From the sequence record NC_041994.1: a stretch of DNA of 64,000 nt. The stretch is one strand, 5' to 3'. The notes under the pieces were generated by a model that was not told the origin of the DNA, searched no databases, and was given only the letters and a program-made list of their open reading frames with translations. Positions 1-64,000 of this stretch are shown in pieces; within the stretch, counting starts at the first letter, position 1; every line of letters starts with the position of its first letter. The position numbers and the translations under genes are program-made.

Positions 1-532
1 TCAGCGTTGGCCAGTAGAGTGTGTCGTCGTTAGTACCGTACATCAGTCCAGCCTGGTAGATCTGGGTGGCCGATATGTTGACGAAGAACCCACCGTTATC
101 TGGCCAGAACAGAATCTTTCCGTCCACCACGAACTTCAACCATGCGGTTGGTCTGACCGAGGCGAGGCCCCAAGTCAGACCGTAGAATGTTTTGAAGTCA
201 TCCACACCGATGATGTCATCCAAAGGTACCTCACCAAAGAACCCGGCCTTGTAGTCACCACGAAGCAGTGTCTGGGGACCTGGTCCTGTGTAAGGTAAGA
301 ACGCCAATGGACGGTTAGGGGAGTTGACCTGATCGGACCCTAGGTAGGAACCGATCTTGTAGTAGTAGAGGACATTACGCTGTGCGGTCGTGTCGGTGTA
401 TTCAAACACACTCGGTCCGACCGTAGCCAAAGGCGTTGGTAATGCGGCATCGTCGATCGGACTGGTGCTGCGATAGATGCGGAAACCATCCACCGTGACA
501 TTGCGGTCAACCCATTTTAACTTAATGCTCAT
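1..532 (-). CDS. Virion/tail-associated protein, FN3/Ig-like N-domain + GPGPQ domain (partial, runs off the left edge)
   Basis: Hand-translated from ATG at 532: MSIKLKWVDRNVTVDGFRIYRS...YTDTTAQRNVLYYYKIG...GPGPQTLLRGDYKAGFFGEV...WLKFVVDGKILF. Clear paralogue of the next three genes. Confidence 0.8.
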   Translation of the reverse strand, partial: MSIKLKWVDRNVTVDGFRIYRSTSPIDDAALPTPLATVGPSVFEYTDTTAQRNVLYYYKIGSYLGSDQVNSPNRPLAFLPYTGPGPQTLLRGDYKAGFFGEVPLDDIIGVDDFKTFYGLTWGLASVRPTAWLKFVVDGKILFWPDNGGFFVNISATQIYQAGLMYGTNDDTLYWPTL

Positions 533-540
533 GATTGACC

Positions 541-1449
541 TCAGTAAATCAGTTCGAAGAAAGGGAACCAACTGGCAGTCGAGCTACCACCACTACCGGT
601 AGCGATCTGGCCATCTGCGTCAGAGACCGTACCACCTACCAAAAGTGCAGCGGCAGTGGTTCCAAGATGCTGACTACGGGCCTGTAGGTAACTCGACCCG
701 GCGATGTCGTCGAAACGACCGCGGGCATCAGGTCGTGCTGACGAGATGCTGACCCGTGCCATCGTTTCGAACCACTCACCCCCCAACATCTGCGCTGCTG
801 TGGTGATCAGTGTCGTGGTGGGGAGTGGGCTGGCTTTGGGTTGGCGCACCAAGAAGTTATAACCCTTTACCGCGACCTGCTTCTTCTGGTTCACGGTAAA
901 GGGACCACCCCCAGCGCCGGCCGGTACAGCACCATTGTCATCGGTGCCGTACATCAATCCCAACGAGTAGAGATTTATCCACGAAAGGCTGCCAGTCAGG
1001 GAGATACACGGCGCAAACAAGATCTTGCCGTTGAAGATGAATTTGTACCAGTGTGTAAGGAGGGACTCAGCTGGTACTGAACCGGTGGTCACCCCACACA
1101 ACGTACGGGCATCAGCGACAGTCAGGAACTCATCAACCGTCAGACGACCAAAGAACCCCGAGTTCCAATCACCACGCAACAGCTTCTGTGGTCCCGGTCC
1201 CGAGTCCGGGAAATAACCGTGGGCTTGGTTGTCAGAGAGAATGAAGTCACTGCCCTTAACTGCCGCGATGCGGTAGTAATACACCGTCCCCCGAACCGCT
1301 GTAGCGTCGTCATAGCTCGTGGCACTGGCGGCTAAGGTAACGAGTGGTGATGGCAATGTATCGGCTGGAATTGGTGCTGTAGCTCGGTAGATGACAATAC
1401 TGTCAGCCAACGCAGCATTGACATTCCGCCATGCTAAACGAATAGACAT
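541..1449 (-). CDS. Virion/tail-associated protein, FN3-like + GPGPQ domain paralogue
   Basis: Start moved to MSIRLAW (1449) to match paralogue N-termini; motifs GPGPQKLLRGDWNSGFFG, WYKFIFNGKILF, terminal WFPFFEL. Confidence 0.8.
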   Translation of the reverse strand: MSIRLAWRNVNAALADSIVIYRATAPIPADTLPSPLVTLAASATSYDDATAVRGTVYYYRIAAVKGSDFILSDNQAHGYFPDSGPGPQKLLRGDWNSGFFGRLTVDEFLTVADARTLCGVTTGSVPAESLLTHWYKFIFNGKILFAPCISLTGSLSWINLYSLGLMYGTDDNGAVPAGAGGGPFTVNQKKQVAVKGYNFLVRQPKASPLPTTTLITTAAQMLGGEWFETMARVSISSARPDARGRFDDIAGSSYLQARSQHLGTTAAALLVGGTVSDADGQIATGSGGSSTASWFPFFELIY

Positions 1450-1460
1450 ATCAGACCACC

Positions 1461-2402
1461 TTAGACCGCAGTGTCGATCAGTTCCAGAACAGGCCACCAG
1501 CTAACTGTGGCTGTCTGGGTGGAAGGTACGTTACCCCGATTGGAAACGTTTTGCCGACCTGCGACGTTACTGCCTCGCACGATGTTGTTTGTTGTGCTGC
1601 CACGTTCCTGCACATGGCAGTAGTAGTTGGAGTTAAACCCCATCAAAGCAGCCGTGTAGTTCGCCGTGTTGATCAGACGCTGTTTGTTTGGCACATACTG
1701 GAACAGTGGATAGATCAGATCTTCCCACTCACACAGGAATGCGTCGTTTGGTTCAGCGGTGTTTTCAGCGGCCGGTGGTACGTCAGTCACGACATCGCTA
1801 TAACCGGTCATCAGACGCACGATGAACGTGTCTGGACCAATCTTCACCGTACGTTTCTGGTTGACCGTCGGTGTAGGTAGGAACGTACCCTTACCGTTGT
1901 CGTCAGTACCATATACCAAACCTAGGTTGTACAACTGTACCCACGTCACACCGGAGACCAGTGCCTGTTTAGGCACGATCAACACTTTACCCTTACGGGC
2001 GTATTTGTGCCAAGTCACTGAGGGTACAGTCACAGCACCAATAGTCATGCCAACTGCTGCACGCAACTCGTTAGTGCTGAGCATTTCAGCACCCAGCATC
2101 TCGCCGAAGTAACCCAGTTCCATATCGCCCTGTAATAGCGACTGAGGACCCGGACCACGACGAGAGCCTGCGACTACCTTCTGGTTCTGCGAAACCGAAC
2201 GGTCGGTTGCAGTAGTGGTTTCCCACACGTAGTAGTACGTTGTACCACGGACAGCGGTGGTGTCAACCCACTCTGTTTCACCGGCAGTGAGTGTTACCAG
2301 CGCCGTTCCAAGATTGGCGCGATCGATCTGAGACGTACTCCGATAGATCTTAACCGACGTCGCCACGACGTTCGGGTTGGTCCACTTCAGTTTCAGGTTC
2401 AT
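1461..2402 (-). CDS. Virion/tail-associated protein, FN3-like + GPGPQ domain paralogue
   Basis: 313 aa; KLKWTNPN..IYRS..WVDTTAVRGTTYYY; GPGPQSLLQGDMELGYFGE; terminal VRGS...WWPVLEL. Confidence 0.8.
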   Translation of the reverse strand: MNLKLKWTNPNVVATSVKIYRSTSQIDRANLGTALVTLTAGETEWVDTTAVRGTTYYYVWETTTATDRSVSQNQKVVAGSRRGPGPQSLLQGDMELGYFGEMLGAEMLSTNELRAAVGMTIGAVTVPSVTWHKYARKGKVLIVPKQALVSGVTWVQLYNLGLVYGTDDNGKGTFLPTPTVNQKRTVKIGPDTFIVRLMTGYSDVVTDVPPAAENTAEPNDAFLCEWEDLIYPLFQYVPNKQRLINTANYTAALMGFNSNYYCHVQERGSTTNNIVRGSNVAGRQNVSNRGNVPSTQTATVSWWPVLELIDTAV

Positions 2403-2413
2403 ACTGCAATTCC

Positions 2414-3430
2414 TTAAATTGTCTCAGTGGTGAAACCGAATTCGCTAAGCGGTCCGATATCCCAGATAAACGTTTGAGGTGGGACCACATCAGCGTCGTC
2501 GATGACTACGCCAAACTCATTAAGTGGTGCACCTGTGTAGGTGATACCCTGTGGTGCATTAGCGATGTCAGCAAAGGCGATCTCTGTGATCGTTGGACGA
2601 TTGTTCAGAGCATTCGTCCAGTGAAATCCATTCAGGCTGTATATGACGTCTGTCGCCACGGTGCCGTTGTTAATCGACGGTGGAATCAACCCTGTGCTGA
2701 GGTACTCGATATTGCGTGGATCAAAGGCGATCTTGGTAGCATCCACCAGTTCCAGCACTGGTCGCCAGAGACTGTTCAATGTCTTCGCAATGTTGGTCCG
2801 GCTTGTAGCGTCGTTGGTGGAGCCACGTACGTAGTGCCATGTCGTTGCGTTCGTCCATGTCTCCAGACACATCGACGCCATGTCTGTAGTGCGACCTAGG
2901 TCGGCGGGTGTGTACGTGCCCCAACCGCCGTTAACTACCCGCATGATCGTGCGGTTCCATTCCGACAACAAGACGTTAGTCGGATCAACCAAAGCCGGGT
3001 CAGACTGACCGGTCTTCGGCATCCTTAACAGCAGTGTCCAGTCCCGATTTCCTTCGGTGACCACACCTAAACGGAATTGATCTACGCCTGCTCCCACCGG
3101 ATAAGGTCCGATGCCTCGGATGCCAAGCGCACAACCCGCATTGTAAACATCGTTCCAACAGAGGTTTGCACCCACCTGTTGTTTGGCGTAGTAAACCACT
3201 TTGCCGTCGATGAAGAACTTCAACCAGCTAATATCGCCAGGGTAGAGTGTACCCCCACTGAATTGAGCCAGCGCATAAATACCCACGCTGTTGTAAAGCT
3301 CGGTCGATGAGACTTCACCAAAGTAACCAGCCGTCTGGTCACCAAATTGCAGCATCTTTGTACCGGGACCAGAATCTGGCCAGAACGTGGCTGCTTTCTT
3401 TGCCCCTGCACTTAATAGTAATTCCAGCAT
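2414..3430 (-). CDS. Virion/tail-associated protein, GPG domain + C-terminal repeats
   Basis: 338 aa; DSGPGTKMLQFGDQTAGYFGEV, WLKFFIDGKV, VRGS...WRPVLEL, then a tail with two PLxEFG motifs. Confidence 0.75.
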   Translation of the reverse strand: MLELLLSAGAKKAATFWPDSGPGTKMLQFGDQTAGYFGEVSSTELYNSVGIYALAQFSGGTLYPGDISWLKFFIDGKVVYYAKQQVGANLCWNDVYNAGCALGIRGIGPYPVGAGVDQFRLGVVTEGNRDWTLLLRMPKTGQSDPALVDPTNVLLSEWNRTIMRVVNGGWGTYTPADLGRTTDMASMCLETWTNATTWHYVRGSTNDATSRTNIAKTLNSLWRPVLELVDATKIAFDPRNIEYLSTGLIPPSINNGTVATDVIYSLNGFHWTNALNNRPTITEIAFADIANAPQGITYTGAPLNEFGVVIDDADVVPPQTFIWDIGPLSEFGFTTETI

Positions 3431-3451
3431 GCTTTCACCCTGTATTCAGAA

Positions 3452-3489
3452 GGCATAACAGGGGCGCTTGTGGCGCCCCTGCCTTATGA
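3452..3489. terminator. GGCATAA-hairpin-TTATG intergenic element
   Basis: GGCATAAC-AGGGGCGC-TTGTG-GCGCCCCT-GCCTTATG. Confidence 0.7.
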
Positions 3490-3491
3490 CG

Positions 3492-4139
3492 TCAAGCCAT
3501 CAGGGTTGCAGGGATGACAGGAAGAGTGGCAACGGAGGTGGCCGCGTCGATCTGGTCCTTCAATGCCCAGCTGGCTGCGTAGACCTTCATGCCGGCAACC
3601 AGAGCAGCATCGCACATGGCCAGCAGTTCAGTCGGTGTCAACGGATAGCCGACGTTCTCGGTACTACGGAACATCGTAGTATCGGTGGAGTCAGCCGCGA
3701 TCAGGAACTGAGCCTGACCTTTGAGCAACAGCAGATTCACGCGATCTTCAGGACGCAGCTGTACGCCGAAGATCGTTTGGGCATTGAGTTCGTAGATAAA
3801 GCCATCGGCCAGATCCTTCTCACGCAGTGCCAATACCTGATCGTTCAGCGAGCGCTTCTTGTCGTTCAGGCGGATGTCGAGTTCTGCCGGAGTGAACTCA
3901 CGCGCCACCCACGTCTGGTGATAAGCACCATCAGTCAACTGGGGAGCGCCTTCGACCACCACGTCGCCGCTAGGCTTTGGGGTTGGGATGACGACTGCAA
4001 AGCCGTACTCACCGAGGCAGTCTTCGTCCGGGGATTCCGGGAAGCTGACGGTGGGGTTGGCCATGCGTACTTGTTGGAAGTACATCGGGTATTCCCCGGT
4101 GTCAACCTTAAGCAATGGAGTGCTTGCGTTGATTTCCAT
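3492..4139 (-). CDS. Tail fibre assembly chaperone-like protein (DUF4376-like)
   Basis: Directly downstream of the fibre gene; C-terminal ..FRSTENVGYPLT..LLAM...VYAASWALKDQIDAATSVATL pattern typical of fibre chaperones. Start at MEINAST. Confidence 0.65.
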   Translation of the reverse strand: MEINASTPLLKVDTGEYPMYFQQVRMANPTVSFPESPDEDCLGEYGFAVVIPTPKPSGDVVVEGAPQLTDGAYHQTWVAREFTPAELDIRLNDKKRSLNDQVLALREKDLADGFIYELNAQTIFGVQLRPEDRVNLLLLKGQAQFLIAADSTDTTMFRSTENVGYPLTPTELLAMCDAALVAGMKVYAASWALKDQIDAATSVATLPVIPATLMA

Positions 4140-4184
4140 GATGCTCTCTTTATTAAAGCAGGGGTCCCGAAGGACCCCCACGGA

Positions 4185-7100
4185 TTACGCCGTAGCGCCG
4201 ACCGAGCCGACCCACTGAGTGCCGTCCCAGAACAGGATGACCACAGTGAATGTAGCACCCAAGGTTGGAGCAGCACCGCCACTCCACACGATACCCGCAG
4301 GCCAGGTGATCTGAGCGGCGTTACCCGCTACCTTAACCACCACAGTCATGGCTGCACCAGCACCCGGAGCGTTCGAGAACGTCAGAGTACGAGCCACAGC
4401 TGCCGATACCGTGAAGACTTGCTGAACCGCGAGGTCCAGTGCCGCCGTAGCAGCTACTACCTTCAGGGTGTAACGATCGAACGTGTTGAGGACCCACGCA
4501 CCATCCTTACGGACGTACTGCTTACCGTCGGTTGGAGCATCGGCTGCGATTGGGAAGACGATCTCTGCCCATGCGCCGTCTTTACGACCGCGCAGCTTGC
4601 CGTCCTTCGGTGCCTCACCAACAGCCACCACGAGCTCAGCCCAGGCGTTATTGATGCGGATGTATGGCTTACCATCGGTAGGAGCCTCACCGACCGGCAG
4701 AACGCGCCACACGCCGTTGTAACGGGTGTAGTCCTTATCGTCCTGTGGTGCATCGTAGACGTTACCACCACCCAGGTAGCCCAAAGGCGCCCACAGTACT
4801 TCGGTCGTCTTCTTGAAGAACTGAAGCGACGCACTGTTCAGGTAGTAGTCGTTACGACGACCGTCGGCAGGTTGCGGATCACGTGGCAGTACTACCCACA
4901 GTGTACCGATATCGCCCTTGTCACCTTTATCGCCTTTGAGGCCGGTGCCGGTGTCACCCTTATCGCCTTTGTCACCCTTGTCCCCTTTCGGGCCTTGGAT
5001 AACGCCGAGGTCTTCGTAGGCAGTGCCCGTCCAACCCCAGAAGTTCAAGCCGATGATGTAACCCTGACCGGTGGTGCCGGTGCCTGGGAGTTCAGACGGA
5101 TCGTTCTTCTTGCCGAGGATGGTGATGCCTGGACCCATCGGACCATCAGCACCGATCGGACCACGGACATTGCCCATGAACACGAAGTCGGTACCGTTGT
5201 GGCTGTAGATGTCGCCAGTGCCCACGATGTAGGTATCACCTACGACTGGGTTAACGAGATCGGCCAGATCGGCTTGGGTGTCGAGGTAGCCTTTCGGATT
5301 GAAAGCCGCACCGGTATCGCCTTTGTCACCCTGATCACCTTTATCGCCTTTCAGCGACGCGATGAAGCTAGGCAGGTCGACGATCGAAGGATCGTTTTCC
5401 TTGGCGAGTTCCAACGCCGATTTACCGTCCGGACCCATTGGGCCAGTCAGGTCACCTGCGTCGTACCAGATGCTGCCGTTCCACACGTGCATGTTGTTCT
5501 TAACACCATCAGGGATGATGTAAGCATCAGCCACCAGTTGCCCGGTGATTGCAGCCAGTGCAGTCAGATCCGCCAACTCACCTTTTACAGTGAGGCTACG
5601 GCCATCGGTACCGTTGAGTGTGGCCAGCCATTGAGCCGGGGTGCCCGAGAAGCCGTCATCGACAGCAACGTCGTAGGCCGACTTACCTGGATCACCTTGG
5701 TCGCCCTTGATGGAGTCGCCGTTATCACCCTTGTCGCCTTTATCCCCTTTGTCACCCTTGTTACCTTTGAGGGTAGCGAGCCACTCAGGGATAGTGCCGA
5801 CGAAGCCTTCGTCCACAGCCAGCGCGTAAGCAGACTTACCGTCCTGACCTACGAACTCACCCAGATCGTTCCACTGTGCGTTGAACCAGCTGTACAGACG
5901 TGTGCCCACGACGTAGCTGTCGTAGTCGGTGCCCGAAGCAGGCAGGTCGCCTACTGCGTTCACCATGCCAACGACTTTCAGGCCTGCGCCTTGCTCGCCT
6001 TTGTCACCTTTCAGACCACGGTCACCCTGCAACCCTTTCAGGCTGGCGATGAACTGTGCTTCCGAACCCGAACCACCCAGCTGTTGCCAGAGCTCGTACG
6101 CCGACATACCGGTATCGCCCTTGAGCGATTCGAGCCATGCGGTACGGGTACCGACGAAGCCGTCAGCCACAGCGACCATGTAAGCGTCATCGCCGTCGTC
6201 GCCTTTGTCACCGACATCGCCTTTGTCGCCCTTATCACCTTTCAGACCCTGAGGGCCAACGATGTTACCAGCGTTGAACCACTCGGTGCCTTCCCAGACG
6301 TGGAGGTTGGTACCGATCAGGTAACCGTCAGCGATAGCCGCATCACCCGGCAACGAAGCTTCATCAGCCACGGAGCCACGCAGAACAACAACAGCAGCCG
6401 AGTCACCACGGTCACCTTTATCGCCCTTCTCACCAGTGAGACCGACATCACCCTTCAGGCCTTTGATCGAAGCAACCCACTGGGTACGGTTACCCTGGAA
6501 GCCTTCGTCAACAGCGATCTGATAGGCGTCCTTACCTTTCAGGCTTGCCAGCCATTGAGTGGTGGTGCCGTTGAAACCGAACTGCACTGCGATCTGGTAA
6601 GCGGACTTACCGTCTGGACCGACCTGACCCACAGGGGCCCAAGTAACGGTGTCCCACACCCACATCACGTTCTGGATGATGTACGTGTCGCCCGACAAGT
6701 TGTCTTCCATTGGCAGGAAGTCGGTGGATGGGAAGCTACCCAAAATGCGCAGACCGATACCGTCCAGACCTTTAGGGCCGGAAACGTCACCACCGTCTAC
6801 CCAGGTACCTTCAACCACAACCCAGATGTGCTTGTCGATGAAGTACGCATCGCCGTTAGGCAGTGCCGCAGGAGGAGGCAGATCGTCGGTGGTGTTCAGC
6901 TGACCTTTGACGTTGAGGATACCCACACCGCCATTGTCACCACGATCGCCCTTATCCCCCTTGTCACCTTTATCGCCCTTGAGCGAGGCGAGGTAGTCGA
7001 TCAGAGAACCACTGAAGCCATTCTCTTGAGCAAGTTCGTAAGCGTTCTTGCCGTCGTCGCCGTCGGTGCCTTTGAGGCCAGCCGCTTCAGCGTCAACGAA

Positions 7101-7226
7101 TTCAATCATCAGACCCACGCCGGTGGAGCGGGGGAACAGACCCGGCTGTAGCGCCGTTGCATCCTGTTCGGTCGCGAGACGCTTAGGCATCTCGGTGTTC
7201 ACAAACACCTCGAAAGGAGTTGCCAT
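4185..7226 (-). CDS. Collagen-like tail fibre protein (phiKZ gp146-like position)
   Basis: 1013 aa; many G-X-Y runs (GDKGDKGDK), 8 SAYxxAxxxGFxG..WLASLKG-like modules, about 7 Trp-containing globular repeats, APxDGKxYxR repeats near the C-terminus. Confidence 0.85.
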   Translation of the reverse strand: MATPFEVFVNTEMPKRLATEQDATALQPGLFPRSTGVGLMIEFVDAEAAGLKGTDGDDGKNAYELAQENGFSGSLIDYLASLKGDKGDKGDKGDRGDNGGVGILNVKGQLNTTDDLPPPAALPNGDAYFIDKHIWVVVEGTWVDGGDVSGPKGLDGIGLRILGSFPSTDFLPMEDNLSGDTYIIQNVMWVWDTVTWAPVGQVGPDGKSAYQIAVQFGFNGTTTQWLASLKGKDAYQIAVDEGFQGNRTQWVASIKGLKGDVGLTGEKGDKGDRGDSAAVVVLRGSVADEASLPGDAAIADGYLIGTNLHVWEGTEWFNAGNIVGPQGLKGDKGDKGDVGDKGDDGDDAYMVAVADGFVGTRTAWLESLKGDTGMSAYELWQQLGGSGSEAQFIASLKGLQGDRGLKGDKGEQGAGLKVVGMVNAVGDLPASGTDYDSYVVGTRLYSWFNAQWNDLGEFVGQDGKSAYALAVDEGFVGTIPEWLATLKGNKGDKGDKGDKGDNGDSIKGDQGDPGKSAYDVAVDDGFSGTPAQWLATLNGTDGRSLTVKGELADLTALAAITGQLVADAYIIPDGVKNNMHVWNGSIWYDAGDLTGPMGPDGKSALELAKENDPSIVDLPSFIASLKGDKGDQGDKGDTGAAFNPKGYLDTQADLADLVNPVVGDTYIVGTGDIYSHNGTDFVFMGNVRGPIGADGPMGPGITILGKKNDPSELPGTGTTGQGYIIGLNFWGWTGTAYEDLGVIQGPKGDKGDKGDKGDTGTGLKGDKGDKGDIGTLWVVLPRDPQPADGRRNDYYLNSASLQFFKKTTEVLWAPLGYLGGGNVYDAPQDDKDYTRYNGVWRVLPVGEAPTDGKPYIRINNAWAELVVAVGEAPKDGKLRGRKDGAWAEIVFPIAADAPTDGKQYVRKDGAWVLNTFDRYTLKVVAATAALDLAVQQVFTVSAAVARTLTFSNAPGAGAAMTVVVKVAGNAAQITWPAGIVWSGGAAPTLGATFTVVILFWDGTQWVGSVGATA

Positions 7227-7273
7227 TTACATGTCCTCTTAAAGGGCCTCCCACTCGGGAGGCCATACCACGG

Positions 7274-9001
7274 TTAGATCGCTTCTTCCAGCTCGATTTG
7301 CATCAGACCGCCGGTGTTCGACGTCGCGTTAGCGTTGTCGCAGTTGTACCAGGTGTTCTCGGTCAACACGGTGTAACGGTCAACAGCCGGTGTTTGCGCT
7401 GCTTGATAGGTGAAGTTCAAGCTACCAGACGCACCTTTGGACAGGTTCGAGCAACGCAGCTTCGCCGTGTTAGCCACCTTGGTACCAATCGCCGCCTGAC
7501 GGTTCGGGTACGCAGGTACGGTGAGGGTACGGAACACGAAGCCGCCGAGTACGTAGTCAGCACTGCCAGTGATGACGGTGGTGATACGACCAGAGATGCT
7601 CTTGGCAGACAGGCTGTTGAAGGTGAAGGTGCCTTTGGCGTTGTTGTCATGCACGGTCAGTGCACGAGTCCAAACCTTACCAGCAGCATCCGATACCCAG
7701 TTACCCTTCCAGGTGCCTTCCGGGGCATTCAACGTTGGCGCTTCGGCCAGAGACTGGTTGGAGGTCAGGGTGATGGTGTGGTCTTGAGCCACGGTGCCGT
7801 TGTTACCACCCGAGCGCAGACGTGCTGCTGGTACAGCGATGGAAACTTGCGGTGTAACCGTTGCGATCTTCACGGTAGCGTCAGCAGTCACCGATGCACC
7901 GTTAGCCGAACGACGAGCCACCAGACGGAAGTTCACCGTGCTGTCGTTGTAAGTACCACCCAACTGAGTAACCGGTTTAGCGGCTTCGAACGCAGTTGGG
8001 TTGCTGACAGTCAACTGGCTGCCTGGCGAGCTGTAGGTGTAGCCGTTGGCGTTGCTGACCGAATGGTTAACAGTCGCCGAATCACCGGTATCCAGTGCCG
8101 TTTTACCAGCCGGATAAGTGACTGCTCCCATGGTGATCGTTGGGAACAGGTTGTTGGTCTTGACGTAAGACACGCCATCCGCTTGTGTACCCGAAGCGGT
8201 GGTGTTGAACCACGCCGACCACGTGCCGGTTGCTTTCTTGACACGGATCTGGAAGCCCGAGTTCTGCGTCACAGTACCGCGATCGGCTACAACACAGCCA
8301 GCGATAGTGTGCAGCACACCTGGGGTCAGGTTACCCGTCTTGGCCACCAGAGCACCCGCATCGCGGATCTCGTAAGCCACCACAGGAGAACCAGTGGAGA
8401 TCTGAATCGACAGGGTGTCACCTGCCTTCACTTCGGTCTGCCCAACTGGGTAGCCGCCGGTGAATACTGCGGTGTCGATGGTAGGCGCTTCGTCCATACC
8501 CACCACAACCTGATTGGTACCGCCTTCGCCGTGTGTTGCAATAACAGCGTAAGGAGCAGCGCCCAGGGTGGACAGGTCCAGTGTTGCAGTGCCACGGAAC
8601 AAGACGCCGTCGGTGCTGACACGAGCCATCGGTACGGCGATGCCGCCGTTCAGGGTAATCACAGGGGTGAAGCTGGAAGGGCCAGCGATGCCCTCTACGG
8701 TCACGCGCACTTGTGTAGTGGAAGTGGTGCACGAAACCAAGGTGTGGTTGTCGGTGGTCTTGATTTTGTTACCGACGTTATCGGTCGGGTTGACCGGTTC
8801 GATATCGACAATATAAACACAGCCAATGGTGTCGGCTGGTTGTGGAGTATCACCGCCACCGAGCTTGTCGGCTGCAATGCGTTTGCTATCAAAGCCCGGT
8901 GCGCCACCTGGCTTGGGAACGATGATCTCAAGGAACTCGCCACCTTCGAGGGCAGTTACCTCGGGTAGCGCGGAAATTTTGCCTTCGTCTTCAGCAGCCA
9001 T
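7274..9001 (-). CDS. Tail fibre / virion structural protein (Ig-like, beta-rich)
   Basis: 575 aa, Thr/Gly/Val-rich; N-terminal KISALPEVTALEGGE motif common in fibre proteins; sits between endolysin and collagen fibre. Confidence 0.65.
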   Translation of the reverse strand: MAAEDEGKISALPEVTALEGGEFLEIIVPKPGGAPGFDSKRIAADKLGGGDTPQPADTIGCVYIVDIEPVNPTDNVGNKIKTTDNHTLVSCTTSTTQVRVTVEGIAGPSSFTPVITLNGGIAVPMARVSTDGVLFRGTATLDLSTLGAAPYAVIATHGEGGTNQVVVGMDEAPTIDTAVFTGGYPVGQTEVKAGDTLSIQISTGSPVVAYEIRDAGALVAKTGNLTPGVLHTIAGCVVADRGTVTQNSGFQIRVKKATGTWSAWFNTTASGTQADGVSYVKTNNLFPTITMGAVTYPAGKTALDTGDSATVNHSVSNANGYTYSSPGSQLTVSNPTAFEAAKPVTQLGGTYNDSTVNFRLVARRSANGASVTADATVKIATVTPQVSIAVPAARLRSGGNNGTVAQDHTITLTSNQSLAEAPTLNAPEGTWKGNWVSDAAGKVWTRALTVHDNNAKGTFTFNSLSAKSISGRITTVITGSADYVLGGFVFRTLTVPAYPNRQAAIGTKVANTAKLRCSNLSKGASGSLNFTYQAAQTPAVDRYTVLTENTWYNCDNANATSNTGGLMQIELEEAI

Positions 9002-9127
9002 CTTGATACCTATCGGCTAGTTGGTTGATTATGTTGCTTCCTGGGCGAACTTGGCTTGTGGCCATCCGTACCGCTCCATGAACGGAATAGAAATTCGACA
9101 CATACATAAAAGTACTTTTTTTACGAG

Positions 9128-9163
9128 ACGGCATAAACGCGGGGGTTTGCCCCGCGCTATGCT
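9128..9163 (-). terminator. Hairpin-TTTATGCCG element after endolysin
   Basis: ACGGCATAAA-CGCGGGG-GTTTG-CCCCGCG-CTATGC. Confidence 0.7.
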
Positions 9164-9168
9164 CTGTT

Positions 9169-10014
9169 TTAGATGTAGGACGAGTACTGCTTATACGCCG
9201 CTGCCAACTTGGTGTCGTACTGGTTTTCTTTGTACGCCGACCCGTTGTACAGACGTGCGAACTCAGCCCAGTTCAGGGCCTTGAGTGCTTTCCACATGCC
9301 TGTTTGGCTTTTCACGAAACGCACGAAGCATTCGAGTTGATTCGCCTCAGAGACCGAGGTGAACTGTACGTATTCCTGCACGGACTTAAAGCCCAGAAGC
9401 AGCCAGTGGAAGCCCATGATCTGGTAAGCACCCCAAGAGGCAGATTCCAGAGCGGCGTCCTTGTTGATGGTCATGGCGTTTTCCAGTCGCACCCATTCTT
9501 TCTCCCCTCCCAGGTAACCACCACGGACTTTGTTCACCAGTCCTGGATTCTCACGCATCGCTTTGTCAGGGTCTACGCCGTAGTCCTTGAGCTCACGGTA
9601 CATGATGTGGCGTTCGTAAAGAATGGCGATCCGACCGTTAGCTAAGAAGCCAGTACCTTTGGATTCAACATCGTTGACAGCCATGAGCGCTGCTGTCGGA
9701 ACCCCAAGGGATTTGGCCGCTGCCACGATATCGGCTTGGCACAAGTACTTGTGGGACTTCTCTGCATCACACAGGAGTCCCATCGTTTTAGGACCGACTT
9801 TGCCATCGACGACCAGACCACTGGCCTTCTGAAAAGCAATGACGGCGTCGTACGTCTTACCACCAAAATCACCGTCAGGGATGCCGAGTGTATACCCGGC
9901 ATTCATCAGGTGTTTCTGGAGGTCGATGACGGCTGGTCCAGAATCCCCACGTTTCAGAATCTGATCTTTGAGGAATGTTGCACGGTGTTCAACGCCCAGC
10001 GCTTCGTTAGTCAT
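9169..10014 (-). CDS. Modular endolysin: peptidoglycan-binding domain + DUF3380-type N-acetylmuramidase
   Basis: LKRGDSGPAVIDLQKHL..DGDFGGKT..AVIAFQKASGLVVDGKVGPKT (PG_binding_1); VESKG.GF, ILYERH, ESASWGAYQIMGFHW, WAEFARLYNG (DUF3380). Confidence 0.92.
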   Translation of the reverse strand: MTNEALGVEHRATFLKDQILKRGDSGPAVIDLQKHLMNAGYTLGIPDGDFGGKTYDAVIAFQKASGLVVDGKVGPKTMGLLCDAEKSHKYLCQADIVAAAKSLGVPTAALMAVNDVESKGTGFLANGRIAILYERHIMYRELKDYGVDPDKAMRENPGLVNKVRGGYLGGEKEWVRLENAMTINKDAALESASWGAYQIMGFHWLLLGFKSVQEYVQFTSVSEANQLECFVRFVKSQTGMWKALKALNWAEFARLYNGSAYKENQYDTKLAAAYKQYSSYI

Positions 10015-10032
10015 CTCTTCTAGCTTCCTATG

Positions 10033-10584
10033 TTATTCGTCCTCCAGTCGCCGCTTTGTCCCATCTTCCAGCAGGCGCACAGTGCCGTCTTCCAGAAGTC
10101 GATACGCGAACTCATCAGGAGTGGTGTTGACGTAGATTGGTACGTAGCCGTAATACGCGTAACTGCCAGGCAGCATGTACAGCGTGTAGACGGTATTCGT
10201 GTTGGTGGTTAGGGGTTTATCGGACATCTCCACATCGTTGTGGTCGAGATGCATTTTGAACTTACGGTTGATCTCAGCAACGATCTTGGCCGTAGTGATT
10301 TCGCCATCCAGAACAATCTGGATGTACGGTTCGCTGTCCAGCGTGTATTCACGCAACACCGGTTGGATGTCGAGACGGCGATAAACAAACCAACGCTTCT
10401 TGCCAGTGCGCAGGTTGGTCATTTCGATGTAAGTACGTCCGGGTTCTTCATCCGTAGGGGAGAAGAAGAAATCGCCGAACAACAGGAATTCTTTTTGGAT
10501 GTCTTCAGCAGGACGATCGCGGCGGATAAGTTCCACCAGAGCGTCATACGAAGGTAAGTCGTATGGAAAACGGAAATCAGCCAC
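10033..10584 (-). CDS. Putative virion structural protein with C-terminal RLLEDG repeats
   Basis: 183 aa, ends YRLLEDGTVRLLEDGTKRRLEDE; position matches phiKZ gp143 by recalled synteny. Confidence 0.6.
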   Translation of the reverse strand: MADFRFPYDLPSYDALVELIRRDRPAEDIQKEFLLFGDFFFSPTDEEPGRTYIEMTNLRTGKKRWFVYRRLDIQPVLREYTLDSEPYIQIVLDGEITTAKIVAEINRKFKMHLDHNDVEMSDKPLTTNTNTVYTLYMLPGSYAYYGYVPIYVNTTPDEFAYRLLEDGTVRLLEDGTKRRLEDE

Positions 10585-10642
10585 TGGAAGGTTCCTCGCC
10601 TAAAGATATTGGCACATAGCATGAGACGGCAAAAACCCCCGC

Positions 10643-11074
10643 CTAAGCGGCAGGGGTTGTGTTTGTCGATTCGAACCACTTCTCGAAGATAAACTTCAGG
10701 AAAGAGAAGAACTCCTGAATGGTCATCTTGAGTACGTCAATGAGTTCTACCTTAACAGTTGCGTCACTGAAAACCACCGCCATGGCCACAATGATTGCTA
10801 CGGCTGCCAAAGCACCCGCACTGTACAACACAAACTGCTTGTACATATCGGTACCACGCACGACACCCAGTTGATGCTCCAACACCGTGTTACGTTTTGC
10901 TTCGTTGGCAATTTTGTAAACTTGGCTCAACACAATGTAGCCGGGTGTGTCTTTCGTGATGGTGCTCCCCTTTTTGCCCAATTGGGCCAATACCAGTGCT
11001 CGTATGGCGGACGAGTATGGGCTGGCACTCAGTGGCTTATCGCCGAGGGAGATCAGCGCCTCCTGTAGCGTCAT
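10643..11074 (-). CDS. Membrane protein, holin candidate
   Basis: 143 aa; hydrophobic FVLYSAGALAAVAIIVAMAVVF plus amphipathic QEFFSFLKFIFEKWF; start overlaps the o-spanin end. Confidence 0.5.
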   Translation of the reverse strand: MTLQEALISLGDKPLSASPYSSAIRALVLAQLGKKGSTITKDTPGYIVLSQVYKIANEAKRNTVLEHQLGVVRGTDMYKQFVLYSAGALAAVAIIVAMAVVFSDATVKVELIDVLKMTIQEFFSFLKFIFEKWFESTNTTPAA

Positions 11075-11390
11075 GATTGTTCTCCAGCGTGGTCTTCTGT
11101 TTGTCGTACCAGCCGTTCAGTGCTTTGATTTTGTCATTGCACAGACCTACCTGAAGAGTTTGCTTGGCCCACTCATCCTCCATCAGCAGGGCTACAGCTT
11201 CCCATTGTGATTTTGCTTTAGGAAAGCGAATGTACGCAGTCAGTACGTCATTAACGTCCGGCTGCGGATTCGGCTTGCACTCCGTCAGCATCACTTTTGG
11301 AGGGACACGTAGCTCGGTCGTAGTATGCTCGACAGTACGTACGCCGCATCCCGTTAACGAGAGCAGCAATAGCGACGGGATCAGGATCAT
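11037..11390 (-). CDS. Outer-membrane lipoprotein spanin (Rz1-like o-spanin)
   Basis: True start at 11390 inside the 241-aa ORF: MILIPSLLLLSLTGC (lipobox LTG-C), Pro-rich PPKVMLTECKPNPQP, helical C-terminus with Cys; overlaps the i-spanin by 140 nt. Confidence 0.8.
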   Translation of the reverse strand: MILIPSLLLLSLTGCGVRTVEHTTTELRVPPKVMLTECKPNPQPDVNDVLTAYIRFPKAKSQWEAVALLMEDEWAKQTLQVGLCNDKIKALNGWYDKQKTTLENNHDATGGADLPRR

Positions 11391-11802
11391 TGGCCACAGC
11401 CTGGACCTTGGGCTTCGCCGGCACGGGTGGCTTAGGTTTGGCTGGAGCACTGACATGTTCCTTCTCCTTCGGTGTGACTTCGGTGGTTGGGGTGTAGCTA
11501 TCGCGTGCGGCAAAATACTCTTCGGCCGTCTGAGCACGATAACCTTGGGCCTCTTGTAGTTTGAGGTCTCGTTCGTAGGTGTATTCGAACACCGCTTGAT
11601 CTGTGATCGCTGCGGCTTTCTTTTCCACCAGTAGTAGATGCGAGAGGTCTTGAGTTTGTTTGGTAAGCTGTTTGTTGTCTTCTTCCATGCGGCCATGTGC
11701 TGTGAAGAACATGGCGCCTGCCACCAGCGCTCCGAGGAGGCTGATAATCCCCACCCATTCAAACCAAGGCAGTTTTCCTAAAACTTTAAACATACTATTC
11801 AT
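11251..11802 (-). CDS. Inner-membrane spanin (Rz-like i-spanin)
   Basis: N-terminal TM (WVGIISLLGALVAGAMFF), coiled coil, Pro-rich linker, two C-terminal Cys; overlaps a lipoprotein gene. Confidence 0.78.
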   Translation of the reverse strand: MNSMFKVLGKLPWFEWVGIISLLGALVAGAMFFTAHGRMEEDNKQLTKQTQDLSHLLLVEKKAAAITDQAVFEYTYERDLKLQEAQGYRAQTAEEYFAARDSYTPTTEVTPKEKEHVSAPAKPKPPVPAKPKVQAVANDPDPVAIAALVNGMRRTYCRAYYDRATCPSKSDADGVQAESAAGR

Positions 11803-11828
11803 GCCTCGGGTATCAAAGTGCCACCCTA

Positions 11829-12401
11829 CTAGGATGGCTGCATTTTGAGGTTATGCATCAGATGCAAACCAATCGCCACTGAGTCGGAGCTGTGCTCGTC
11901 CAGAGTGTCGAGTTCAACTCCCCAGTTGATGTCTGTACGTTTCTTCAGTGCGCGAACCACGTCCATTTTGTCTTTGGACTTGCCCACCACACCCGCTGCT
12001 TTCTTGGCGGTCATTGGATCGACTTGCAGCAACGGCATAGTTGGATCGTAGCGGTACAACACGTTACGAATAACAGCCACGCATTCCACCAGGGTCGCAT
12101 ACGCATCGGCGAAGCGGCCTTTATAGTTGGATTCACAAATCACCATGTGTGGACGGAACTCTTCCAGAATGTCTGTCAGGGTATCGTCAAGGTGAAAGAG
12201 ACGGGCGACCCGATCGGTGCCCATCTCCCGTGTGATTGCGTAGCGTTTATCGCTATCGGGAATCTTCAGTGTGTAGGCCGTAACCAGATCAAACTTCGGA
12301 GACTCGAAATCCCAGTGCCAATGGGAAACTCCCGTGTTGTAACTGCCGGGGTCTATGGATAAGACCCGCAACGGCTCCTTACTAACGGGTAAGGTGAACA
12401 T
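11829..12401 (-). CDS. ruvC: RuvC-like Holliday junction resolvase
   Basis: SIDPGSYNTG, VICES, DPMTAKKAAG..KMDV..AL, EHSSDSVAIG: RuvC catalytic motifs. Confidence 0.85.
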   Translation of the reverse strand: MFTLPVSKEPLRVLSIDPGSYNTGVSHWHWDFESPKFDLVTAYTLKIPDSDKRYAITREMGTDRVARLFHLDDTLTDILEEFRPHMVICESNYKGRFADAYATLVECVAVIRNVLYRYDPTMPLLQVDPMTAKKAAGVVGKSKDKMDVVRALKKRTDINWGVELDTLDEHSSDSVAIGLHLMHNLKMQPS

Positions 12402-13291
12402 CAGCTCAACCAGGTGGTCCCGTTGAGGCTGTTAGCGCCCAGCAGTGGTTCGGTGTTACCCACGTCGAAGGCCAGGGTTGCGCCAGTGCTGGAGTAACCG
12501 ATGGCGTGGTGAGTCGAGATGATCACGTTCAGCTGACCGGCGATCACTTCGTTGAACATGAAGTTACCAGCACCGCCGGACGATGCTTGCACCTGACGAT
12601 CCACACCAGACATGAAGCCCAGTTCAGAGATCACTGGCGAACGGGACGAACCGGTACGCACGCGGTGAGCATTGATCATCTCAGCGATCTGGTTCTCAGA
12701 CAGACGTACAGTGATGATGGCCGAAGCCGACACACTGGAGTCACTGCCGAGCACCACACCGGAGTTGGAGATCTGTGGTGGCACAGGGTTCAGGTTTTCA
12801 GCGTTCGGGGTGAATGGTGTTACCACCACTTCGCCTTCCACAACCTGGATGTTCTGAAGCGCTACGGTGACGTTGGTGTAATCCAGACGCAAGCCGTAGT
12901 AGGCGATCTTGTTGATGCCGTTGTGCGGTTCGATACGGCGCAGGCAGTAGTTCTTGCGAATGTCTGCCGGCAGGTCATCGTCGAGGTCACGCAACGCGAT
13001 TGGGATCAGGCCGTAGAGACCGGCGTCTTCTGCATCGTGAGGAACCGGAATGATCTCGTCCGAACCGTCAGCTGCCACAGTAGTAGCATGGCCGCGGTTA
13101 CCGAAGACCAAGTATTTCATCTTCGGCAGTTCACCAACAGCAGGAGCCACCAGCGCCTGAATACTGAGGCGTTCGTTGAGCGTGGTGTTGGGTAGCAGGG
13201 TGAACGGCAGGCCGAGCTTCAAGCACGTCTGCAAGTAAGCACCGTAGACCGTTCGGCATACGTGGATAATCTGATTGTCTACAGCAGACAT
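12401..13291 (-). CDS. Virion structural / baseplate protein (phiKZ gp139-like)
   Basis: Start MSAVDNQ with GAGGAGAGGA RBS; GNRGH, RR.E..NG..KIAYYG.RL, SPVISELG..SGVD motifs recalled from jumbo-phage homologues. Confidence 0.7.
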   Translation of the reverse strand: MSAVDNQIIHVCRTVYGAYLQTCLKLGLPFTLLPNTTLNERLSIQALVAPAVGELPKMKYLVFGNRGHATTVAADGSDEIIPVPHDAEDAGLYGLIPIALRDLDDDLPADIRKNYCLRRIEPHNGINKIAYYGLRLDYTNVTVALQNIQVVEGEVVVTPFTPNAENLNPVPPQISNSGVVLGSDSSVSASAIITVRLSENQIAEMINAHRVRTGSSRSPVISELGFMSGVDRQVQASSGGAGNFMFNEVIAGQLNVIISTHHAIGYSSTGATLAFDVGNTEPLLGANSLNGTTWLS

Positions 13292-13348
13292 GTTTCCTCT
13301 CCTCGGTGGAAATGGACCAATTGGTTCTGTATAATTGTGCATAGAAGT

Positions 13349-13383
13349 CATAAAGCCCTCCCCGTCGGGAGGGCGATATGTCG
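13349..13383 (-). terminator. Hairpin element after the dioxygenase pair
   Basis: CATAAA-GCCCTCCC-CGTC-GGGAGGGC-GATATG. Confidence 0.7.
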
Positions 13384-13884
13384 TTAGGCGTAGTCAGCAG
13401 GGTTGCCCAGCACCATCGTGTTGGCCCATACCGCTTCGTTTCTGGAACGTTTGACTTCGTGCACCACACTGATGCGGAAGGCAATACCTTCACCGGCTTG
13501 CAGAATGACCTGCTTGTCGTTGAGCCAGATAGACTGGCCGTCGAACAGGGCGTATGCAACGATCACCGCTGCTCGCTCGCCTTGATCGGCCCAGGTGTCC
13601 ATGACATCGAGGAAACCGCTGCTGGCAGGGAAACCAATGAAGTACCCCACCAGCCCACGCTTGACGTGGTCACGGTTACCAAACAGGTCTTTGAACAGCT
13701 TGCGTTGCTTGGCCGTCCAGCGGAACCAACGCGTGTCGCAGTAGTGGCTGATCACCTTACCGATGTTCATCCCCATGCGCACCCGATGGGACTTAGCCAC
13801 CGGCGGGTTGATCTCACGGTAGAGGTCAACCAATTTACCCACAGCCTCGGCTTCGAGTTTGGGCATGTTAACGTAGTCGGACAT
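13384..13884 (-). CDS. Degenerate 2OG-Fe(II)/cupin-like (DSBH) protein
   Basis: GYFIGFPASSGFLDVMDTW...AGEGIAFRISVVHEV parallels the adjacent dioxygenase but lacks the HxD His and the 2OG-binding Arg. Confidence 0.55.
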   Translation of the reverse strand: MSDYVNMPKLEAEAVGKLVDLYREINPPVAKSHRVRMGMNIGKVISHYCDTRWFRWTAKQRKLFKDLFGNRDHVKRGLVGYFIGFPASSGFLDVMDTWADQGERAAVIVAYALFDGQSIWLNDKQVILQAGEGIAFRISVVHEVKRSRNEAVWANTMVLGNPADYA

Positions 13885-13894
13885 GCTAGCTCCG

Positions 13895-14377
13895 TTATTC
13901 GTAAAGGAAGATGGCTACGTAACGCAAGGACTTAACCGGCGGTACCGAGTGCGGGACACTGCATTCGCTGAAGCAGATACCGTGACCGAGAATGTCGGGC
14001 ATGAACACCCCTTCAACCTCGATCCCATCACCGTCCTCACACAAAGCCACTACAAGGTTCTTGCGGTAGCTTTGCTGGTCGATGTGTTCAGGCATGAACT
14101 CACCGGGACGGTAACGGTTGATGATTGCTTCACCTAACCAGTGTCGGTCGTACTTGGGGGCCAAGGAGCGCAACAGTTGGTTGAACTCCTTAGGCTGCTG
14201 ACGGTCTCCGAGGAAACCGTAATCAGCAGCTGTGCCTTGCGTGGTGGGCAGACTATTGATTTTGTGGCGCTGTACCCAACGGGCTTCATGCATCTCAGCC
14301 AGTTGGCGTTTCAGTTCGTCACAGACCTCTTTAGAAAACTGTACCACCGGTAATTGATTTAGCCCCGTAGACTTCAT
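13895..14377 (-). CDS. 2OG-Fe(II) dioxygenase
   Basis: INRYRPGEFMPEHID ... PHSVPPVKSLRY: HxD...H triad plus Arg nine residues after the distal His. Start at 14377 is a best guess (GAGG upstream). Confidence 0.8.
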   Translation of the reverse strand: MKSTGLNQLPVVQFSKEVCDELKRQLAEMHEARWVQRHKINSLPTTQGTAADYGFLGDRQQPKEFNQLLRSLAPKYDRHWLGEAIINRYRPGEFMPEHIDQQSYRKNLVVALCEDGDGIEVEGVFMPDILGHGICFSECSVPHSVPPVKSLRYVAIFLYE

Positions 14378-14924
14378 GCAGACCGCCCTCAAGTTGATCG
14401 GCCATCGATTGCTCTTCCTGAGCGATGGTGACGTAGGTGTAACCTTCGGCCGTGGCGTAGTACGCCTTACGTTCGTTGTTAGCATCCTTCACTTCGGTGA
14501 TGTACAGGTTCATCTCTTCGAGCTTTTCCAGTACTGCTTCCAGCGCAGGATCAGGCTTCTTGAGCATGCCGCGCACCACACGACCGAGTTCGGTGATTGC
14601 ATTGCCGACGTTGTTGACTTGGTTGATCACCGGGTACGCTTTAGTGATCTTCTGTTGGGCGGCCAGATCCAACTGACGCTCGTACAACACAGCGCCAGCC
14701 GCCGACTTGTTACGGATCTCGTAGTCAGGGTAATTACCCACGACTTCTTGTTCGTTGTAGTCGAAGCTCTCGACATCCACGTAGACGTAGTAGTCGTTGT
14801 TCAGGGTCTGCGGGTCAACCCAACCCAACACGGCCGTGAGGGCCCCGGAGATCTTGTTGAACTGCAAGAGCACTCGGCTGGCGTTAGGCAGGTTAACCAG
14901 CGCTTCAGAGATGGTAGTGGTCAT
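14331..14924 (-). CDS. Hypothetical protein following the tail fibre genes
   Basis: 197 aa, no recognisable catalytic motif; co-oriented, 15 bp downstream of the last fibre gene. Confidence 0.65.
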   Translation of the reverse strand: MTTTISEALVNLPNASRVLLQFNKISGALTAVLGWVDPQTLNNDYYVYVDVESFDYNEQEVVGNYPDYEIRNKSAAGAVLYERQLDLAAQQKITKAYPVINQVNNVGNAITELGRVVRGMLKKPDPALEAVLEKLEEMNLYITEVKDANNERKAYYATAEGYTYVTIAQEEQSMADQLEGGLHEVYGAKSITGGTVF

Positions 14925-14939
14925 TACGGATTCCTTGGG

Positions 14940-16286
14940 TTAAACGAGCCAGGTGGTCCAGCCACCGGCAACACGGATGAGGAACTTCACTTCAGGCAGG
15001 TTCCATGTGGTGTGAGCCACAGCCGCACGGTAGCCCATGAACACAGCCTTGGTACCCACTGGGTAGCTGGTCAGGTCAGCGAAGTTGGCATTGAGGTAGT
15101 TGATGGCGTTCTGTGCGTTGTAGGCTGCCACGGTCGAACGTACATACAGGACTGCTGTCTTGTTAGTTTGTGCGTTGATCTCTTGGATCATCGACAGCCA
15201 GTTACGCCAAGTGCCGTTACCCATCAGTGCCATAGAAGGACTACCGCCAGCACCACCCAGCAGTTCGTTGGTGAACAACCCAGAGACGACGTAGTCACCA
15301 CTGAGGTTGGCCATCACATACGCTTTCCAGCCGGCCAGGCTATAGCCGTAGAGCAGGTTGGAGTTCGCCGCCGGTGAGTCTTTGTGCAAACGTGCGTTGA
15401 TGCGGGTGGTGATCTCACCGGTCGTGTAGGCCGAAACGTCTTGCGCACGAATGCCGTGTGGGTTATCACGACGGGCCACGTGAGCATTGAGTGGTTCAAC
15501 CAATTGACGGGTGGTCGCCAACTGCCCGGTCTCAGGTGTGGCGTAGTAGACATCCAGCGTGGACTGGTAAGCTTCACTCGCCAGCGTCATCCGCCAGTTG
15601 TTCAGGTTCGACAGACCCACCTTCGTTTTGTTTTCAGCGTGAGGGTTGTTGAAGTCCTCAACGTGAGATTTGAACAACGCCTGTTCCTGCGCCAGCCGTG
15701 CTGCGGCCAATGCATGGTAGTTGTTGGCGTAGTCCTTCAGCTCCTGAACGATCGCCTCGTCATTACGACCCAGCAAGTCACGAACACGGTTGAGCACAGT
15801 CACGGTGGTTTCAGCACCATACAACTGCCAGTACTCGTCCATGTGTGGTGCCGGGTTAAACCCTTTAGGCTTGTTGATGATGTCTTCGTAGTTGACACGG
15901 AAGTTGTCTGGGTTGATCGCATCGAGCAACGCACGCAGCTCTTCAACGTTTACCCCGTAGTTGCCACCCACGGCGTGGTAGTTCAGCACCAGGCTGTTAC
16001 TCACGTCCGTGTTCGTGATCACGATGAAGGCGTACACCGGCTTAGCCGCCAGCATCCCCAGATCACGATACAGATACGTGGTGGTGTAGTCGACACCGTG
16101 CACCAGACGACGACCACCGTCAAAGATGCGCAGGTTCTCGTCGTTATAGAAAGCCCCGTGGCGAGGCAGCAGTACCCGGTGCGGTTGGTTATCCACACGG
16201 ATCAATGTCCGTGCTTCATTCGCGATCCGGTTACTGAGCTTAGTGCCCTTGAGGTCCAAGGGCAGCATGGTAATAGCGGGCATCAT
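14940..16286 (-). CDS. Tail fibre/baseplate protein, phiKZ gp131-135 paralogue family
   Basis: N-terminal LPLDLKG..SNRIANE; HxxxxxNPH..K..VGL repeats; shared C-terminal YPVGT motif. Confidence 0.8.
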   Translation of the reverse strand: MMPAITMLPLDLKGTKLSNRIANEARTLIRVDNQPHRVLLPRHGAFYNDENLRIFDGGRRLVHGVDYTTTYLYRDLGMLAAKPVYAFIVITNTDVSNSLVLNYHAVGGNYGVNVEELRALLDAINPDNFRVNYEDIINKPKGFNPAPHMDEYWQLYGAETTVTVLNRVRDLLGRNDEAIVQELKDYANNYHALAAARLAQEQALFKSHVEDFNNPHAENKTKVGLSNLNNWRMTLASEAYQSTLDVYYATPETGQLATTRQLVEPLNAHVARRDNPHGIRAQDVSAYTTGEITTRINARLHKDSPAANSNLLYGYSLAGWKAYVMANLSGDYVVSGLFTNELLGGAGGSPSMALMGNGTWRNWLSMIQEINAQTNKTAVLYVRSTVAAYNAQNAINYLNANFADLTSYPVGTKAVFMGYRAAVAHTTWNLPEVKFLIRVAGGWTTWLV

Positions 16287-16294
16287 CCTGCTCC

Positions 16295-18184
16295 TTAGAG
16301 TGCTTGCCAGTTGACGGTGTCGACTTTAACCCAGCATTGCATCCGCCAGGCGTCCCGTGCTTCAGTGGCATTACCGTAGTCCCATGACCCGCCGTAGTAG
16401 GTCATGACCAGTGCGAGCGTACCGCTTGGGTAGTTCCCAATGTCGCTGTATGTAGCTGCCAGTGTGGCCGCGATGTTGGTGCCGTTGGCGCCCTGCAAGT
16501 ACACGATCTTCGTACCCTTACGGGCGTACGTGTTGATAATGGACTTGATGTTCAGGAGCATGTTGTTGCCCACGACGATCTGTTCGGCGTTGGCTTGTGC
16601 GCCCGCAGTGCTTTCATCACCAATGAACTTCGACCCGATGAAGCCAGCGATCAGGTCGCTCACGATGGTGGTGTCGCGAATACCCGAACCGGCGTTGAAG
16701 ACCCACGCCTTCACTTGGCCTGCGGAGTTCACCACACGCACTTCACGAACGTAGGACGAATAGCTACCGATACCGTCGTTCTCGATCGCAAGGTTCCACT
16801 TGCTCAGCGTACGACCAGCGACCGCAGACAGGTCGATGTTACGGGTGTACCATTTACGCCCTGCCATGAATGGGATCTCTGGTGCTGCCGGGTGCTGGGC
16901 AAAACCATTCTGGTCAACCAAGCTTGGCACAAAGCGCAAAGCATCGGCCATGTTGTTCGGACCCCACTGAGCATCCAAACCAGAGAGCACGCCCGCATCC
17001 ACGTAGATGTCGTAAATCAGTCGATCACCCGGAGCGATGTTGACCGCCGTGTAGGAGATCGGTTCGTACATGTACGAGTTGCCACCAGGTGGAATCGAAA
17101 CGCAGGAACCATTCAACTTGGCACAGAAGCCACCCGGCCATGCCGACGCTACGATGCGACGCATGTTCACGATACCCTGGGTGATCAAGCCACCATTGAG
17201 GTTCGTGCGGGTGTAGTTGTAGAGGTTGTTCCAGTCGTAGCCTTGCAGCTTATAAGTGCTGACGGCTTTGGCAGTTTTGTCCAGACGGGTACCGAGGGCT
17301 ACCTCAGCTTCGTCAATGGTCAAGGTACCGGCTTGGGCTGCCGTTACGCCATGTGGGTTGTTGGTGTTACCAATGTGTTCGTTCATATCCGCAAGAACGT
17401 TCACATCCAGCATTCGTTTGAAGCGCTGTACGGTCAGGTAACGCGATGGCGAGTTGAAACCTTTGGTCGCGGCTTCAGCGTCAGTCACCACGCCAAAGTT
17501 CTGGACGTCCGACAGACCCACTTGTGTCTTGGTAACCCGGTGTGGGTTCTTCGCCAACAAGTGTTCAGCCAGTTGTTGCATCAACAGGTCCATGCCGTCG
17601 TCGAGTACGTCCATCTTGGCATCGTACTCACTCTGGATCTGGAGATAGGTACGAGCCGAAACAGCCAGCTTGGCGATGGTGATACGGTCGATGGATTCAC
17701 AGAACCCTTCAAAGCCGTAGAGCTCCCACATGGCATGCAGGTGACCACCGACTTCAAACTCATCGGGCTTACCGTCGATATTGCGCCACGTTGGATTACG
17801 TGTTGGGTTGAGCAGGCCTGCGGCCATGTCAGCGATGGCTGGTGTTACGTCGCAGTACTTACCACCCACCATCGAGGCATTGATGAAGACCTCCTGCGTC
17901 ACGCGCGGGTTGGTGATTACAATCACCGCCGCCGCCTCGTAACCGGTATCTACCGTCGCCGCTGCCGAGATAGCCACGCATTGGAAGTCTTCGTCCTGCG
18001 TGAGCTCGAAACCGGCAGAGTCGGAGATCTCCAAATGTTCGGTGTAGAAGAAGCCGTTATTCAGCACCAAGGTCCGGTAAGTCAAACCGGCTTGGCGACT
18101 GAGGTCGTGGTACTCACGGAGTACCCGGTTGCGCGGCAGTAACCGTGTAGAGTCAAACGGCAGCGCATAAATGACAGGAGTCAT
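16295..18184 (-). CDS. Tail fibre/baseplate protein, gp131-135 family, with an inserted jelly-roll/CBM-like domain
   Basis: Start MTPVIYALPFD; NPHRVTKTQVGL and NPHGVTAAQ repeats; about 150-aa insert absent from the neighbouring paralogues. Confidence 0.8.
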   Translation of the reverse strand: MTPVIYALPFDSTRLLPRNRVLREYHDLSRQAGLTYRTLVLNNGFFYTEHLEISDSAGFELTQDEDFQCVAISAAATVDTGYEAAAVIVITNPRVTQEVFINASMVGGKYCDVTPAIADMAAGLLNPTRNPTWRNIDGKPDEFEVGGHLHAMWELYGFEGFCESIDRITIAKLAVSARTYLQIQSEYDAKMDVLDDGMDLLMQQLAEHLLAKNPHRVTKTQVGLSDVQNFGVVTDAEAATKGFNSPSRYLTVQRFKRMLDVNVLADMNEHIGNTNNPHGVTAAQAGTLTIDEAEVALGTRLDKTAKAVSTYKLQGYDWNNLYNYTRTNLNGGLITQGIVNMRRIVASAWPGGFCAKLNGSCVSIPPGGNSYMYEPISYTAVNIAPGDRLIYDIYVDAGVLSGLDAQWGPNNMADALRFVPSLVDQNGFAQHPAAPEIPFMAGRKWYTRNIDLSAVAGRTLSKWNLAIENDGIGSYSSYVREVRVVNSAGQVKAWVFNAGSGIRDTTIVSDLIAGFIGSKFIGDESTAGAQANAEQIVVGNNMLLNIKSIINTYARKGTKIVYLQGANGTNIAATLAATYSDIGNYPSGTLALVMTYYGGSWDYGNATEARDAWRMQCWVKVDTVNWQAL

Positions 18185-18195
18185 GGAAATACCTT

Positions 18196-19575
18196 TTAGC
18201 CGAGGACGAACCAACCACCGCCACTACGGAAAGCAGCGCGGAACGGACTGAATGCGTGAGGGTCCCAACCACCGTTACCGTAGGAGTGGGTTTCCACGAT
18301 GTTCACCTGGAAGATGACAACCGTACCCACCGGGTACGCATTGATGTCCTGAAAGGTCGCAGAGATGTTCTGAATCGCGGTGTTTTGGTTACCTTGGTTA
18401 CCCGCCCAATAAAGGTCGGTACCACCCGCAGCGGTATAGCGATCAAACAACGAACGGAACTCAGCCCACACACCCGTACCCAACAGCACCGAGGTTGGCG
18501 TTGGGTTACCGATACCCATACGCGCTGGGTTAACCTGACCGACTGTGAACGACGAAGCGTCCAGCTCAGTACGCAGCTCGTTATAGAGCTGGATCTGGTT
18601 CATGTTACGGATAGGTGTTGGTTGAGCGCGTGTAGCACCCATAAAGCCCAAGGCGTCCACCGCCGTTCCATCGATCGGCAACTTCGTGTCGGCACGAGCG
18701 TCGAACTGTGTCTTGGTGTACGTCTTAAGCTGTGCCGCCGTAGGGGAGTGTGTGGTGTAACGTGCGTTGAGGTGCGCGTTCAGTGGAATCTCACCGAACT
18801 GGTTGATCATGCCGTACACCCCACTCTGCGTGAGGTAATGCACAGCACTGGTACCAGCTCGCGCCGTGGCGTCATCCGCCGTGGCATAGTTTTCCACCAA
18901 CGGGAGGAGGATGTCGGCTTTATCGACATTGTGCGGATTGGTCTGGTCGTTGATGTGAGTCAAGACCTGACCTTGGAAGCGCGCCATGAAGTTGTTGAAG
19001 CGCGTCTTGATGTCCAATCGGACTTCGTCTTCTACTTCACCGTTACCTGAGGTGATAGCCGCTGTGAGGCGTTCAATGGACGCATTGAGGTTACCGTAGT
19101 GGTGACGCTCCCAACGTTCCTCCTGAAGCTCTCCAGGCTGCCACTGAGGCTCATCACCGATGTACGCGGCCCATCCTGGCTTAACGCCGTTGGCCAAGGT
19201 ACCGAGATAGGCAATAGTGTCGTCTTCTACCGTCAGGCTGAACGCGAAGTCAGCACCCACCAGTTGGCCACCCAGCAGCACAAAGTCTGCAACAGCGGCA
19301 TTGAGGATCACCACCGCACTACAGATCTCCATGCCGGTGTAGGCACTGGCGTCAGCGTGCTTGTAGGTAGCGATGTAGTCGATGTCCTTGCGGAGCATCT
19401 TGTACGTCTTGTCATAAACTTTGAGACTCGGGGAGTAGAAACCACCCTGAGAGAACGAAACAACTCGGTATGGCGTGTTACCGCGCGATAGCAGCAGCTG
19501 TTTCTCCCCCGCGACCAAGTTGGTCGGGCTGCGACCCGTCAGGTCCAACGGGTACTTGGAGATTAGACTGGGCAT
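18196..19575 (-). CDS. Tail fibre/baseplate protein, gp131-135 family
   Basis: Start MPSLISKYPLDLTGRSPTNLVAGE; NPHNVDK repeat; C-terminal YPVGT. Confidence 0.8.
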   Translation of the reverse strand: MPSLISKYPLDLTGRSPTNLVAGEKQLLLSRGNTPYRVVSFSQGGFYSPSLKVYDKTYKMLRKDIDYIATYKHADASAYTGMEICSAVVILNAAVADFVLLGGQLVGADFAFSLTVEDDTIAYLGTLANGVKPGWAAYIGDEPQWQPGELQEERWERHHYGNLNASIERLTAAITSGNGEVEDEVRLDIKTRFNNFMARFQGQVLTHINDQTNPHNVDKADILLPLVENYATADDATARAGTSAVHYLTQSGVYGMINQFGEIPLNAHLNARYTTHSPTAAQLKTYTKTQFDARADTKLPIDGTAVDALGFMGATRAQPTPIRNMNQIQLYNELRTELDASSFTVGQVNPARMGIGNPTPTSVLLGTGVWAEFRSLFDRYTAAGGTDLYWAGNQGNQNTAIQNISATFQDINAYPVGTVVIFQVNIVETHSYGNGGWDPHAFSPFRAAFRSGGGWFVLG

Positions 19576-19651
19576 CTTGGACTCCGCTGATAATCGAAAA
19601 TAAAGAGAGTAGACATGGCGCCAAAGCAACCATGTCTACTCTGGCTAAGGC

Positions 19652-19972
19652 TTAGCTATCGAGATCGGCAATCGTCGCATCAAACAATGTGATCAGCGGG
19701 TCGTAAATTGCCGACGTCGCGTAATCATCAGTCCGGCGCGGTGACATGACCGTGTTGTTATTGAGGCCAGCGGCCGCCTGTTCAGGCGTAGCCGGCGCTT
19801 GGTTCTGTACCTTGCTCAACCCCACGTCGAACTTGTCCACCCGGTGTGGGTTAGACACGTTGGTGACGTGGTCTTTGAGGGTGGTGACCAGGAACTCAAA
19901 CTTTGTCTTGGTCGTCGCGTAATACGAGGTCATCGAAGCCAACAGCGACGTCAAGGCGTTAGACATACTCAT
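19652..19972 (-). CDS. Small fibre-family protein (gp132-like)
   Basis: 106 aa; HVTNVSNPHRVDKFDVGLSKVQN and MSPRRT, the same repeat as in the neighbours. Confidence 0.75.
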   Translation of the reverse strand: MSMSNALTSLLASMTSYYATTKTKFEFLVTTLKDHVTNVSNPHRVDKFDVGLSKVQNQAPATPEQAAAGLNNNTVMSPRRTDDYATSAIYDPLITLFDATIADLDS

Positions 19973-22088
19973 ACATCACCTCCTCATTCCACAGCAGAGC
20001 ATTCTGAGACGTGGAGCCCCAGTACTCTACAAACCCACGCTGGTCGATGAAAACCGTGTAGCCTTTACCACAGCCAACGTCACCGACAGGGAAGTCGACT
20101 TCGTTTTCACAGGCCGACAGGGTGCCATACCACACCACCTTGCCGTCATCGTACAGAATGGCACTGTGGCCGTAAGAACCACTGATGCCCGTTGGGTTGG
20201 TTTTGGTGGTGGCCACTTCAGTCAACACCACACCCGCGGTACGGTTGATGGTGTAAACTTTGACGGTGTTCGGGTTGTTACCAACCTGTTCACCAAACAA
20301 AGCGATGACGTGGGTGTCACTGATCACCAGATCGAGCAGGGTGCTGGCAATCCCAGCGGTGGTCCATGCCGTGATCAACGCGTTGAAGGCCGTGACGAAT
20401 GCCGCCAAGCCGTAAGCGTAGATGGTACCGTCGGTGTCTTTGAACACCACCATCTCACCCGCTTGTGCGTTCTCCAAGTTCGACCAGACGTCATCACACG
20501 CCGAGTTCAGCGTGGTGGCGTTAGCCGCACCGGTAGAACGGATCAGACGACCGTCGATGGTCTGCATGTAGATCGCTGTCTTGGTGCAGAGCACCTTGAG
20601 CATCGCGTTGGATGGAATGAAGCTACCACCTGTAGCGTACGACGTGTGCGGAGTGAGTGGACCCGCCACGTTATGTTTGGTAAGCGACCCATCGTTTGCG
20701 ATGGCCAAGACGTTGTTGTTGAAGATCACTTGACCCGCAGCACCGTTATTCACGAGCGGTGGGTAAGTCAACGACGGCAGTGCCTTGAGATGAGCCGCAC
20801 CGAACGCACCGACCACAGCGTAGCCGGCATCGCCAGCATACACTTCAACCGGAGTGATCGCATTGCGGTTGGTGTTCAGAGTAGCGACTTCGTTTTCATA
20901 AGTCGAACCCACAGCACCGATCTGGGTGTTACCCGTGGCCACACCTGTCGCTTGTTGCGTCAGGATGTCTTCCATCTCGGTTTCTTCTACGACCAAGTCC
21001 ATGAACTGGTCGAAGTTGTAGCCATTGAAACGGATCGCATCGCCCGAACCACTGGAGGTGATCAACTCCTGGATCTGCGACGTGGTCAGCGTACCGACCT
21101 GTGCCGCAGTGACGTTGTGCGGGTTATCACGACGAGCGATGAACGTTTGCAGCTGGAGTTCCAGCGAGTCCAGACGGTCAGTCGGCATGTACGCCTGAAT
21201 CATCAGGGCAGTGCCGTACGGCGACATCAGGGCGGCGTTGTTCAACGGGTCAGTCGATTGTGCAGCGTTAGCCAGTGGCAGGTTAGGCGTCAGTGCCAGA
21301 CCTACTTGGGCTTTGTTGACTTCGTGTGGATTGTCTTTGTCGTTGAGGTGAGAGATCAACGGCGTCAACGCGAAGTTGTTGATCGCGTGGTACGTGGTCT
21401 GTGGCGTCATGTAACCGCCAGCAAACGTGGTCTGCAAAGCTTGAGCCAGCGACGCCAACGGCAAGTTCACAACCGAACCCAACCCTACCTGTGCTTTGGT
21501 AACGTCGTGCGGGTTGTTCTTGTTATCGATGTGCGATTGGCTGGAACCTGCTGCCGCTGCTTCAACCGCTTCGGCAATGCCGGTGATTGCAGCTTCGATC
21601 TCAGGGCTACCGATCAGTTGGTCAACAGCCTGATCGTGGTCGATGGTGGGGAATCGAGCCGGCAAGCCGTCGATCTGTTCCCACGAACGGCGAATCGGGT
21701 TGAGCTGTTTGTTAGACAGTTCAGCCAAGATCGCTTGGGCACTGAAGCCCCACTGACCGCCGACCGTGTGGTACTGAAGGCGCATGTTGCCGACGATCGA
21801 CTTCTTGAGGATTCGGATCGAACCCGCAATCGGACGCTTGAGCGACTTCATTGCATCGACGAAGTAGTGACCGATAACGAAGTCAGTGCCTTCGACGTAC
21901 GGCGCCCCTGTGGCATGGTTGAACAGCTTCAGGGTTTCAACGTAATACGGCGCTGCGTGTGGAATGATGAAGTAGTAGTCGTCCAGACCGGGTGTTTGAA
22001 GAGTCTGGACCTCGTTGGTGATCAGGTTGCTCGGATTCGAGCAATAAAGGTCCTCATCGTAAAGACCGGTACTTGCGTGGCTGGCCAT
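19959..22088 (-). CDS. Tail tip/baseplate protein, phiKZ gp131-like (C-terminal propeller-like domain)
   Basis: Start MASHAST with GGAG RBS; three NPHxV repeats; C-terminal short beta-strand repeats (GYAVV, VLAIANDG, IYAYG, VVWYG, VEYWG). Confidence 0.78.
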   Translation of the reverse strand: MASHASTGLYDEDLYCSNPSNLITNEVQTLQTPGLDDYYFIIPHAAPYYVETLKLFNHATGAPYVEGTDFVIGHYFVDAMKSLKRPIAGSIRILKKSIVGNMRLQYHTVGGQWGFSAQAILAELSNKQLNPIRRSWEQIDGLPARFPTIDHDQAVDQLIGSPEIEAAITGIAEAVEAAAAGSSQSHIDNKNNPHDVTKAQVGLGSVVNLPLASLAQALQTTFAGGYMTPQTTYHAINNFALTPLISHLNDKDNPHEVNKAQVGLALTPNLPLANAAQSTDPLNNAALMSPYGTALMIQAYMPTDRLDSLELQLQTFIARRDNPHNVTAAQVGTLTTSQIQELITSSGSGDAIRFNGYNFDQFMDLVVEETEMEDILTQQATGVATGNTQIGAVGSTYENEVATLNTNRNAITPVEVYAGDAGYAVVGAFGAAHLKALPSLTYPPLVNNGAAGQVIFNNNVLAIANDGSLTKHNVAGPLTPHTSYATGGSFIPSNAMLKVLCTKTAIYMQTIDGRLIRSTGAANATTLNSACDDVWSNLENAQAGEMVVFKDTDGTIYAYGLAAFVTAFNALITAWTTAGIASTLLDLVISDTHVIALFGEQVGNNPNTVKVYTINRTAGVVLTEVATTKTNPTGISGSYGHSAILYDDGKVVWYGTLSACENEVDFPVGDVGCGKGYTVFIDQRGFVEYWGSTSQNALLWNEEVMYEYV

Positions 22089-22201
22089 GGGGGTCTCCTG
22101 CGTGACGACAACCCTTTCGTGAAAAATATGAGCACATAGAATTGTCGGCCAAATGATGCAACTATAATAATGATGTGGACATTTTAACGAGGGAACACCC
22201 C

Positions 22202-23446
22202 ATGTACCAATTAGTGCGTGCACGCTATCGCAAAGATCGCCGTGCTGGCCGTTGGGTCGAAGCCGATCTGAGTAATGCGCTGGTGTCCACCCTGGCCACG
22301 GTTTATGGTGAGGTGATGCTCTACATTACCTACGCCGGATTCCCCGGGCAGAAAGCACTGCGCTTTGACAAGACCATGAATTTCCGTCGTGGGATTGATA
22401 CATCCCTGACTGTGCAGGCTTGGTTGACCAGCGTGGGCAACACCACACTCCCATGGGAAACCACCCTGCCGAATGAGACCGTACGTTTGGTTGAATACGG
22501 TCATGCGTGGCACATGGGTTACGATATTCAAACCCGAGGCCGTCACACCAACATCGAGACCCTGACCAGTGCGTTTGTGCAGGAAGACTTGATGTTGACT
22601 CACCCCAAGTTCGACCCGCAGTACATCGACGAACACTGCCTGTTCACCGTGAACGGGTTTGTGCATTTGTCCGACTGGGGTACCGACGGCGTACGCATCG
22701 TGGACGGTAACTCCACCGTGCGTAAATCCAACGACAATCAGGTCGGTCTGATCAGCTTTGAAAACATCGGCAAGATCCGCAAGGTGCCGATCACCGAAGC
22801 CATGCTCTCCAAGCAGAACGAAAACACGCCGTACTACCAAACCACCTACGTGACCATGCCTGACGATGTCGACATGGAAAACAAGACGGTGTTGTTGGTA
22901 CTCGGTGGCTACCTGCATCCGTTCAGCAAGTCTTACGTGCGAGTCTCGGACCGTGCATGGCGTATCGAACTTCAGAACATCTTGTTCCTGGAGCGCTACA
23001 TCGAATCGGTCAAGGGTATGAACATGGACCAACTCGGTCTGTCGGATGACCCAGAGAACCGTACACTGTTCTCCGTGGAAGAGATGCAACGTGACTCGGC
23101 CATGCTGGGTTACCTCACCATGAGCCAAAGCTTCTTTGTGGTGATCGACGCACCGAGCATGTTCCACGAACTCGAACCACTGGAGTACGCAGGCTTCCCA
23201 GGTCGTTACTTGAACCGTGACGGTCGTCAGTTGCCAGTGGTCGGTGCGTATGGCCGTACCCTCGACTATCACACCATCCACGAACACGGCTACTACGTGT
23301 ACGTCTGCACCAACAACTTCCGCTTCGACTACTCGGCTAACTTCAGTAACTGGACGCGAGATCGTTTGGTGAACGGTGGCCTGTATCCGCACACACCACG
23401 CCGACCGGCTCAGGCTTACCTGCGCATCCTCGGCACCGACGCCTGA
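22202..23446 (+). CDS. Virion structural protein (phiKZ gp130-like)
   Basis: 414 aa from MYQLVRARY, divergent from the gp131-like gene; LFTVNGFVH, NQVGLISF, SQSFFVVID motifs. Confidence 0.7.
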   Translation: MYQLVRARYRKDRRAGRWVEADLSNALVSTLATVYGEVMLYITYAGFPGQKALRFDKTMNFRRGIDTSLTVQAWLTSVGNTTLPWETTLPNETVRLVEYGHAWHMGYDIQTRGRHTNIETLTSAFVQEDLMLTHPKFDPQYIDEHCLFTVNGFVHLSDWGTDGVRIVDGNSTVRKSNDNQVGLISFENIGKIRKVPITEAMLSKQNENTPYYQTTYVTMPDDVDMENKTVLLVLGGYLHPFSKSYVRVSDRAWRIELQNILFLERYIESVKGMNMDQLGLSDDPENRTLFSVEEMQRDSAMLGYLTMSQSFFVVIDAPSMFHELEPLEYAGFPGRYLNRDGRQLPVVGAYGRTLDYHTIHEHGYYVYVCTNNFRFDYSANFSNWTRDRLVNGGLYPHTPRRPAQAYLRILGTDA

Positions 23447-23485
23447 CGGCATAAAGCCCCTCCCGTTGGGGAGGGGCCTATGTCC
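23446..23485. terminator. Bidirectional hairpin element between convergent genes
   Basis: ACGGCATAAA-GCCCCTCCC-GTTG-GGGAGGGGC-CTATGTCC. Confidence 0.75.
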
Positions 23486-23488
23486 GGG

Positions 23489-24190
23489 TCACACAGGACG
23501 GAAGATCGAGAAGCATGCCGCATCGATGAAGTGCATGTTCATATATTCCATCATGTAAAGTCGGAACTGTGCAACCTCATCCTTCTTGTCTTCAACCGAC
23601 ATCTTGGTGACGTCGTGTTCAAAGAGACGTGGGACGATGAGGTTAAAGCCTTGGGTACGCTTCAGCACAAGGTTCGACAACTGGAGTTTGATCCAGCTGT
23701 TAAAGTCGTACATGAACGCCATGGCGTAATTGTCGGTGAGGAACTTAGGCGTAACCGATTCAGGTTTACGCGACATGAACGTGATGCGCGGTTCAAACTT
23801 CAGACGGTAATGGAACAGACCGATGAACATGTCCATTTCCAGATCGTCGAAAGTGTACGGCCACAAGTTCACTTCAATAGCGATCTCACTGTTAGGCCGA
23901 CCGTCGTTCATGGCGATTTCATTCTCGCCAATCATCTTGATCAGTACGGTGAAGATGTTCGTCATCACCGAAGCCTGTAAGGTCACGTTGTTGCGCTTGG
24001 CGTAACGCTCGTTGAACGTGGCGGTGTTGATCTTACCGCCGGTGAGCTTGTCCCAATGGTCAGACTCACGGAACCAATACGCATCGTCCTTCAACAGCGC
24101 TGTAGCGACGGCTGGGTAAATAGCCGAGATCGTCGCCATGCGCGTATCGAAGATCGAATCGAGGTCAATGTAAATCCTGGACAGTTTCAT
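23489..24190 (-). CDS. Hypothetical protein with HAD-like DxD motif
   Basis: RIYIDLDSIFDTR at the N-terminus; ATGA overlap with the upstream gene. Confidence 0.6.
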   Translation of the reverse strand: MKLSRIYIDLDSIFDTRMATISAIYPAVATALLKDDAYWFRESDHWDKLTGGKINTATFNERYAKRNNVTLQASVMTNIFTVLIKMIGENEIAMNDGRPNSEIAIEVNLWPYTFDDLEMDMFIGLFHYRLKFEPRITFMSRKPESVTPKFLTDNYAMAFMYDFNSWIKLQLSNLVLKRTQGFNLIVPRLFEHDVTKMSVEDKKDEVAQFRLYMMEYMNMHFIDAACFSIFRPV

Positions 24191-24651
24191 CAGCGCTCCA
24201 CGATGGTCCACAGATCACGGAACAGTAGTACCGACAACAAGCCAACCATACCGGGCGCCATGATCGTACTGAAGCCGGTCACTGGATTCGTGGTTTTCTT
24301 AAAGTCGTCGTCCACAACACCGTTGGCGTATGGTTCCAACACCAACATACTGTCCATCGCCGCGATGAACTCAGCACGTAGACCCTCCATCGACATCAGG
24401 GCCAAGCACATGCGTTCGAACTTCATCATGATGACGTGGAACTCAACGTCGCTACGCATCTTCTCCCAAAGCCCGGTTCGCAACATCGCTTCGGAAGCCA
24501 TGAACCAGTTGTGATTCGCCGCAATGGCATCGGTGTTTTCAACCACCGCAGCGATCAACTTCTTGGTCGAGTCTGGCGTGAACGAACGCAGGAAGTTCTG
24601 GAGTGCAAGCGCGTAATGCTTGCGGATAATATCTACACGGGTAATTTCCAT
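24190..24651 (-). CDS. Hypothetical protein
   Basis: 153 aa; hydrophobic C-terminus; coupled to both neighbours. Confidence 0.6.
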   Translation of the reverse strand: MEITRVDIIRKHYALALQNFLRSFTPDSTKKLIAAVVENTDAIAANHNWFMASEAMLRTGLWEKMRSDVEFHVIMMKFERMCLALMSMEGLRAEFIAAMDSMLVLEPYANGVVDDDFKKTTNPVTGFSTIMAPGMVGLLSVLLFRDLWTIVER

Positions 24652-24660
24652 GACGGACCC

Positions 24661-25329
24661 TTACAGGTTGTTTTGAATGTGCATGGCCTTGAGGATCACC
24701 CGGAGCGACTCCGTAGCCTTAACTGCCGATGGGATAGTCGCCATGATCTGATCCAGCGATACACTGCCGGTTTCGAAGATGGCTTTGTTCATAGCCGCGT
24801 AAGCCTTGGCATCACCTGCCCGGAACTTAACCAGCTCCAGCAGCATCTTATCCAGACCTTTAGACAGGTTAACCTGGATCTCAGGGTAAGACATACGGGA
24901 GCCTTTCGACACGCCCGTAGCTTGACCGGTGAGTTGGTCAACCACGTCATCGGACTCAGGGACCGACATCTTCGAGTCACGTGTCTGCGCTTGGCGACGG
25001 AACGGTACCAGACCCACCATGAATTTCCCGGGGGTCTTACGGATCATACCGGTGTCCTGATCGGTGAGATACAGGTGTTGGAACAGTGGGTAGCCGAGTT
25101 CCTCTGCCGCTTCGATATTGCGGGTGAGGTCCAGCTTCATTTCCTGTAGGTTCGGATGGAACAAGGCCAGGATCTCTTCGCCCTCAGCCAGTTTATCCAT
25201 CCATTCATCGAACTGTTCGTCGCTGGTGCGTGCAAACAGATCCTTGTAAATCTTGACGTTCTCACCGTTCGGCAGTATCCGTTCGATGAAGTAAAGCAGT
25301 TCTGCTTCCGCGAGTGCTCGCATGGACAT
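24661..25329 (-). CDS. Virion RNA polymerase beta subunit, C-terminal part (phiKZ gp149-like)
   Basis: RRQAQ..DSKMS....VDQLTGQ...SKGSRMSYPE...LELVKFRAGD, equivalent to the RpoB C-terminal switch/clamp region. Confidence 0.85.
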   Translation of the reverse strand: MSMRALAEAELLYFIERILPNGENVKIYKDLFARTSDEQFDEWMDKLAEGEEILALFHPNLQEMKLDLTRNIEAAEELGYPLFQHLYLTDQDTGMIRKTPGKFMVGLVPFRRQAQTRDSKMSVPESDDVVDQLTGQATGVSKGSRMSYPEIQVNLSKGLDKMLLELVKFRAGDAKAYAAMNKAIFETGSVSLDQIMATIPSAVKATESLRVILKAMHIQNNL

Positions 25330-25389
25330 GATAAGCCCCAGTGAAAATGGATCAACATACTATTCCTTTTCCAGTTGTCCTTTACGCCA

Positions 25390-25430
25390 GACGGCATAAA
25401 GGAAGGCACCACCGGTACCTTCCTTTATGG
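25390..25430 (-). terminator. Hairpin element
   Basis: ACGGCATAAAGGAAGG...CCTTCCTTTATG. Confidence 0.7.
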
Positions 25431-25456
25431 GGGACATGTGACCACAGGGTAACCCA

Positions 25457-25816
25457 TCAGTGGGCTGCCGCTACCTGACCGAACGACCGCTGCGCCAGTG
25501 TTTGCAAGTCGCTGTAATACGAGCTAACGCGCAACGTGGTGTTTTGCGGGAAACGATTCAGCATCAGGAACGGAAGGATGTTGCTCAAGAACGATTGTGC
25601 CCACACCGAGAAGTCTTGTGTGTCCACCAGGTTCAAGCGCAGGCTGAAGGTATCAGCCGAGTATTGTGCCATCAGTTGGTGGAAGAAAGCATTCAGCTCA
25701 CGAATGCTACGGATGTCACGGGGGCAACGGTGATAAAAGTCTTCTGCCAGTTCGACGTCTCGTGCGCGAATCAGGTAGTAGGCTTGTGCGACCACACTGG
25801 TCTTGATGTTCGACAT
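25457..25816 (-). CDS. Hypothetical protein
   Basis: Start MSNIKTS with GAGG RBS; 119 aa. Confidence 0.6.
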   Translation of the reverse strand: MSNIKTSVVAQAYYLIRARDVELAEDFYHRCPRDIRSIRELNAFFHQLMAQYSADTFSLRLNLVDTQDFSVWAQSFLSNILPFLMLNRFPQNTTLRVSSYYSDLQTLAQRSFGQVAAAH

Positions 25817-25883
25817 ACGGGTTTTCCTCGAATAAATTGCAAACGGGTGCATCGTGCCATGCTCAATCCCTTTTGTGTTATGA

Positions 25884-26240
25884 TTACTTGCTGATCTCAG
25901 CAATGTGTTTGACAGATGTTAATCGACCTAGGTACTCCGCGAGCAATAGTCTGTGACAGAACTTACCCCGCGAACAATAGCACCCAATAGCCACTTTTGG
26001 TTGACGTAATAAAGCCGCCCAGAACTCTGGGTACACCCGACGGCTATAGTCCAGTATGCGATGGTACAGACGGGTATATTTTTCCTCGGTGATCCGACCC
26101 TCTTTAATTGCGATCACCATGTCCCATGTCGGCGCTAGTTGTTTGATGCCACTCTTCACCGTCGTATCAATCACTAAGGCGTCAGGCACCAATTTCTTAA
26201 CTAAACGCCATTGTGCGATTTGGTAGGTATAGACTTCCAC
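25884..26240 (-). CDS. DUF488-like protein
   Basis: LAPTWDMV..K.G....KYTRLY...W..L...VAIGCYC....CHRLLLAEYL, characteristic of DUF488. GTG start. Confidence 0.7.
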   Translation of the reverse strand: MEVYTYQIAQWRLVKKLVPDALVIDTTVKSGIKQLAPTWDMVIAIKEGRITEEKYTRLYHRILDYSRRVYPEFWAALLRQPKVAIGCYCSRGKFCHRLLLAEYLGRLTSVKHIAEISK

Positions 26241-26241
26241 A

Positions 26242-26490
26242 TCAGCAACGCGCTTTGTCGAGCCAGCTTTTCAACGTGTTATCTGCCCAGCGTGGCATAC
26301 GCGCAGTTAGGCAGACATCAGGTTTAGGGAACTTACCACCTTCGATCCAGCGGGTTAACGTGTTACGGTGTACACCTAATTCAGCACAGATCATGCGTGC
26401 ACTGAGGAGCCGCTTGGCGCGAACCAAGAGGCCGGTGGCAGCACTTGTGAACTCGAACTCGGTAAGGTCAGCCTTTTTCTTTCTGGTCAT
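26242..26490 (-). CDS. AlpA/excisionase-like HTH DNA-binding protein
   Basis: LLSARMICAELGVHRNTLTRWIEGGKFPKP.....PRW.....WL matches the AlpA pattern. Confidence 0.75.
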   Translation of the reverse strand: MTRKKKADLTEFEFTSAATGLLVRAKRLLSARMICAELGVHRNTLTRWIEGGKFPKPDVCLTARMPRWADNTLKSWLDKARC

Positions 26491-26530
26491 GACAAAAACC
26501 TCAAAACATGGTCGCCACTGCGACTCCCTT

Positions 26531-26565
26531 GTAATATAAGGCTTGCGTGTAATACATTGCTTAAA
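26531..26565 (-). promoter_or_regulatory. phiKZ-type early promoter motifs (TATATTAC, TGTATTAC)
   Basis: Minus strand reads TTTTTAAGCAATGTATTACACGCAAGCCTTATATTAC, 40 bp upstream of the AlpA-like gene. TATATTAC is the phiKZ early consensus. Confidence 0.65.
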
Positions 26566-26574
26566 AAATGATCA

Positions 26575-26615
26575 ACGGCATAAAGCCCACCCGAAGGTGG
26601 GCTCGCCTTTATGCT
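26575..26615 (-). terminator. Hairpin element after uvsX
   Basis: ACGGCATAAA-GCCCACC-CGAA-GGTGGGC-TCGCCTTTATGC. Confidence 0.7.
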
Positions 26616-28096
26616 GCCATTGGCATGGAGACCGGCAGGGGTTTGGCTCGTGCAGCGAGATCGCCGAGGTTGTGCTTGAGGGCAGCAGCCTTGAGGCGTT
26701 CACGGTCTGCTTCTGGCAACCAGTACGGAGCGTACAGGCCTTTACGCATGCGCAGCAAGTCCATGGTCGACAGGAATGGTTTCGGGAACATGTGTTCTTG
26801 TTCCTTGAAGACCCAGAAGCCACGGGTGTTCAGCAACACGTCCCAATCGTAGCCGATGGCCTTGAGGTCGGCGTACAGCGTAGCCGGGTCGGTGAACACA
26901 CGGTCGCTGTCGGTACGGTGGAACTGGATCAGCTGCAACATCTCAGCTTGGATCTCAGTCACACGGCGCAGCTTCTCGGATTCGTTCAGCTTGGCACGCA
27001 CTGTAGTACGGGTCAAGTTCACGTCAGGTGCCAACGCCAACTGGTAGTTGATGTTGTTACCGTTGAACCCGAATTCATTCTCACGGCAGTAGTACAGCTC
27101 AGTCAGCGATGGCAGGTAGCCTTCGGTCTGAGACATGATCATCGGCATGGCCAAGCCGGTGATACCGCCTTTACCACGCAGGTTCTGAACTTCAAGCAGC
27201 TTGAGGTCGGAGTCGCCCTCCATCGCCGTCTTGTTGTCCAGCGGGAACACTGGCATCTTTTCTTTGTTGACCAGTGGTTTGTTCGACATGATGTCCCAGA
27301 CGTTGTGGGGCATCGAGTAGAAGCCTGGGCCGACACCTTTGATCACGGTGTCTTTCTTCATGTGGCTCAGGTTACGTTTGTCGGTTGGGTACATCTCCAT
27401 GTTGATGATGTCGCCCACGTGGGCGGTCATGATGACGTACGAGCCAGTTTGTGCAACCATGGTCGGCATTTGGTTGAACAGTTGGGTCTTGGCCTTACCC
27501 GAGGTCATGGCGTCAGTGTTGTTCTTACTGTCGCCGATCTTGTTCTTGTCGTACATGTCCTGCACTTCTTTGATCTGGAACTTCGAGAAGCTGTCGATCA
27601 GAAGTGAGGTTGGAATGTACGCTTGGCGGAAGTCACCGTCCTTGTCCAGGAACGGGGTGGTCATGATGTTCTTCTTCGGATCTTTGGTCTTCTCGTAGAC
27701 CGTGTCACGGTAGAGCTTCATCAGGACGTCGCCGGTGTAACGCGACAGGTCGGTGAACGTGTACAGCTCGTCTTCTTCCCAGTTGATCATCGCCAGCTCA
27801 GCAAATGCCATGGAGATGGTCTGGAAGCGCACGATTGGGGACAGCGTACCTTCGGTGTCGTAGATCAAGCCAGCACTGGTCTGGAACGCACGGCGGATCA
27901 TCGCCTGCATGAAGATCGCCAAGGCGGTCTTGAAGTTGTTCGGACGGGATGCGATACCGGTCAGAGGACCTACGCCGCCATTGAAAATGGACTCGCCATT
28001 CTTGCCGAGCTCATAATGGCCTGTTGGAATATCGTACATCCCGCCTACGTTTAGACTGGGACGAAAAAGGGGTTTCTCAATTACTTTGCCAAACAT
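26609..28096 (-). CDS. uvsX: RecA/UvsX-like recombinase (phiKZ gp152-like)
   Basis: LNVGGMYDI.TG, P-loop-like GIASRPNNFKT, YDTEGT, LIDSFS, MTAHVG; start MFGKVIE. Confidence 0.85.
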   Translation of the reverse strand: MFGKVIEKPLFRPSLNVGGMYDIPTGHYELGKNGESIFNGGVGPLTGIASRPNNFKTALAIFMQAMIRRAFQTSAGLIYDTEGTLSPIVRFQTISMAFAELAMINWEEDELYTFTDLSRYTGDVLMKLYRDTVYEKTKDPKKNIMTTPFLDKDGDFRQAYIPTSLLIDSFSKFQIKEVQDMYDKNKIGDSKNNTDAMTSGKAKTQLFNQMPTMVAQTGSYVIMTAHVGDIINMEMYPTDKRNLSHMKKDTVIKGVGPGFYSMPHNVWDIMSNKPLVNKEKMPVFPLDNKTAMEGDSDLKLLEVQNLRGKGGITGLAMPMIMSQTEGYLPSLTELYYCRENEFGFNGNNINYQLALAPDVNLTRTTVRAKLNESEKLRRVTEIQAEMLQLIQFHRTDSDRVFTDPATLYADLKAIGYDWDVLLNTRGFWVFKEQEHMFPKPFLSTMDLLRMRKGLYAPYWLPEADRERLKAAALKHNLGDLAARAKPLPVSMPMAA

Positions 28097-28173
28097 GCGA
28101 TTGGGTCCTTCGCTGGGTGGTATGCAAGCCAACACTTAATAAACACATAGCGTAGGATTGTTTGAAAAAAGAC

Positions 28174-28230
28174 TTGACTCGAATCCTTTTGAGAACTATA
28201 TTGTCTTTGTGATTAGGAAGGCCTAATCAC
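28174..28230 (+). promoter_or_regulatory. Promoter TTGACT-17bp-TATATT plus 5-prime leader hairpin (copy 1)
   Basis: TTGACT 28174-28179, TATATT 28197-28202, hairpin GTGATTAGG-AAGG-CCTAATCAC. Confidence 0.75.
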
Positions 28231-28259
28231 TTCATCAACCTTTCCTCTAAGGGAAAACT

Positions 28260-28691
28260 ATGAAAGCGCTGAAATACCACCAGTACCTGTTGCTCGACGA
28301 GACCTCCGCGGTTGAGTTGAATGACAGCATCGACCAACTGTGGCAGAAGGAATCGAAAGAGGTTTCGACTACCACAACGAAATCGGGGCTGCGCACGCAG
28401 AGCCACTGGAGAAAGCGCAGTATCGAGGACATGACTGAGGAAGCCCTACGGGTCTACTCTGAACTCCTCGCCGCAGAAGTCAGTGATCCAGCACCTGTGG
28501 TGGAATACGAATTCAGGCACGAAGATGTTCTTCACCGTCTGACCAAGTACTCCGCACACATGGTCTACCACGTAACCGCTCCTAAGCTGCAACTGGAACG
28601 GGTGGTGGTAGCCAAAGATGCTGAGACCATGGTTAACCACAGCTACGGGATCGGTGCGCTGTACTACCGATTGGTGACTGACCTCTCGTAA
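28260..28691 (+). CDS. Hypothetical protein, stand-alone transcription unit
   Basis: 143 aa with AAGGG RBS, its own promoter and terminator. Confidence 0.7.
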   Translation: MKALKYHQYLLLDETSAVELNDSIDQLWQKESKEVSTTTTKSGLRTQSHWRKRSIEDMTEEALRVYSELLAAEVSDPAPVVEYEFRHEDVLHRLTKYSAHMVYHVTAPKLQLERVVVAKDAETMVNHSYGIGALYYRLVTDLS

Positions 28692-28698
28692 TTAGACT

Positions 28699-28730
28699 GG
28701 GCACCTTCGGGTGCCCTTTCTTTTTTCTTT
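28699..28730 (+). terminator. Intrinsic terminator
   Basis: GGGCACC-TTCG-GGTGCCC followed by TTTCTTTTTTCTTT. Confidence 0.85.
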
Positions 28731-28773
28731 TGGTTATCCTATGAACTGAGCCACCCACGCCAAGGTATCTACC

Positions 28774-29679
28774 ATGTCGCTGCTGACACAATATGCAAAC
28801 CCTGTGGAAGAGGAAGAAGTCCTCGATCCAACCGATGCTGAGCCCGAATCCAATGGCCTTGGCGACCTGCTCGAACTGTTCGAGACCGTCTCTGAAGAAG
28901 CGTTCAGCGTCGGTGATCTGAATAGCTGGCTGCAACGCAAAGCGGCTACCATCAGCGCTGCTGTACGCGACCAGTTCCGTGTGATGACCACCTGGAACTT
29001 CCGCAAGCCTGAAGTGATCAACATCCAGCCACTGACCCGTTCGCTGTCGACGTACCAGTACACCGACATCACCGAACTCGAAGTCTACGTACCCGTTGGC
29101 TTCCAACACCAGCTTCAGTGGTACTGCAACGTCCTGACGAATTTCTCCCAGCCTCTGGCCAGCGGTGCGTTGGCTGACGTGTTGTTCCCGTCGCAGAAGT
29201 GCTTCTCGTACTACATCAACAACCTGTCTGAGTCCAACGAATCGCGCGAGCTGATCTGCAAGCCGAAAGTGACTACGGCAGACCTGACCAAGGTGATCGA
29301 AGGTGAAGCTGAATACTTCATCCAAGGTAACCACCGTTCGACCGCGCCACTGGGCGATGTCTACGAGAACAAAGCTGCGATCATCACCGTGGCTGACATG
29401 GTCAACAAACTGAACCACAGCCTGTGGCAGCTCGTACCGCCGCAGAAGGTGAAGGATGAGACCGATAAGTTGGTCAAGCTCTCCACCACGCTGCTGGGTA
29501 TGCTGGAAGGCTCCAAGGATCAAGTGAACCCGGTGTTCATCAAGTCCTTGATGGGGCAGCTGTACGACGTGGGTAAATTCATCGAGTGGTACGCTACTCT
29601 GATGACCCGCATGTCTGACCTGACCTCGGCCATCAAGATGAACGAGAAGATCTTGCTCGACATCCAGAAAGCGCCGTAA
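28774..29679 (+). CDS. Inner head protein (phiKZ gp153-like)
   Basis: Acidic N-terminal propeptide ending VSEEAF (S-x-E protease-type site); YVP.GF motif; helical body. Confidence 0.7.
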   Translation: MSLLTQYANPVEEEEVLDPTDAEPESNGLGDLLELFETVSEEAFSVGDLNSWLQRKAATISAAVRDQFRVMTTWNFRKPEVINIQPLTRSLSTYQYTDITELEVYVPVGFQHQLQWYCNVLTNFSQPLASGALADVLFPSQKCFSYYINNLSESNESRELICKPKVTTADLTKVIEGEAEYFIQGNHRSTAPLGDVYENKAAIITVADMVNKLNHSLWQLVPPQKVKDETDKLVKLSTTLLGMLEGSKDQVNPVFIKSLMGQLYDVGKFIEWYATLMTRMSDLTSAIKMNEKILLDIQKAP

Positions 29680-29681
29680 GG

Positions 29682-29723
29682 CGACATAGGCCCCTCCCGC
29701 TCTGGGAGGGGCTTTATGCCGTT
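29682..29723. terminator. Bidirectional hairpin element
   Basis: CATAG-GCCCCTCCC-GCTCT-GGGAGGGGC-TTTATGCCG. Confidence 0.75.
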
Positions 29724-32226
29724 AGCCAAACTTGACGGTACGGTTGTACACAGGAGGCAAGGTAATGTTGGTTGGGTCCAACACCACCACCTCAGCATGG
29801 TTAAACGCACCATGTGTCGAACTGAAGTGCGAGATGTAGAAGATCTGCGACACTTCACCCAGCTCTACCAGTTTGTTCAAGAACGGAATCAAGTTCTGAC
29901 GGTGTTGCTCATCGAACGTGTTACCGAACTCATCCAGTGGCAGTGGATAGTCTTCAAGCCCCAAGAACTTCATGAGGATCAACTTGAACGCAAAGTTCAC
30001 CACGTCTTTCTGCGAACTACTACCCCGTGCGATGTCAGGTGCAATCACTGCACCATTGCGTACGTTGAGTGGGAAGTTATAATCGAGTTCGTCTTTGTCC
30101 ACCTTAGAAGGCAATACCTCCATCGGGTAGGTCCAGAGCTCCTCAATGATCGCGTTAAGCAACTTTACGATCTTCTGCATGAAACCCATCAAGTAACGAC
30201 CAATCAACCCGTCAGTGGGCGACAGGGCCTTGCTGATGAGTTGCATGTCTGCGTACCATTCCTGCGCTTCCTTGTGTTCCCGCTCAATATCCTTAAGCGT
30301 GTTCTCCCGGAGTTCATACCTGTGCAGTGTGGCTTGCAGATCCGACAGCTTCAAGCTGGTGTGTTTGATCTCTTCGTCATAACCCAGTTTCACCAGATCG
30401 ACGATTTGATCATTCACGATACGCATGTAGTCTTCGAGCTCGGCTTGCAGCAAGTCAGTCTGTGCGTTATAACGATCGACCTCAGCTGCCGATGCCCGCA
30501 ACTCACGTGCCTGTTGAGCCAACACGTGTTGCTGGTCAGCCGTCTCAGTGATTGCCCGCTCCAGACCCTCTTGACGACGCTTCATGTAGTCAATACTACC
30601 GCTATCAATCGACTCGTACCGATCCAGCCGCTCCTTGATGCCAGCAATGCGCTGTGATGCCTCAGTTAGCTCGATGTAAGCGGTTTGAGCCGATTGCCAC
30701 GTAATGGCACTGGTTAGATGCTTACGTGGCTCTATGAACATCACACGACGTTCTACGCAATAGTCCCAGACTGGCTTATAGACTTCATACTGACGAACGA
30801 TTTGCCGGAATCGGTTGATGTAAGTCAGGTAGTCGTCATAGCTGTTGATGTACGCTTCCAGTTCTACCTGTTCAGCTTCAAGTCGCTCGATCGTAGAACC
30901 GAGTTCCTTACAGGTCTTCTCTGTCAGTCGCACGTCTTCAGGGGATTGACCCGGCACGAAGCTGTGGGTACAATCTGGGCACACGACTTCAGCACAACCG
31001 CGCATCTGTGCGAGACGTTGGGTTGCAGCACTGTGACGATCACTGAGGCTGTGCAGACGCACTTTGTTCTCAGCGAAGGTCAACCGGGCCTGCTTACCGC
31101 GTTCATGACTGAAGTGATCATCAAGGTTAGTTGGGAACTCTTGAATCAACGTGGTCCACACGCCCATCATCTCACCCAGCATTGCTTTGGAGTGTGGGAA
31201 GACCTCATGAGTGATCAGTGGGAACGGACCGTTGTATTCGAGTACGATTGCCGTGAACGCCTTGGCTTGTTCAGCCAGTCGATTGATCTCAACGCGCATC
31301 TCTTCGATCTGCTCAGGCGTACCGAAGTCAGACACTGGTACGACTTGACGCGCCACGTCTTCTAACTCAACCGCCAACTCTTCCAACCGGTGCTTAGCCG
31401 CTTGTGCGGTGTGCTCAATAACGCTGATGCGACTCTCGATCACACTACGGCCACGGACGCCATAAAACGCAGCGATGTTTGGATGGCTTTCCAGATGACG
31501 TTTGGTCTTGTCATGGATCTGTTTATAGCGACCCTGTAGACTGACCACGTTCGAACGGGACAGTGGTTCATTCCCCCGAGTGCGGTACAGCTCTTGCAGT
31601 CGGTTGGTGAGCTCAGTGATCTGCGTACGGTAACTGGCCATCTCACCGTCGTTCGGCAAGTCGATGTTCTCGTTCGCCATCCGCTTAGCTTTGTGGTTGA
31701 TCACCCCACGGGCATCGCTGATGTAGTTCTTGACCTGACCGAATTTACCGAAAGCAAACGACAGATCCATCGGGAACAATCGGGTCAACCACTCACGACG
31801 CTTGGAAGTCTGCATAGCGCTAAAGGGCGTCAGACCGATAAGCACTTCGTGAATAGCCCGATCCATTTTCAGGATACGGAACACCAACTCTTTCTGAACG
31901 GCAAAGGTGCCACCCGGATTGAGGTTGTGTGCTTCATCCATCCCGTCACAATAGAACTTGTGCTTACCCGTACCCCGACCTGAGTATTCAGAGATCAGGA
32001 CATAATGGTGGTTGTTGTGTACGCAGTGAAATTCTTTAACGCCACCTGCTTCAAACTGTTCGTGGTGTGCAGGGCATGGGGTGAGTTCCTCGACCACCGA
32101 CGACTTACCAGAGCCGTTACTGCCCAGCAACAGCATAATGTTCGTACCCGGCACCCATTCGAAATAGCGGATGTTGGACAACATCAAACGCTTGTAGTTC
32201 TTAAGGATGAATTTGGTGATCTTCAT
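29722..32226 (-). CDS. sbcC: SbcC/Rad50-like ABC ATPase (phiKZ gp165-like)
   Basis: Walker A GSNGSGKS, coiled coils, Zn-hook CPDC, signature GSSSQ, Walker B LPLDEFG. Confidence 0.9.
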   Translation of the reverse strand: MKITKFILKNYKRLMLSNIRYFEWVPGTNIMLLLGSNGSGKSSVVEELTPCPAHHEQFEAGGVKEFHCVHNNHHYVLISEYSGRGTGKHKFYCDGMDEAHNLNPGGTFAVQKELVFRILKMDRAIHEVLIGLTPFSAMQTSKRREWLTRLFPMDLSFAFGKFGQVKNYISDARGVINHKAKRMANENIDLPNDGEMASYRTQITELTNRLQELYRTRGNEPLSRSNVVSLQGRYKQIHDKTKRHLESHPNIAAFYGVRGRSVIESRISVIEHTAQAAKHRLEELAVELEDVARQVVPVSDFGTPEQIEEMRVEINRLAEQAKAFTAIVLEYNGPFPLITHEVFPHSKAMLGEMMGVWTTLIQEFPTNLDDHFSHERGKQARLTFAENKVRLHSLSDRHSAATQRLAQMRGCAEVVCPDCTHSFVPGQSPEDVRLTEKTCKELGSTIERLEAEQVELEAYINSYDDYLTYINRFRQIVRQYEVYKPVWDYCVERRVMFIEPRKHLTSAITWQSAQTAYIELTEASQRIAGIKERLDRYESIDSGSIDYMKRRQEGLERAITETADQQHVLAQQARELRASAAEVDRYNAQTDLLQAELEDYMRIVNDQIVDLVKLGYDEEIKHTSLKLSDLQATLHRYELRENTLKDIEREHKEAQEWYADMQLISKALSPTDGLIGRYLMGFMQKIVKLLNAIIEELWTYPMEVLPSKVDKDELDYNFPLNVRNGAVIAPDIARGSSSQKDVVNFAFKLILMKFLGLEDYPLPLDEFGNTFDEQHRQNLIPFLNKLVELGEVSQIFYISHFSSTHGAFNHAEVVVLDPTNITLPPVYNRTVKFG

Positions 32227-32292
32227 GTTCTGAATGATCCAGCTCAATGGTTATATACAAGAGAGCTCCTGCGTATTTTTAAGAGGTCGGCC

Positions 32293-33102
32293 ATGGAGAG
32301 TGTTTTCAAACTCTACAGCATTGGTTATGTTGCAGAGAACAAACCACGCACAGATCGCCATGTCAACGTCATGGCGGTTGAAGATGCGGGTGCCACTGAT
32401 GGTGAAGTCACCTTCAACCCACAGAAAGAAACCCTCAAGGGTACGGACAAAGACGGTAAGCAATACGACGTCGTCACGACTACTGACAGCACGCTGAACT
32501 GTGAGTGGCTGCCTTCGGGTTCAAACCGCTTTACACCTCCTGACGTGGTACGGGGTGAGCTGGTTGAGATCTTCCGTATGGGAGACACGGATCAGTACTA
32601 CTGGCGCTGCATGGGGTTGCGCGATAACCTGCGCACGCTGGAGACCGTGATCTACGCCTTCAGTGCCACCCCTACCGCCGGTACTGGCCCATTGGACCTT
32701 ACCCGCTGCTACTACCTAGAGATCTCGACCCACGAAGGTCTGGTGACGTTCTCAACGGCACAGGCGAATGGCGAGCCTTTCCTGTTCACCACACAGTTCA
32801 ACACCAAAGAGGGCACGTTCCTTCTGACCGACGACATTGATAACAGCTTCTTCCTCGACTGCAAAGAGCGGTGGTGGAAGATGATGAATGCCGACGGTGC
32901 GTTCATGGAGATCAACAAGAAGAAGATCGCTATGAAAGCCGACGAAGAAATCAGCATGACCTGCGGTGAATCGACGTACGTTATGAAGCCTGCTGACATC
33001 TCCATGAAGTCCACACGCGTCCATGTGGATGGTGGTGGCACTACGTGGGAACAGGTGGGTGCTGGTCTTACCGTGTCTGGTCCTAAATACACCTTTGCGT
33101 AG
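32293..33102 (+). CDS. Baseplate central spike protein (phiKZ gp164-like)
   Basis: OB-like N-terminal part (CEWLP..SNR.TPPDV.RGE.V.I) followed by short beta-strand repeats; directly upstream of the PAAR gene. Confidence 0.8.
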   Translation: MESVFKLYSIGYVAENKPRTDRHVNVMAVEDAGATDGEVTFNPQKETLKGTDKDGKQYDVVTTTDSTLNCEWLPSGSNRFTPPDVVRGELVEIFRMGDTDQYYWRCMGLRDNLRTLETVIYAFSATPTAGTGPLDLTRCYYLEISTHEGLVTFSTAQANGEPFLFTTQFNTKEGTFLLTDDIDNSFFLDCKERWWKMMNADGAFMEINKKKIAMKADEEISMTCGESTYVMKPADISMKSTRVHVDGGGTTWEQVGAGLTVSGPKYTFA

Positions 33103-33113
33103 AGGTTGTTCTG

Positions 33114-33380
33114 ATGCCCAACGTATCGCTCGTAGGACAGTCCGAAGCCGGAGGCGTCATCAGTGGGCCGGGGTCAGCTAAGATGTCCGTAGCTGGCCTC
33201 CCAGTGTCTCTGGTGGGGGACGATGTCAACAACCACGGTCCGGGTTTGCATGCCGGTCCTAAAATGGTCAGTGGTTCTGCTAAAATGACAGTCGGTGGTA
33301 TCCCTGTCGTGATCCAAGGCAGTGCTGCAAGTTGTGGTCATACCGCCAGTGGTAACCCGAAGATGGTTATCGGCAGTTGA
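33114..33380 (+). CDS. PAAR-repeat spike tip protein
   Basis: GLPVSLVGD.V..HG...H and GIPVVIQGS.ASCGH: PAAR motifs with His/Cys metal ligands. Confidence 0.88.
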   Translation: MPNVSLVGQSEAGGVISGPGSAKMSVAGLPVSLVGDDVNNHGPGLHAGPKMVSGSAKMTVGGIPVVIQGSAASCGHTASGNPKMVIGS

Positions 33381-33421
33381 CGGCATAGCGCCCTCCCCTT
33401 GTGAGGGAGGGCCTTTATGCC
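33381..33421. terminator. Bidirectional hairpin element
   Basis: CGGCATAGC-GCCCTCCC..GGGAGGGC-CTTTATGCC. Confidence 0.75.
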
Positions 33422-33424
33422 ACT

Positions 33425-33844
33425 TCAAGCTGTGCGTTGGGGTATGGGGCACTGCTCATGGGCGCAGTACATCATCAGGTTATTGATGTCCTGCTTGAGT
33501 GCCTCGTCGTCTGCATACTTCAGCCAGCAGGGGGTGTTCTTGAGCACACGTCCAACGTAATACTCAAAACGCTCCCCATCGATCCGATGGATCGGCAGAA
33601 TATGACTCCAGAGGTAAGGGGCGACAAACACAGAGAACTGCATGTGCCCCACATGCCGTGTGAGACCGAAGACTTCATTTACCTGAGTAAGACGCTCTTT
33701 GTCATCCTCATTGCATTCCGCAAACCGCGCGTAAAGCGACGAGAGCAGACTCATGCGTCTGAAGTCTACCGGCGTTCGGTTCCATAAAGCAATCCAGCCG
33801 CGCTCCAGCACGCCGGGCCGCTTCTGCTGCGTTGGTAGTTGCAT
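33425..33844 (-). CDS. Hypothetical protein
   Basis: 139 aa, co-oriented and 15 bp downstream of RNase H. Confidence 0.6.
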   Translation of the reverse strand: MQLPTQQKRPGVLERGWIALWNRTPVDFRRMSLLSSLYARFAECNEDDKERLTQVNEVFGLTRHVGHMQFSVFVAPYLWSHILPIHRIDGERFEYYVGRVLKNTPCWLKYADDEALKQDINNLMMYCAHEQCPIPQRTA

Positions 33845-33859
33845 AATTGGTTGCCTTCG

Positions 33860-35338
33860 TTATTTCTTGAGAATGAACTGCGTGTAAGGACATGTGTACA
33901 TCAACACGCCCTCTTTCGAGTCCACTACGGTTGTGAAGGAATAGCACAGCGGACCACTGGCAACGACTAGGACTGAGACTTTCGGCTCAGACTCAGCAAT
34001 ACGTGCCAAGGTATTACGAACCGGAATATCCAGCCCCAGTACCAATTTAAGCTTTGTTTCAACGCCACTCACCACAGCAGGGATTTCGATGACTGACGTG
34101 TTATTGGTTATGGTCGCGTGCAGTTTATTAACGGGCTTCTTCTTGCCCTCTTGATGGATGTAGTAAAGCTGATCAGTGATATCAATCACCGTCACAGCTT
34201 TACCCACTGTTCCGTTACAGTAATCGTCCAACTGCTGTTTGAGCACGCCGAAAAGTTTGACTGCTTCATACGCTTGCTTGGGCGGACTCAGAGTCTTACT
34301 CACCAGCGTATCGTCGGGGCCTACTGTAGCCTGTATGTTCTTGAGTTTGGCGAAACCAGCGTTTCCCATCTCCATGTACCGCTTACGGAAATTCGGCGTC
34401 AGGACGTTGTCCAAACGCAGCACCGCCGGTTGCGAGTACGCAGTGACATGATCCTTCCGGTGGTTATCCATTAACTCTTCCAGGTAAGGGTCACGCTCTG
34501 GGGTCTTGAGAACGCAGAAGACGGCTTCTGCCAAGCGACGTCCTAGAATCAGATCGGTCTTCGCGATCTTCTCCAGTGCCGAGTCTGTCTGTTTGTGGCC
34601 GTACGAATGTGCACGGCCCAGCGAGTACATGCAGTAGTAGTTGCCCATTTCGAGCGGTAGAGGGGCAGCCACGTCGAATAGCAACCGCGTCCGTTGAATC
34701 AACGGATTGGCGGGTTCGATCTTATTGGCCTGCACGATCTCTTTATAGGAGACCACGACTTTGTCGGTGCGATAGGCTGAGCCTAGGAGAGCGTTACCAT
34801 CTGCGGCTTCATTGCCACGATGACCAGCATGGCCCTTGATCCACTCGATCTCAAGGTTCCGGCCTTCTGCCAGCCAAGCGTCTTTAACGCTGATGAGCTG
34901 TTCCCAGTACTCACGGTTAGCGACGGGTGAACCGTCGGGCTTAATCCAGTCGTTCTTGATCCACTTCGGCACGCTACGGAACAGGTTGTCCTGCACGTAC
35001 TTACTGTCAGTGTAGACCAACAACTTCTGGACGTCTGCTTCTTTGGCTAGACCAAAGGTTTCAATTACAGCTTGCATCTCAGCGACGTTGTTCGTCACCT
35101 TCCGGGCGGGGACGGTAGCGTAAGCATCCACGTAGGCCACGACAGCCGAACTCTTAGCGAGCTCGACCTCTTTGTAGCCTTTGGGGGTTGGCAGTTGTTT
35201 TTCCCCCTTCGCGTGCTCCAGTGCACCTGCGGTGTACACGTAAGCATGTACACCCCAACCGGCGAGACCACGACGGAAACTGCCGTCGGCGTAGGCAACC
35301 ATTCCTACTTTAGTGATCTCTGTCGAGTCAGTGCTCAT
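33860..35338 (-). CDS. rnhA: RNase HI with long C-terminal extension (phiKZ gp155-like)
   Basis: YADGS, TNNVAEMQA, YTDSKYV, WIKGHAGHRGNEAAD: all RNase HI catalytic motifs. Confidence 0.92.
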   Translation of the reverse strand: MSTDSTEITKVGMVAYADGSFRRGLAGWGVHAYVYTAGALEHAKGEKQLPTPKGYKEVELAKSSAVVAYVDAYATVPARKVTNNVAEMQAVIETFGLAKEADVQKLLVYTDSKYVQDNLFRSVPKWIKNDWIKPDGSPVANREYWEQLISVKDAWLAEGRNLEIEWIKGHAGHRGNEAADGNALLGSAYRTDKVVVSYKEIVQANKIEPANPLIQRTRLLFDVAAPLPLEMGNYYCMYSLGRAHSYGHKQTDSALEKIAKTDLILGRRLAEAVFCVLKTPERDPYLEELMDNHRKDHVTAYSQPAVLRLDNVLTPNFRKRYMEMGNAGFAKLKNIQATVGPDDTLVSKTLSPPKQAYEAVKLFGVLKQQLDDYCNGTVGKAVTVIDITDQLYYIHQEGKKKPVNKLHATITNNTSVIEIPAVVSGVETKLKLVLGLDIPVRNTLARIAESEPKVSVLVVASGPLCYSFTTVVDSKEGVLMYTCPYTQFILKK

Positions 35339-35389
35339 CTTGCGGCATCCTTAAATGGGTAAACTACACTATTTTGGGGATGCGTAGAT

Positions 35390-35785
35390 CTATCCCTTAC
35401 ACCCCGAAAGGTGTCGACGGTGCGCTTCATCAAGGACTTTGCGCTCAGTTTTAATCAAGGCGCGTAGTTCTTTGATGTAGCTGGCGATGCCATCTTCCAC
35501 CCGGGTGTCACCGAGGTTGCTGAAATCAGGCTGCACTGGCAACGTCTGACGTGTGGGGATTACAAACGGGTTACACCCCGTCTGAACAATAGCCCGCTCC
35601 TTGGGAACCTCCGTCTTGATGATCAGAGGTGGCTGCGGTTTATCCTTCCCCACAGTTTGAGTTGATAGATGAGTAGTCTTGATTTCGGTGGTGTGATACA
35701 CGGCGGTGGATTGCCGTGCATCGATCACCACACAACCCGGTAACACACCGAGCAGGAGGCCACAGGCCAGCTTAACAAGGCGCAT
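35390..35785 (-). CDS. Putative lipoprotein (o-spanin-like)
   Basis: MRLVKLACGLLLGVLPGC lipobox-like signal; Pro-rich middle; C-terminal amphipathic helix ending in CKG. Confidence 0.6.
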   Translation of the reverse strand: MRLVKLACGLLLGVLPGCVVIDARQSTAVYHTTEIKTTHLSTQTVGKDKPQPPLIIKTEVPKERAIVQTGCNPFVIPTRQTLPVQPDFSNLGDTRVEDGIASYIKELRALIKTERKVLDEAHRRHLSGCKG

Positions 35786-35787
35786 TG

Positions 35788-36087
35788 TCAGTCCTTCAGT
35801 AGATCATTAAAGCGATTGGTTTCGAATGGGGTGGTACAGCTACAAGGCGCTATCACCGGTTCAGCCTTTTTATAGGCTGCTTGTTCTTCTTTTAATTCAG
35901 AGAGCCGAATCGTCGAGAGGGCCAGTGCAAACACCAGAACCAGGATAATACCCAGCATGTAGGTGAGGTGCACATTTTCTTTTAATACTTCGACGACAGT
36001 ACGATCCTTGAAAATGGCAGATCTGAGATAAGGCCACAAGAGGCGAAGCGCTTTGAAGAGTAATCGACCTAGATTTAAGTACGACAT
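35788..36087 (-). CDS. Small inner-membrane protein (i-spanin-like topology)
   Basis: TM YMLGIILVLVFALAL followed by a short charged helix and CSC; stop lies 2 bp before the lipoprotein start. Confidence 0.55.
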   Translation of the reverse strand: MSYLNLGRLLFKALRLLWPYLRSAIFKDRTVVEVLKENVHLTYMLGIILVLVFALALSTIRLSELKEEQAAYKKAEPVIAPCSCTTPFETNRFNDLLKD

Positions 36088-36281
36088 TTATTGCCTCTTT
36101 GTTGTTAAGCCTGAGACAATACCTACCGTCGACCTCACACAAAAGCCTTCACAGTTAGGGTAGGAATCCCATGTTGCATGTTAAGTGTTATTTCAGGATA
36201 TTGAACATTTCCACAGTTGTCAAGTAAAAAGTGGTTGATTTTATAGATGACTCAATCTACCACGGTGAGGAACCATCGTTC

Positions 36282-37595
36282 ATGTACACCTTAAAAGGCT
36301 TTTTCACGTTCGCTGGTTTGTTCAACAACCAGTTGGACCAAGTGGCACCCTTTGGAGAACTCTCCGAAGATGCCAAAAGTTACGCCAAAGACAAACTGAC
36401 TTACACTAACGGTCAGGTATCGGCTGAGACGAGTTTGGTTGTCTTCCATACCGTTAAGGACAACGTGCGCATTCCAGCGCCCGTTACCGTTTCTAACACA
36501 GCACTGACCATCGGTGCTTTCCTGATCTCCCGTGCTCGTTCGGGCCAGATCCCGGTTGATGCGTACATCTTGCGTCAGCAACTCAACGCTGAATTTGCAT
36601 CGTTGGCCACTGACTTCCAGACCGGCGCTATCTTGACTGGCGACAGTCTGCGCATGCCTGAATGGATCAGCTATAAAGACTCTTCGGCAGGCCTGGGTGA
36701 TAACACCGTCACCGTGTGGTTGTCTGATACGTCGTTCTCTAACCAGTACGATGAGTTCGACATCGAGGTCGTACCACCGATCTTGCCACTCGATGACTTC
36801 TTCAAAGATCCGCTGGTCGTTAAAGGCTTGATTGCCGATTACGACTTGGTCGAGAAGACTGACGAGGCGCAAGCCAAGAAAGGCAAGTATCCATTCACTC
36901 AGATCAAGACACTGCGCTACGACTACAACAACCCAGTCGTGCCTACTGACTTGACTCCGACGTACTGGATCGTGCTGATCTACGGTCAAGCCGGTAACAA
37001 CCCTGACTTGATTCGTGAAGCGATCGTTAAAGAAGTGCTGGACAAGTCCACGCACACCCGCGACGAGTGGGCGGTGATCCTCCCGGATCTGTTTCGTACC
37101 ACCGAGTTCATCTTCACACCGTTCTGGAATCAGTACAGCGTCCCGAACCATGAGTTCCAAGGGGGTATCTACAGCCCAACTGTGAACCCACGTGAAGTAC
37201 TGCCGGTGATCAAGCGTACCGCACGGGGCACCGGTTATACCGATGTCTACGTCGAAGGGCGTTACGAGATCTCGCAGAACATCTACAAGTCGTTGGCGTT
37301 CGGTGTTGTGGGTAACCCTGACAACCGTGATGGCCTGACTCAGTTCTCGGACAAGTTCCCAGACTACATGGTCGTGTCCAACGATAACGATGATGCTGAT
37401 CGGATGTCGGCGACCACCGTGGAATGGAGCGCACTGTTCAGCCGACTGTTGGTAGCTGCTGAAGAGATGACCATGTACACCGCCGTACCACAGGGCCTGT
37501 CCCGTGTGCAGCGTGATGGCATCGTCTACGCTTCGGGCTACTACAAGAACGTCAACTACCTCGTGGCCAGTAAGCCATCGTTGGCATCCCTGTAA
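36282..37595 (+). CDS. Virion structural protein (phiKZ gp157-like)
   Basis: MYTLKGF..NN....APFGELS..A.SY; W..I.PDLF.TTEF...PFW; GNPDNRDG...FPDY. Confidence 0.75.
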   Translation: MYTLKGFFTFAGLFNNQLDQVAPFGELSEDAKSYAKDKLTYTNGQVSAETSLVVFHTVKDNVRIPAPVTVSNTALTIGAFLISRARSGQIPVDAYILRQQLNAEFASLATDFQTGAILTGDSLRMPEWISYKDSSAGLGDNTVTVWLSDTSFSNQYDEFDIEVVPPILPLDDFFKDPLVVKGLIADYDLVEKTDEAQAKKGKYPFTQIKTLRYDYNNPVVPTDLTPTYWIVLIYGQAGNNPDLIREAIVKEVLDKSTHTRDEWAVILPDLFRTTEFIFTPFWNQYSVPNHEFQGGIYSPTVNPREVLPVIKRTARGTGYTDVYVEGRYEISQNIYKSLAFGVVGNPDNRDGLTQFSDKFPDYMVVSNDNDDADRMSATTVEWSALFSRLLVAAEEMTMYTAVPQGLSRVQRDGIVYASGYYKNVNYLVASKPSLASL

Positions 37596-37630
37596 CGACA
37601 TATCGGGGTGGGTGACCACCCCGGTTATGT

Positions 37631-38137
37631 TTGAGTCGAGTTCCCGTTATGCTTGACCTTGATATTCCGTTTGCGTCGAACACGCTGGCGACCAATACGA
37701 CGACGTTGTTGTTCACACGGATCGCAACACGTTATCCGACGTTGGGTATTACACCCGATACTCACTTCATCAAAGCTGTTCAACAAATGCCGACGCGTTA
37801 TCGTCCTTGGCGTTCTGTGGCGATCATTCGTTCCAAGACTGATCCGATGTATGAGCAGTTGTTTCGTTATGACCGTTGGCCGGTGTCGCGTTATATCACC
37901 AACCCAGTCTTTGCCAATGGTGAGTTGCCAGCGGTACAGGAGATGGATGAGCCGGCATTAGTACAAGCCCTGCGTGCGATGTTGAACCTCAACATCACGG
38001 CTGAGGACTTCCTAGTCCGTCCGGCGGGTATCCTTTATATCGGTGGGGAACAACGTCCTAACTGGCGCTTGACGGCTGCACCGAACTCCCCGTTCTGGTA
38101 TGCCGACTCGGTTGTTTGGTTACACACGCCGCCTTAA
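37631..38137 (+). CDS. Putative virion structural protein
   Basis: 168 aa, TTG start (alternative ATG at 37649), in a late-type cluster. Confidence 0.6.
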   Translation: MSRVPVMLDLDIPFASNTLATNTTTLLFTRIATRYPTLGITPDTHFIKAVQQMPTRYRPWRSVAIIRSKTDPMYEQLFRYDRWPVSRYITNPVFANGELPAVQEMDEPALVQALRAMLNLNITAEDFLVRPAGILYIGGEQRPNWRLTAAPNSPFWYADSVVWLHTPP

Positions 38138-38169
38138 TCCTGTGAAACTTACCTTGGAAGGAATTCCCC

Positions 38170-38784
38170 ATGGCGCTTAATGTACCGCCACCGGGCACGC
38201 GTGGCTTGTACAGTCTGAAAGCACCGTTCACGACTGTGCCTAACCAGCTGTACAGTTGCGGTGCCATTCGGTTCTTCAAAGATCTTCAGAACCAAGGGAT
38301 CAATGTCTACGAGAAGTACTATCAACCGTTGAACCTGACGGAGTCTGATTACTCTCGTGACTTGGCGGCGGGTGTGGCGATCATCAGCCTGCTGAGTGAT
38401 TCACAGGCACCGGTATACGTACCGAGCTCGTACATCCTGGCCTACCCTGGGCTCACCAGCTACAACTACCAGTATGTGGTCTTGAGCATCGCTCTGGGCG
38501 CACTGCCGGATTCGCTTGATCTTACGTTCCTCAAAACACAACTGGCTACTACCGCGTCTGAAGTCGTGGGTGTGTTACCGACCGTGTTCGAGAACATTGC
38601 ACCTGCCACCGGTGTGGTCACCCCGGAGCAGCACGATGCGATGGAAGCAGCGCGTCAAGCGGCCATCAGCAACCGCACTACCGACCGCGCGCTTTACCTC
38701 GTGGAGCGTGATAAACGCATCGCACTGGAAGCTAAACTGGCAGCCCTGGAACAGTTGGTCATCGACAAAGGTCTGCTTACCTGA
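38170..38784 (+). CDS. Putative virion/baseplate protein
   Basis: 204 aa; PP.G.RG.Y.L..PF, YVPSSYILAYP, LS.ALGALP motifs; GGAA RBS. Confidence 0.65.
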   Translation: MALNVPPPGTRGLYSLKAPFTTVPNQLYSCGAIRFFKDLQNQGINVYEKYYQPLNLTESDYSRDLAAGVAIISLLSDSQAPVYVPSSYILAYPGLTSYNYQYVVLSIALGALPDSLDLTFLKTQLATTASEVVGVLPTVFENIAPATGVVTPEQHDAMEAARQAAISNRTTDRALYLVERDKRIALEAKLAALEQLVIDKGLLT

Positions 38785-38822
38785 CAACCATATGTAGTCA
38801 CTTTCTGAAACTGGAGTACCGC

Positions 38823-40961
38823 ATGAGCGAGAATAACCTGTCTTGGCTGGAGCGCGTGTCGAATGAAGATTCGACCAATGTGAACCTCAAGCCGGAAGGC
38901 GTCGACACCAAAAACGACGAAGCCGAAAACATCGTCGAAGGTGACGAGAAGATGACGGCTGAGGGCGTCGACAAAAAGAACAACCACGAAGTCGTCATCA
39001 AAGACGACACCACCGTCGAAGACAACGCCGTCGTCAAGAAAGCCGACAGCGAAATCGGCGTGAAGGTTTCCAAGGAAGATGGCGATCAAAAGCCTGACTT
39101 CGAAATCAACCTGCAAACCGGCAAGCCTTCGAAGGAAGATGCCGAAGAGGAGGAAGAAGAAGGTGATCAACCTCTCCCTGACGAAGTTGGCGCTCCGGGT
39201 GAACCAGGCGCTGATGAGCCTTTCGTCCCAGCCGGCGACGAGCCAACCGATACCATCCCAGCCGGTGAAGAACCAGCCATCCCAGCCGAGCCAGCTGTAG
39301 AGCCTGGTGCGGATCAAGGCGTGATCGACGAGGGTATCCCTGCTGTGGCCGAGAATGCTCCGGTGCCTACGGGCGACGAGCTGACCGAACCCGCTGCACC
39401 GACCGAGCCGGTTGATCCTGCTTTGGCTGAAGAGCCTGTGATCGACGAAACCACTGTCGACGCACCAGTGGTCGAAGACGGTACGGCCGCTCCACTGCCA
39501 GTGGCTGGTGGTGAAACCGAACCGGCTATCGGCGCTGACACTCCTGTCGATGCGGCCGCTGCTGGCGCTGAAGGTAGCGACGTTCAAGCTGAGCTGGAAA
39601 CCGGCGATGCTGGCCTGCCTCCGATCAACGAAGAAACCCCACCGGAAGCTGAAAAGATTCCTGTGGCTATCGACCCGATCATCGAGATCAAAGAAGGCAC
39701 CGACGCTGCTGTGGCTGATGCCATCGCTGACGGCGAACCACTGATCGAAGAAGAGCAGCCAGAAGCGTTCGACGACGAAGCCGCCGATACCGGTGAAGGC
39801 GAGTTCGATGAACAACTGGAAGACGTCGAAGACCTGAGCGCCATGCAAGTGGCCGTTGAAGGCTACGACAAAATCCTGCGTGAACTCGATGCCCGTGGCG
39901 AGCCCGTGTCGCCTGCTCTCGCTCAGTCGATCCACATCGGCCTGCGTTCGTTCCGTGACAAAGTCCTGATCGAAGGCGTGCCTTCGGTTGAAGACTTCAA
40001 GGACTCCATCGGCGTGCTGACTGTTTCCCAAGAACTCATGAACGACATGGGTGACAAGGTGAAGGCTGTCGGCGAAGCGGTGATGAACGCCATCAAGCGT
40101 CTGCTGGAAATCCTGGTCAACACTGCGGCTGAAATCAAGAACGACGTACCGGGCATGCTTCAGAAGAACGACGAGTTGGCCAAGCGTCTGTCTGCTATTC
40201 AGACCCCGTACAAAGGTCAGGTTGATGTCAGTGGTGCCAGTCGTCTGTTCGTCAAGAACAACTTCGTCGGTGATCAGGGCGTGAACTACGCGCAACTGCG
40301 TACCTTCGCTGACCGCTTCATGATCGACTATCCGAAGTTCTACGCCACCTTGGCTGCCAACATCGAGAAGTCGTGGTTCTCCACCTACGACATGGACAAC
40401 GGTGGTGAGCACGACCTGACCGAGTTGGCTGTGATCATCGGTGAAGGCTTCCGTCCAGGCATGTTCGGCGTGGTGCAAACCAACGACGTACCGAACGGTG
40501 AGCGCTACGACAACAACTTCGCCTCGCCTCTGTTGCTGGGCAATGGTCGCGTTGTGGTGCACATGTCCAAGTCGGCTACCAAAGCAGGCGTGGCTTCGCT
40601 CTCTGATGTCTGGAGCGTTGAGTTCGCCCGTGTCGACGGTGGTGCTAACCCATCGATGTCGGTATCGATCCCTGACCTGCATCAACTGAAGGGCGTGCTG
40701 GGTGAGTTGGACAAGCTGATCAAGCAAGTTCCGTACTACACCGAAGCCACCCGCAAGATGGCACAAGACCAGCGCATGACCAAGGTCTTCACCCATCGCA
40801 TGCTGGTTGGTGTACTGGGTGAGCACGGTGCGTCGGGTCTGGTTGCTTCCATGACCAAACCTACCGGTCAGTTCATCGGCCATGTCGTCAACACCATCAA
40901 GGTCGCTCAGCGTTTCATCGAGTACTGCATCAAGACTCACGAATCGCAAGGCAAAGCGTAA
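38823..40961 (+). CDS. Inner head (ejection) protein, phiKZ gp162/gp93-97 family, with long acidic propeptide
   Basis: Glu/Pro/Ala-rich N-terminal half, then PSVEDF...VSQE.M.D.GDKVKAVGEAV.NAIKRLLEIL. Confidence 0.78.
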   Translation: MSENNLSWLERVSNEDSTNVNLKPEGVDTKNDEAENIVEGDEKMTAEGVDKKNNHEVVIKDDTTVEDNAVVKKADSEIGVKVSKEDGDQKPDFEINLQTGKPSKEDAEEEEEEGDQPLPDEVGAPGEPGADEPFVPAGDEPTDTIPAGEEPAIPAEPAVEPGADQGVIDEGIPAVAENAPVPTGDELTEPAAPTEPVDPALAEEPVIDETTVDAPVVEDGTAAPLPVAGGETEPAIGADTPVDAAAAGAEGSDVQAELETGDAGLPPINEETPPEAEKIPVAIDPIIEIKEGTDAAVADAIADGEPLIEEEQPEAFDDEAADTGEGEFDEQLEDVEDLSAMQVAVEGYDKILRELDARGEPVSPALAQSIHIGLRSFRDKVLIEGVPSVEDFKDSIGVLTVSQELMNDMGDKVKAVGEAVMNAIKRLLEILVNTAAEIKNDVPGMLQKNDELAKRLSAIQTPYKGQVDVSGASRLFVKNNFVGDQGVNYAQLRTFADRFMIDYPKFYATLAANIEKSWFSTYDMDNGGEHDLTELAVIIGEGFRPGMFGVVQTNDVPNGERYDNNFASPLLLGNGRVVVHMSKSATKAGVASLSDVWSVEFARVDGGANPSMSVSIPDLHQLKGVLGELDKLIKQVPYYTEATRKMAQDQRMTKVFTHRMLVGVLGEHGASGLVASMTKPTGQFIGHVVNTIKVAQRFIEYCIKTHESQGKA

Positions 40962-41009
40962 CCGTTAGGGGGTGGGCAACCACCCCCACTTATTTCACTT
41001 GAGGTTGAC

Positions 41010-42203
41010 ATGGTCGCTACTACATTTAAGGAATCGACCGGTGATCTCGACCACATGTTCAAGCTGCATTGTGCACTGGAAGCCTACGGGGAACTCCTCG
41101 GTGGTGATGAGGTAGATATCGACAGCTCACTGGGTCGTTCGATCCAGCTGGGTATGGAGAGCATCGACCCCAGTATCGATTTGAAAGAAGGTTCCTACAT
41201 CACCCTGCGGATGATCAAGGAAGGCGTTATCAAAGTGGCGAAAGCTACGCGAGAAGCCATCCGGGTACTGCTGGAGATCGTGGGTAACCTCTACGTCAAG
41301 TTCACAGGCAGTCTGGGCCGTGTTCGCGGTCACCAGAAGGCGGTGTCCAAGCGGATCGGTCGTTTGGGTAACCGTGTGTCGTACAAGCAGATGGAGATCT
41401 CCGGGATCAACCGTCTGTCGGTCAACGGTAGTTTTGTGGGCGATAACGTTGAAGTATTGGGCGCTATCCGCAACATCAGTGAACACCTGCTGAACAAACA
41501 CCCGGCTACCGTGGTTAAGGTAGCACGTGTGTGCAGCCGTCGCTTTGTCGATCTGGTGGAGTCTAACCAAGGCTCTTCCAAGAAAGAGTTGGCGCAGGCG
41601 GGGATGCAGACGTTCATTGATACGCTGCAAGCGGCTGTCGTACCCGTGGCAGGTCAACAACCGGTGAAGGCCGGTGAGTTGTCGGGTAGCTTCACCAGCG
41701 GTCGTTATCTGCGCAGTGAGGTAATGCCGGGGAACTGGGCATTGGTTTACACCAACCTCGCTGAAGCGGTACGTGGGGGTGCTCAAAGCCCTGACATGTA
41801 CGCCAACGTGATCAAACAGGCCTTCCGTATTGAGTTCGTGGAACTGTCGCTGAACACAGCCGACCGTGCCCCACGGACGATGGATGTGCCTTCGATCCGT
41901 ACGTTGACTCAGTTGGTGGATGGGATCTCCAAGATCCTGGATGTCGCTGAGAAAGCAGAAGCCGGGCGTCGTGACTTCGCTACAGTGAAGACTGTTGTGG
42001 ATGATGCGATCCGTCAGGTGATGGATGTACCGGAAGGTTCGGATGGTGCGGCGAATACCACCGTGATCCAAATGCTGGGTAGCATGTCCGAGGTGCTCGC
42101 TGCACCTATGGATAGCTTCACGCATTGGGTAGCAGTGACGCTGAACATCTACCTGAACTTTATCGACCACTGTATCAAGCACTACGAAGTGGATGGTGTC
42201 TAA
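41010..42203 (+). CDS. Inner head protein, gp163-like paralogue
   Basis: ALEAY and GMESI protease-type sites; C-terminal helix parallel to the preceding gene (FIDHCIKHY vs FIEYCIKTH). Confidence 0.72.
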   Translation: MVATTFKESTGDLDHMFKLHCALEAYGELLGGDEVDIDSSLGRSIQLGMESIDPSIDLKEGSYITLRMIKEGVIKVAKATREAIRVLLEIVGNLYVKFTGSLGRVRGHQKAVSKRIGRLGNRVSYKQMEISGINRLSVNGSFVGDNVEVLGAIRNISEHLLNKHPATVVKVARVCSRRFVDLVESNQGSSKKELAQAGMQTFIDTLQAAVVPVAGQQPVKAGELSGSFTSGRYLRSEVMPGNWALVYTNLAEAVRGGAQSPDMYANVIKQAFRIEFVELSLNTADRAPRTMDVPSIRTLTQLVDGISKILDVAEKAEAGRRDFATVKTVVDDAIRQVMDVPEGSDGAANTTVIQMLGSMSEVLAAPMDSFTHWVAVTLNIYLNFIDHCIKHYEVDGV

Positions 42204-42275
42204 ATGTACAAGTATCCCTGGGAACGCCTGACGTGGACTCCGCCGGGTTTGGGTTACATCCCCAAGTCCAAGTAA
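42204..42275 (+). CDS. Possible 23-aa microprotein MYKYPWERLTWTPPGLGYIPKSK
   Basis: ATG directly abuts the preceding TAA; its stop lies just before a terminator hairpin. Confidence 0.3.
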   Translation: MYKYPWERLTWTPPGLGYIPKSK

Positions 42276-42278
42276 CGA

Positions 42279-42314
42279 ACATACGGCCTGCCTCTCGGGG
42301 CAGGCTTTATGCCG
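42279..42314 (+). terminator. Hairpin-TTTATGCCG element
   Basis: CATACG-GCCTGCC-TCTCGG-GGCAGGC-TTTATGCCG. Confidence 0.7.
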
Positions 42315-42404
42315 AGAATTACATTTAGCCGTAATCTAGTGCTGGGCATTCCAGCTTGTCCCCCATTGGGACCTTCACCCATTATACCCACATAGGGCTT
42401 TATC

Positions 42405-43367
42405 ATGGTCAATGCAGCAAAAGCACAAAAAGTCTGTCTGGAACTTATTCGCTGTGCGATGAATCAAGACTGTACGTACTTTAACCGAGTGCATGAAATC
42501 ATTCATGGCGTTAGTGATGACACGTCCGAAGAGGAAGTGCAGGAAACCAACGACATCATTAACTTCTTGGCTGATTGGTTCCGCAGCAAGAACATGCCGC
42601 GTCTGACGGTGTTGATCAACAGCGACCGCCATGCCATGGGCGTGGGTCGTGGTTTCTGGAAGAATCTTGGTGTCGCTATGAAAGTCGACACAGAATTATT
42701 CATGCCGATGTATACATTCTTCCGCATGGAGTGTTACGCTTACTTCGATGCGTTCTGTGGCCATAGCGCTAAATTGCAGGAACGCGTACTGCAAGGTCTC
42801 TACCATGCTCGGCGTGACGAGTCGGTAAACAGTGCCGAGATCATGCTCGCCGTTACCGACCAGGTTGAGTTCTTCGCCCGTGCCAGCACCAGTAACGAAC
42901 AGATCCATCTGCCACCGACTGAAGATGCACTGATTCCACAACACCCACATCGGGACTTCTTCATCAACATGTCGAAGTGGTTGGATCGTGCATGCCATGC
43001 CAATGATACTGGACACATCGTCTGGGACATGGAGTTCGTACGTGGGGCATTGAGGAAGCTGCGCCGTGAGTTCACACTTACCTTGCCGATTGGTCCTGAG
43101 CATAAACTGTTCAGCCTGACGCTGGCGCGTGAGTTGAAAGAGAACCAAGCATACATGGCCACCATCGAAGAAATCGAAATGGTCACCGTGTGCAATATCG
43201 ACCACCCTGGTCAGGCGATGATTGAACACACACCCGTTAGCAATGGTAAGTTGGTTACCAGTCAAGAAGGTGCCCGCCGTAATATGTGTGGTGTCGGCAT
43301 GGCGGGGGTGCCCGCCGTAATATGTGTGGTGTCGGCATGGCGGGTGGATACCCTATCAATGCCGTAG
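42405..43367 (+). CDS. Hypothetical protein; C-terminus frameshifted by a 38-bp duplication
   Basis: 320 aa as read; without the duplication the frame continues to TAA at 43454-43456, next to the terminator. Confidence 0.65.
   Translation: MVNAAKAQKVCLELIRCAMNQDCTYFNRVHEIIHGVSDDTSEEEVQETNDIINFLADWFRSKNMPRLTVLINSDRHAMGVGRGFWKNLGVAMKVDTELFMPMYTFFRMECYAYFDAFCGHSAKLQERVLQGLYHARRDESVNSAEIMLAVTDQVEFFARASTSNEQIHLPPTEDALIPQHPHRDFFINMSKWLDRACHANDTGHIVWDMEFVRGALRKLRREFTLTLPIGPEHKLFSLTLARELKENQAYMATIEEIEMVTVCNIDHPGQAMIEHTPVSNGKLVTSQEGARRNMCGVGMAGVPAVICVVSAWRVDTLSMP
43269..43344 (+). repeat. Perfect 38-bp tandem duplication
   Basis: GGTGCCCGCCGTAATATGTGTGGTGTCGGCATGGCGGG occurs twice (43269-43306, 43307-43344). 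Confidence 0.97.
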
Positions 43368-43457
43368 CCGATCGTGAGCAGTGTGTCTTTGCTGCGGCGA
43401 CGCTCGATATACCTGCCACCCACGTCACCATCAACGTGTCGTTCCGCATGGGCTAAA

Positions 43458-43493
43458 CATAGGCCTGCCCTTCGGGGCAGGCTTTATGCCGTC
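43458..43493 (+). terminator. Hairpin-TTTATGCCG element
   Basis: CATAG-GCCTGCCC-TTCG-GGGCAGGC-TTTATGCCGTC. Confidence 0.75.
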
Positions 43494-43499
43494 TAAGAC

Positions 43500-43565
43500 T
43501 TGACTCGAATAAATTTAAGAACTATATTGTCTTTGTGAATTAGGAGCAATAAGGTTCTTAGTCAC
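43500..43565 (+). promoter_or_regulatory. Promoter TTGACT-17bp-TATATT plus leader hairpin (copy 2)
   Basis: TTGACT 43500-43505, TATATT 43523-43528, GTGAATTAGGAGC...GGTTCTTAGTCAC. Confidence 0.75.
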
Positions 43566-43588
43566 TATCCCTTTTAAGGAATAAAGTC

Positions 43589-43975
43589 ATGTTGAAAGAA
43601 ATCGGTAAAGCAATCCTGATGCGCGCTGTCTCTGTTCTGATCGCTATCGCCCTGGTAGCCGCCTACGCCAACTTCAAGGAATCCATGAAGCAGCGTCGTA
43701 AGCTGGCCCTGGATGCAGCCAAGGCATCGAACAAAGTTAGCCAACTCACCGGCGTACAGCTGATGGAACAACTGCTCAAAGAACTGTCGGCAGAAGTAGA
43801 AGCCCAACTGGCTACCTACGAAACCGCCACCGCTGAAGTCAAGTCTAAGATGAAGACTGACCTGATGGTGTTCTGGGCGGCACGTGGTAGCAAGATCGAT
43901 AACGGTTCTATCCGTGACATCTATCTGACCACCGTAAACAACATCGCCAATACGGCTTTCCCTGAGAAAGCTTGA
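43589..43975 (+). CDS. Small N-terminally membrane-anchored early protein
   Basis: 128 aa; AILMRAVSVLIAIALVAAY hydrophobic segment; AAGGA RBS. Confidence 0.7.
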   Translation: MLKEIGKAILMRAVSVLIAIALVAAYANFKESMKQRRKLALDAAKASNKVSQLTGVQLMEQLLKELSAEVEAQLATYETATAEVKSKMKTDLMVFWAARGSKIDNGSIRDIYLTTVNNIANTAFPEKA

Positions 43976-44038
43976 TTGGAAAAGATTTAAGAACTATATT
44001 GTCCTGGTGAATTAGGAGCAGTAACCTGCTCCTTACAC
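43972..44038 (+). promoter_or_regulatory. Promoter TTGATT-17bp-TATATT plus leader hairpin (copy 3)
   Basis: TTGATT 43972-43977, TATATT 43995-44000, GTGAATTAGGAGCAG-TAAC-CTGCTCCTTACAC. Confidence 0.72.
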
Positions 44039-44057
44039 TTCTATCGGAGTTAAAAGA

Positions 44058-44399
44058 ATGAACGTATCCAACATTGTTAAAACCGCCGCTATCGGTGTTG
44101 CAGTAGGTGCTGTTGTAATCGGTGTCGGCCGGCTGATTAACGGTGTTGGTACCTACCTCGGCGAAGCAGCTGCACTGGGTATTGCTGCCAACGCAGTCGA
44201 TTCCCAGATCGATCAACTCGTTGCCGATGCTCGTGAAGCTGGCGATGAGAATTGGCGTGCTGCTGCACACATGGCTTTCGACCAACTCTGGTCTACCATG
44301 TCTGCCGGTGTACCAAAGAACAAAGCTTACAAACAGGTTACTGCGGCGTTGACCAAACGCTTCGAAAAACAACTCAGCTCGATCACCGATAAGGAATAA
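44058..44399 (+). CDS. Small membrane-anchored early protein
   Basis: 113 aa; AAIGVAVGAVVIGVG segment; GGAG RBS. Confidence 0.7.
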   Translation: MNVSNIVKTAAIGVAVGAVVIGVGRLINGVGTYLGEAAALGIAANAVDSQIDQLVADAREAGDENWRAAAHMAFDQLWSTMSAGVPKNKAYKQVTAALTKRFEKQLSSITDKE

Positions 44400-44403
44400 T
44401 GCA

Positions 44404-44550
44404 ATGTCCTTCAAGCAAACTGTACAAAGCACTACTGCCGATGTCAAAGTGATCGGCAAAGCAACTCTGCAAGGTGTCGGTCAAGGCATCAAAATCGGTG
44501 TGGCATTCCTGCCTATCACCATCGCCCTGTATGTCATCAGCCGCATCTAA
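44404..44550 (+). CDS. 48-aa hydrophobic peptide
   Basis: Hand-translated MSFKQTVQSTTADVKVIGKATLQGVGQGIKIGVAFLPITIALYVISRI; AAGGA RBS. Confidence 0.6.
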   Translation: MSFKQTVQSTTADVKVIGKATLQGVGQGIKIGVAFLPITIALYVISRI

Positions 44551-44564
44551 CCCGGAGCATCATC

Positions 44565-44681
44565 ATGAAAAACGACGTTAAAGAAATCGCAAAAATGACT
44601 GGCTACTTCATGGGCGTTGTTATCGGCCTGTCGATCGTATCCATCACCGTTCGCAAAGTAGTTGACGCAGCCTTTGACTGA
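44565..44681 (+). CDS. 38-aa single-TM peptide
   Basis: Hand-translated MKNDVKEIAKMTGYFMGVVIGLSIVSITVRKVVDAAFD; GGAG RBS. Confidence 0.6.
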   Translation: MKNDVKEIAKMTGYFMGVVIGLSIVSITVRKVVDAAFD

Positions 44682-44742
44682 TCACTACAGCCCGACGTCC
44701 TACACACCAAAACCTAAACCTATTAAATCGGAAGACACTACC

Positions 44743-45150
44743 ATGCAAACTCCAGAAACCGGCAAGAACACCAACACCAACGGTAACAACGACAGCATCC
44801 TGCCTCCACTGAACCTGGAAGCAATCAACTCGTTGGCACCGGGCGTGACTCAGAAGATCGACGACATCGCCCGCACTGTGGGTGAGTCTGCCGCCGAAGC
44901 CCTGAACATCGCCACCACTCCAATCCCGACCCGCATGGAACGCATCAAGCGTCTGGGTCGTGCAGCAGGCAACGTCGCCATGTACGGCGCCGGTGCAGTT
45001 GTACTGGGTGGTCTGGGCTATGTTGCCTTCCGTGCCCTCAAAGGCACTCCTGCTGAAGCAGCCGCAGCCGCGGTTGCTGACGCCGCTGCTGATGCTGCAA
45101 CCGCCGTTGCAGATGCTGCTACCGATGCCGTCGCTGCCGCCTTCCGCTAA
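44743..45150 (+). CDS. Membrane protein with Ala/Asp-rich tail
   Basis: From MQTPETG; TM AMYGAGAVVLGGLGYVAF; tail AEAAAAAVADAAADAATAVADAATDAVAAA. Confidence 0.7.
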   Translation: MQTPETGKNTNTNGNNDSILPPLNLEAINSLAPGVTQKIDDIARTVGESAAEALNIATTPIPTRMERIKRLGRAAGNVAMYGAGAVVLGGLGYVAFRALKGTPAEAAAAAVADAAADAATAVADAATDAVAAAFR

Positions 45151-45217
45151 CAGCGACCGTTACTACACGGGGGTGGACAACCACCCCCACATTTCTAGCC
45201 TTACCGGAGTTACCTAC

Positions 45218-45337
45218 ATGTCCATGTACCTCAAGAAGTTCAGCAACGATGAAGAGAAAGCAATCGACGGCAACCTGGCTTACGTCGAGTACCTGTTGGC
45301 CAAGCGTAAGAAGAAGCTGGAAGAGAGTAAGCGATAA
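45218..45337 (+). CDS. 39-aa charged helical peptide
   Basis: MSMYLKKFSNDEEKAIDGNLAYVEYLLAKRKKKLEESKR; GGAG RBS; U-rich stretch follows. Confidence 0.55.
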   Translation: MSMYLKKFSNDEEKAIDGNLAYVEYLLAKRKKKLEESKR

Positions 45338-45396
45338 TGCGTTCCACAGAAGGGTGATCCGGGCGTATGCCTGGGTTGCCTTTCTTTTTTCTTTTG

Positions 45397-45431
45397 GCGG
45401 CATAAAGCCTGCCCGAAGGCAGGCCGTATGG
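45397..45431. terminator. Bidirectional hairpin element
   Basis: GGCGGCATAAA-GCCTGCC-CGAA-GGCAGGC-CGTATG. Confidence 0.75.
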
Positions 45432-45944
45432 TTAGTCCTTCGGTTTACCGCCGGGGTTGATACCCATTCGGTTGAAGAAGGCGTCACTGGTTTCTTGCAC
45501 GTTACCGATCTCCCCTTCACCATCCACCAGCTCGTGCTCACCCAAACGATTCTCATCGACCTTGGGCAAGATAGCGCGTGGTGTGTGGTTAGGGTCAAGC
45601 GAGCCGTCAGCGCTACGCAGCGAGAACGGGTTTTCGTTCTTGAGCATCTTGACCGCTTCAACCATGGCGTGTGCCACTTCAGCAGACGAAGCACTGGTCG
45701 AGGCGTCGATGGTGTTACGTTTATCGGTGATCGCGGTGTGGTCGTGATCCTTCAATGCAGTCAACATGATTTTGATGTCATCGTTGTCTGCCGGGATGTC
45801 TCCGTTGGGAGTCATCTTCTTTTTTACGATCTGCCGACGGATGCGCTGAGAGAACGACAGCGACTGTTCGTAGGTCAAATCTTCCTCTGCCACAACCGGT
45901 GGTTGAGGCGCGTCCACACTGTATGCGTCGAGATGATCTAACAT
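45432..45944 (-). CDS. Hypothetical protein
   Basis: Start MLDHLDA with GGGG RBS; ends at a hairpin terminator. Confidence 0.65.
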   Translation of the reverse strand: MLDHLDAYSVDAPQPPVVAEEDLTYEQSLSFSQRIRRQIVKKKMTPNGDIPADNDDIKIMLTALKDHDHTAITDKRNTIDASTSASSAEVAHAMVEAVKMLKNENPFSLRSADGSLDPNHTPRAILPKVDENRLGEHELVDGEGEIGNVQETSDAFFNRMGINPGGKPKD

Positions 45945-46056
45945 GTTTGCCCCCTGCAAAAAGATACCAGTCTACCAGACTGTATATAACGGAATATTTT
46001 AGGCACCTATATCATCGTTATGCAAGACCGTTAAATGCCCTCTGGAGCTTTCCCTA

Positions 46057-46590
46057 ATGTTATTAGGTTCGATTTTAAAGCGCGTAGCGCTGTGGCGTAA
46101 AGGTCAGCGTAAACTCACCGCTGGTGAGCAAATGGAAGCGTTCTTGGAACGCGATGTGAGTGACACAACCCTCGCGCTGGACTTCGCTGTTTTCTGGCGA
46201 GACCTCACTCCAGCGATCTTCACATCGATACCGCTCGCTGAGCAGATCTGCTTTCCCCTCGTGCGCAATCACGAGTCCTTGGAGGAAATAGCCAACCTCC
46301 TAGATAAAACGCTCCGACTAATCGCTGAGGACGATTACGAGCACTTGGCTAGTTACTTGTCTCGTCGGCTAGAAGAAAAGCGCGACAGTTCAGTAGCTCT
46401 TTATCTCACCGACAAAGACGGGTATCCGTTAGACACTGTGGCAACTTACACACGTGTCACTACCTTGCTCTTCAGTTTGGCGGCCACCCTTGACGGGATG
46501 GAGTCATTCGAGTACCACCGTATCGCTAACCAGATTTACCGGGAGCTGATGCGCGTGGTGACACGACTACTGGAGTTTGAGCCAAGGTAA
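46057..46590 (+). CDS. Hypothetical protein
   Basis: 177 aa helical ORF with GGAG RBS. Confidence 0.6.
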   Translation: MLLGSILKRVALWRKGQRKLTAGEQMEAFLERDVSDTTLALDFAVFWRDLTPAIFTSIPLAEQICFPLVRNHESLEEIANLLDKTLRLIAEDDYEHLASYLSRRLEEKRDSSVALYLTDKDGYPLDTVATYTRVTTLLFSLAATLDGMESFEYHRIANQIYRELMRVVTRLLEFEPR

Positions 46591-46640
46591 TCTCCCAAGG
46601 AAGGCGTAGTCTTCCCAAACAACTCACCGTAGGTGTATGC

Positions 46641-47411
46641 ATGGACAATATCAAACAGTTGCTGACGAGCTCAGATAAGGGGCGTAGTCGTGCACAAGGC
46701 ATCTTGTGCTACATGTTTCGCAACACCCTGCTCTGGCACAACCTGACGTATCATCGTTGGGTGCGAGCGACTAACTTCTACTTCGAGAAACCGCACAACG
46801 CGAAGAACCCGGACCGCGGGAATCTCAATAAGGCTTTGATACAGGATGACCTGAGCTGGGCGTCCTTTAAGAAGGGTTTGGATCTGCTGAACCCTTACAA
46901 AGCTATCCTCACCATCGAACTGACCTGGAAGAGTGGGAAGCGCTCTACGTATGCCGTTGAGATCGACCTTGTGGAAGATGAAGACGATGTGATTCTGACG
47001 TCGCCACTCGATGTAGCGGATACGGACTTACTCACCATGATCAAGGAGCGGCAAAAGAACAAGCCTTTGAACACACTGGCTCGTTTCTACAGTCGCATTC
47101 TACAAGCTGAGGGTGTGGACAACACGCGTTGGACAGCGCTACTCGATGAGTACGCCAAGAACCCGCTGAACGGCTTTACCGGTACCAAGAAGGAGACCGC
47201 CGGCACGATCAGCAGTATCCAACGGCAACTGTTTGAACCGCGTCTATCCTGGAACAACTTTCGTAAGGGGCTCACCATACTTGGCCCAATTCAGGAGGAC
47301 TATATCCTCCGCCTGGAGTGGATACCTGAGGTGAAGCGCTGCGAGGATGTTACCGAGACGCACGTGACCATTCGCGATCCCTTCAGTACTGGACGCAACT
47401 ATGCCAAATAA
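46641..47411 (+). CDS. Hypothetical protein with an internally duplicated domain
   Basis: Two copies of L...F...W....Y...P.N....LSW..F.KGL.L. Confidence 0.65.
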   Translation: MDNIKQLLTSSDKGRSRAQGILCYMFRNTLLWHNLTYHRWVRATNFYFEKPHNAKNPDRGNLNKALIQDDLSWASFKKGLDLLNPYKAILTIELTWKSGKRSTYAVEIDLVEDEDDVILTSPLDVADTDLLTMIKERQKNKPLNTLARFYSRILQAEGVDNTRWTALLDEYAKNPLNGFTGTKKETAGTISSIQRQLFEPRLSWNNFRKGLTILGPIQEDYILRLEWIPEVKRCEDVTETHVTIRDPFSTGRNYAK

Positions 47412-47811
47412 GCCCCGCACTATCGACATCGGTGAGAAAGCTCCCGAAGAGCTCCAGAATGTTCTCGGCTATTATGCCCCGTTGCGTCGTACCACCGAAA
47501 GCGGTTTGGTGTTTATGACGTACTACGGCTTACGGCAGTACCTGGTCACAGGCGGCTTTGATGAGCGCCTGCTGGCACTGGAAGACCGTATGGAGATTCA
47601 GGAGATCAGTCGTGGGCACAAATGGAACCACGTAGGAGAACTGCGTATACGCCTGATGGCAGCCTTGCTGCACAACGTCAGGTTGAACCATTCGATAGTG
47701 TCGGGTATCATGCCCGAAGATTGCTTGAAGTGGGCTAGGTCTACACCGAAGCTCAGCGATCAAGAACGGGTATGGCTTGACATCGTTCGTTCTGTAATCG
47801 GCTGTAAATAA
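47401..47811 (+). CDS. Hypothetical protein
   Basis: 136 aa; overlaps the upstream stop. Confidence 0.6.
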   Translation: MPNKPRTIDIGEKAPEELQNVLGYYAPLRRTTESGLVFMTYYGLRQYLVTGGFDERLLALEDRMEIQEISRGHKWNHVGELRIRLMAALLHNVRLNHSIVSGIMPEDCLKWARSTPKLSDQERVWLDIVRSVIGCK

Positions 47812-47857
47812 ACCATGGCCCTCCCTATCCCGGGGAGGGCCTATGACCGGGTGCCTT

Positions 47858-48109
47858 ATGAAAGTACGACCACACCGTCGTCTGTTAGACGAAGCGATGG
47901 CTGAAGTAAAAGAAATCGAACCAACCATGGTCGCACTGAAGAAATGGGCCGATGAGTCCTTTGGTGGAATGCAGCCACCAGACCTGAGTGAGTTGAAGTG
48001 TGAACCCTACGGCTACGATGACCGGATCAAGTGGAACACGTACATCGTCCACTTAGAAGGTTGGGGTGTGTTAGGCTTTACCGATGGTCCTGTGCAAGCC
48101 TCCCCGTAA
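47858..48109 (+). CDS. Small hypothetical protein
   Basis: C-terminal YGYDDRIKWNTYIV...GVLGFTDGP; start uncertain (47843 or 47858). Confidence 0.6.
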   Translation: MKVRPHRRLLDEAMAEVKEIEPTMVALKKWADESFGGMQPPDLSELKCEPYGYDDRIKWNTYIVHLEGWGVLGFTDGPVQASP

Positions 48110-48166
48110 GGGGAGGTTACGCCATCCTATGAACTCCCTTTTTCTTTTGTCTGAAACGAGGCCATT

Positions 48167-49213
48167 ATGGTTGCCATTGCTCGTCCGGTCTTCGAAACCG
48201 GACCCAAGGACAACGTGGCGATGGTGGATGCGTACAACGCAGCCTCGCCTGAAGTCCGTAACGATCTAACCAGTAAGCTGACTGCCTTCGGTAGTAGCCT
48301 GTCCGAAACCTTTGGGGCAGCTACAAAAGCGGTGTCTACACTGGGTAGTCGTCTGTCTAAAGGCGAGATCAACGTCAATGATGCCGCACAACGCATTAAG
48401 AGCGCGCTAGGCGGTTCTCGCAGTGATATCGTTGGCTTAGCCGGTAGTGTGCAGAACGGCATCTACAGCGAGCTTACAGGCACTGTCCCGGGTACTAACT
48501 ATGTCAAGGGGGCAACTGACCTCTACGACAACGTTCAGGTGGTGACAGGTCAAGGCACGTACTTGATCAACTCAGACCGTAAGTCGGCTCAGTCGATCTT
48601 AGGCTTTGTGTCGGACCTGACTGGCAACAACATCTTCAAGACGTTGGACCTTGGTGCGGAAGCGGCTCTCATCGGTGGGTTGATGGGGACGGTTGCGGCC
48701 TGGGGCATTCCACAGCTGATGGACAGCATGATGGAAGGTCGGGACGATCAGTTCAAGTATTCGGTCTACAGCCGAAATTCGAGCAGTCTGATCTCCACTT
48801 CCAACATCGGCATGATGGAATACTACATCGACCAAGGCATGTCCAGTGCTTTGACGAACCAGACGCCTGACTTCGGCCAGAACTACTTGGCGCAGTACAG
48901 CTTCCCTACCGGTACGACGCCTGCTGACTACCCACGTCTGCATGCGCAACTGGTCAAGGTGATGGATGCATTGATCCCGACATGGTTCACCACCTACCGC
49001 GGTGTTACGGTCTCGAACAACGGGGATGTTACGGTACAGACCCCACGCCCTGTAACCAACCTCACTGTGATGGCTCGGGCCAGTCAGGACGCACGTACGC
49101 TGCTGATCTCCAACCCAGCAACCCGTACGGCAGCCATGGCTGCACAGAACTTCACCACGGTGGATCTGGTGCAGTCGGCTAAACAGATGTACCCCATGAT
49201 CGGTATCCGTTAA
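48167..49213 (+). CDS. Virion structural protein (phiKZ gp174-like)
   Basis: Starts A.PVFETGPKD.VA.VD.Y; convergent with the protease gene; GAGG RBS. Confidence 0.7.
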   Translation: MVAIARPVFETGPKDNVAMVDAYNAASPEVRNDLTSKLTAFGSSLSETFGAATKAVSTLGSRLSKGEINVNDAAQRIKSALGGSRSDIVGLAGSVQNGIYSELTGTVPGTNYVKGATDLYDNVQVVTGQGTYLINSDRKSAQSILGFVSDLTGNNIFKTLDLGAEAALIGGLMGTVAAWGIPQLMDSMMEGRDDQFKYSVYSRNSSSLISTSNIGMMEYYIDQGMSSALTNQTPDFGQNYLAQYSFPTGTTPADYPRLHAQLVKVMDALIPTWFTTYRGVTVSNNGDVTVQTPRPVTNLTVMARASQDARTLLISNPATRTAAMAAQNFTTVDLVQSAKQMYPMIGIR

Positions 49214-49214
49214 A

Positions 49215-49256
49215 CGGCATAAAACCCCTCCCATCACAGGGAGGGGTTTATGTCCG
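49215..49256. terminator. Bidirectional hairpin element
   Basis: CGGCATAAAACCCCTCCC-ATCACA-GGGAGGGGTTTATGTCCG, between convergent genes. Confidence 0.75.
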
Positions 49257-49257
49257 C

Positions 49258-50037
49258 TTACCAGCGCATGAACGATGGCTTACGTGTAGTCGGAGTGCGT
49301 TTCACACGCTCCCATCCGAGCTCTTTGATCAGGCCAGCGTAGTCGGCACCGTTGTCTTCCAGACCAAGGCCACGACGACGTTCTTGCTGACGGGCGAGGT
49401 CATGCAGAACTTCAGGGGTGATTTCCTTGACGCTGGTGTCGAAGTCTTCGAGCGAAGGTGCTTGTGCCTTGCAGGCCACGTACACACCGCCTTCACCAAC
49501 GAAGTCATGGGTAACAACTTCTTTGGTGTACTTGATACGCTCCATCATGTCATCGACGGTGATGGAACGCACGGAGAAGTAGGTGTTCTGTGCAGGGTTC
49601 TGTAGGGACGCTTCGACGTATTTGCCGTAAGGACCGAACGGTTTGACCCACGCGATTACGAGAATGATCGGACGACCATGTTCGTCGGTCGAAGGGCGCA
49701 ACTCATAGTCGCGGATGTGGTGACTGTAGCGATCAGGGTCAATACGGCGTACACGTGCAACGTACGCTTGATCGGACATACCAGGCTGTTGTTCTGGGTG
49801 TTTGTATTCGCCGTAGAGAGCGCCTTTGCGTACTTGACGCATCAGCACCGACCCTTCGTTGAACATGGCGACACCGGTACGTTGGTCGTACAGATAGCCA
49901 CCGGAGTTGTAGGCGTTATAAGCACCTACGGGGCAGGGGTAGTAACCTTCGGCATCCGGTTGAAGGATACCCCGCTTGTTGGTACCTGCGAGCATGGTAG
50001 AACCAATGCGCACAGATTGACGCAGAGCAGATTGCAT
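49258..50037 (-). CDS. Prohead (head maturation) serine protease, phiKZ gp175-like
   Basis: LYGEYKHP (His), FSVRSIT (Ser), THDFVGEGG (Asp), C-terminal self-cleavage-like SLE. Confidence 0.88.
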   Translation of the reverse strand: MQSALRQSVRIGSTMLAGTNKRGILQPDAEGYYPCPVGAYNAYNSGGYLYDQRTGVAMFNEGSVLMRQVRKGALYGEYKHPEQQPGMSDQAYVARVRRIDPDRYSHHIRDYELRPSTDEHGRPIILVIAWVKPFGPYGKYVEASLQNPAQNTYFSVRSITVDDMMERIKYTKEVVTHDFVGEGGVYVACKAQAPSLEDFDTSVKEITPEVLHDLARQQERRRGLGLEDNGADYAGLIKELGWERVKRTPTTRKPSFMRW

Positions 50038-50044
50038 AGAGACC

Positions 50045-50755
50045 TCAGGTTCTCAAGAGTTCCTCGATCCGCTCAACTCGATCACTGGGGTTCACCAACG
50101 CCGAAACGATACTGTCGGCGGTGTACGCACCGATGAACTTCGAAGTGGTGTCGGATGTGTTCCAGATCACGTTACGGAAAGGAATGCTCACGGGTGGGTT
50201 GGTCTCGACATCACTGTGCTTTTCGTAGATGTGGCGATAGAGCCGCGTCATGTCTTTCGGGTCACGACAAGTCGTGGAAATGATCAGACTCAGGATCGAC
50301 CGGTTACCCAGATAGATGCCTGCAAACTCTTCCGCTGTCTCGAACAGATTGGCTTTGTCGATATAGTTGAAGTACCAAGGGATGTTCCCCTTGTCCACGT
50401 GTTCGCTGTACACGTAGTAAGACAGGGTGTCGTTCTTCACCGGTTCAGTACCGGCAATGAGCGTGTCACCTGGCTCGAAATGGAAATCGAAATACGTCAC
50501 GCCGTTGATCACCACCTTCTCAGTCGAAGATGGGACAATGCGGAACATCGCAATGGTGCGCACGACACCATAGCGATTGCCCATGAGAATACCGTAGAAA
50601 CCGAGGATGTGAATCTCGGTCCCTATGTTGGCCAAGTGCACAGAAGCATAGCGCTCAGGCACGAGAATACGACAAGCAGTGTCGGTGAGGACACTGCCGT
50701 CGTTTTGCTCATGGAGGTGTTTCTTGATGAAGTCAGGGTCACGGACCATCTGCAT
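50045..50755 (-). CDS. Virion structural protein (gp176-like)
   Basis: 236 aa between the protease and the gp177-like gene; G..PWY..Y motif. Confidence 0.7.
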   Translation of the reverse strand: MQMVRDPDFIKKHLHEQNDGSVLTDTACRILVPERYASVHLANIGTEIHILGFYGILMGNRYGVVRTIAMFRIVPSSTEKVVINGVTYFDFHFEPGDTLIAGTEPVKNDTLSYYVYSEHVDKGNIPWYFNYIDKANLFETAEEFAGIYLGNRSILSLIISTTCRDPKDMTRLYRHIYEKHSDVETNPPVSIPFRNVIWNTSDTTSKFIGAYTADSIVSALVNPSDRVERIEELLRT

Positions 50756-50786
50756 CAGAAAGTACCTCTGGTTGGGAACTTACAGC

Positions 50787-52625
50787 TTACTGCTGCGTTT
50801 TGCCTTCTTCGGCTTCGTCAGAGAAGTCTGGCTCTACCGGGGTTTCGCCCGGAGCTGGCAACTCGGACTCAGGCTCGGTGCCTGGGAAGCCTGCGGACTG
50901 GCCGTCGTCTGGCAGCTCGCTGGTATCGCCTGGGGTTTCACCAGCCGGTGCTTCGGTTTGTTCGCCATCGGCGCCCAGACCAGTACCGTCTTCTGCTGGA
51001 ACAATCGGATTGCCGTCAGCGTCGACTTCACCGCCAGCAGCGGCTTCTTCGACTTCGTTCACCGGCTCAGGTTCAGCCACCGGCCCAACGTTTTCAGCAA
51101 TGCCTGCATTGTCCTTGTCGATGGCCACGTTCGCCTCGGCTTCGTCTTCTTGCGAGACCGCATTCGGATCGACTTCCGGGGTGTACTTGACCGTGGTGAT
51201 CTGCGAGGCCAACCACGTCGCTACCAGTTCGATGGTGGCTTCGATAGCCAGTTCACGACCCGACGCACCTGGGTGCACGCGGCTGTAGCGGTCCATGGAA
51301 CGCATGAAGTCGCAGTACAAAGGCTGGGTTGGGTAGTAGACACGGCAAACCAATGCTGCAAACATCTGGCAAGGCTTGTCGTAGGCATCGTCGCTTTGAG
51401 CACGCAGTTCAGCGTCCAGACGATCGGACACCACACCGGAGTCCATCGCAGGCAGACCTTCTACAGCAGGCTGGCTGCTGCTCAGGAACACACTGACGAC
51501 ATCCTTACGGCGATCACGCAGAGCATTGTCTGCACAGGCTTGACGCAGCACTGGGTAGTACTTCGCCCAACGAGCCGACAGGTCAGCAGCAACAGCGTTG
51601 ATCTCGGACACCTTCTTGAGGTTTGGCTCGAACACCGCCAGACCCAACAGGGCTTGTACGTCACCGCCGGCTTGCAGCCAGCCGTTGTACACGTCACCGT
51701 TCACCAGAGTCGACACTTGGCCAGTACGCATGGCGTCCTTGGCATCGGTGGCGATCACCAGACGCTGGGTCTTGGTATCCTGAGCGCGGTACTCGTAAGC
51801 CTTGAGCAGCTTGGAGCCGATGAGTTCGTGCAGGTTGCCCAGCGCATTCTCCCACTCGTCCAGTTGAACGCTTTCGCCCATGACTTCCTGCGGCTTCTCG
51901 CGCAGAGCGCCAGTCAGGCAGTAAGCGAGCAGCAGCTCGTCGATCTGGGTTGGCCAGTTGGACGAATGCATCCAGGTAGCCGTGGTGAAGTCGAAGTCAC
52001 GGGACGAACCGTACAGCTTGTTCCAGACCGCAGCGATGCGATCAGCACCCACGCCCAGCAACCACTCAACAACCAGAGGCTGGTCGAGGTGTGGGTTGTT
52101 TTCAGCCACCAGCGACACGACCGCTTCCGGGGTCATGCCAGTGAGGATAAAGGAGCGATAGGATTCCTGACCTTGTACGTCGGCGTATTTGCCGGCGACG
52201 TGGTTGACCAGGGCTGGCGCACTGTGGACTTCGTGGTACTTGAACACGTTGACCGATACGTTCGGTTGTACCGAGCTGTTCTGCTTGGCGGCGAACTGAT
52301 TGACCAGTTGGTCCACGGTCGGCACGATCACGTTACGGGCCGTGAAGGCCATGGCTTGTACTGCGCGCACCATCTGAGCGACGTTATCGCTGATGGTTTC
52401 GCGTTCAGCACCGACGACGACTTCGTTCGCCGCAGCGAACTGATCTTCGGATTCCATGGCCAGACGCTCGCTGAAGCGACGCTGGTTTGGTTGAACGTTG
52501 GATTGATAAGCGTTGGCAACTTGTGTAGCTGGGGCAAACAACGACTTGAAGGCGACCAGACGGCCGCCCTCAGTCAGAGTCCGCGCTGCCGGAGATACAC
52601 TACGTACAGAAGCGGCAATGGACAT
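50787..52625 (-). CDS. Virion head protein (gp177-like) with acidic C-terminal tail
   Basis: 612 aa; AMES protease-type site near the N-terminus; Glu/Pro/Gly-rich C-terminal region of about 100 aa. Confidence 0.65.
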   Translation of the reverse strand: MSIAASVRSVSPAARTLTEGGRLVAFKSLFAPATQVANAYQSNVQPNQRRFSERLAMESEDQFAAANEVVVGAERETISDNVAQMVRAVQAMAFTARNVIVPTVDQLVNQFAAKQNSSVQPNVSVNVFKYHEVHSAPALVNHVAGKYADVQGQESYRSFILTGMTPEAVVSLVAENNPHLDQPLVVEWLLGVGADRIAAVWNKLYGSSRDFDFTTATWMHSSNWPTQIDELLLAYCLTGALREKPQEVMGESVQLDEWENALGNLHELIGSKLLKAYEYRAQDTKTQRLVIATDAKDAMRTGQVSTLVNGDVYNGWLQAGGDVQALLGLAVFEPNLKKVSEINAVAADLSARWAKYYPVLRQACADNALRDRRKDVVSVFLSSSQPAVEGLPAMDSGVVSDRLDAELRAQSDDAYDKPCQMFAALVCRVYYPTQPLYCDFMRSMDRYSRVHPGASGRELAIEATIELVATWLASQITTVKYTPEVDPNAVSQEDEAEANVAIDKDNAGIAENVGPVAEPEPVNEVEEAAAGGEVDADGNPIVPAEDGTGLGADGEQTEAPAGETPGDTSELPDDGQSAGFPGTEPESELPAPGETPVEPDFSDEAEEGKTQQ

Positions 52626-52636
52626 TCTCGAACTCC

Positions 52637-52840
52637 TTAGACGCCGAGTTTCTTGGACAGACGGGCAGTCAGTGCTTCGCGGATATCAGCATCCGAGAAC
52701 AGTTGACCATTGAGTGTGGCGGAGACTTCCTCAGTGCCGAGAACTTCCCGGATCACTTCGGTGCCCAATTCCACGGCCGATGCCAACGCCTGGGTGTTGT
52801 GCGCATGGGCGACGTTAGGGCTTACGTTTTGCTCTTGCAT
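52637..52840 (-). CDS. Small hypothetical protein overlapping the RNAP beta stop
   Basis: 67 aa, GAGGA RBS, fills the gap between beta and the gp177-like gene. Confidence 0.55.
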   Translation of the reverse strand: MQEQNVSPNVAHAHNTQALASAVELGTEVIREVLGTEEVSATLNGQLFSDADIREALTARLSKKLGV

Positions 52841-55800
52841 TAGCAGTTCCTCGGTATACAGCGGCGACGTGCTTGGACAGCGCTGACAGGTACATGTTGG
52901 TGGAAGCGATCAGTTTCGGAGACAGAACCATCCGCTCCTCGACCGATGTGGTGGCAAACTTCAGACCGAGGTTTTCGCCAGTCTCCAGGGTGTTGTCACC
53001 CTTGAACACACCCGAGATGATGGTTTTCATCTGGTTGGCTACTACGCCTTTGTCGCCGATGCCTGCGGCCACGTCGTGGTCGATGTAGATACGGATAGCG
53101 AGACTGTCTGGATCGATCGGTTCGCCCTTGATGCGGAAGCTGAAGTCCACCTCGCCAGTGAAAGGGGTTTCACCCATGGCTTCGGCGAAGTCTTTCCGTT
53201 CTTTGTCGCCACGTTTCGCAATGCCTTGCAGTGATTCGGACATGTCCTCGAAGTCTCCATGATAGAAGATCTCGATTTTGGACACCGAACCCACCATTCC
53301 AGCTTTCGGCGATTTGGCATCAATGCGGCGCAGGGTATCCAGCGCTACATCGTCAAAGATTGGGTTATTCGCCAGCTCAGGGTCTTCGATTCTACATAGA
53401 ATTGTCTCCAAGTCTACGTGGTCACCGACCTTCACCAGTGCATCAACGTTCTGATCGAACCGCACTACTACGTTACGGATCTCAGTCGCTTGTGTGTTGA
53501 ATTGACGTGCGATGTCTTCCGAGATCTCACAGCCGTCTTCCAGCGTGGTGATCTTTTCCATGAAGGCGACGGTGGTCATTACACCCATCTTCATGGAAAC
53601 TTGAGTCGGGTTGAACCGATCCATTTCGAAGAACTTGCTGTTGTAAGACAGCGTGTCGCCCGTCTTGAACGCCTGGCCTTCTTTCAGCTCAGTCGTCAGT
53701 GTGTGAGGGTAAGTGTGACCAGCGGCGATGCCGTGACGCAGACCCAGCGGCAAGATCTCGATGGTACCATCCGCATAACGGACTTGGATCGAGTACTTGG
53801 TGATCTTTTCCACAACACCATCTTGATCGGCAGCAGAAGCAAAGACCGCGGTGTTGCACTGACCCACGACTTGCTCTTCACCGGTACGCAGTGGTTGTAC
53901 GCCGTAGCCGTCAGCGAAGATCGCTTGTTGCCACTGCACCGACACGAAGCCGATACGTTTCATGTCATCGTGCTCAACGCATGGCGACAGCAACGCAGTC
54001 GAAGAGATCAGCTTAGCAGGGCCGTCCCCTTCTTGCTTCGGACGAGTCATACCACGCAGGTCGGTAATGTTCGCGTCTTGTGTCAGGTAAGCGATAACCC
54101 CTACTTCACCCGAGTCCACTGTGGCTTCGCCCGTGGTGCCTTGATCGTCTTCGTGGAACACACGAGTACGCTCAACCATCGACACCGAAGAACGACCACC
54201 ATCACCCCGATAGGTGTAGCCTTCCTGCTCACGCAAGTTAGCCATCGGGTTGGATTCTTCCACGATACCAACAGACGGGTCTTGGACCAGTTTCTGCCAT
54301 ACCGCGTAAGGGTTCAGTTCTACGCCAATCTCACCGCCCGAGGAACGGTTGTTGAAGGACTTGACAGCACGAGACAGCTCACCGTACACCACACCCGAGA
54401 AACGCTCATAGCCACGATAGCGCATGAACTTCGGATCGGTTTCTTTCGGACAGTAGTCAGACATCAACAACTCAACCGAACGTACGAGCAGCTTACTGAA
54501 GTCGGTAGGCTCACCCATCTTCAGCAACAGGCCTTCGGTGATTGGGTCAACCCACGCGGTTCTCAATGCATCGAGCTCACGCAGGTAACGCACACCGAGG
54601 TCTGCTTCTTCGAGCAGACGGTAGTAGACGTCTTTCTTGTCGAAGTCCCACACCGAGAACTTCTTCAAGCTCCGGTGGTAACGGTTCAAGCCGTTCAGGA
54701 TCATCGTGGCCCGTGCATCGGCTTTGGACAACACAATCACTTCGTCTTGGAAGACGAGCTTGTAGGAGTCCTCTGGCATTTGCAGGGTTTCACCACGAGG
54801 GTGACGGCTGTGCTCCACACCCAGCTCTTTGATCAGAGCCGACAGACCGTGGTAGTACGCCAGGGTGAAGCCCACTGGGATGAACTTGTTCTGCACAGTC
54901 ATCTCAGCGACGTCTTCAGGAGCACGAGCGGTAGACAGCCCGATAATGTCCGTCAGAGTACCCAATGCGTCTTGGCCGTCTGGTGTGTTGATGTAGAAGA
55001 TGTTGTTGGTGTCTACGCAGACGCATTTGCCATCAGCTACACCGACTGCCACTTGACCCGCGGCTTCGGCTTCTTTGATGTCAATGTCACGTTCTGCGAA
55101 CCACGCTTCACGTTTGGAGTAGTCGAAGAAGAACTGGTATGCACCGCTGTTGAAAGCAGTGATCTGTTTGGCGATCATGGAGTAAGCGCGAGGGAGCGTC
55201 AGCTCTTCCTGGAACACTGTACCCAATCGAAGGTCGGTGATGCTTTCGTCTTTCTGGTCCAGTGCGGTGGCTTTAATAGCTGCCAGCAACCAGCGTTCGT
55301 AGTCATCCGTCTTACGCTTAGAGCGATCGACGAAGACCTTGTTGAAGTACGAAGTCAGGGCTACGCGGAAATCATTGACCTTGCGGATAGGCAAGTCAGC
55401 GCGTTGCCACTTCATCCGGTACATCACGCCGTTGGACATGAACCGGCCGTCTTTGTCGACGACAGGGACACGGAAGCGCACCGTGGTCTGGCGACCGCGG
55501 ATAGGTTTGATGGTGACCGAGTGGATCTCGTAGTGGTTCATGGCGTCTCGCACCACTTCCACTTTGTAATCCTTGACCGCTACACCCTGTTTCTGAATCG
55601 CGATGACCGCGTTCAGGATGTCTTTACGCATCAGGTTGTTGACGTAGGTCTTGGTCACCGTCTTGAGCTTAGCGTTAAGCATGCTCTTGTCGATGATGGT
55701 CGGTTTGTCAGGCAGAGATTTCTCCGGAGGCAGCTGAGTGTCCTCGGGAGTGATCTTCATCGCGTCTTCGATGGTCTGCCCGGTACCGTAAGGATCGGGG

Positions 55801-57179
55801 AGGTCCTTGAACTTCAAGGAGTCTTCAATAGCACGGTTCATCGCACCAGCGGTGATGACGCCTGTGGCATTGAGTTCGTAAGCTTTGAGCGCAATAGGCG
55901 CTACGTTCGGATCGCCCAAGAGCTGATCAGCGAAACTGGTAGGGGTGTCGTCTGGATCGTCATCAGTGATGTCGTCCATGGTCGTGCCAATCGCTTCGAC
56001 CGGTTCATCGTCATCGTCGGCTGCCGTGTCCAGCACACCCGTAGACTGTGGCGGTGGGGTAGGCATCTCGAACGGATCGACTTCCAAGCCTGAGAACAAA
56101 TCGAGACTGTCACTGCCTTCAGTCGGCGCAGGACCTGCGAGCTCACTCGCGTCTTCGTCATCGTCCTTACTGGTGTCGGCCGAACCCGTGTCATCAGTAA
56201 CGACCTTCTCAGTGACCTTGATCGCTTTGGTCGGTGCTGGCTTCTCTTCTTCCCCAAGGTTCAGGAACAAGCCGTCAGCATCTTCATCCAGCTCGGTACC
56301 GTCGACAATGAACTCATGCAGACCACGCAGCAAGCGAATGAACGCCACCTGCAACTGGCTGCCGTCAATCCCGGTTGGGTTGATGACGGTTTCTTTACCG
56401 TTAGCATCCTTGACCTTCTCTTTACGCCAGGCGTCGAGTTGGCCCAAGTTCAGCACGAAGAAGTGAGTACGCAGACGGAACAAGAAGTTGATGTGTGGGT
56501 AGACCTCTTTCGGGATCACCGACATCTTCGACTTGGCGCGATCGTCACCCAACCACACGAACAAGTCGTGTGCAGTCAAGTGAGACGACGTTGGGAACAT
56601 CTCCAAGTTCGTCTGACTCACGCTACTGGTCAGCAGGTTCCATTTCGAGATCGTAGGGATCGTGTTAGGAACCTCGAACTCGATGTACTGGTTCCAGCGG
56701 AAACGGTCGTGTGCTTCAACGACATGCTTCCAGAACGTTTGTGTGTTGTTCGTCCAGCGGTACAGTGTGGCCTTGTAGGACGCGATGTACTTGTAGAGCG
56801 GGTTCAGCATGTTGTAGTTCATCACCAACATGCTTTTGTTGTTGATCAGCAGGGCTTCATCTTTACGGATCGGACGGAACATCCGGTTAGCACGTTTGAA
56901 GTCTGCTTCCAGCGTGGTGGGGTTAACCACCGAACGCCGTGGGTTACCGACTGTGCCTTCGAGGAACTTGATGTGCTCGATGAACAGACGGCCACCTTCT
57001 GTATTGAAGATGCGGTCTTGCGGAGACGGTCCAACAATAGCGCCGTTATCACGGTAGTACTGAAAGATCGAACTCAAGGGCAAGTTGAGCTTGCCCATGG
57101 GTGCCATACGGGGCTTGAGCAGCTGAGCACGCTGCCGCAATCCGTAGAGCAGATAAAACTTAGGCTGTTGGTAACGCAT
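52815..57179 (-). CDS. rpoB: Virion RNA polymerase beta subunit, N-terminal part (phiKZ gp178-like)
   Basis: FMSNGV, RTRVFHEDDQG..ATVDSGEVG, HDDMKRIGFVSVQWQQ, TLEDG, GDKGVVANQMK: divergent RpoB motifs. Confidence 0.92.
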   Translation of the reverse strand: MRYQQPKFYLLYGLRQRAQLLKPRMAPMGKLNLPLSSIFQYYRDNGAIVGPSPQDRIFNTEGGRLFIEHIKFLEGTVGNPRRSVVNPTTLEADFKRANRMFRPIRKDEALLINNKSMLVMNYNMLNPLYKYIASYKATLYRWTNNTQTFWKHVVEAHDRFRWNQYIEFEVPNTIPTISKWNLLTSSVSQTNLEMFPTSSHLTAHDLFVWLGDDRAKSKMSVIPKEVYPHINFLFRLRTHFFVLNLGQLDAWRKEKVKDANGKETVINPTGIDGSQLQVAFIRLLRGLHEFIVDGTELDEDADGLFLNLGEEEKPAPTKAIKVTEKVVTDDTGSADTSKDDDEDASELAGPAPTEGSDSLDLFSGLEVDPFEMPTPPPQSTGVLDTAADDDDEPVEAIGTTMDDITDDDPDDTPTSFADQLLGDPNVAPIALKAYELNATGVITAGAMNRAIEDSLKFKDLPDPYGTGQTIEDAMKITPEDTQLPPEKSLPDKPTIIDKSMLNAKLKTVTKTYVNNLMRKDILNAVIAIQKQGVAVKDYKVEVVRDAMNHYEIHSVTIKPIRGRQTTVRFRVPVVDKDGRFMSNGVMYRMKWQRADLPIRKVNDFRVALTSYFNKVFVDRSKRKTDDYERWLLAAIKATALDQKDESITDLRLGTVFQEELTLPRAYSMIAKQITAFNSGAYQFFFDYSKREAWFAERDIDIKEAEAAGQVAVGVADGKCVCVDTNNIFYINTPDGQDALGTLTDIIGLSTARAPEDVAEMTVQNKFIPVGFTLAYYHGLSALIKELGVEHSRHPRGETLQMPEDSYKLVFQDEVIVLSKADARATMILNGLNRYHRSLKKFSVWDFDKKDVYYRLLEEADLGVRYLRELDALRTAWVDPITEGLLLKMGEPTDFSKLLVRSVELLMSDYCPKETDPKFMRYRGYERFSGVVYGELSRAVKSFNNRSSGGEIGVELNPYAVWQKLVQDPSVGIVEESNPMANLREQEGYTYRGDGGRSSVSMVERTRVFHEDDQGTTGEATVDSGEVGVIAYLTQDANITDLRGMTRPKQEGDGPAKLISSTALLSPCVEHDDMKRIGFVSVQWQQAIFADGYGVQPLRTGEEQVVGQCNTAVFASAADQDGVVEKITKYSIQVRYADGTIEILPLGLRHGIAAGHTYPHTLTTELKEGQAFKTGDTLSYNSKFFEMDRFNPTQVSMKMGVMTTVAFMEKITTLEDGCEISEDIARQFNTQATEIRNVVVRFDQNVDALVKVGDHVDLETILCRIEDPELANNPIFDDVALDTLRRIDAKSPKAGMVGSVSKIEIFYHGDFEDMSESLQGIAKRGDKERKDFAEAMGETPFTGEVDFSFRIKGEPIDPDSLAIRIYIDHDVAAGIGDKGVVANQMKTIISGVFKGDNTLETGENLGLKFATTSVEERMVLSPKLIASTNMYLSALSKHVAAVYRGTANARAKRKP

Positions 57180-58830
57180 GAGCCACCCGTGGTTTTGGAT
57201 TGCCAGTGATGTACAGCAAGGTCAGGTTGACGGTGTGAATGTCGATACCAAAGCTCATCCCACCCCCTGCTTGAATGTACGCACGGCGTTTGGTGAAATA
57301 CTTCTTCGCCTCAGCCACTGCTTCATCAGAGTAGGTTGCGTTATAGCTCATGGTGTCACCGTCGAAGTCAGCACCCTTGGCTGTCAATCGAGCTGGTGGG
57401 ATGGAGGTCGAGTCATGGTATTGCGGGACGCTGTCACCGGAGAGCTTCGGATATTCCTTAGCCACGATGGATTCATCGCGTTCCCAGTTGTCGCCCATGC
57501 CGTAGCGCAGTTCGCCTGGCACCGTGGTCTTCACGTACTGCATCACTGGCGAGGAGCTGTTAAAGTTCTCTACCGGGTAACGAGTCACGAAGGCTGCGGT
57601 GTCTTCCCACATACTCAATCCGGCGAGGTAGATCATCTCGACGTAAGAGATCGGGCGTACAAACTTGCGATCCAACTGTTCCGGGAAATCATCCAAGTCA
57701 CGGAAGATCTTGAAGTTACCTTTGTCGTCGACGTAGACCAGTGCCAAGTAATGGCCTTCGATCTCGACAGGACGATGGCGCTTCTCGATGACCGAGAGTT
57801 CGTCCACGACGCCTTCCAGACCTTCTTCCGTGGACCAGCGGTCCATGGTTTCGTTGGTGACGTCCACCCATTTCAATTGCAGGGTTTTCTTGTCGATCAG
57901 TTTGATCGAGTTCGAACTGGAGGCGAAGATCGATTCGAGCAGGTTCACGCGCAGGTTGTAGATGGTCTTTGGCAGTACAGCAGAAGCCGCCTGATACAGA
58001 CCCACCACAGCATCGTTGAACTTAGGACGGTTAGGCGCATCGAGGTCGACCGCCGTTACGTCCAGCGAGGAGATCACGTTACGCGTACCGTTGAACACTT
58101 TACGCGAGGCCCACTTGGCCTGGATCATCCCGCCTTTACCCTTGATCAGGGTTTCAAGGTATTCGTAGATAGCCACCACAGTGCACTGGGTAGCGTAGCG
58201 CGTCCGGTCGTAGATCGACAGGTCATCGCCACGGGTGATCCGTTCAGGGAAGTTACGCCCTTGGATCAAACACTTCTGATAAAGGTCGTTGATTTCACCG
58301 ACCGTCACACGACCGGCTGCGTCGACTTCTACGTCGCGCAAACCCGCAGGCAGTACCAACAGATGGCTGAAGGTCGCTTTGCCTCTGTAACGCTCGATCA
58401 GCTCGATCTGGACGTTACGTGTGGAGCTATCACCCTTCTCGAAGCGAAGTTGCTCCCAATACTCCATGAAAAAGGTGTAGCCCGTCCGACCGGTGACTTC
58501 GTTGGCACGTTCGAAGGTGCCTTTGGCCTGACTGAAGGTGGCGTACTCTTTACCCGCCATGATGTCGATGAAGAACGAGCGCATCTTGGACAACACCCGA
58601 AAGATGATCGGGTGCAGCACCGGCAAACGTAGGTCGATGTGAGCAAAGGTTTTATCCCGCAAGGGGTCGCCCACCCGACCAAAGATCGTGGTGGAGAACA
58701 GACCTTCATCATCGAAGCTACCTCCCGGGCCATCCATGATACCCAGACTCTTGACCTGCGGCACCAGACGGAGAGACTCCGGGGTGGGGATCAAGAGACT
58801 GATGTTCAAGGGCAGCATTTTCTTTTTCAC
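57160..58830 (-). CDS. rpoC: Virion RNA polymerase beta-prime subunit, N-terminal part (phiKZ gp180-like)
   Basis: GLFSTTIFG, AHIDL..PVLHP, VLPAGLRD, catalytic GADFDGD. GTG start at 58830 with GAGGGG RBS. Confidence 0.93.
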   Translation of the reverse strand: MKKKMLPLNISLLIPTPESLRLVPQVKSLGIMDGPGGSFDDEGLFSTTIFGRVGDPLRDKTFAHIDLRLPVLHPIIFRVLSKMRSFFIDIMAGKEYATFSQAKGTFERANEVTGRTGYTFFMEYWEQLRFEKGDSSTRNVQIELIERYRGKATFSHLLVLPAGLRDVEVDAAGRVTVGEINDLYQKCLIQGRNFPERITRGDDLSIYDRTRYATQCTVVAIYEYLETLIKGKGGMIQAKWASRKVFNGTRNVISSLDVTAVDLDAPNRPKFNDAVVGLYQAASAVLPKTIYNLRVNLLESIFASSSNSIKLIDKKTLQLKWVDVTNETMDRWSTEEGLEGVVDELSVIEKRHRPVEIEGHYLALVYVDDKGNFKIFRDLDDFPEQLDRKFVRPISYVEMIYLAGLSMWEDTAAFVTRYPVENFNSSSPVMQYVKTTVPGELRYGMGDNWERDESIVAKEYPKLSGDSVPQYHDSTSIPPARLTAKGADFDGDTMSYNATYSDEAVAEAKKYFTKRRAYIQAGGGMSFGIDIHTVNLTLLYITGNPKPRVAHALPTA

Positions 58831-58890
58831 ACAGAACACCCCTCGGGCAAGACAACAATATGAATGATTACACTGTACCGGAGACCGTAA

Positions 58891-61800
58891 ATGGCCGGCA
58901 AAAAGAAACTAAGTTCCTCCAAGTCGGGCCCAATGCTGCTCGGCGGTCTGGACCTTGACGATATCGACAGCCTGCTAGACGACGGTGGTGGTGCTTCCAA
59001 GACTGGTAAGCGGACCCCTAAGGAGTCCATTCGCAAGCTGGCCACTGCCACCAAGTCGTCCTTGCGTGATCGGGTAAACACCCGCTCCGTGCTTTCTTCC
59101 TTTATTCGTACTTCTCTGCCTGACGGCTACACCCGTTTGCTCGGTCTGTATGACGAAACCAAACAAGGTATCGAGTCCGTTGCCGACGGCATTGAAGAAA
59201 CCGAATTCGCTTCGCTTGAAAAGCTGGCGATCAAGTTCGAGAACCAACTGCCAAAGCTCAAGGGCAAAGTCTCGGACGCGGTCTATGAGCGCATCAAGGC
59301 CAAGATCGAAGATCGTAAGGAAGACTACAAACTACGTCGTCAGATCGACCAAGCCCAAGCGGCTCGGAAACGAGGCGACTACGACGAGAAGAGCGAACAG
59401 CTCGGCGTCGATTCGATGTTCGCAGAATTGGAAGATGCTGAGGATCAAGCTGAGCTTGCCAAAGCGGCCAGTGATGTCGAACACAATAAATTAGATTACG
59501 ATGTCAAGAAAGATGGCATTCGAGCGAAGCTGGATAAAACCCGCTTCAACATGCTCAACCGCCGACTGGGCATCATCGCTGACGCCGCTCAGCGTAACAC
59601 CGCCTACAATGACACCATCACCTACCAGTTCCAGAAGAAATCTCTGGAGCTGCAAATGCGTCAATACCTCGCTACCCGCAGCATGGTCAAGTTGCAAACT
59701 GACACACTGCAATTGCATCGCGAGGCGTATACCGCTTTGGTTCATAACACCGGCCTGCCGGAGTTCATGAAGGCCACTGAAGCTGAACGCATTAAGTGGC
59801 ACCTCAAAGAGAAAGCTCGCAACCCATTCAAGCAGCTGATCTCCAAGACCGCAGGTGATGCGGCCAACAACTTCTTGCCAAACCTCTTCAACAACATCGG
59901 CACTAAAGCCGGTGGTATCGTCCGTGGTGCTGGGCAAGCAGGTGAGGGTGGTCTCGGGATGATCCTGAACCGCCTGATGCAAAACCCAGAAGAAAACGGC
60001 GGTGCGTTCCTTGGGGATGCGTTGGCTTCGATCTTGCATTCGACACTGATTCCGATGGCGGCCCGTCGTGCTCGTCCCGGTGCTCAAAAGCTTTCGGACA
60101 AACTGACAGGTGGTGCGGACAGTCGTATCGCTTACACCATCGACAACCTCGCGGCACTGTCGCAACAGTTTGCTAACGACCCTACGCAGTCGGTTGGGAT
60201 GAAAGGCAAACTGCAAGGTTTGGTCAAACGTTTTGCCCCTCAGTTCCGGCAAGATGATCTGGTCAAAACGGGTACATATCAAACCATTGGTGAGTCGGCC
60301 TCGTTCAACCAGATGACGCAGCGTTCTATCGTGGAAGTGATCCCGGGTTATCTGGCCCGAATCCTCCAGGAAACGCGGATGATCCGTACCGGTGATGACA
60401 GCATCGGTCGTGAGGTTTATGACATCACGCGGGGTCAGTTCACCCAAGAGAAGAAAGCGCAGGATAACCTCGCTAAGCGGATCGTTGGTTTGGGTGCACG
60501 TCGTTCGATCAAGTGGACACTTGGCAACACCTCTGAAAAGTTTGGTGCTGGTGACGGTGGCTTATCGCCTGAAGCCAAGCATGCGCTCGAAGAGCGTTTG
60601 CTGCGTGATGCGATGGAAGGTCGTCACTTCGATCCAGAAGCGTACGTCAAAGTAGACGGTTATGCCCCGGGGACCGATCCTGCGGTACTCCAAGAACTCG
60701 AAGGCTTCTTCAAGAAGCAGTTCAAGTTCGATGCCTCCGGCAAAATGGAGAAGGATGCGGATAACTACCGCAAGCGTCAATCGTTCTCTACGGAGTTCAA
60801 CTCCCTGCGGGATTCGGTACGTAGTCCGATCGCTGAGATCGAGCGTCTGCTGAAGTCGGGTAACCACACTGCACTGCGTGACCTTGGGATCATCAAAACG
60901 GTTGAAGGCGAAGACCGGATTGATTATGCCGTGCTGCGCGACATGTACCGCGATCTGGGCGATCCTAACGCCTCAGGTGATCCTACCCCACCACCTAGCC
61001 CTACTGGACCGCTGTTGTCGGGTCTGCGTAAGAAGCTGCGTCAAGCAGCCGATGCGGCGAAGAAAGGGGGTCGTCGTGCACGTAAGCGTGCTGGTGAGTT
61101 GGGAGACTCGGCGCGTGATGCGTTGGGTGGTTTGAACCCTAACGACCTGATGGACACCGGTGACATCCGTGACTTGGTGAATCGTCAACGTACGACAGCG
61201 AGTGACAAAGTCCGTGCAGCGAAGGACAAGGTCAGTGACCTGATCATCGCGGGTAAGGATGAGGTTGCGATCAAAGCCGAAGAGATCATGAACGGTGATC
61301 TGATCGACGTCACTACGCAGAAGGTCATCAAACGGGTAGAGGATATCAAAGGTGAAGTCGTTGACATCACTGGTCGAGTGCGCCTGACTCGGGCTGACGT
61401 AGCGGGTGGCCTCATTGCGGCCAACGACGGTAAGGTCCACGATCTACTCAAACACCTCCCCACCCAAGTGCCTGCCAACGTCATGGCGATGTTGTCACAG
61501 CAGAAGCAGACAGTTGGCAACCTGATCCGTAAGGAAAACGGTGTCATGTCTCGGGTGGTTGACCTGTATCTGGAAGGCGCTAATGACCCTGTCATTAAAG
61601 CGGCCGGTATCCGTGCAGGGGAATACATCGACATCGCTAGCCAGAAGGTCATTGAAACCATTGACGACATCAGTGGTGCAGTGGCCCGGGTAGACAAGCC
61701 TGAAGAGGTTTTGTTCACCGCACAAGAAGCTGCTGAGAAATTGGTGGAACGTTCTGGTAAACGCTTCAAGTCGTCCAAGCTGTTGCGTGCATTGGCCTGG

Positions 61801-64000
61801 GCTACTGGTAAGAGCTTCAACGTTACCGGCGGTATGTTCAAGATCGGTCTGGCTGTTGCCCGTAAAACGGCAATGATCATCGGCAAGAAACTGAACATGC
61901 TCGATGCGTACCTGCCGCAAGGCGAGGGTATGGGTCAGCCGATTCTGTTGGCGTCCAAGCTCAAGCGTGGCGAATACTACAGTCCTGATGGTAAGGTACT
62001 GAAGTCCTTTGACGATCTACGAGACGGGGTTTATTCCGCTGACGGTAACATGCTGGTTGATCCAGAAGACATCGCCAAGCTGGTAAACCGTGATGGCTCT
62101 AAGCACACCGCTGCTAAGCGTCGTGGCTTCCTGCGCAAACTCGGCAAGAAGATTCTCGGTGCTCCGATGACAGGTGCGAAAGCCCTCGGTCGGATGTGGT
62201 GGAAAGGGACCAAGGCCTACTACAAAGGCATGGGCAACATGATTGCCAAGAAGTTTGGCAAGGGTGTTGACAAAGCCGACAAATACAACGAAGGATGGCT
62301 CACCCCAACCGACGGTATCCTCGGTCAAATCCTCGGTGTGCTGGACAAGCGACTGCCGAAGGAAGAGGCTAAGGATGGTAGCTGGCAGAAGAAGCTTGAA
62401 GAAGCGGAAGCCGCAGCGAAAGCCAAGAAGGAAGGGAAGGGTCAGGCGAAGAAAGACAAACAGATGGCCGGTGGTGGTTTGCTGGCGGGTCTGAAGAACC
62501 TCTTCGGTAAAGGCAAGAAGGATGAGGAGGAAGAGGACTCTGGTACCAGCATCAATATCGACGGTGGTGGTGGCGGTGAAGAGGATGGTAAGAAGAAGCG
62601 CAAAGGTAAGAAGAAACCACCGGGTAAAATGCGTCGTGGGTGGAATAAGCTTGCCAATACCCGAGTAGGTAAAGGCGTCGGTCGCTTCGGCGGCAATGCC
62701 TTGATGCGTGGCGGTGGCACAGCTATGCGTGGCTTGGGTACCGCAGCCCGTTTGGGCGCTGGTGCGTTGATGGGTGGTGTAGAGCTCGGTGCGCTGGGTG
62801 GTCTGGCCAGTGGTGCTGCTACCATGGCGGGTACAGGCCTGTCGATGGCAGGTGGTGCACTGGCTACGGCAGGTACTGCGTTGCTCGGTGCGTTGGCGTC
62901 TCCTGTCGTACTGGGTGCGTTGGCCGTCGGTGCTGTGGCTGCTGGTGGTTATTGGCTGTGGAACCGTTCCAAGAAAGCGGGTGGTGAATTCCGCGATCTT
63001 CGGATGCTGCAATACGGTATTGACTCCACAGGTGATAAGCTCAAGATCCTGGAACTCGAAGCTTACCTCGAACCTTACACGACCAAGTCGAACGATCCTC
63101 AACTCAATATCAAATCTACCGATCCGAAGAAGATCTTCGAGATCCTGGACATCGATCCAAGCGAACCTGAAGAAGTAATTCGGATGGCGACCTGGATTGA
63201 CAAGCGCTTTAAGCCAGTGTACTGCACCTGGATGCGCGCAATGTTCAACCTCACGCCACATGGTACGCTTATCAACGAACTCGAAGATAAGCTGCCGGAC
63301 GAAGCCAAGTACGACTTCTTCACTTACGTGAAAGCCGTACCGACGCAAGTCTACGCTGAGATGGTCAACCCGCTTGATGAGGACCCACTGGAAGTCGATC
63401 CAGCCGACATCAACGAGATGGTCACTGAGCTCATCGACAAATACCGCGACAAAGCGAAGAAGAAGGACGAAGGCAAAACCGGCGATACCAAAACCGAAGG
63501 TGGTGTACAACCTAAAACCGCAGGTGGGGAAGATACCAAGGCGGTGAAGGAAGGCGAAGCCAAAGGGGAGATCAAAGGAGGTCTTTGGTCTGGGATCAAG
63601 GATGGACTGAAAAGTGTCATCCCGGGTCTGGGTATTGCGTCTGCTGTAGGTGGGTTGATCTCGAAAGCCAAGGAAGGTTGGCTGGGTGATCTCATGGGCA
63701 GTCTGTCCGGTGGTGCCAGCGTGCTGGCTTCTGCTGGATTGCTCGGTGGTCTGGTACTGACCAGTGCGGTGGCGATTGCCTCCGTATTTAAAGCCGACAA
63801 GCTGACCACACTGCAAGCAGTTCGTGTTCGCGCATACGGCAAGATGTCTCTGGACGAGAAAACCATCTCGGGCCTGTTTGAGTCTGAAGCCAAACTCTAC
63901 GAATGGATCAAGTTCACCTCGGATGGCCAAGCCTACTTCGACGGTAACTTGGACCTGCTCATCAACTCGATGGGTAAGATCTTCGGTGTTGACGTCACCG
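58891..64000 (+). CDS. Large tail protein, phiKZ gp181-like (partial, 3-prime end outside window)
   Basis: Absent from the ORF track because no stop is reached; the translated 5-prime part starts MAGKKK and contains QKKSLELQMRQY, LVHNTGLP, IVEVIPGYLARI; Gly/Ala-rich hydrophobic tract later. The catalytic domain is not visible in the window. Confidence 0.85.
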   Translation, partial: MAGKKKLSSSKSGPMLLGGLDLDDIDSLLDDGGGASKTGKRTPKESIRKLATATKSSLRDRVNTRSVLSSFIRTSLPDGYTRLLGLYDETKQGIESVADGIEETEFASLEKLAIKFENQLPKLKGKVSDAVYERIKAKIEDRKEDYKLRRQIDQAQAARKRGDYDEKSEQLGVDSMFAELEDAEDQAELAKAASDVEHNKLDYDVKKDGIRAKLDKTRFNMLNRRLGIIADAAQRNTAYNDTITYQFQKKSLELQMRQYLATRSMVKLQTDTLQLHREAYTALVHNTGLPEFMKATEAERIKWHLKEKARNPFKQLISKTAGDAANNFLPNLFNNIGTKAGGIVRGAGQAGEGGLGMILNRLMQNPEENGGAFLGDALASILHSTLIPMAARRARPGAQKLSDKLTGGADSRIAYTIDNLAALSQQFANDPTQSVGMKGKLQGLVKRFAPQFRQDDLVKTGTYQTIGESASFNQMTQRSIVEVIPGYLARILQETRMIRTGDDSIGREVYDITRGQFTQEKKAQDNLAKRIVGLGARRSIKWTLGNTSEKFGAGDGGLSPEAKHALEERLLRDAMEGRHFDPEAYVKVDGYAPGTDPAVLQELEGFFKKQFKFDASGKMEKDADNYRKRQSFSTEFNSLRDSVRSPIAEIERLLKSGNHTALRDLGIIKTVEGEDRIDYAVLRDMYRDLGDPNASGDPTPPPSPTGPLLSGLRKKLRQAADAAKKGGRRARKRAGELGDSARDALGGLNPNDLMDTGDIRDLVNRQRTTASDKVRAAKDKVSDLIIAGKDEVAIKAEEIMNGDLIDVTTQKVIKRVEDIKGEVVDITGRVRLTRADVAGGLIAANDGKVHDLLKHLPTQVPANVMAMLSQQKQTVGNLIRKENGVMSRVVDLYLEGANDPVIKAAGIRAGEYIDIASQKVIETIDDISGAVARVDKPEEVLFTAQEAAEKLVERSGKRFKSSKLLRALAWATGKSFNVTGGMFKIGLAVARKTAMIIGKKLNMLDAYLPQGEGMGQPILLASKLKRGEYYSPDGKVLKSFDDLRDGVYSADGNMLVDPEDIAKLVNRDGSKHTAAKRRGFLRKLGKKILGAPMTGAKALGRMWWKGTKAYYKGMGNMIAKKFGKGVDKADKYNEGWLTPTDGILGQILGVLDKRLPKEEAKDGSWQKKLEEAEAAAKAKKEGKGQAKKDKQMAGGGLLAGLKNLFGKGKKDEEEEDSGTSINIDGGGGGEEDGKKKRKGKKKPPGKMRRGWNKLANTRVGKGVGRFGGNALMRGGGTAMRGLGTAARLGAGALMGGVELGALGGLASGAATMAGTGLSMAGGALATAGTALLGALASPVVLGALAVGAVAAGGYWLWNRSKKAGGEFRDLRMLQYGIDSTGDKLKILELEAYLEPYTTKSNDPQLNIKSTDPKKIFEILDIDPSEPEEVIRMATWIDKRFKPVYCTWMRAMFNLTPHGTLINELEDKLPDEAKYDFFTYVKAVPTQVYAEMVNPLDEDPLEVDPADINEMVTELIDKYRDKAKKKDEGKTGDTKTEGGVQPKTAGGEDTKAVKEGEAKGEIKGGLWSGIKDGLKSVIPGLGIASAVGGLISKAKEGWLGDLMGSLSGGASVLASAGLLGGLVLTSAVAIASVFKADKLTTLQAVRVRAYGKMSLDEKTISGLFESEAKLYEWIKFTSDGQAYFDGNLDLLINSMGKIFGVDVT

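Follow-up and report, generated by a model that had tools for sequence, protein, structure and literature searches.

In prolyl hydroxylases of the Tpa1/Ofd1/OGFOD1 type, a catalytic double-stranded beta-helix (DSBH) is found in tandem with a degenerate DSBH copy. Precedent for the hydroxylation of a fibrous structural protein, viruses included, is provided by LH3 and by mimivirus L230, the latter named in a preliminary description of the locus examined here. The collagen prolyl 3-hydroxylation complex P3H1-CRTAP-cyclophilin B, which is eukaryotic and ER-located, is described as an assembly of three proteins, one active 2-oxoglutarate (2OG) hydroxylase and its non-catalytic helpers, and this assembly modifies a trimeric fibrous protein and also assists in its folding (PMC3900401). 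For bacterial operons carrying beta-hydroxylase and PhyH-family enzymes as well as sulfotransferases, which differ from the genes described here in enzyme family, in gene set, and in lying outside phage fibre modules, Iyer et al. (2010) predicted that neighbouring 2OG hydroxylases have as their substrates the tail-collar-type or collagen-like proteins encoded with them (PMC2938197). In phages, the position directly 3' of a fibre gene is that of tail-fibre chaperones such as P2 gene G and lambda/Mu Tfa (PF02413, Caudo_TAP). For phiKZ, the main model jumbo phage, the N-termini of gp133-135 together with gp131 form the fibre base, and further out the gp133-135 fibres could not be resolved in the 2026 structural atlas (PMC13250141). 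RefSeq names phiKZ gp137 a "DNA endonuclease," and we found no functional study of phiKZ gp136, gp137, or gp138 in the literature.

The DNA analysed was a 64,000-nucleotide stretch, called the window here, of the genome of Pseudomonas phage Noxifer, to which it is 100% identical (NC_041994 coordinate = window position + 124000). It contains three genes, gp149, gp148, and gp147 (the trio), whose phiKZ orthologues are gp136-138 and which, like the fibre genes gp150-154, lie on the minus strand (Table 1). The latter are homologues of phiKZ gp131-135 with the gene order kept. Full-length homologues, 8 to 31 for each ORF of the trio and 37-99% identical, show that the three are genuine genes and did not arise as open frames by chance. 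The preliminary description had placed the trio directly downstream of gp131-135-like fibre genes, in the same orientation, with its members overlapping or nearly abutting and a hairpin at the end, and each of these points held. As read from the sequence, 15 nt separate gp150 from gp149, gp149 and gp148 overlap by 47 nt, and gp148 and gp147 are 10 nt apart. The stem-loop that closes the transcription unit of the trio starts 9 nt past the gp147 stop codon and consists of an 8-bp G+C stem and a 4-nt loop followed by UUU (z -5.7; equal stability in 0 of 200 shuffles). The stem-loop between gp153 and gp152 (z -5.3; equal stability again in 0 of 200 shuffles) is likely the 5' boundary of the unit. 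In phiKZ, an equivalent hairpin and T-run occur 3' of gp132, and a middle-promoter transcription start site is reported at PHIKZ133 (PMC8244752). The genes gp152, gp151, and gp150 would then be co-transcribed with the trio as a single unit with one hairpin at each end.

Table 1. Features of the fibre and oxygenase region of Noxifer, in window coordinates
Feature	Position	Strand	Basis or score
gp152, fibre paralogue (phiKZ gp133-type) with C-terminal module	18196..19575	-	phrog_2163, E 1e-126
gp151, fibre paralogue with C-terminal module	16295..18184	-	phrog_2163, E 2e-145
gp150, fibre paralogue with C-terminal module, adjoins trio upstream	14940..16283	-	phrog_2163, E 3e-119
gp149, 197 aa, trio gene 1	14331..14924	-	phrog_13209, E 5e-69
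gp148, 160 aa, proposed Fe(II)/2-oxoglutarate oxygenase	13895..14377	-	annotation and homologues
gp147, 166 aa, gp148 paralogue	13384..13884	-	phrog_14616, E 4e-74
Collagen-like GDK-rich "tail fibre protein," 1013 aa, phiKZ gp146-type	4185..7226	-	translation
Stem-loop with U-rich tail, between gp153 and gp152	19606..19642	-	dG -25.3 kcal/mol
Stem-loop 3' of gp147	13355..13374	-	dG -22.5 kcal/mol

The motifs for which gp148 had been called an intact-looking dioxygenase are Asn87-Arg-Tyr89, His98-Ile-Asp100, His143-Ser-Val-Pro-Pro-Val, and Arg152-Tyr, and together they provide the full catalytic residue set. Within a set of 64 gp148 relatives reaching down to 21% identity, the iron triad was conserved in nearly all members (His98 in 61, Asp100 in 62, and His143 in 62), as was the Asn/Tyr pair (Asn87 in 61 and Tyr89 in 60), and Arg152, nine residues past His143 and the anchor of the 2OG C5-carboxylate, was present in 64 of 64. 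The catalytic residues were also invariant in 10 of 10 trio-linked oxygenases from different lineages. The AF2 model of gp148 (pLDDT 92.3, pTM 0.87) has a DSBH core that was matched by Foldseek, with a probability of 1.00 and E <= 0.001, to more than 170 chains of solved 2OG oxygenases. On the basis of this residue set and predicted fold, we propose that gp148 is competent for catalysis as an Fe(II)/2-oxoglutarate oxygenase; no biochemical data on 2OG-dependent oxidising activity in the gp148 family were found in the literature searched. It resembles P4H/PHD/PKHD-type oxygenases (PF13640; 3dkq, 5c5t, 4iw3, PHD2) in its DSBH, its His-x-Asp...His, and the Arg nine residues on, but differs from them in being only 160 aa long without a peptide-binding or other extra domain and in being encoded beside a dead paralogue and a putative helical partner.

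The top PDB folds for the gp148 model were the PKHD/PiuC-like 3dkq, LH3, vCPH 5c5t, AspH, PHD2, and the Pseudomonas EF-Tu P4H, with E values of 2.5e-7 to 1e-4 and TM-scores of 0.55-0.69 for the best neighbours, and a BFVD fold search likewise put protein hydroxylases nearest. The modelled fold therefore supports grouping gp148 with protein hydroxylases and not with AlkB or TET enzymes, as the earlier assignment to prolyl/lysyl-hydroxylase-type enzymes had anticipated. The oxygenase domain of LH3 (6fxr, 6tex) ranked second among the fold matches (E 4e-6, 20% identity), but gp148 has no glycosyltransferase domain. Mimivirus L230, which had been cited as a hydroxylase of collagen-like proteins, was not returned by name in either the PDB or the BFVD fold search; human LH3 and PBCV-1 vCPH were. 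At the sequence level, the PF13640 (2OG-FeII_Oxy_3) score of Noxifer gp148 was 16.5 bits (E 0.017) against a gathering cut-off of 27, and the family matched 38 of the 64 relatives, with a best E of 5.2e-12.

Searches with sequence alone gave a different picture for the N-terminal half of gp148, for which the best PDB matches were ALKBH8, ALKBH6, ALKBH2, and AlkB, with ALKBH5 too in the first searches. These matches, a weak PF13532 match to 36 of the 64 relatives, and the presence of a RuvC gene two genes downstream of the trio would fit a nucleic-acid oxygenase of the AlkB kind, acting in DNA or RNA repair or demethylation, a reading that would also accord with the "DNA endonuclease" label or with AlkB-like annotation. 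However, the AlkB-type matches span only the common Asn-x-Tyr...His-x-Asp segment: PF13532 scored 19.4 bits against a cut-off of 31.2 and covered residues 59-110 only, and TIGR00568 scored 12.7 bits against a cut-off of 231. The P4H-type family PF13640 outscored PF13532, and the best PDB sequence match over the whole domain was 6n1f. AlkB enzymes have a longer C-terminal segment, which gp148 lacks, since it ends eight residues past Arg152. No AlkB or ALKBH chain was among the best 50 PDB fold matches, in agreement with the low standing that DNA repair had been given earlier, and the BFVD search placed one "alkylated DNA repair dioxygenase" at rank 47. The location of the cassette 3' of fibre genes in at least four unrelated genome architectures would also be hard to reconcile with a repair enzyme. 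With its matches limited to the cofactor-binding segment and neither fold search supportive, AlkB was set aside as the main reading, and we consider a function of this kind very unlikely. The "DNA endonuclease" label in RefSeq, whose only source is phrog_2297, is accompanied by no match to a nuclease family, motif, or fold and is thus a propagated annotation.

The earlier identification of gp147 as a degenerate paralogue was confirmed by hhalign, which aligned the gp147 and gp148 families with a probability of 90.5% (E 1.4e-6) over 134 colinear columns. In addition, the gp148-family HMM matched gp147-like proteins of other lineages with E values of 5e-7 to 4e-9. The residues invariant among 24 gp147 relatives include neither His-x-Asp nor an Arg after His142; gp147 is a true, inactive paralogue of gp148 without the His-x-Asp and the 2OG-anchoring Arg. 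The gp147 model matched P4H, prolyl hydroxylase, and PHD2 folds, with a confidence that was only moderate (pLDDT 71) because the prediction used a 9-sequence alignment. The protein is probably a non-catalytic partner or substrate-holding subunit. Unlike the tandem domains of Tpa1/Ofd1/OGFOD1, gp148 and gp147 are separate polypeptides from adjacent genes, and no protein of that type was among the best 50 PDB fold matches of gp148. For the remaining member, gp149 (25 homologues), sequence searches of Pfam, NCBIfam, and the PDB returned nothing significant. It has a helical middle, a strongly conserved C-terminal tail, and an N-terminal part that appears beta-rich by sequence inspection, and its gene was always 5' of the oxygenase gene in the loci examined. 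We propose that gp149 may be a helical adaptor or chaperone subunit. If so, the trio would resemble P3H1-CRTAP-cyclophilin B, in concept only, as an active 2OG hydroxylase with helpers.

The relation of the trio to fibre genes was sampled over about 35 loci. The order gp149-like, gp148-like, gp147-like was invariant in 21 of 21 phiKZ-like loci, and the T4-like phage Milchi has the ordered trio directly 3' of a fibre gene. In a P2-like prophage, it lies between the H-type tail-fibre gene (PF12571) and the sheath gene, which is the slot of P2 gene G. The trio was also found in other, metagenomic myoviruses: on a contig with a V-W-J-I baseplate, 3' of a Collar-domain fibre gene, and on a 121-kb contig; a scan of genome contigs returned no prophage copies. 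It was immediately 3' of a fibre gene in all 21 phiKZ-like loci, in Milchi, in the P2-like prophage, and in L026, L030, L031, and L034, and it stayed with gp133-135-type genes in L008, L020, and L021 though other neighbours had moved. In its fixed order, the trio constitutes a mobile cassette, located 3' of fibre genes in unrelated phage lineages. By tblastn of cultured phages, a pattern limited by single-sequence sensitivity, the oxygenase was found in 72 records and the fibre C-terminal module in 54, in both cases from Pseudomonas phages only, and the N-terminal fibre-base domain was found in 148 records from many genera. Neither the oxygenase nor the C-terminal module was present at three loci taken as controls from phages of Ralstonia, Xanthomonas, and Serratia, and in one of these phages, the related Xanthomonas jumbo phage RTH11, the gene at the equivalent place is annotated as a tail assembly chaperone.

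This position raises the alternative of an assembly chaperone without chemistry, in which the trio folds, trimerises, or scaffolds fibre C-termini and the oxygenase fold is a binding platform. The chaperone slot taken by the trio in the P2-like prophage and by comparison with RTH11, the already non-catalytic state of gp147 as one of two DSBH proteins, and the fact that the trio proteins are not reported in the virion would all be expected of such a chaperone. The metal triad, the Arg, and the Asn/Tyr pair are nevertheless retained in 60-64 of 64 relatives, which is hard to explain without catalysis, and L020 and L021 each carry two intact oxygenase copies, leaving a purely structural role improbable. 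The trio also differs from PF02413 chaperones in comprising three proteins instead of one, of which one is, by its residues, an intact oxidising enzyme, and PF02413 itself matched 1 of 24 gp149 relatives (E 0.13) and neither gp147 nor gp148.

Two distant members of the oxygenase family occur as solo genes in non-structural surroundings, one among ligase/NAMPT genes and one among lysis genes, and the family is therefore not necessarily tied to fibres. Such solo relatives, and the presence of the Pseudomonas EF-Tu P4H, PiuC, and PolD among the gp148 fold matches, would suit a target elsewhere, be it a host protein, such as a translation factor of the kind modified by the Pseudomonas EF-Tu prolyl hydroxylase, a different virion protein, or a small molecule required late in infection, with adjacency to fibre genes reflecting co-regulation. 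PiuC and PolD are small-molecule enzymes, and the TM-scores are moderate; fold neighbours and gene context together point to a protein as the more probable gp148 substrate. Co-regulation would leave unexplained both why the same ordered trio is found beside fibres in jumbo, T4-like, and P2-like genomes and why the upstream fibres have a common C-terminal module in most lineages, and we regard a target of this sort as hardly likely.

The ORF directly 5' of the trio bears this C-terminal module in 21 of 21 phiKZ-like loci. In Noxifer, the module was detected by HMM in gp152 (E 6e-33), in gp151 (E 4e-26), which has an additional insertion of about 180 aa, and in gp150 (E 2e-24). Milchi M193, the sole such ORF in that genome, was matched by profile at E 1.4e-7 to 1.6e-6; a profile was needed because pairwise BLAST was marginal, with E values for the C-terminal stretch of 0.048 against gp152 and 6.9 against gp150. 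The upstream ORF also carries the module in L030 and L031, and the module was not statistically detectable in the fibres of L026, L028, and L034 (E 0.1 or worse). An extension of the module to P2-like, Collar-type, and L034 fibres was abandoned after two rebuilt HMMs returned no significant match (best E 0.1), and for this reason the module is claimed at E <= 2e-3 only. Within these limits, a single C-terminal module is common to the upstream fibres of most trio lineages. Among the residues of the module that could be hydroxylated, conservation is highest for gp152 Asn434, which is the Asn of a Gly-Asn-Gly turn, and for gp152 Pro415; that either is a hydroxylation target is speculation. Noxifer gp150 has no Gly-Asn-Gly/Ser-like motif. 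In the fibres of L026, L028, and L034, only a motif of this kind can be seen by eye.

A different client within the same window was suggested by the preliminary description, which correctly noted a GDK-rich collagen fibre about 6 kb further on the same strand and proposed Lys hydroxylation of its repeats. The protein contains seven G-X-Y runs of at least five triplets and is encoded 6.2 kb downstream of the trio. Modification by gp148 of Lys or Pro in these repeats would agree with the presence of LH3 and vCPH among its best fold matches and with the Gly-Asp-Lys repeats, in which Lys takes position Y, the G-X-Y site used by lysyl hydroxylases. In addition, 12 of 21 phiKZ-like loci have a collagen-like homologue 3-7 kb downstream of the trio. 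Milchi (174,859 bp), however, has the trio but no collagen-like ORF and, apart from a Gly-rich stretch of a neck protein, no G-X-Y run of at least five triplets, and 13 other trio loci (7-20 kb each) likewise have no such run. The repeats also differ among phages, being GDK in Noxifer, GPE/GPQ/GKD in phiKZ, and GTN/GTD in the 201phi2-1 and PhiPA3 types, so that the repeat residues differ completely though the oxygenases of these phages are 45-55% identical. Further arguments against a collagen substrate are that LH3 was absent from the PDB sequence-profile matches of gp148, that the collagen-like gene is in a separate gene block, past the RuvC, spanin, and endolysin genes, and that in L008, L020, and L021 the trio keeps to gp133-135-type genes despite its moved neighbours. 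Since Milchi has no collagen-like gene and repeat chemistry varies among the phiKZ-like phages, the data do not support collagen hydroxylation as what the trio does in general, and we judge it unlikely that the repeats are the substrate; the collagen-like protein could be another client, in place of or beside the adjacent fibres, but no conserved partnership with the trio was seen. Of the earlier proposal that the phage modifies its own fibres, or that the trio is a fibre maturation complex, the linkage to fibres was strengthened across lineages and the (GDK)n Lys substrate was not. Co-occurrence divides in the same way, being found with gp133-135-type fibres in 21 of 21 phiKZ-like loci and failing for collagen in Milchi and the 13 other loci.

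Because the ordered trio is found 3' of a fibre gene in phiKZ-like, T4-like, P2-like, and other myoviruses, a fibre maturation complex is the best reading, and we assign a probability of about 0.5 to the trio being a non-virion complex of this kind that hydroxylates the C-terminal module of the adjacent fibres. From these gene-level data we infer the substrate and chemistry of the trio, the association of gp147, gp148, and gp149 in a complex, and an effect on fibre assembly. In this scheme, the trio proteins would act inside the infected cell and not as virion components, taking the genomic slot that tail-fibre assembly chaperones have in other myoviruses. Here gp148 would be the Fe(II)/2-oxoglutarate protein hydroxylase for fibre proteins, gp147 an inactive partner or substrate-holding subunit, and gp149 a helical adaptor. 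Their target would be the C-terminal module common to the adjacent fibre proteins, with gp152, gp151, and gp150 as candidate clients, and a conserved fibre side chain would be hydroxylated before or during fibre assembly. More tentatively, and with the balance leaning against it, the trio might constitute the first enzymatic O2/2OG-dependent tail-fibre maturation system in bacteriophages, a mobile cassette of adaptor, hydroxylase, and pseudo-hydroxylase, which would stand in for classical tail-fibre chaperones and add a hydroxyl group to a conserved residue of a dedicated fibre-tip module.

Were this so, the oxygen, iron, and TCA-cycle state of the host would govern fibre assembly or receptor binding, and maturation of the adsorption organelle would be tied to the supply of oxygen, iron, and 2-oxoglutarate by the host. 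The cassette would also represent a new class of fibre accessory protein, with a new fibre-tip module beside it, and its presence would be a sign that the fibres of jumbo, T4-like, and P2-like bacteriophages undergo oxidative post-translational modification; we found no paper describing such modification of phage fibres by a cassette of this type. Even without the chemistry, an annotation error is corrected and a three-gene fibre accessory cassette is defined.

All three phiKZ orthologues, PHIKZ136, PHIKZ137, and PHIKZ138, were detected by SEC-MS of infected cells, with one SEC peak each for PHIKZ136 and PHIKZ138 and zero for PHIKZ137 (PMC10449902 source data), and these peak counts neither show nor exclude a stable complex. 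The phiKZ structural atlas lists 40 constituent proteins, and gp136-138 go unmentioned in its main text (PMC13250141). With regard to the reading frames of the trio, a gp149-gp148 fusion by programmed frameshift was considered and rejected, as gp148 was always in the +1 frame of the overlap and no fitting slippery site was seen by inspection. The mechanically derived ORF for gp148 (196 aa, 13895-14485) proved to be over-extended, and both the annotation and the homologues support the shorter gene.

The window was 100% identical to Pseudomonas phage Noxifer (genome of 278 kb; host, P. fluorescens SBW25), with record coordinates equal to window positions plus 124000. The three genes gp149, gp148, and gp147 (the trio) were found 3' of the gp131 to gp135 paralogues and 5' of gp139 (DUF7208) and the RuvC-like gp140 (phiKZ numbering), in the same order as phiKZ gp136, gp137, and gp138. 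The preliminary description of abutting or overlapping genes closed by a single hairpin was borne out, with gaps of 15 nt and 10 nt, one overlap of 47 nt, and a strong stem-loop after the trio. A stem-loop equivalent to the one between gp153 and gp152 lies after gp132 in phiKZ, and PHIKZ133 has a mapped transcription start with a middle-promoter motif (PMC8244752). Because of the two bracketing stem-loops, the phiKZ equivalent, and this start, the transcription unit is likely gp152-gp151-gp150-gp149-gp148-gp147, comprising three fibre paralogues and the trio.

Features of the Noxifer trio and of the stem-loops that bracket its putative transcription unit (window positions)
Feature	Position	Strand	Description
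gp149	14331-14924	-	197 aa; phiKZ gp136 orthologue
gp148	13895-14377	-	160 aa; phiKZ gp137 orthologue
gp147	13384-13884	-	166 aa; phiKZ gp138 orthologue
Stem-loop closing the trio	13355-13374	-	dG -22.5 kcal/mol, z -5.7
Stem-loop with U-rich tail, gp153/gp152 intergenic	19606-19642	-	dG -25.3, z -5.3

The terminator-like hairpin between gp153 (phiKZ gp132) and gp152 (phiKZ gp133) was conserved (4180-4225 in the compared locus L002) and places the five fibre paralogues in two separate transcription units, with the proteins sharing a common C-terminal module, and the trio, confined to the second.

The distribution of the trio was sampled over approximately 35 loci, and the main new result is that it travels with fibre genes across phage lineages. 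In phiKZ and 20 IMG/VR loci, the order of the gp149-like, gp148-like, and gp147-like genes was invariant and the trio lay directly 3' of gp133- to gp135-type paralogues, whether or not gp139 and RuvC had been relocated; in the compared loci L008, L020, and L021, these two genes had moved away and the trio was still located behind the fibre paralogues. The identical ordered trio was present in Pseudomonas phage Milchi, a 175-kb T4-like phage with rIIA/B, a gp32-type SSB, and a T4-type baseplate and neck, where it is flanked by the genes for a 181-aa "tail collar fiber protein" and a gp13-type neck protein. In a P2-like prophage of the bacterial chromosome CP099567.1, the trio lay between a tail-fibre gene (PF12571) and the sheath gene, the slot that in P2 itself is instead occupied by the fibre-assembly gene G. 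Further occurrences were a contig carrying a V-W-J-I baseplate block, a locus with the trio behind a Collar-domain fibre gene, and a 121-kb contig. The fibre linkage originally noted for Noxifer alone extends to several unlike phages.

Variants of this arrangement were observed. In L020 (8826-10513) and L021 (8826-10498), both viral contigs of ~231 kb, two intact oxygenase genes flank a gp147-like gene with an insertion of ~50 residues, and the gp139-like and RuvC genes are upstream rather than downstream of the fibre genes. The fibre upstream of the trio in the P2-like prophage (L028, 5393-6370) contains a ~17-residue repeat in four tandem copies, and every copy carries a His-x-His pair, a type of motif that coordinates metal ions at the tips of some trimeric fibres. 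Two distant gp148 relatives (L024, 7001-7468; L025, 1543-2064) were solo genes in non-structural neighbourhoods, with neither gp149- nor gp147-like partners. One lies between a DNA-ligase gene and NMN-adenylyltransferase/NAMPT-type genes, and the other adjoins Asn-synthase-like, solute-binding-protein, and endolysin genes.

The dioxygenase motifs previously reported for gp148 were all found (Asn87-x-Tyr89, His98-x-Asp100, His143, and Arg152). Its family is narrow: a search of 1.84 billion cluster representatives gave only 86 at E <= 0.001, nearly all of them stand-alone proteins of 150 to 190 aa. The iron triad, the 2OG-anchoring Arg, and the Asn/Tyr pair were each retained in 60 to 64 of 64 relatives (down to 21% identity), among which Asp128 and Gly131 were also retained. 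Family placement by sequence methods was ambiguous: gp148 fell short of the thresholds of both PF13532 (AlkB-type) and PF13640 (P4H-type), and its profile aligned across the full domain with 6n1f, a 2OG oxygenase (E 3.6e-6). Next came ALKBH8, ALKBH6, ALKBH2, and AlkB, with alignments confined to the N-terminal cofactor segment. The AlphaFold model (pLDDT 92.3) was nearest to the PKHD/PiuC-like 3dkq, human lysyl hydroxylase LH3, and the PBCV-1 collagen prolyl hydroxylase, with PolD, AspH, 6n1f, PHD2, and the EF-Tu-modifying Pseudomonas P4H also among the nearest structures, and AlkB-family chains were absent from its best 50 PDB fold matches. Among predicted viral structures, it first matched its orthologues in Psa21 and PhiPA3, followed by P4H-like oxygenases of cyanophages and giant viruses. 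We conclude that gp148 belongs to a family of its own, outside AlkB, and, judging from its residues and model, that it is a catalytically intact 2OG oxygenase of minimal size, with a predicted shape closest to protein hydroxylases. The orthologue in phage Churi is annotated as a 2OG-Fe(II) oxygenase in its GenBank record. The "DNA endonuclease" label on gp148 (RefSeq NC_041994) and PHIKZ137 (NC_004629) traces solely to phrog_2297, and gp148 matched no nuclease family, motif, or fold.

The similarity of gp147 to gp148 was not recognisable by BLAST. When the two family profiles were aligned, they shared 134 colinear columns (probability 90.5%, E 1.4e-6), the gp148-family HMM matched gp147-like proteins from other lineages, and the gp147 model (pLDDT 71) matched the folds of a bacterial P4H, PHD2, and 3dkq. 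The 24 gp147 relatives compared all kept Asp93, Trp98, Trp153, and the distal His (His142), and all lacked both His-x-Asp and an Arg after that His. Given this kinship and these losses, gp147 is a degenerate copy of gp148, as first described, and is presumably non-catalytic. For gp149, which has a helical middle and a highly conserved C-terminal tail, no match was found in Pfam, NCBIfam, or PDB sequences.

The preliminary description proposed that the phage modifies its own fibres and pointed to a GDK-rich collagen fibre. Such a protein is encoded 6.2 kb downstream of the trio in the same orientation (4185-7226, minus; 1013 aa, many Gly-Asp-Lys triplets), with collagen-like homologues downstream of the trio in 12 of the 21 phiKZ-like loci. 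The repeats of these homologues are chemically unrelated (GDK, GPE/GPQ/GKD, or GTN/GTD), and G-X-Y runs of at least 5 triplets were found neither within the available DNA of 13 other trio loci nor in the complete Milchi genome, except for a Gly-rich stretch in a neck protein of Milchi. A collagen-like G-X-Y fibre as the substrate is therefore unlikely, being too variable and dispensable for a conserved enzyme with a conserved set of partners; the Noxifer repeats could be an additional client. Within this fibre family (homologues in L002, L004, L007, L010, L013 to L017, and L022), triplet chemistry varies by phage lineage, and the globular domains between the collagen-like segments remain alignable.

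A candidate shared by most of the lineages with the trio is the C-terminal module of the fibres. An HMM built from the last 110 residues of gp133- to gp135-type paralogues matched, in all 21 phiKZ-like loci, the ORF that immediately precedes the trio; two of these loci had been missed by a full-length paralogue search. For the Milchi collar-fibre protein, E was 1.4e-7 within its locus and 1.6e-6 against all Milchi ORFs, among which it was the sole match. The upstream ORFs of loci L030 and L031 were matched as well. Matches to the P2-like, Collar-type, and L034 fibres were not significant; a Gly-Asn-Gly/Ser-like turn is visible in them by eye. The most conserved positions in 53 module sequences (gp152 numbering) were Pro415 (41), Gly417 (47), Asn434 (47), Gly435 (39), and Trp455 (50). 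The N-terminal fibre-base domain occurs widely among cultured phages, with 148 records that cover, among others, phages of Erwinia, Serratia, Klebsiella, Ralstonia, and Xanthomonas. All 72 oxygenase records and all 54 module records came from Pseudomonas phages, absences by tblastn being limited by its sensitivity. The control loci of Ralstonia RP31, Xanthomonas RTH11, and Serratia Moabite had the fibre-base gene and lacked both trio and module. RTH11, a related jumbo phage from which the trio is absent, has an annotated "tail assembly chaperone" gene (L036, 11468-12076) after its gp131-like fibre genes and before RuvC.

In phiKZ, the fibre base consists of three copies of gp131 with gp133, gp134, and gp135, the distal parts not being resolved, and gp136 to gp138 are not mentioned in the main text of this 2026 structural atlas, which reports 40 constituent proteins (PMC13250141). 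PHIKZ136, 137, and 138 were detected by SEC-MS of infected cells (1, 0, and 1 SEC peaks; PMC10449902 source data), and the proteins are therefore made. We propose that one message would encode three fibre proteins together with a helper set, in which gp148 would hydroxylate a side chain within the C-terminal module of the fibres, gp147 and gp149 would serve either to hold the client or to link hydroxylation to the assembly of trimers, and all three helpers would be absent from the finished particle. Established here are the order and conservation of the genes, the fold class and catalytic residues of gp148, its paralogy with gp147, the linkage to fibres across lineages, the common module, and expression of the phiKZ orthologues. 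The complex, the protein substrate, its target residue, and any assembly role are what we infer, and we give the whole mechanism a probability of about 0.5. A conceptual precedent from a different system is the prediction that 2OG oxygenases in some bacterial operons act on co-encoded proteins of the tail-collar and collagen-like types (Iyer et al. 2010; PMC2938197). Taken singly, a 2OG oxygenase and accessory genes next to a fibre gene are both familiar. A literature search found no paper on the trio, and a conserved, mobile set that pairs an intact oxygenase with its pseudo-enzyme and fills the chaperone slot in jumbo phages as well as in T4-like and P2-like ones is apparently undescribed.

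Several details of gene structure were also observed. The terminal codons of gp149 overlap the gp148 start in every phiKZ-like locus, and the gp148 ATG arises from conserved His-Glu codons in the gp149 C-terminal tail (14331-14377, minus), which explains the apparent conservation of the first gp148 residues. Since some orthologues are annotated with a start ~11 codons later and model residues 1 to 5 have pLDDT < 50 (mean of 47 for residues 1 to 10), the exact gp148 start, and hence the overlap length (47 nt or about 14 nt), is uncertain; a mechanical ORF reaching 14485 was rejected as an over-extension. The gp146 ORF (DUF7208, phiKZ gp139-type) has two candidate starts, an ATG at 13351 that touches the hairpin U-tract and the RefSeq start at 13291, 60 nt beyond it on the minus strand. 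Finally, gp151 (16295-18184, minus) exceeds gp150 and gp152, its paralogues, by ~180 residues in length, and the extra segment, which precedes the common C-terminal module, may be an added binding domain.
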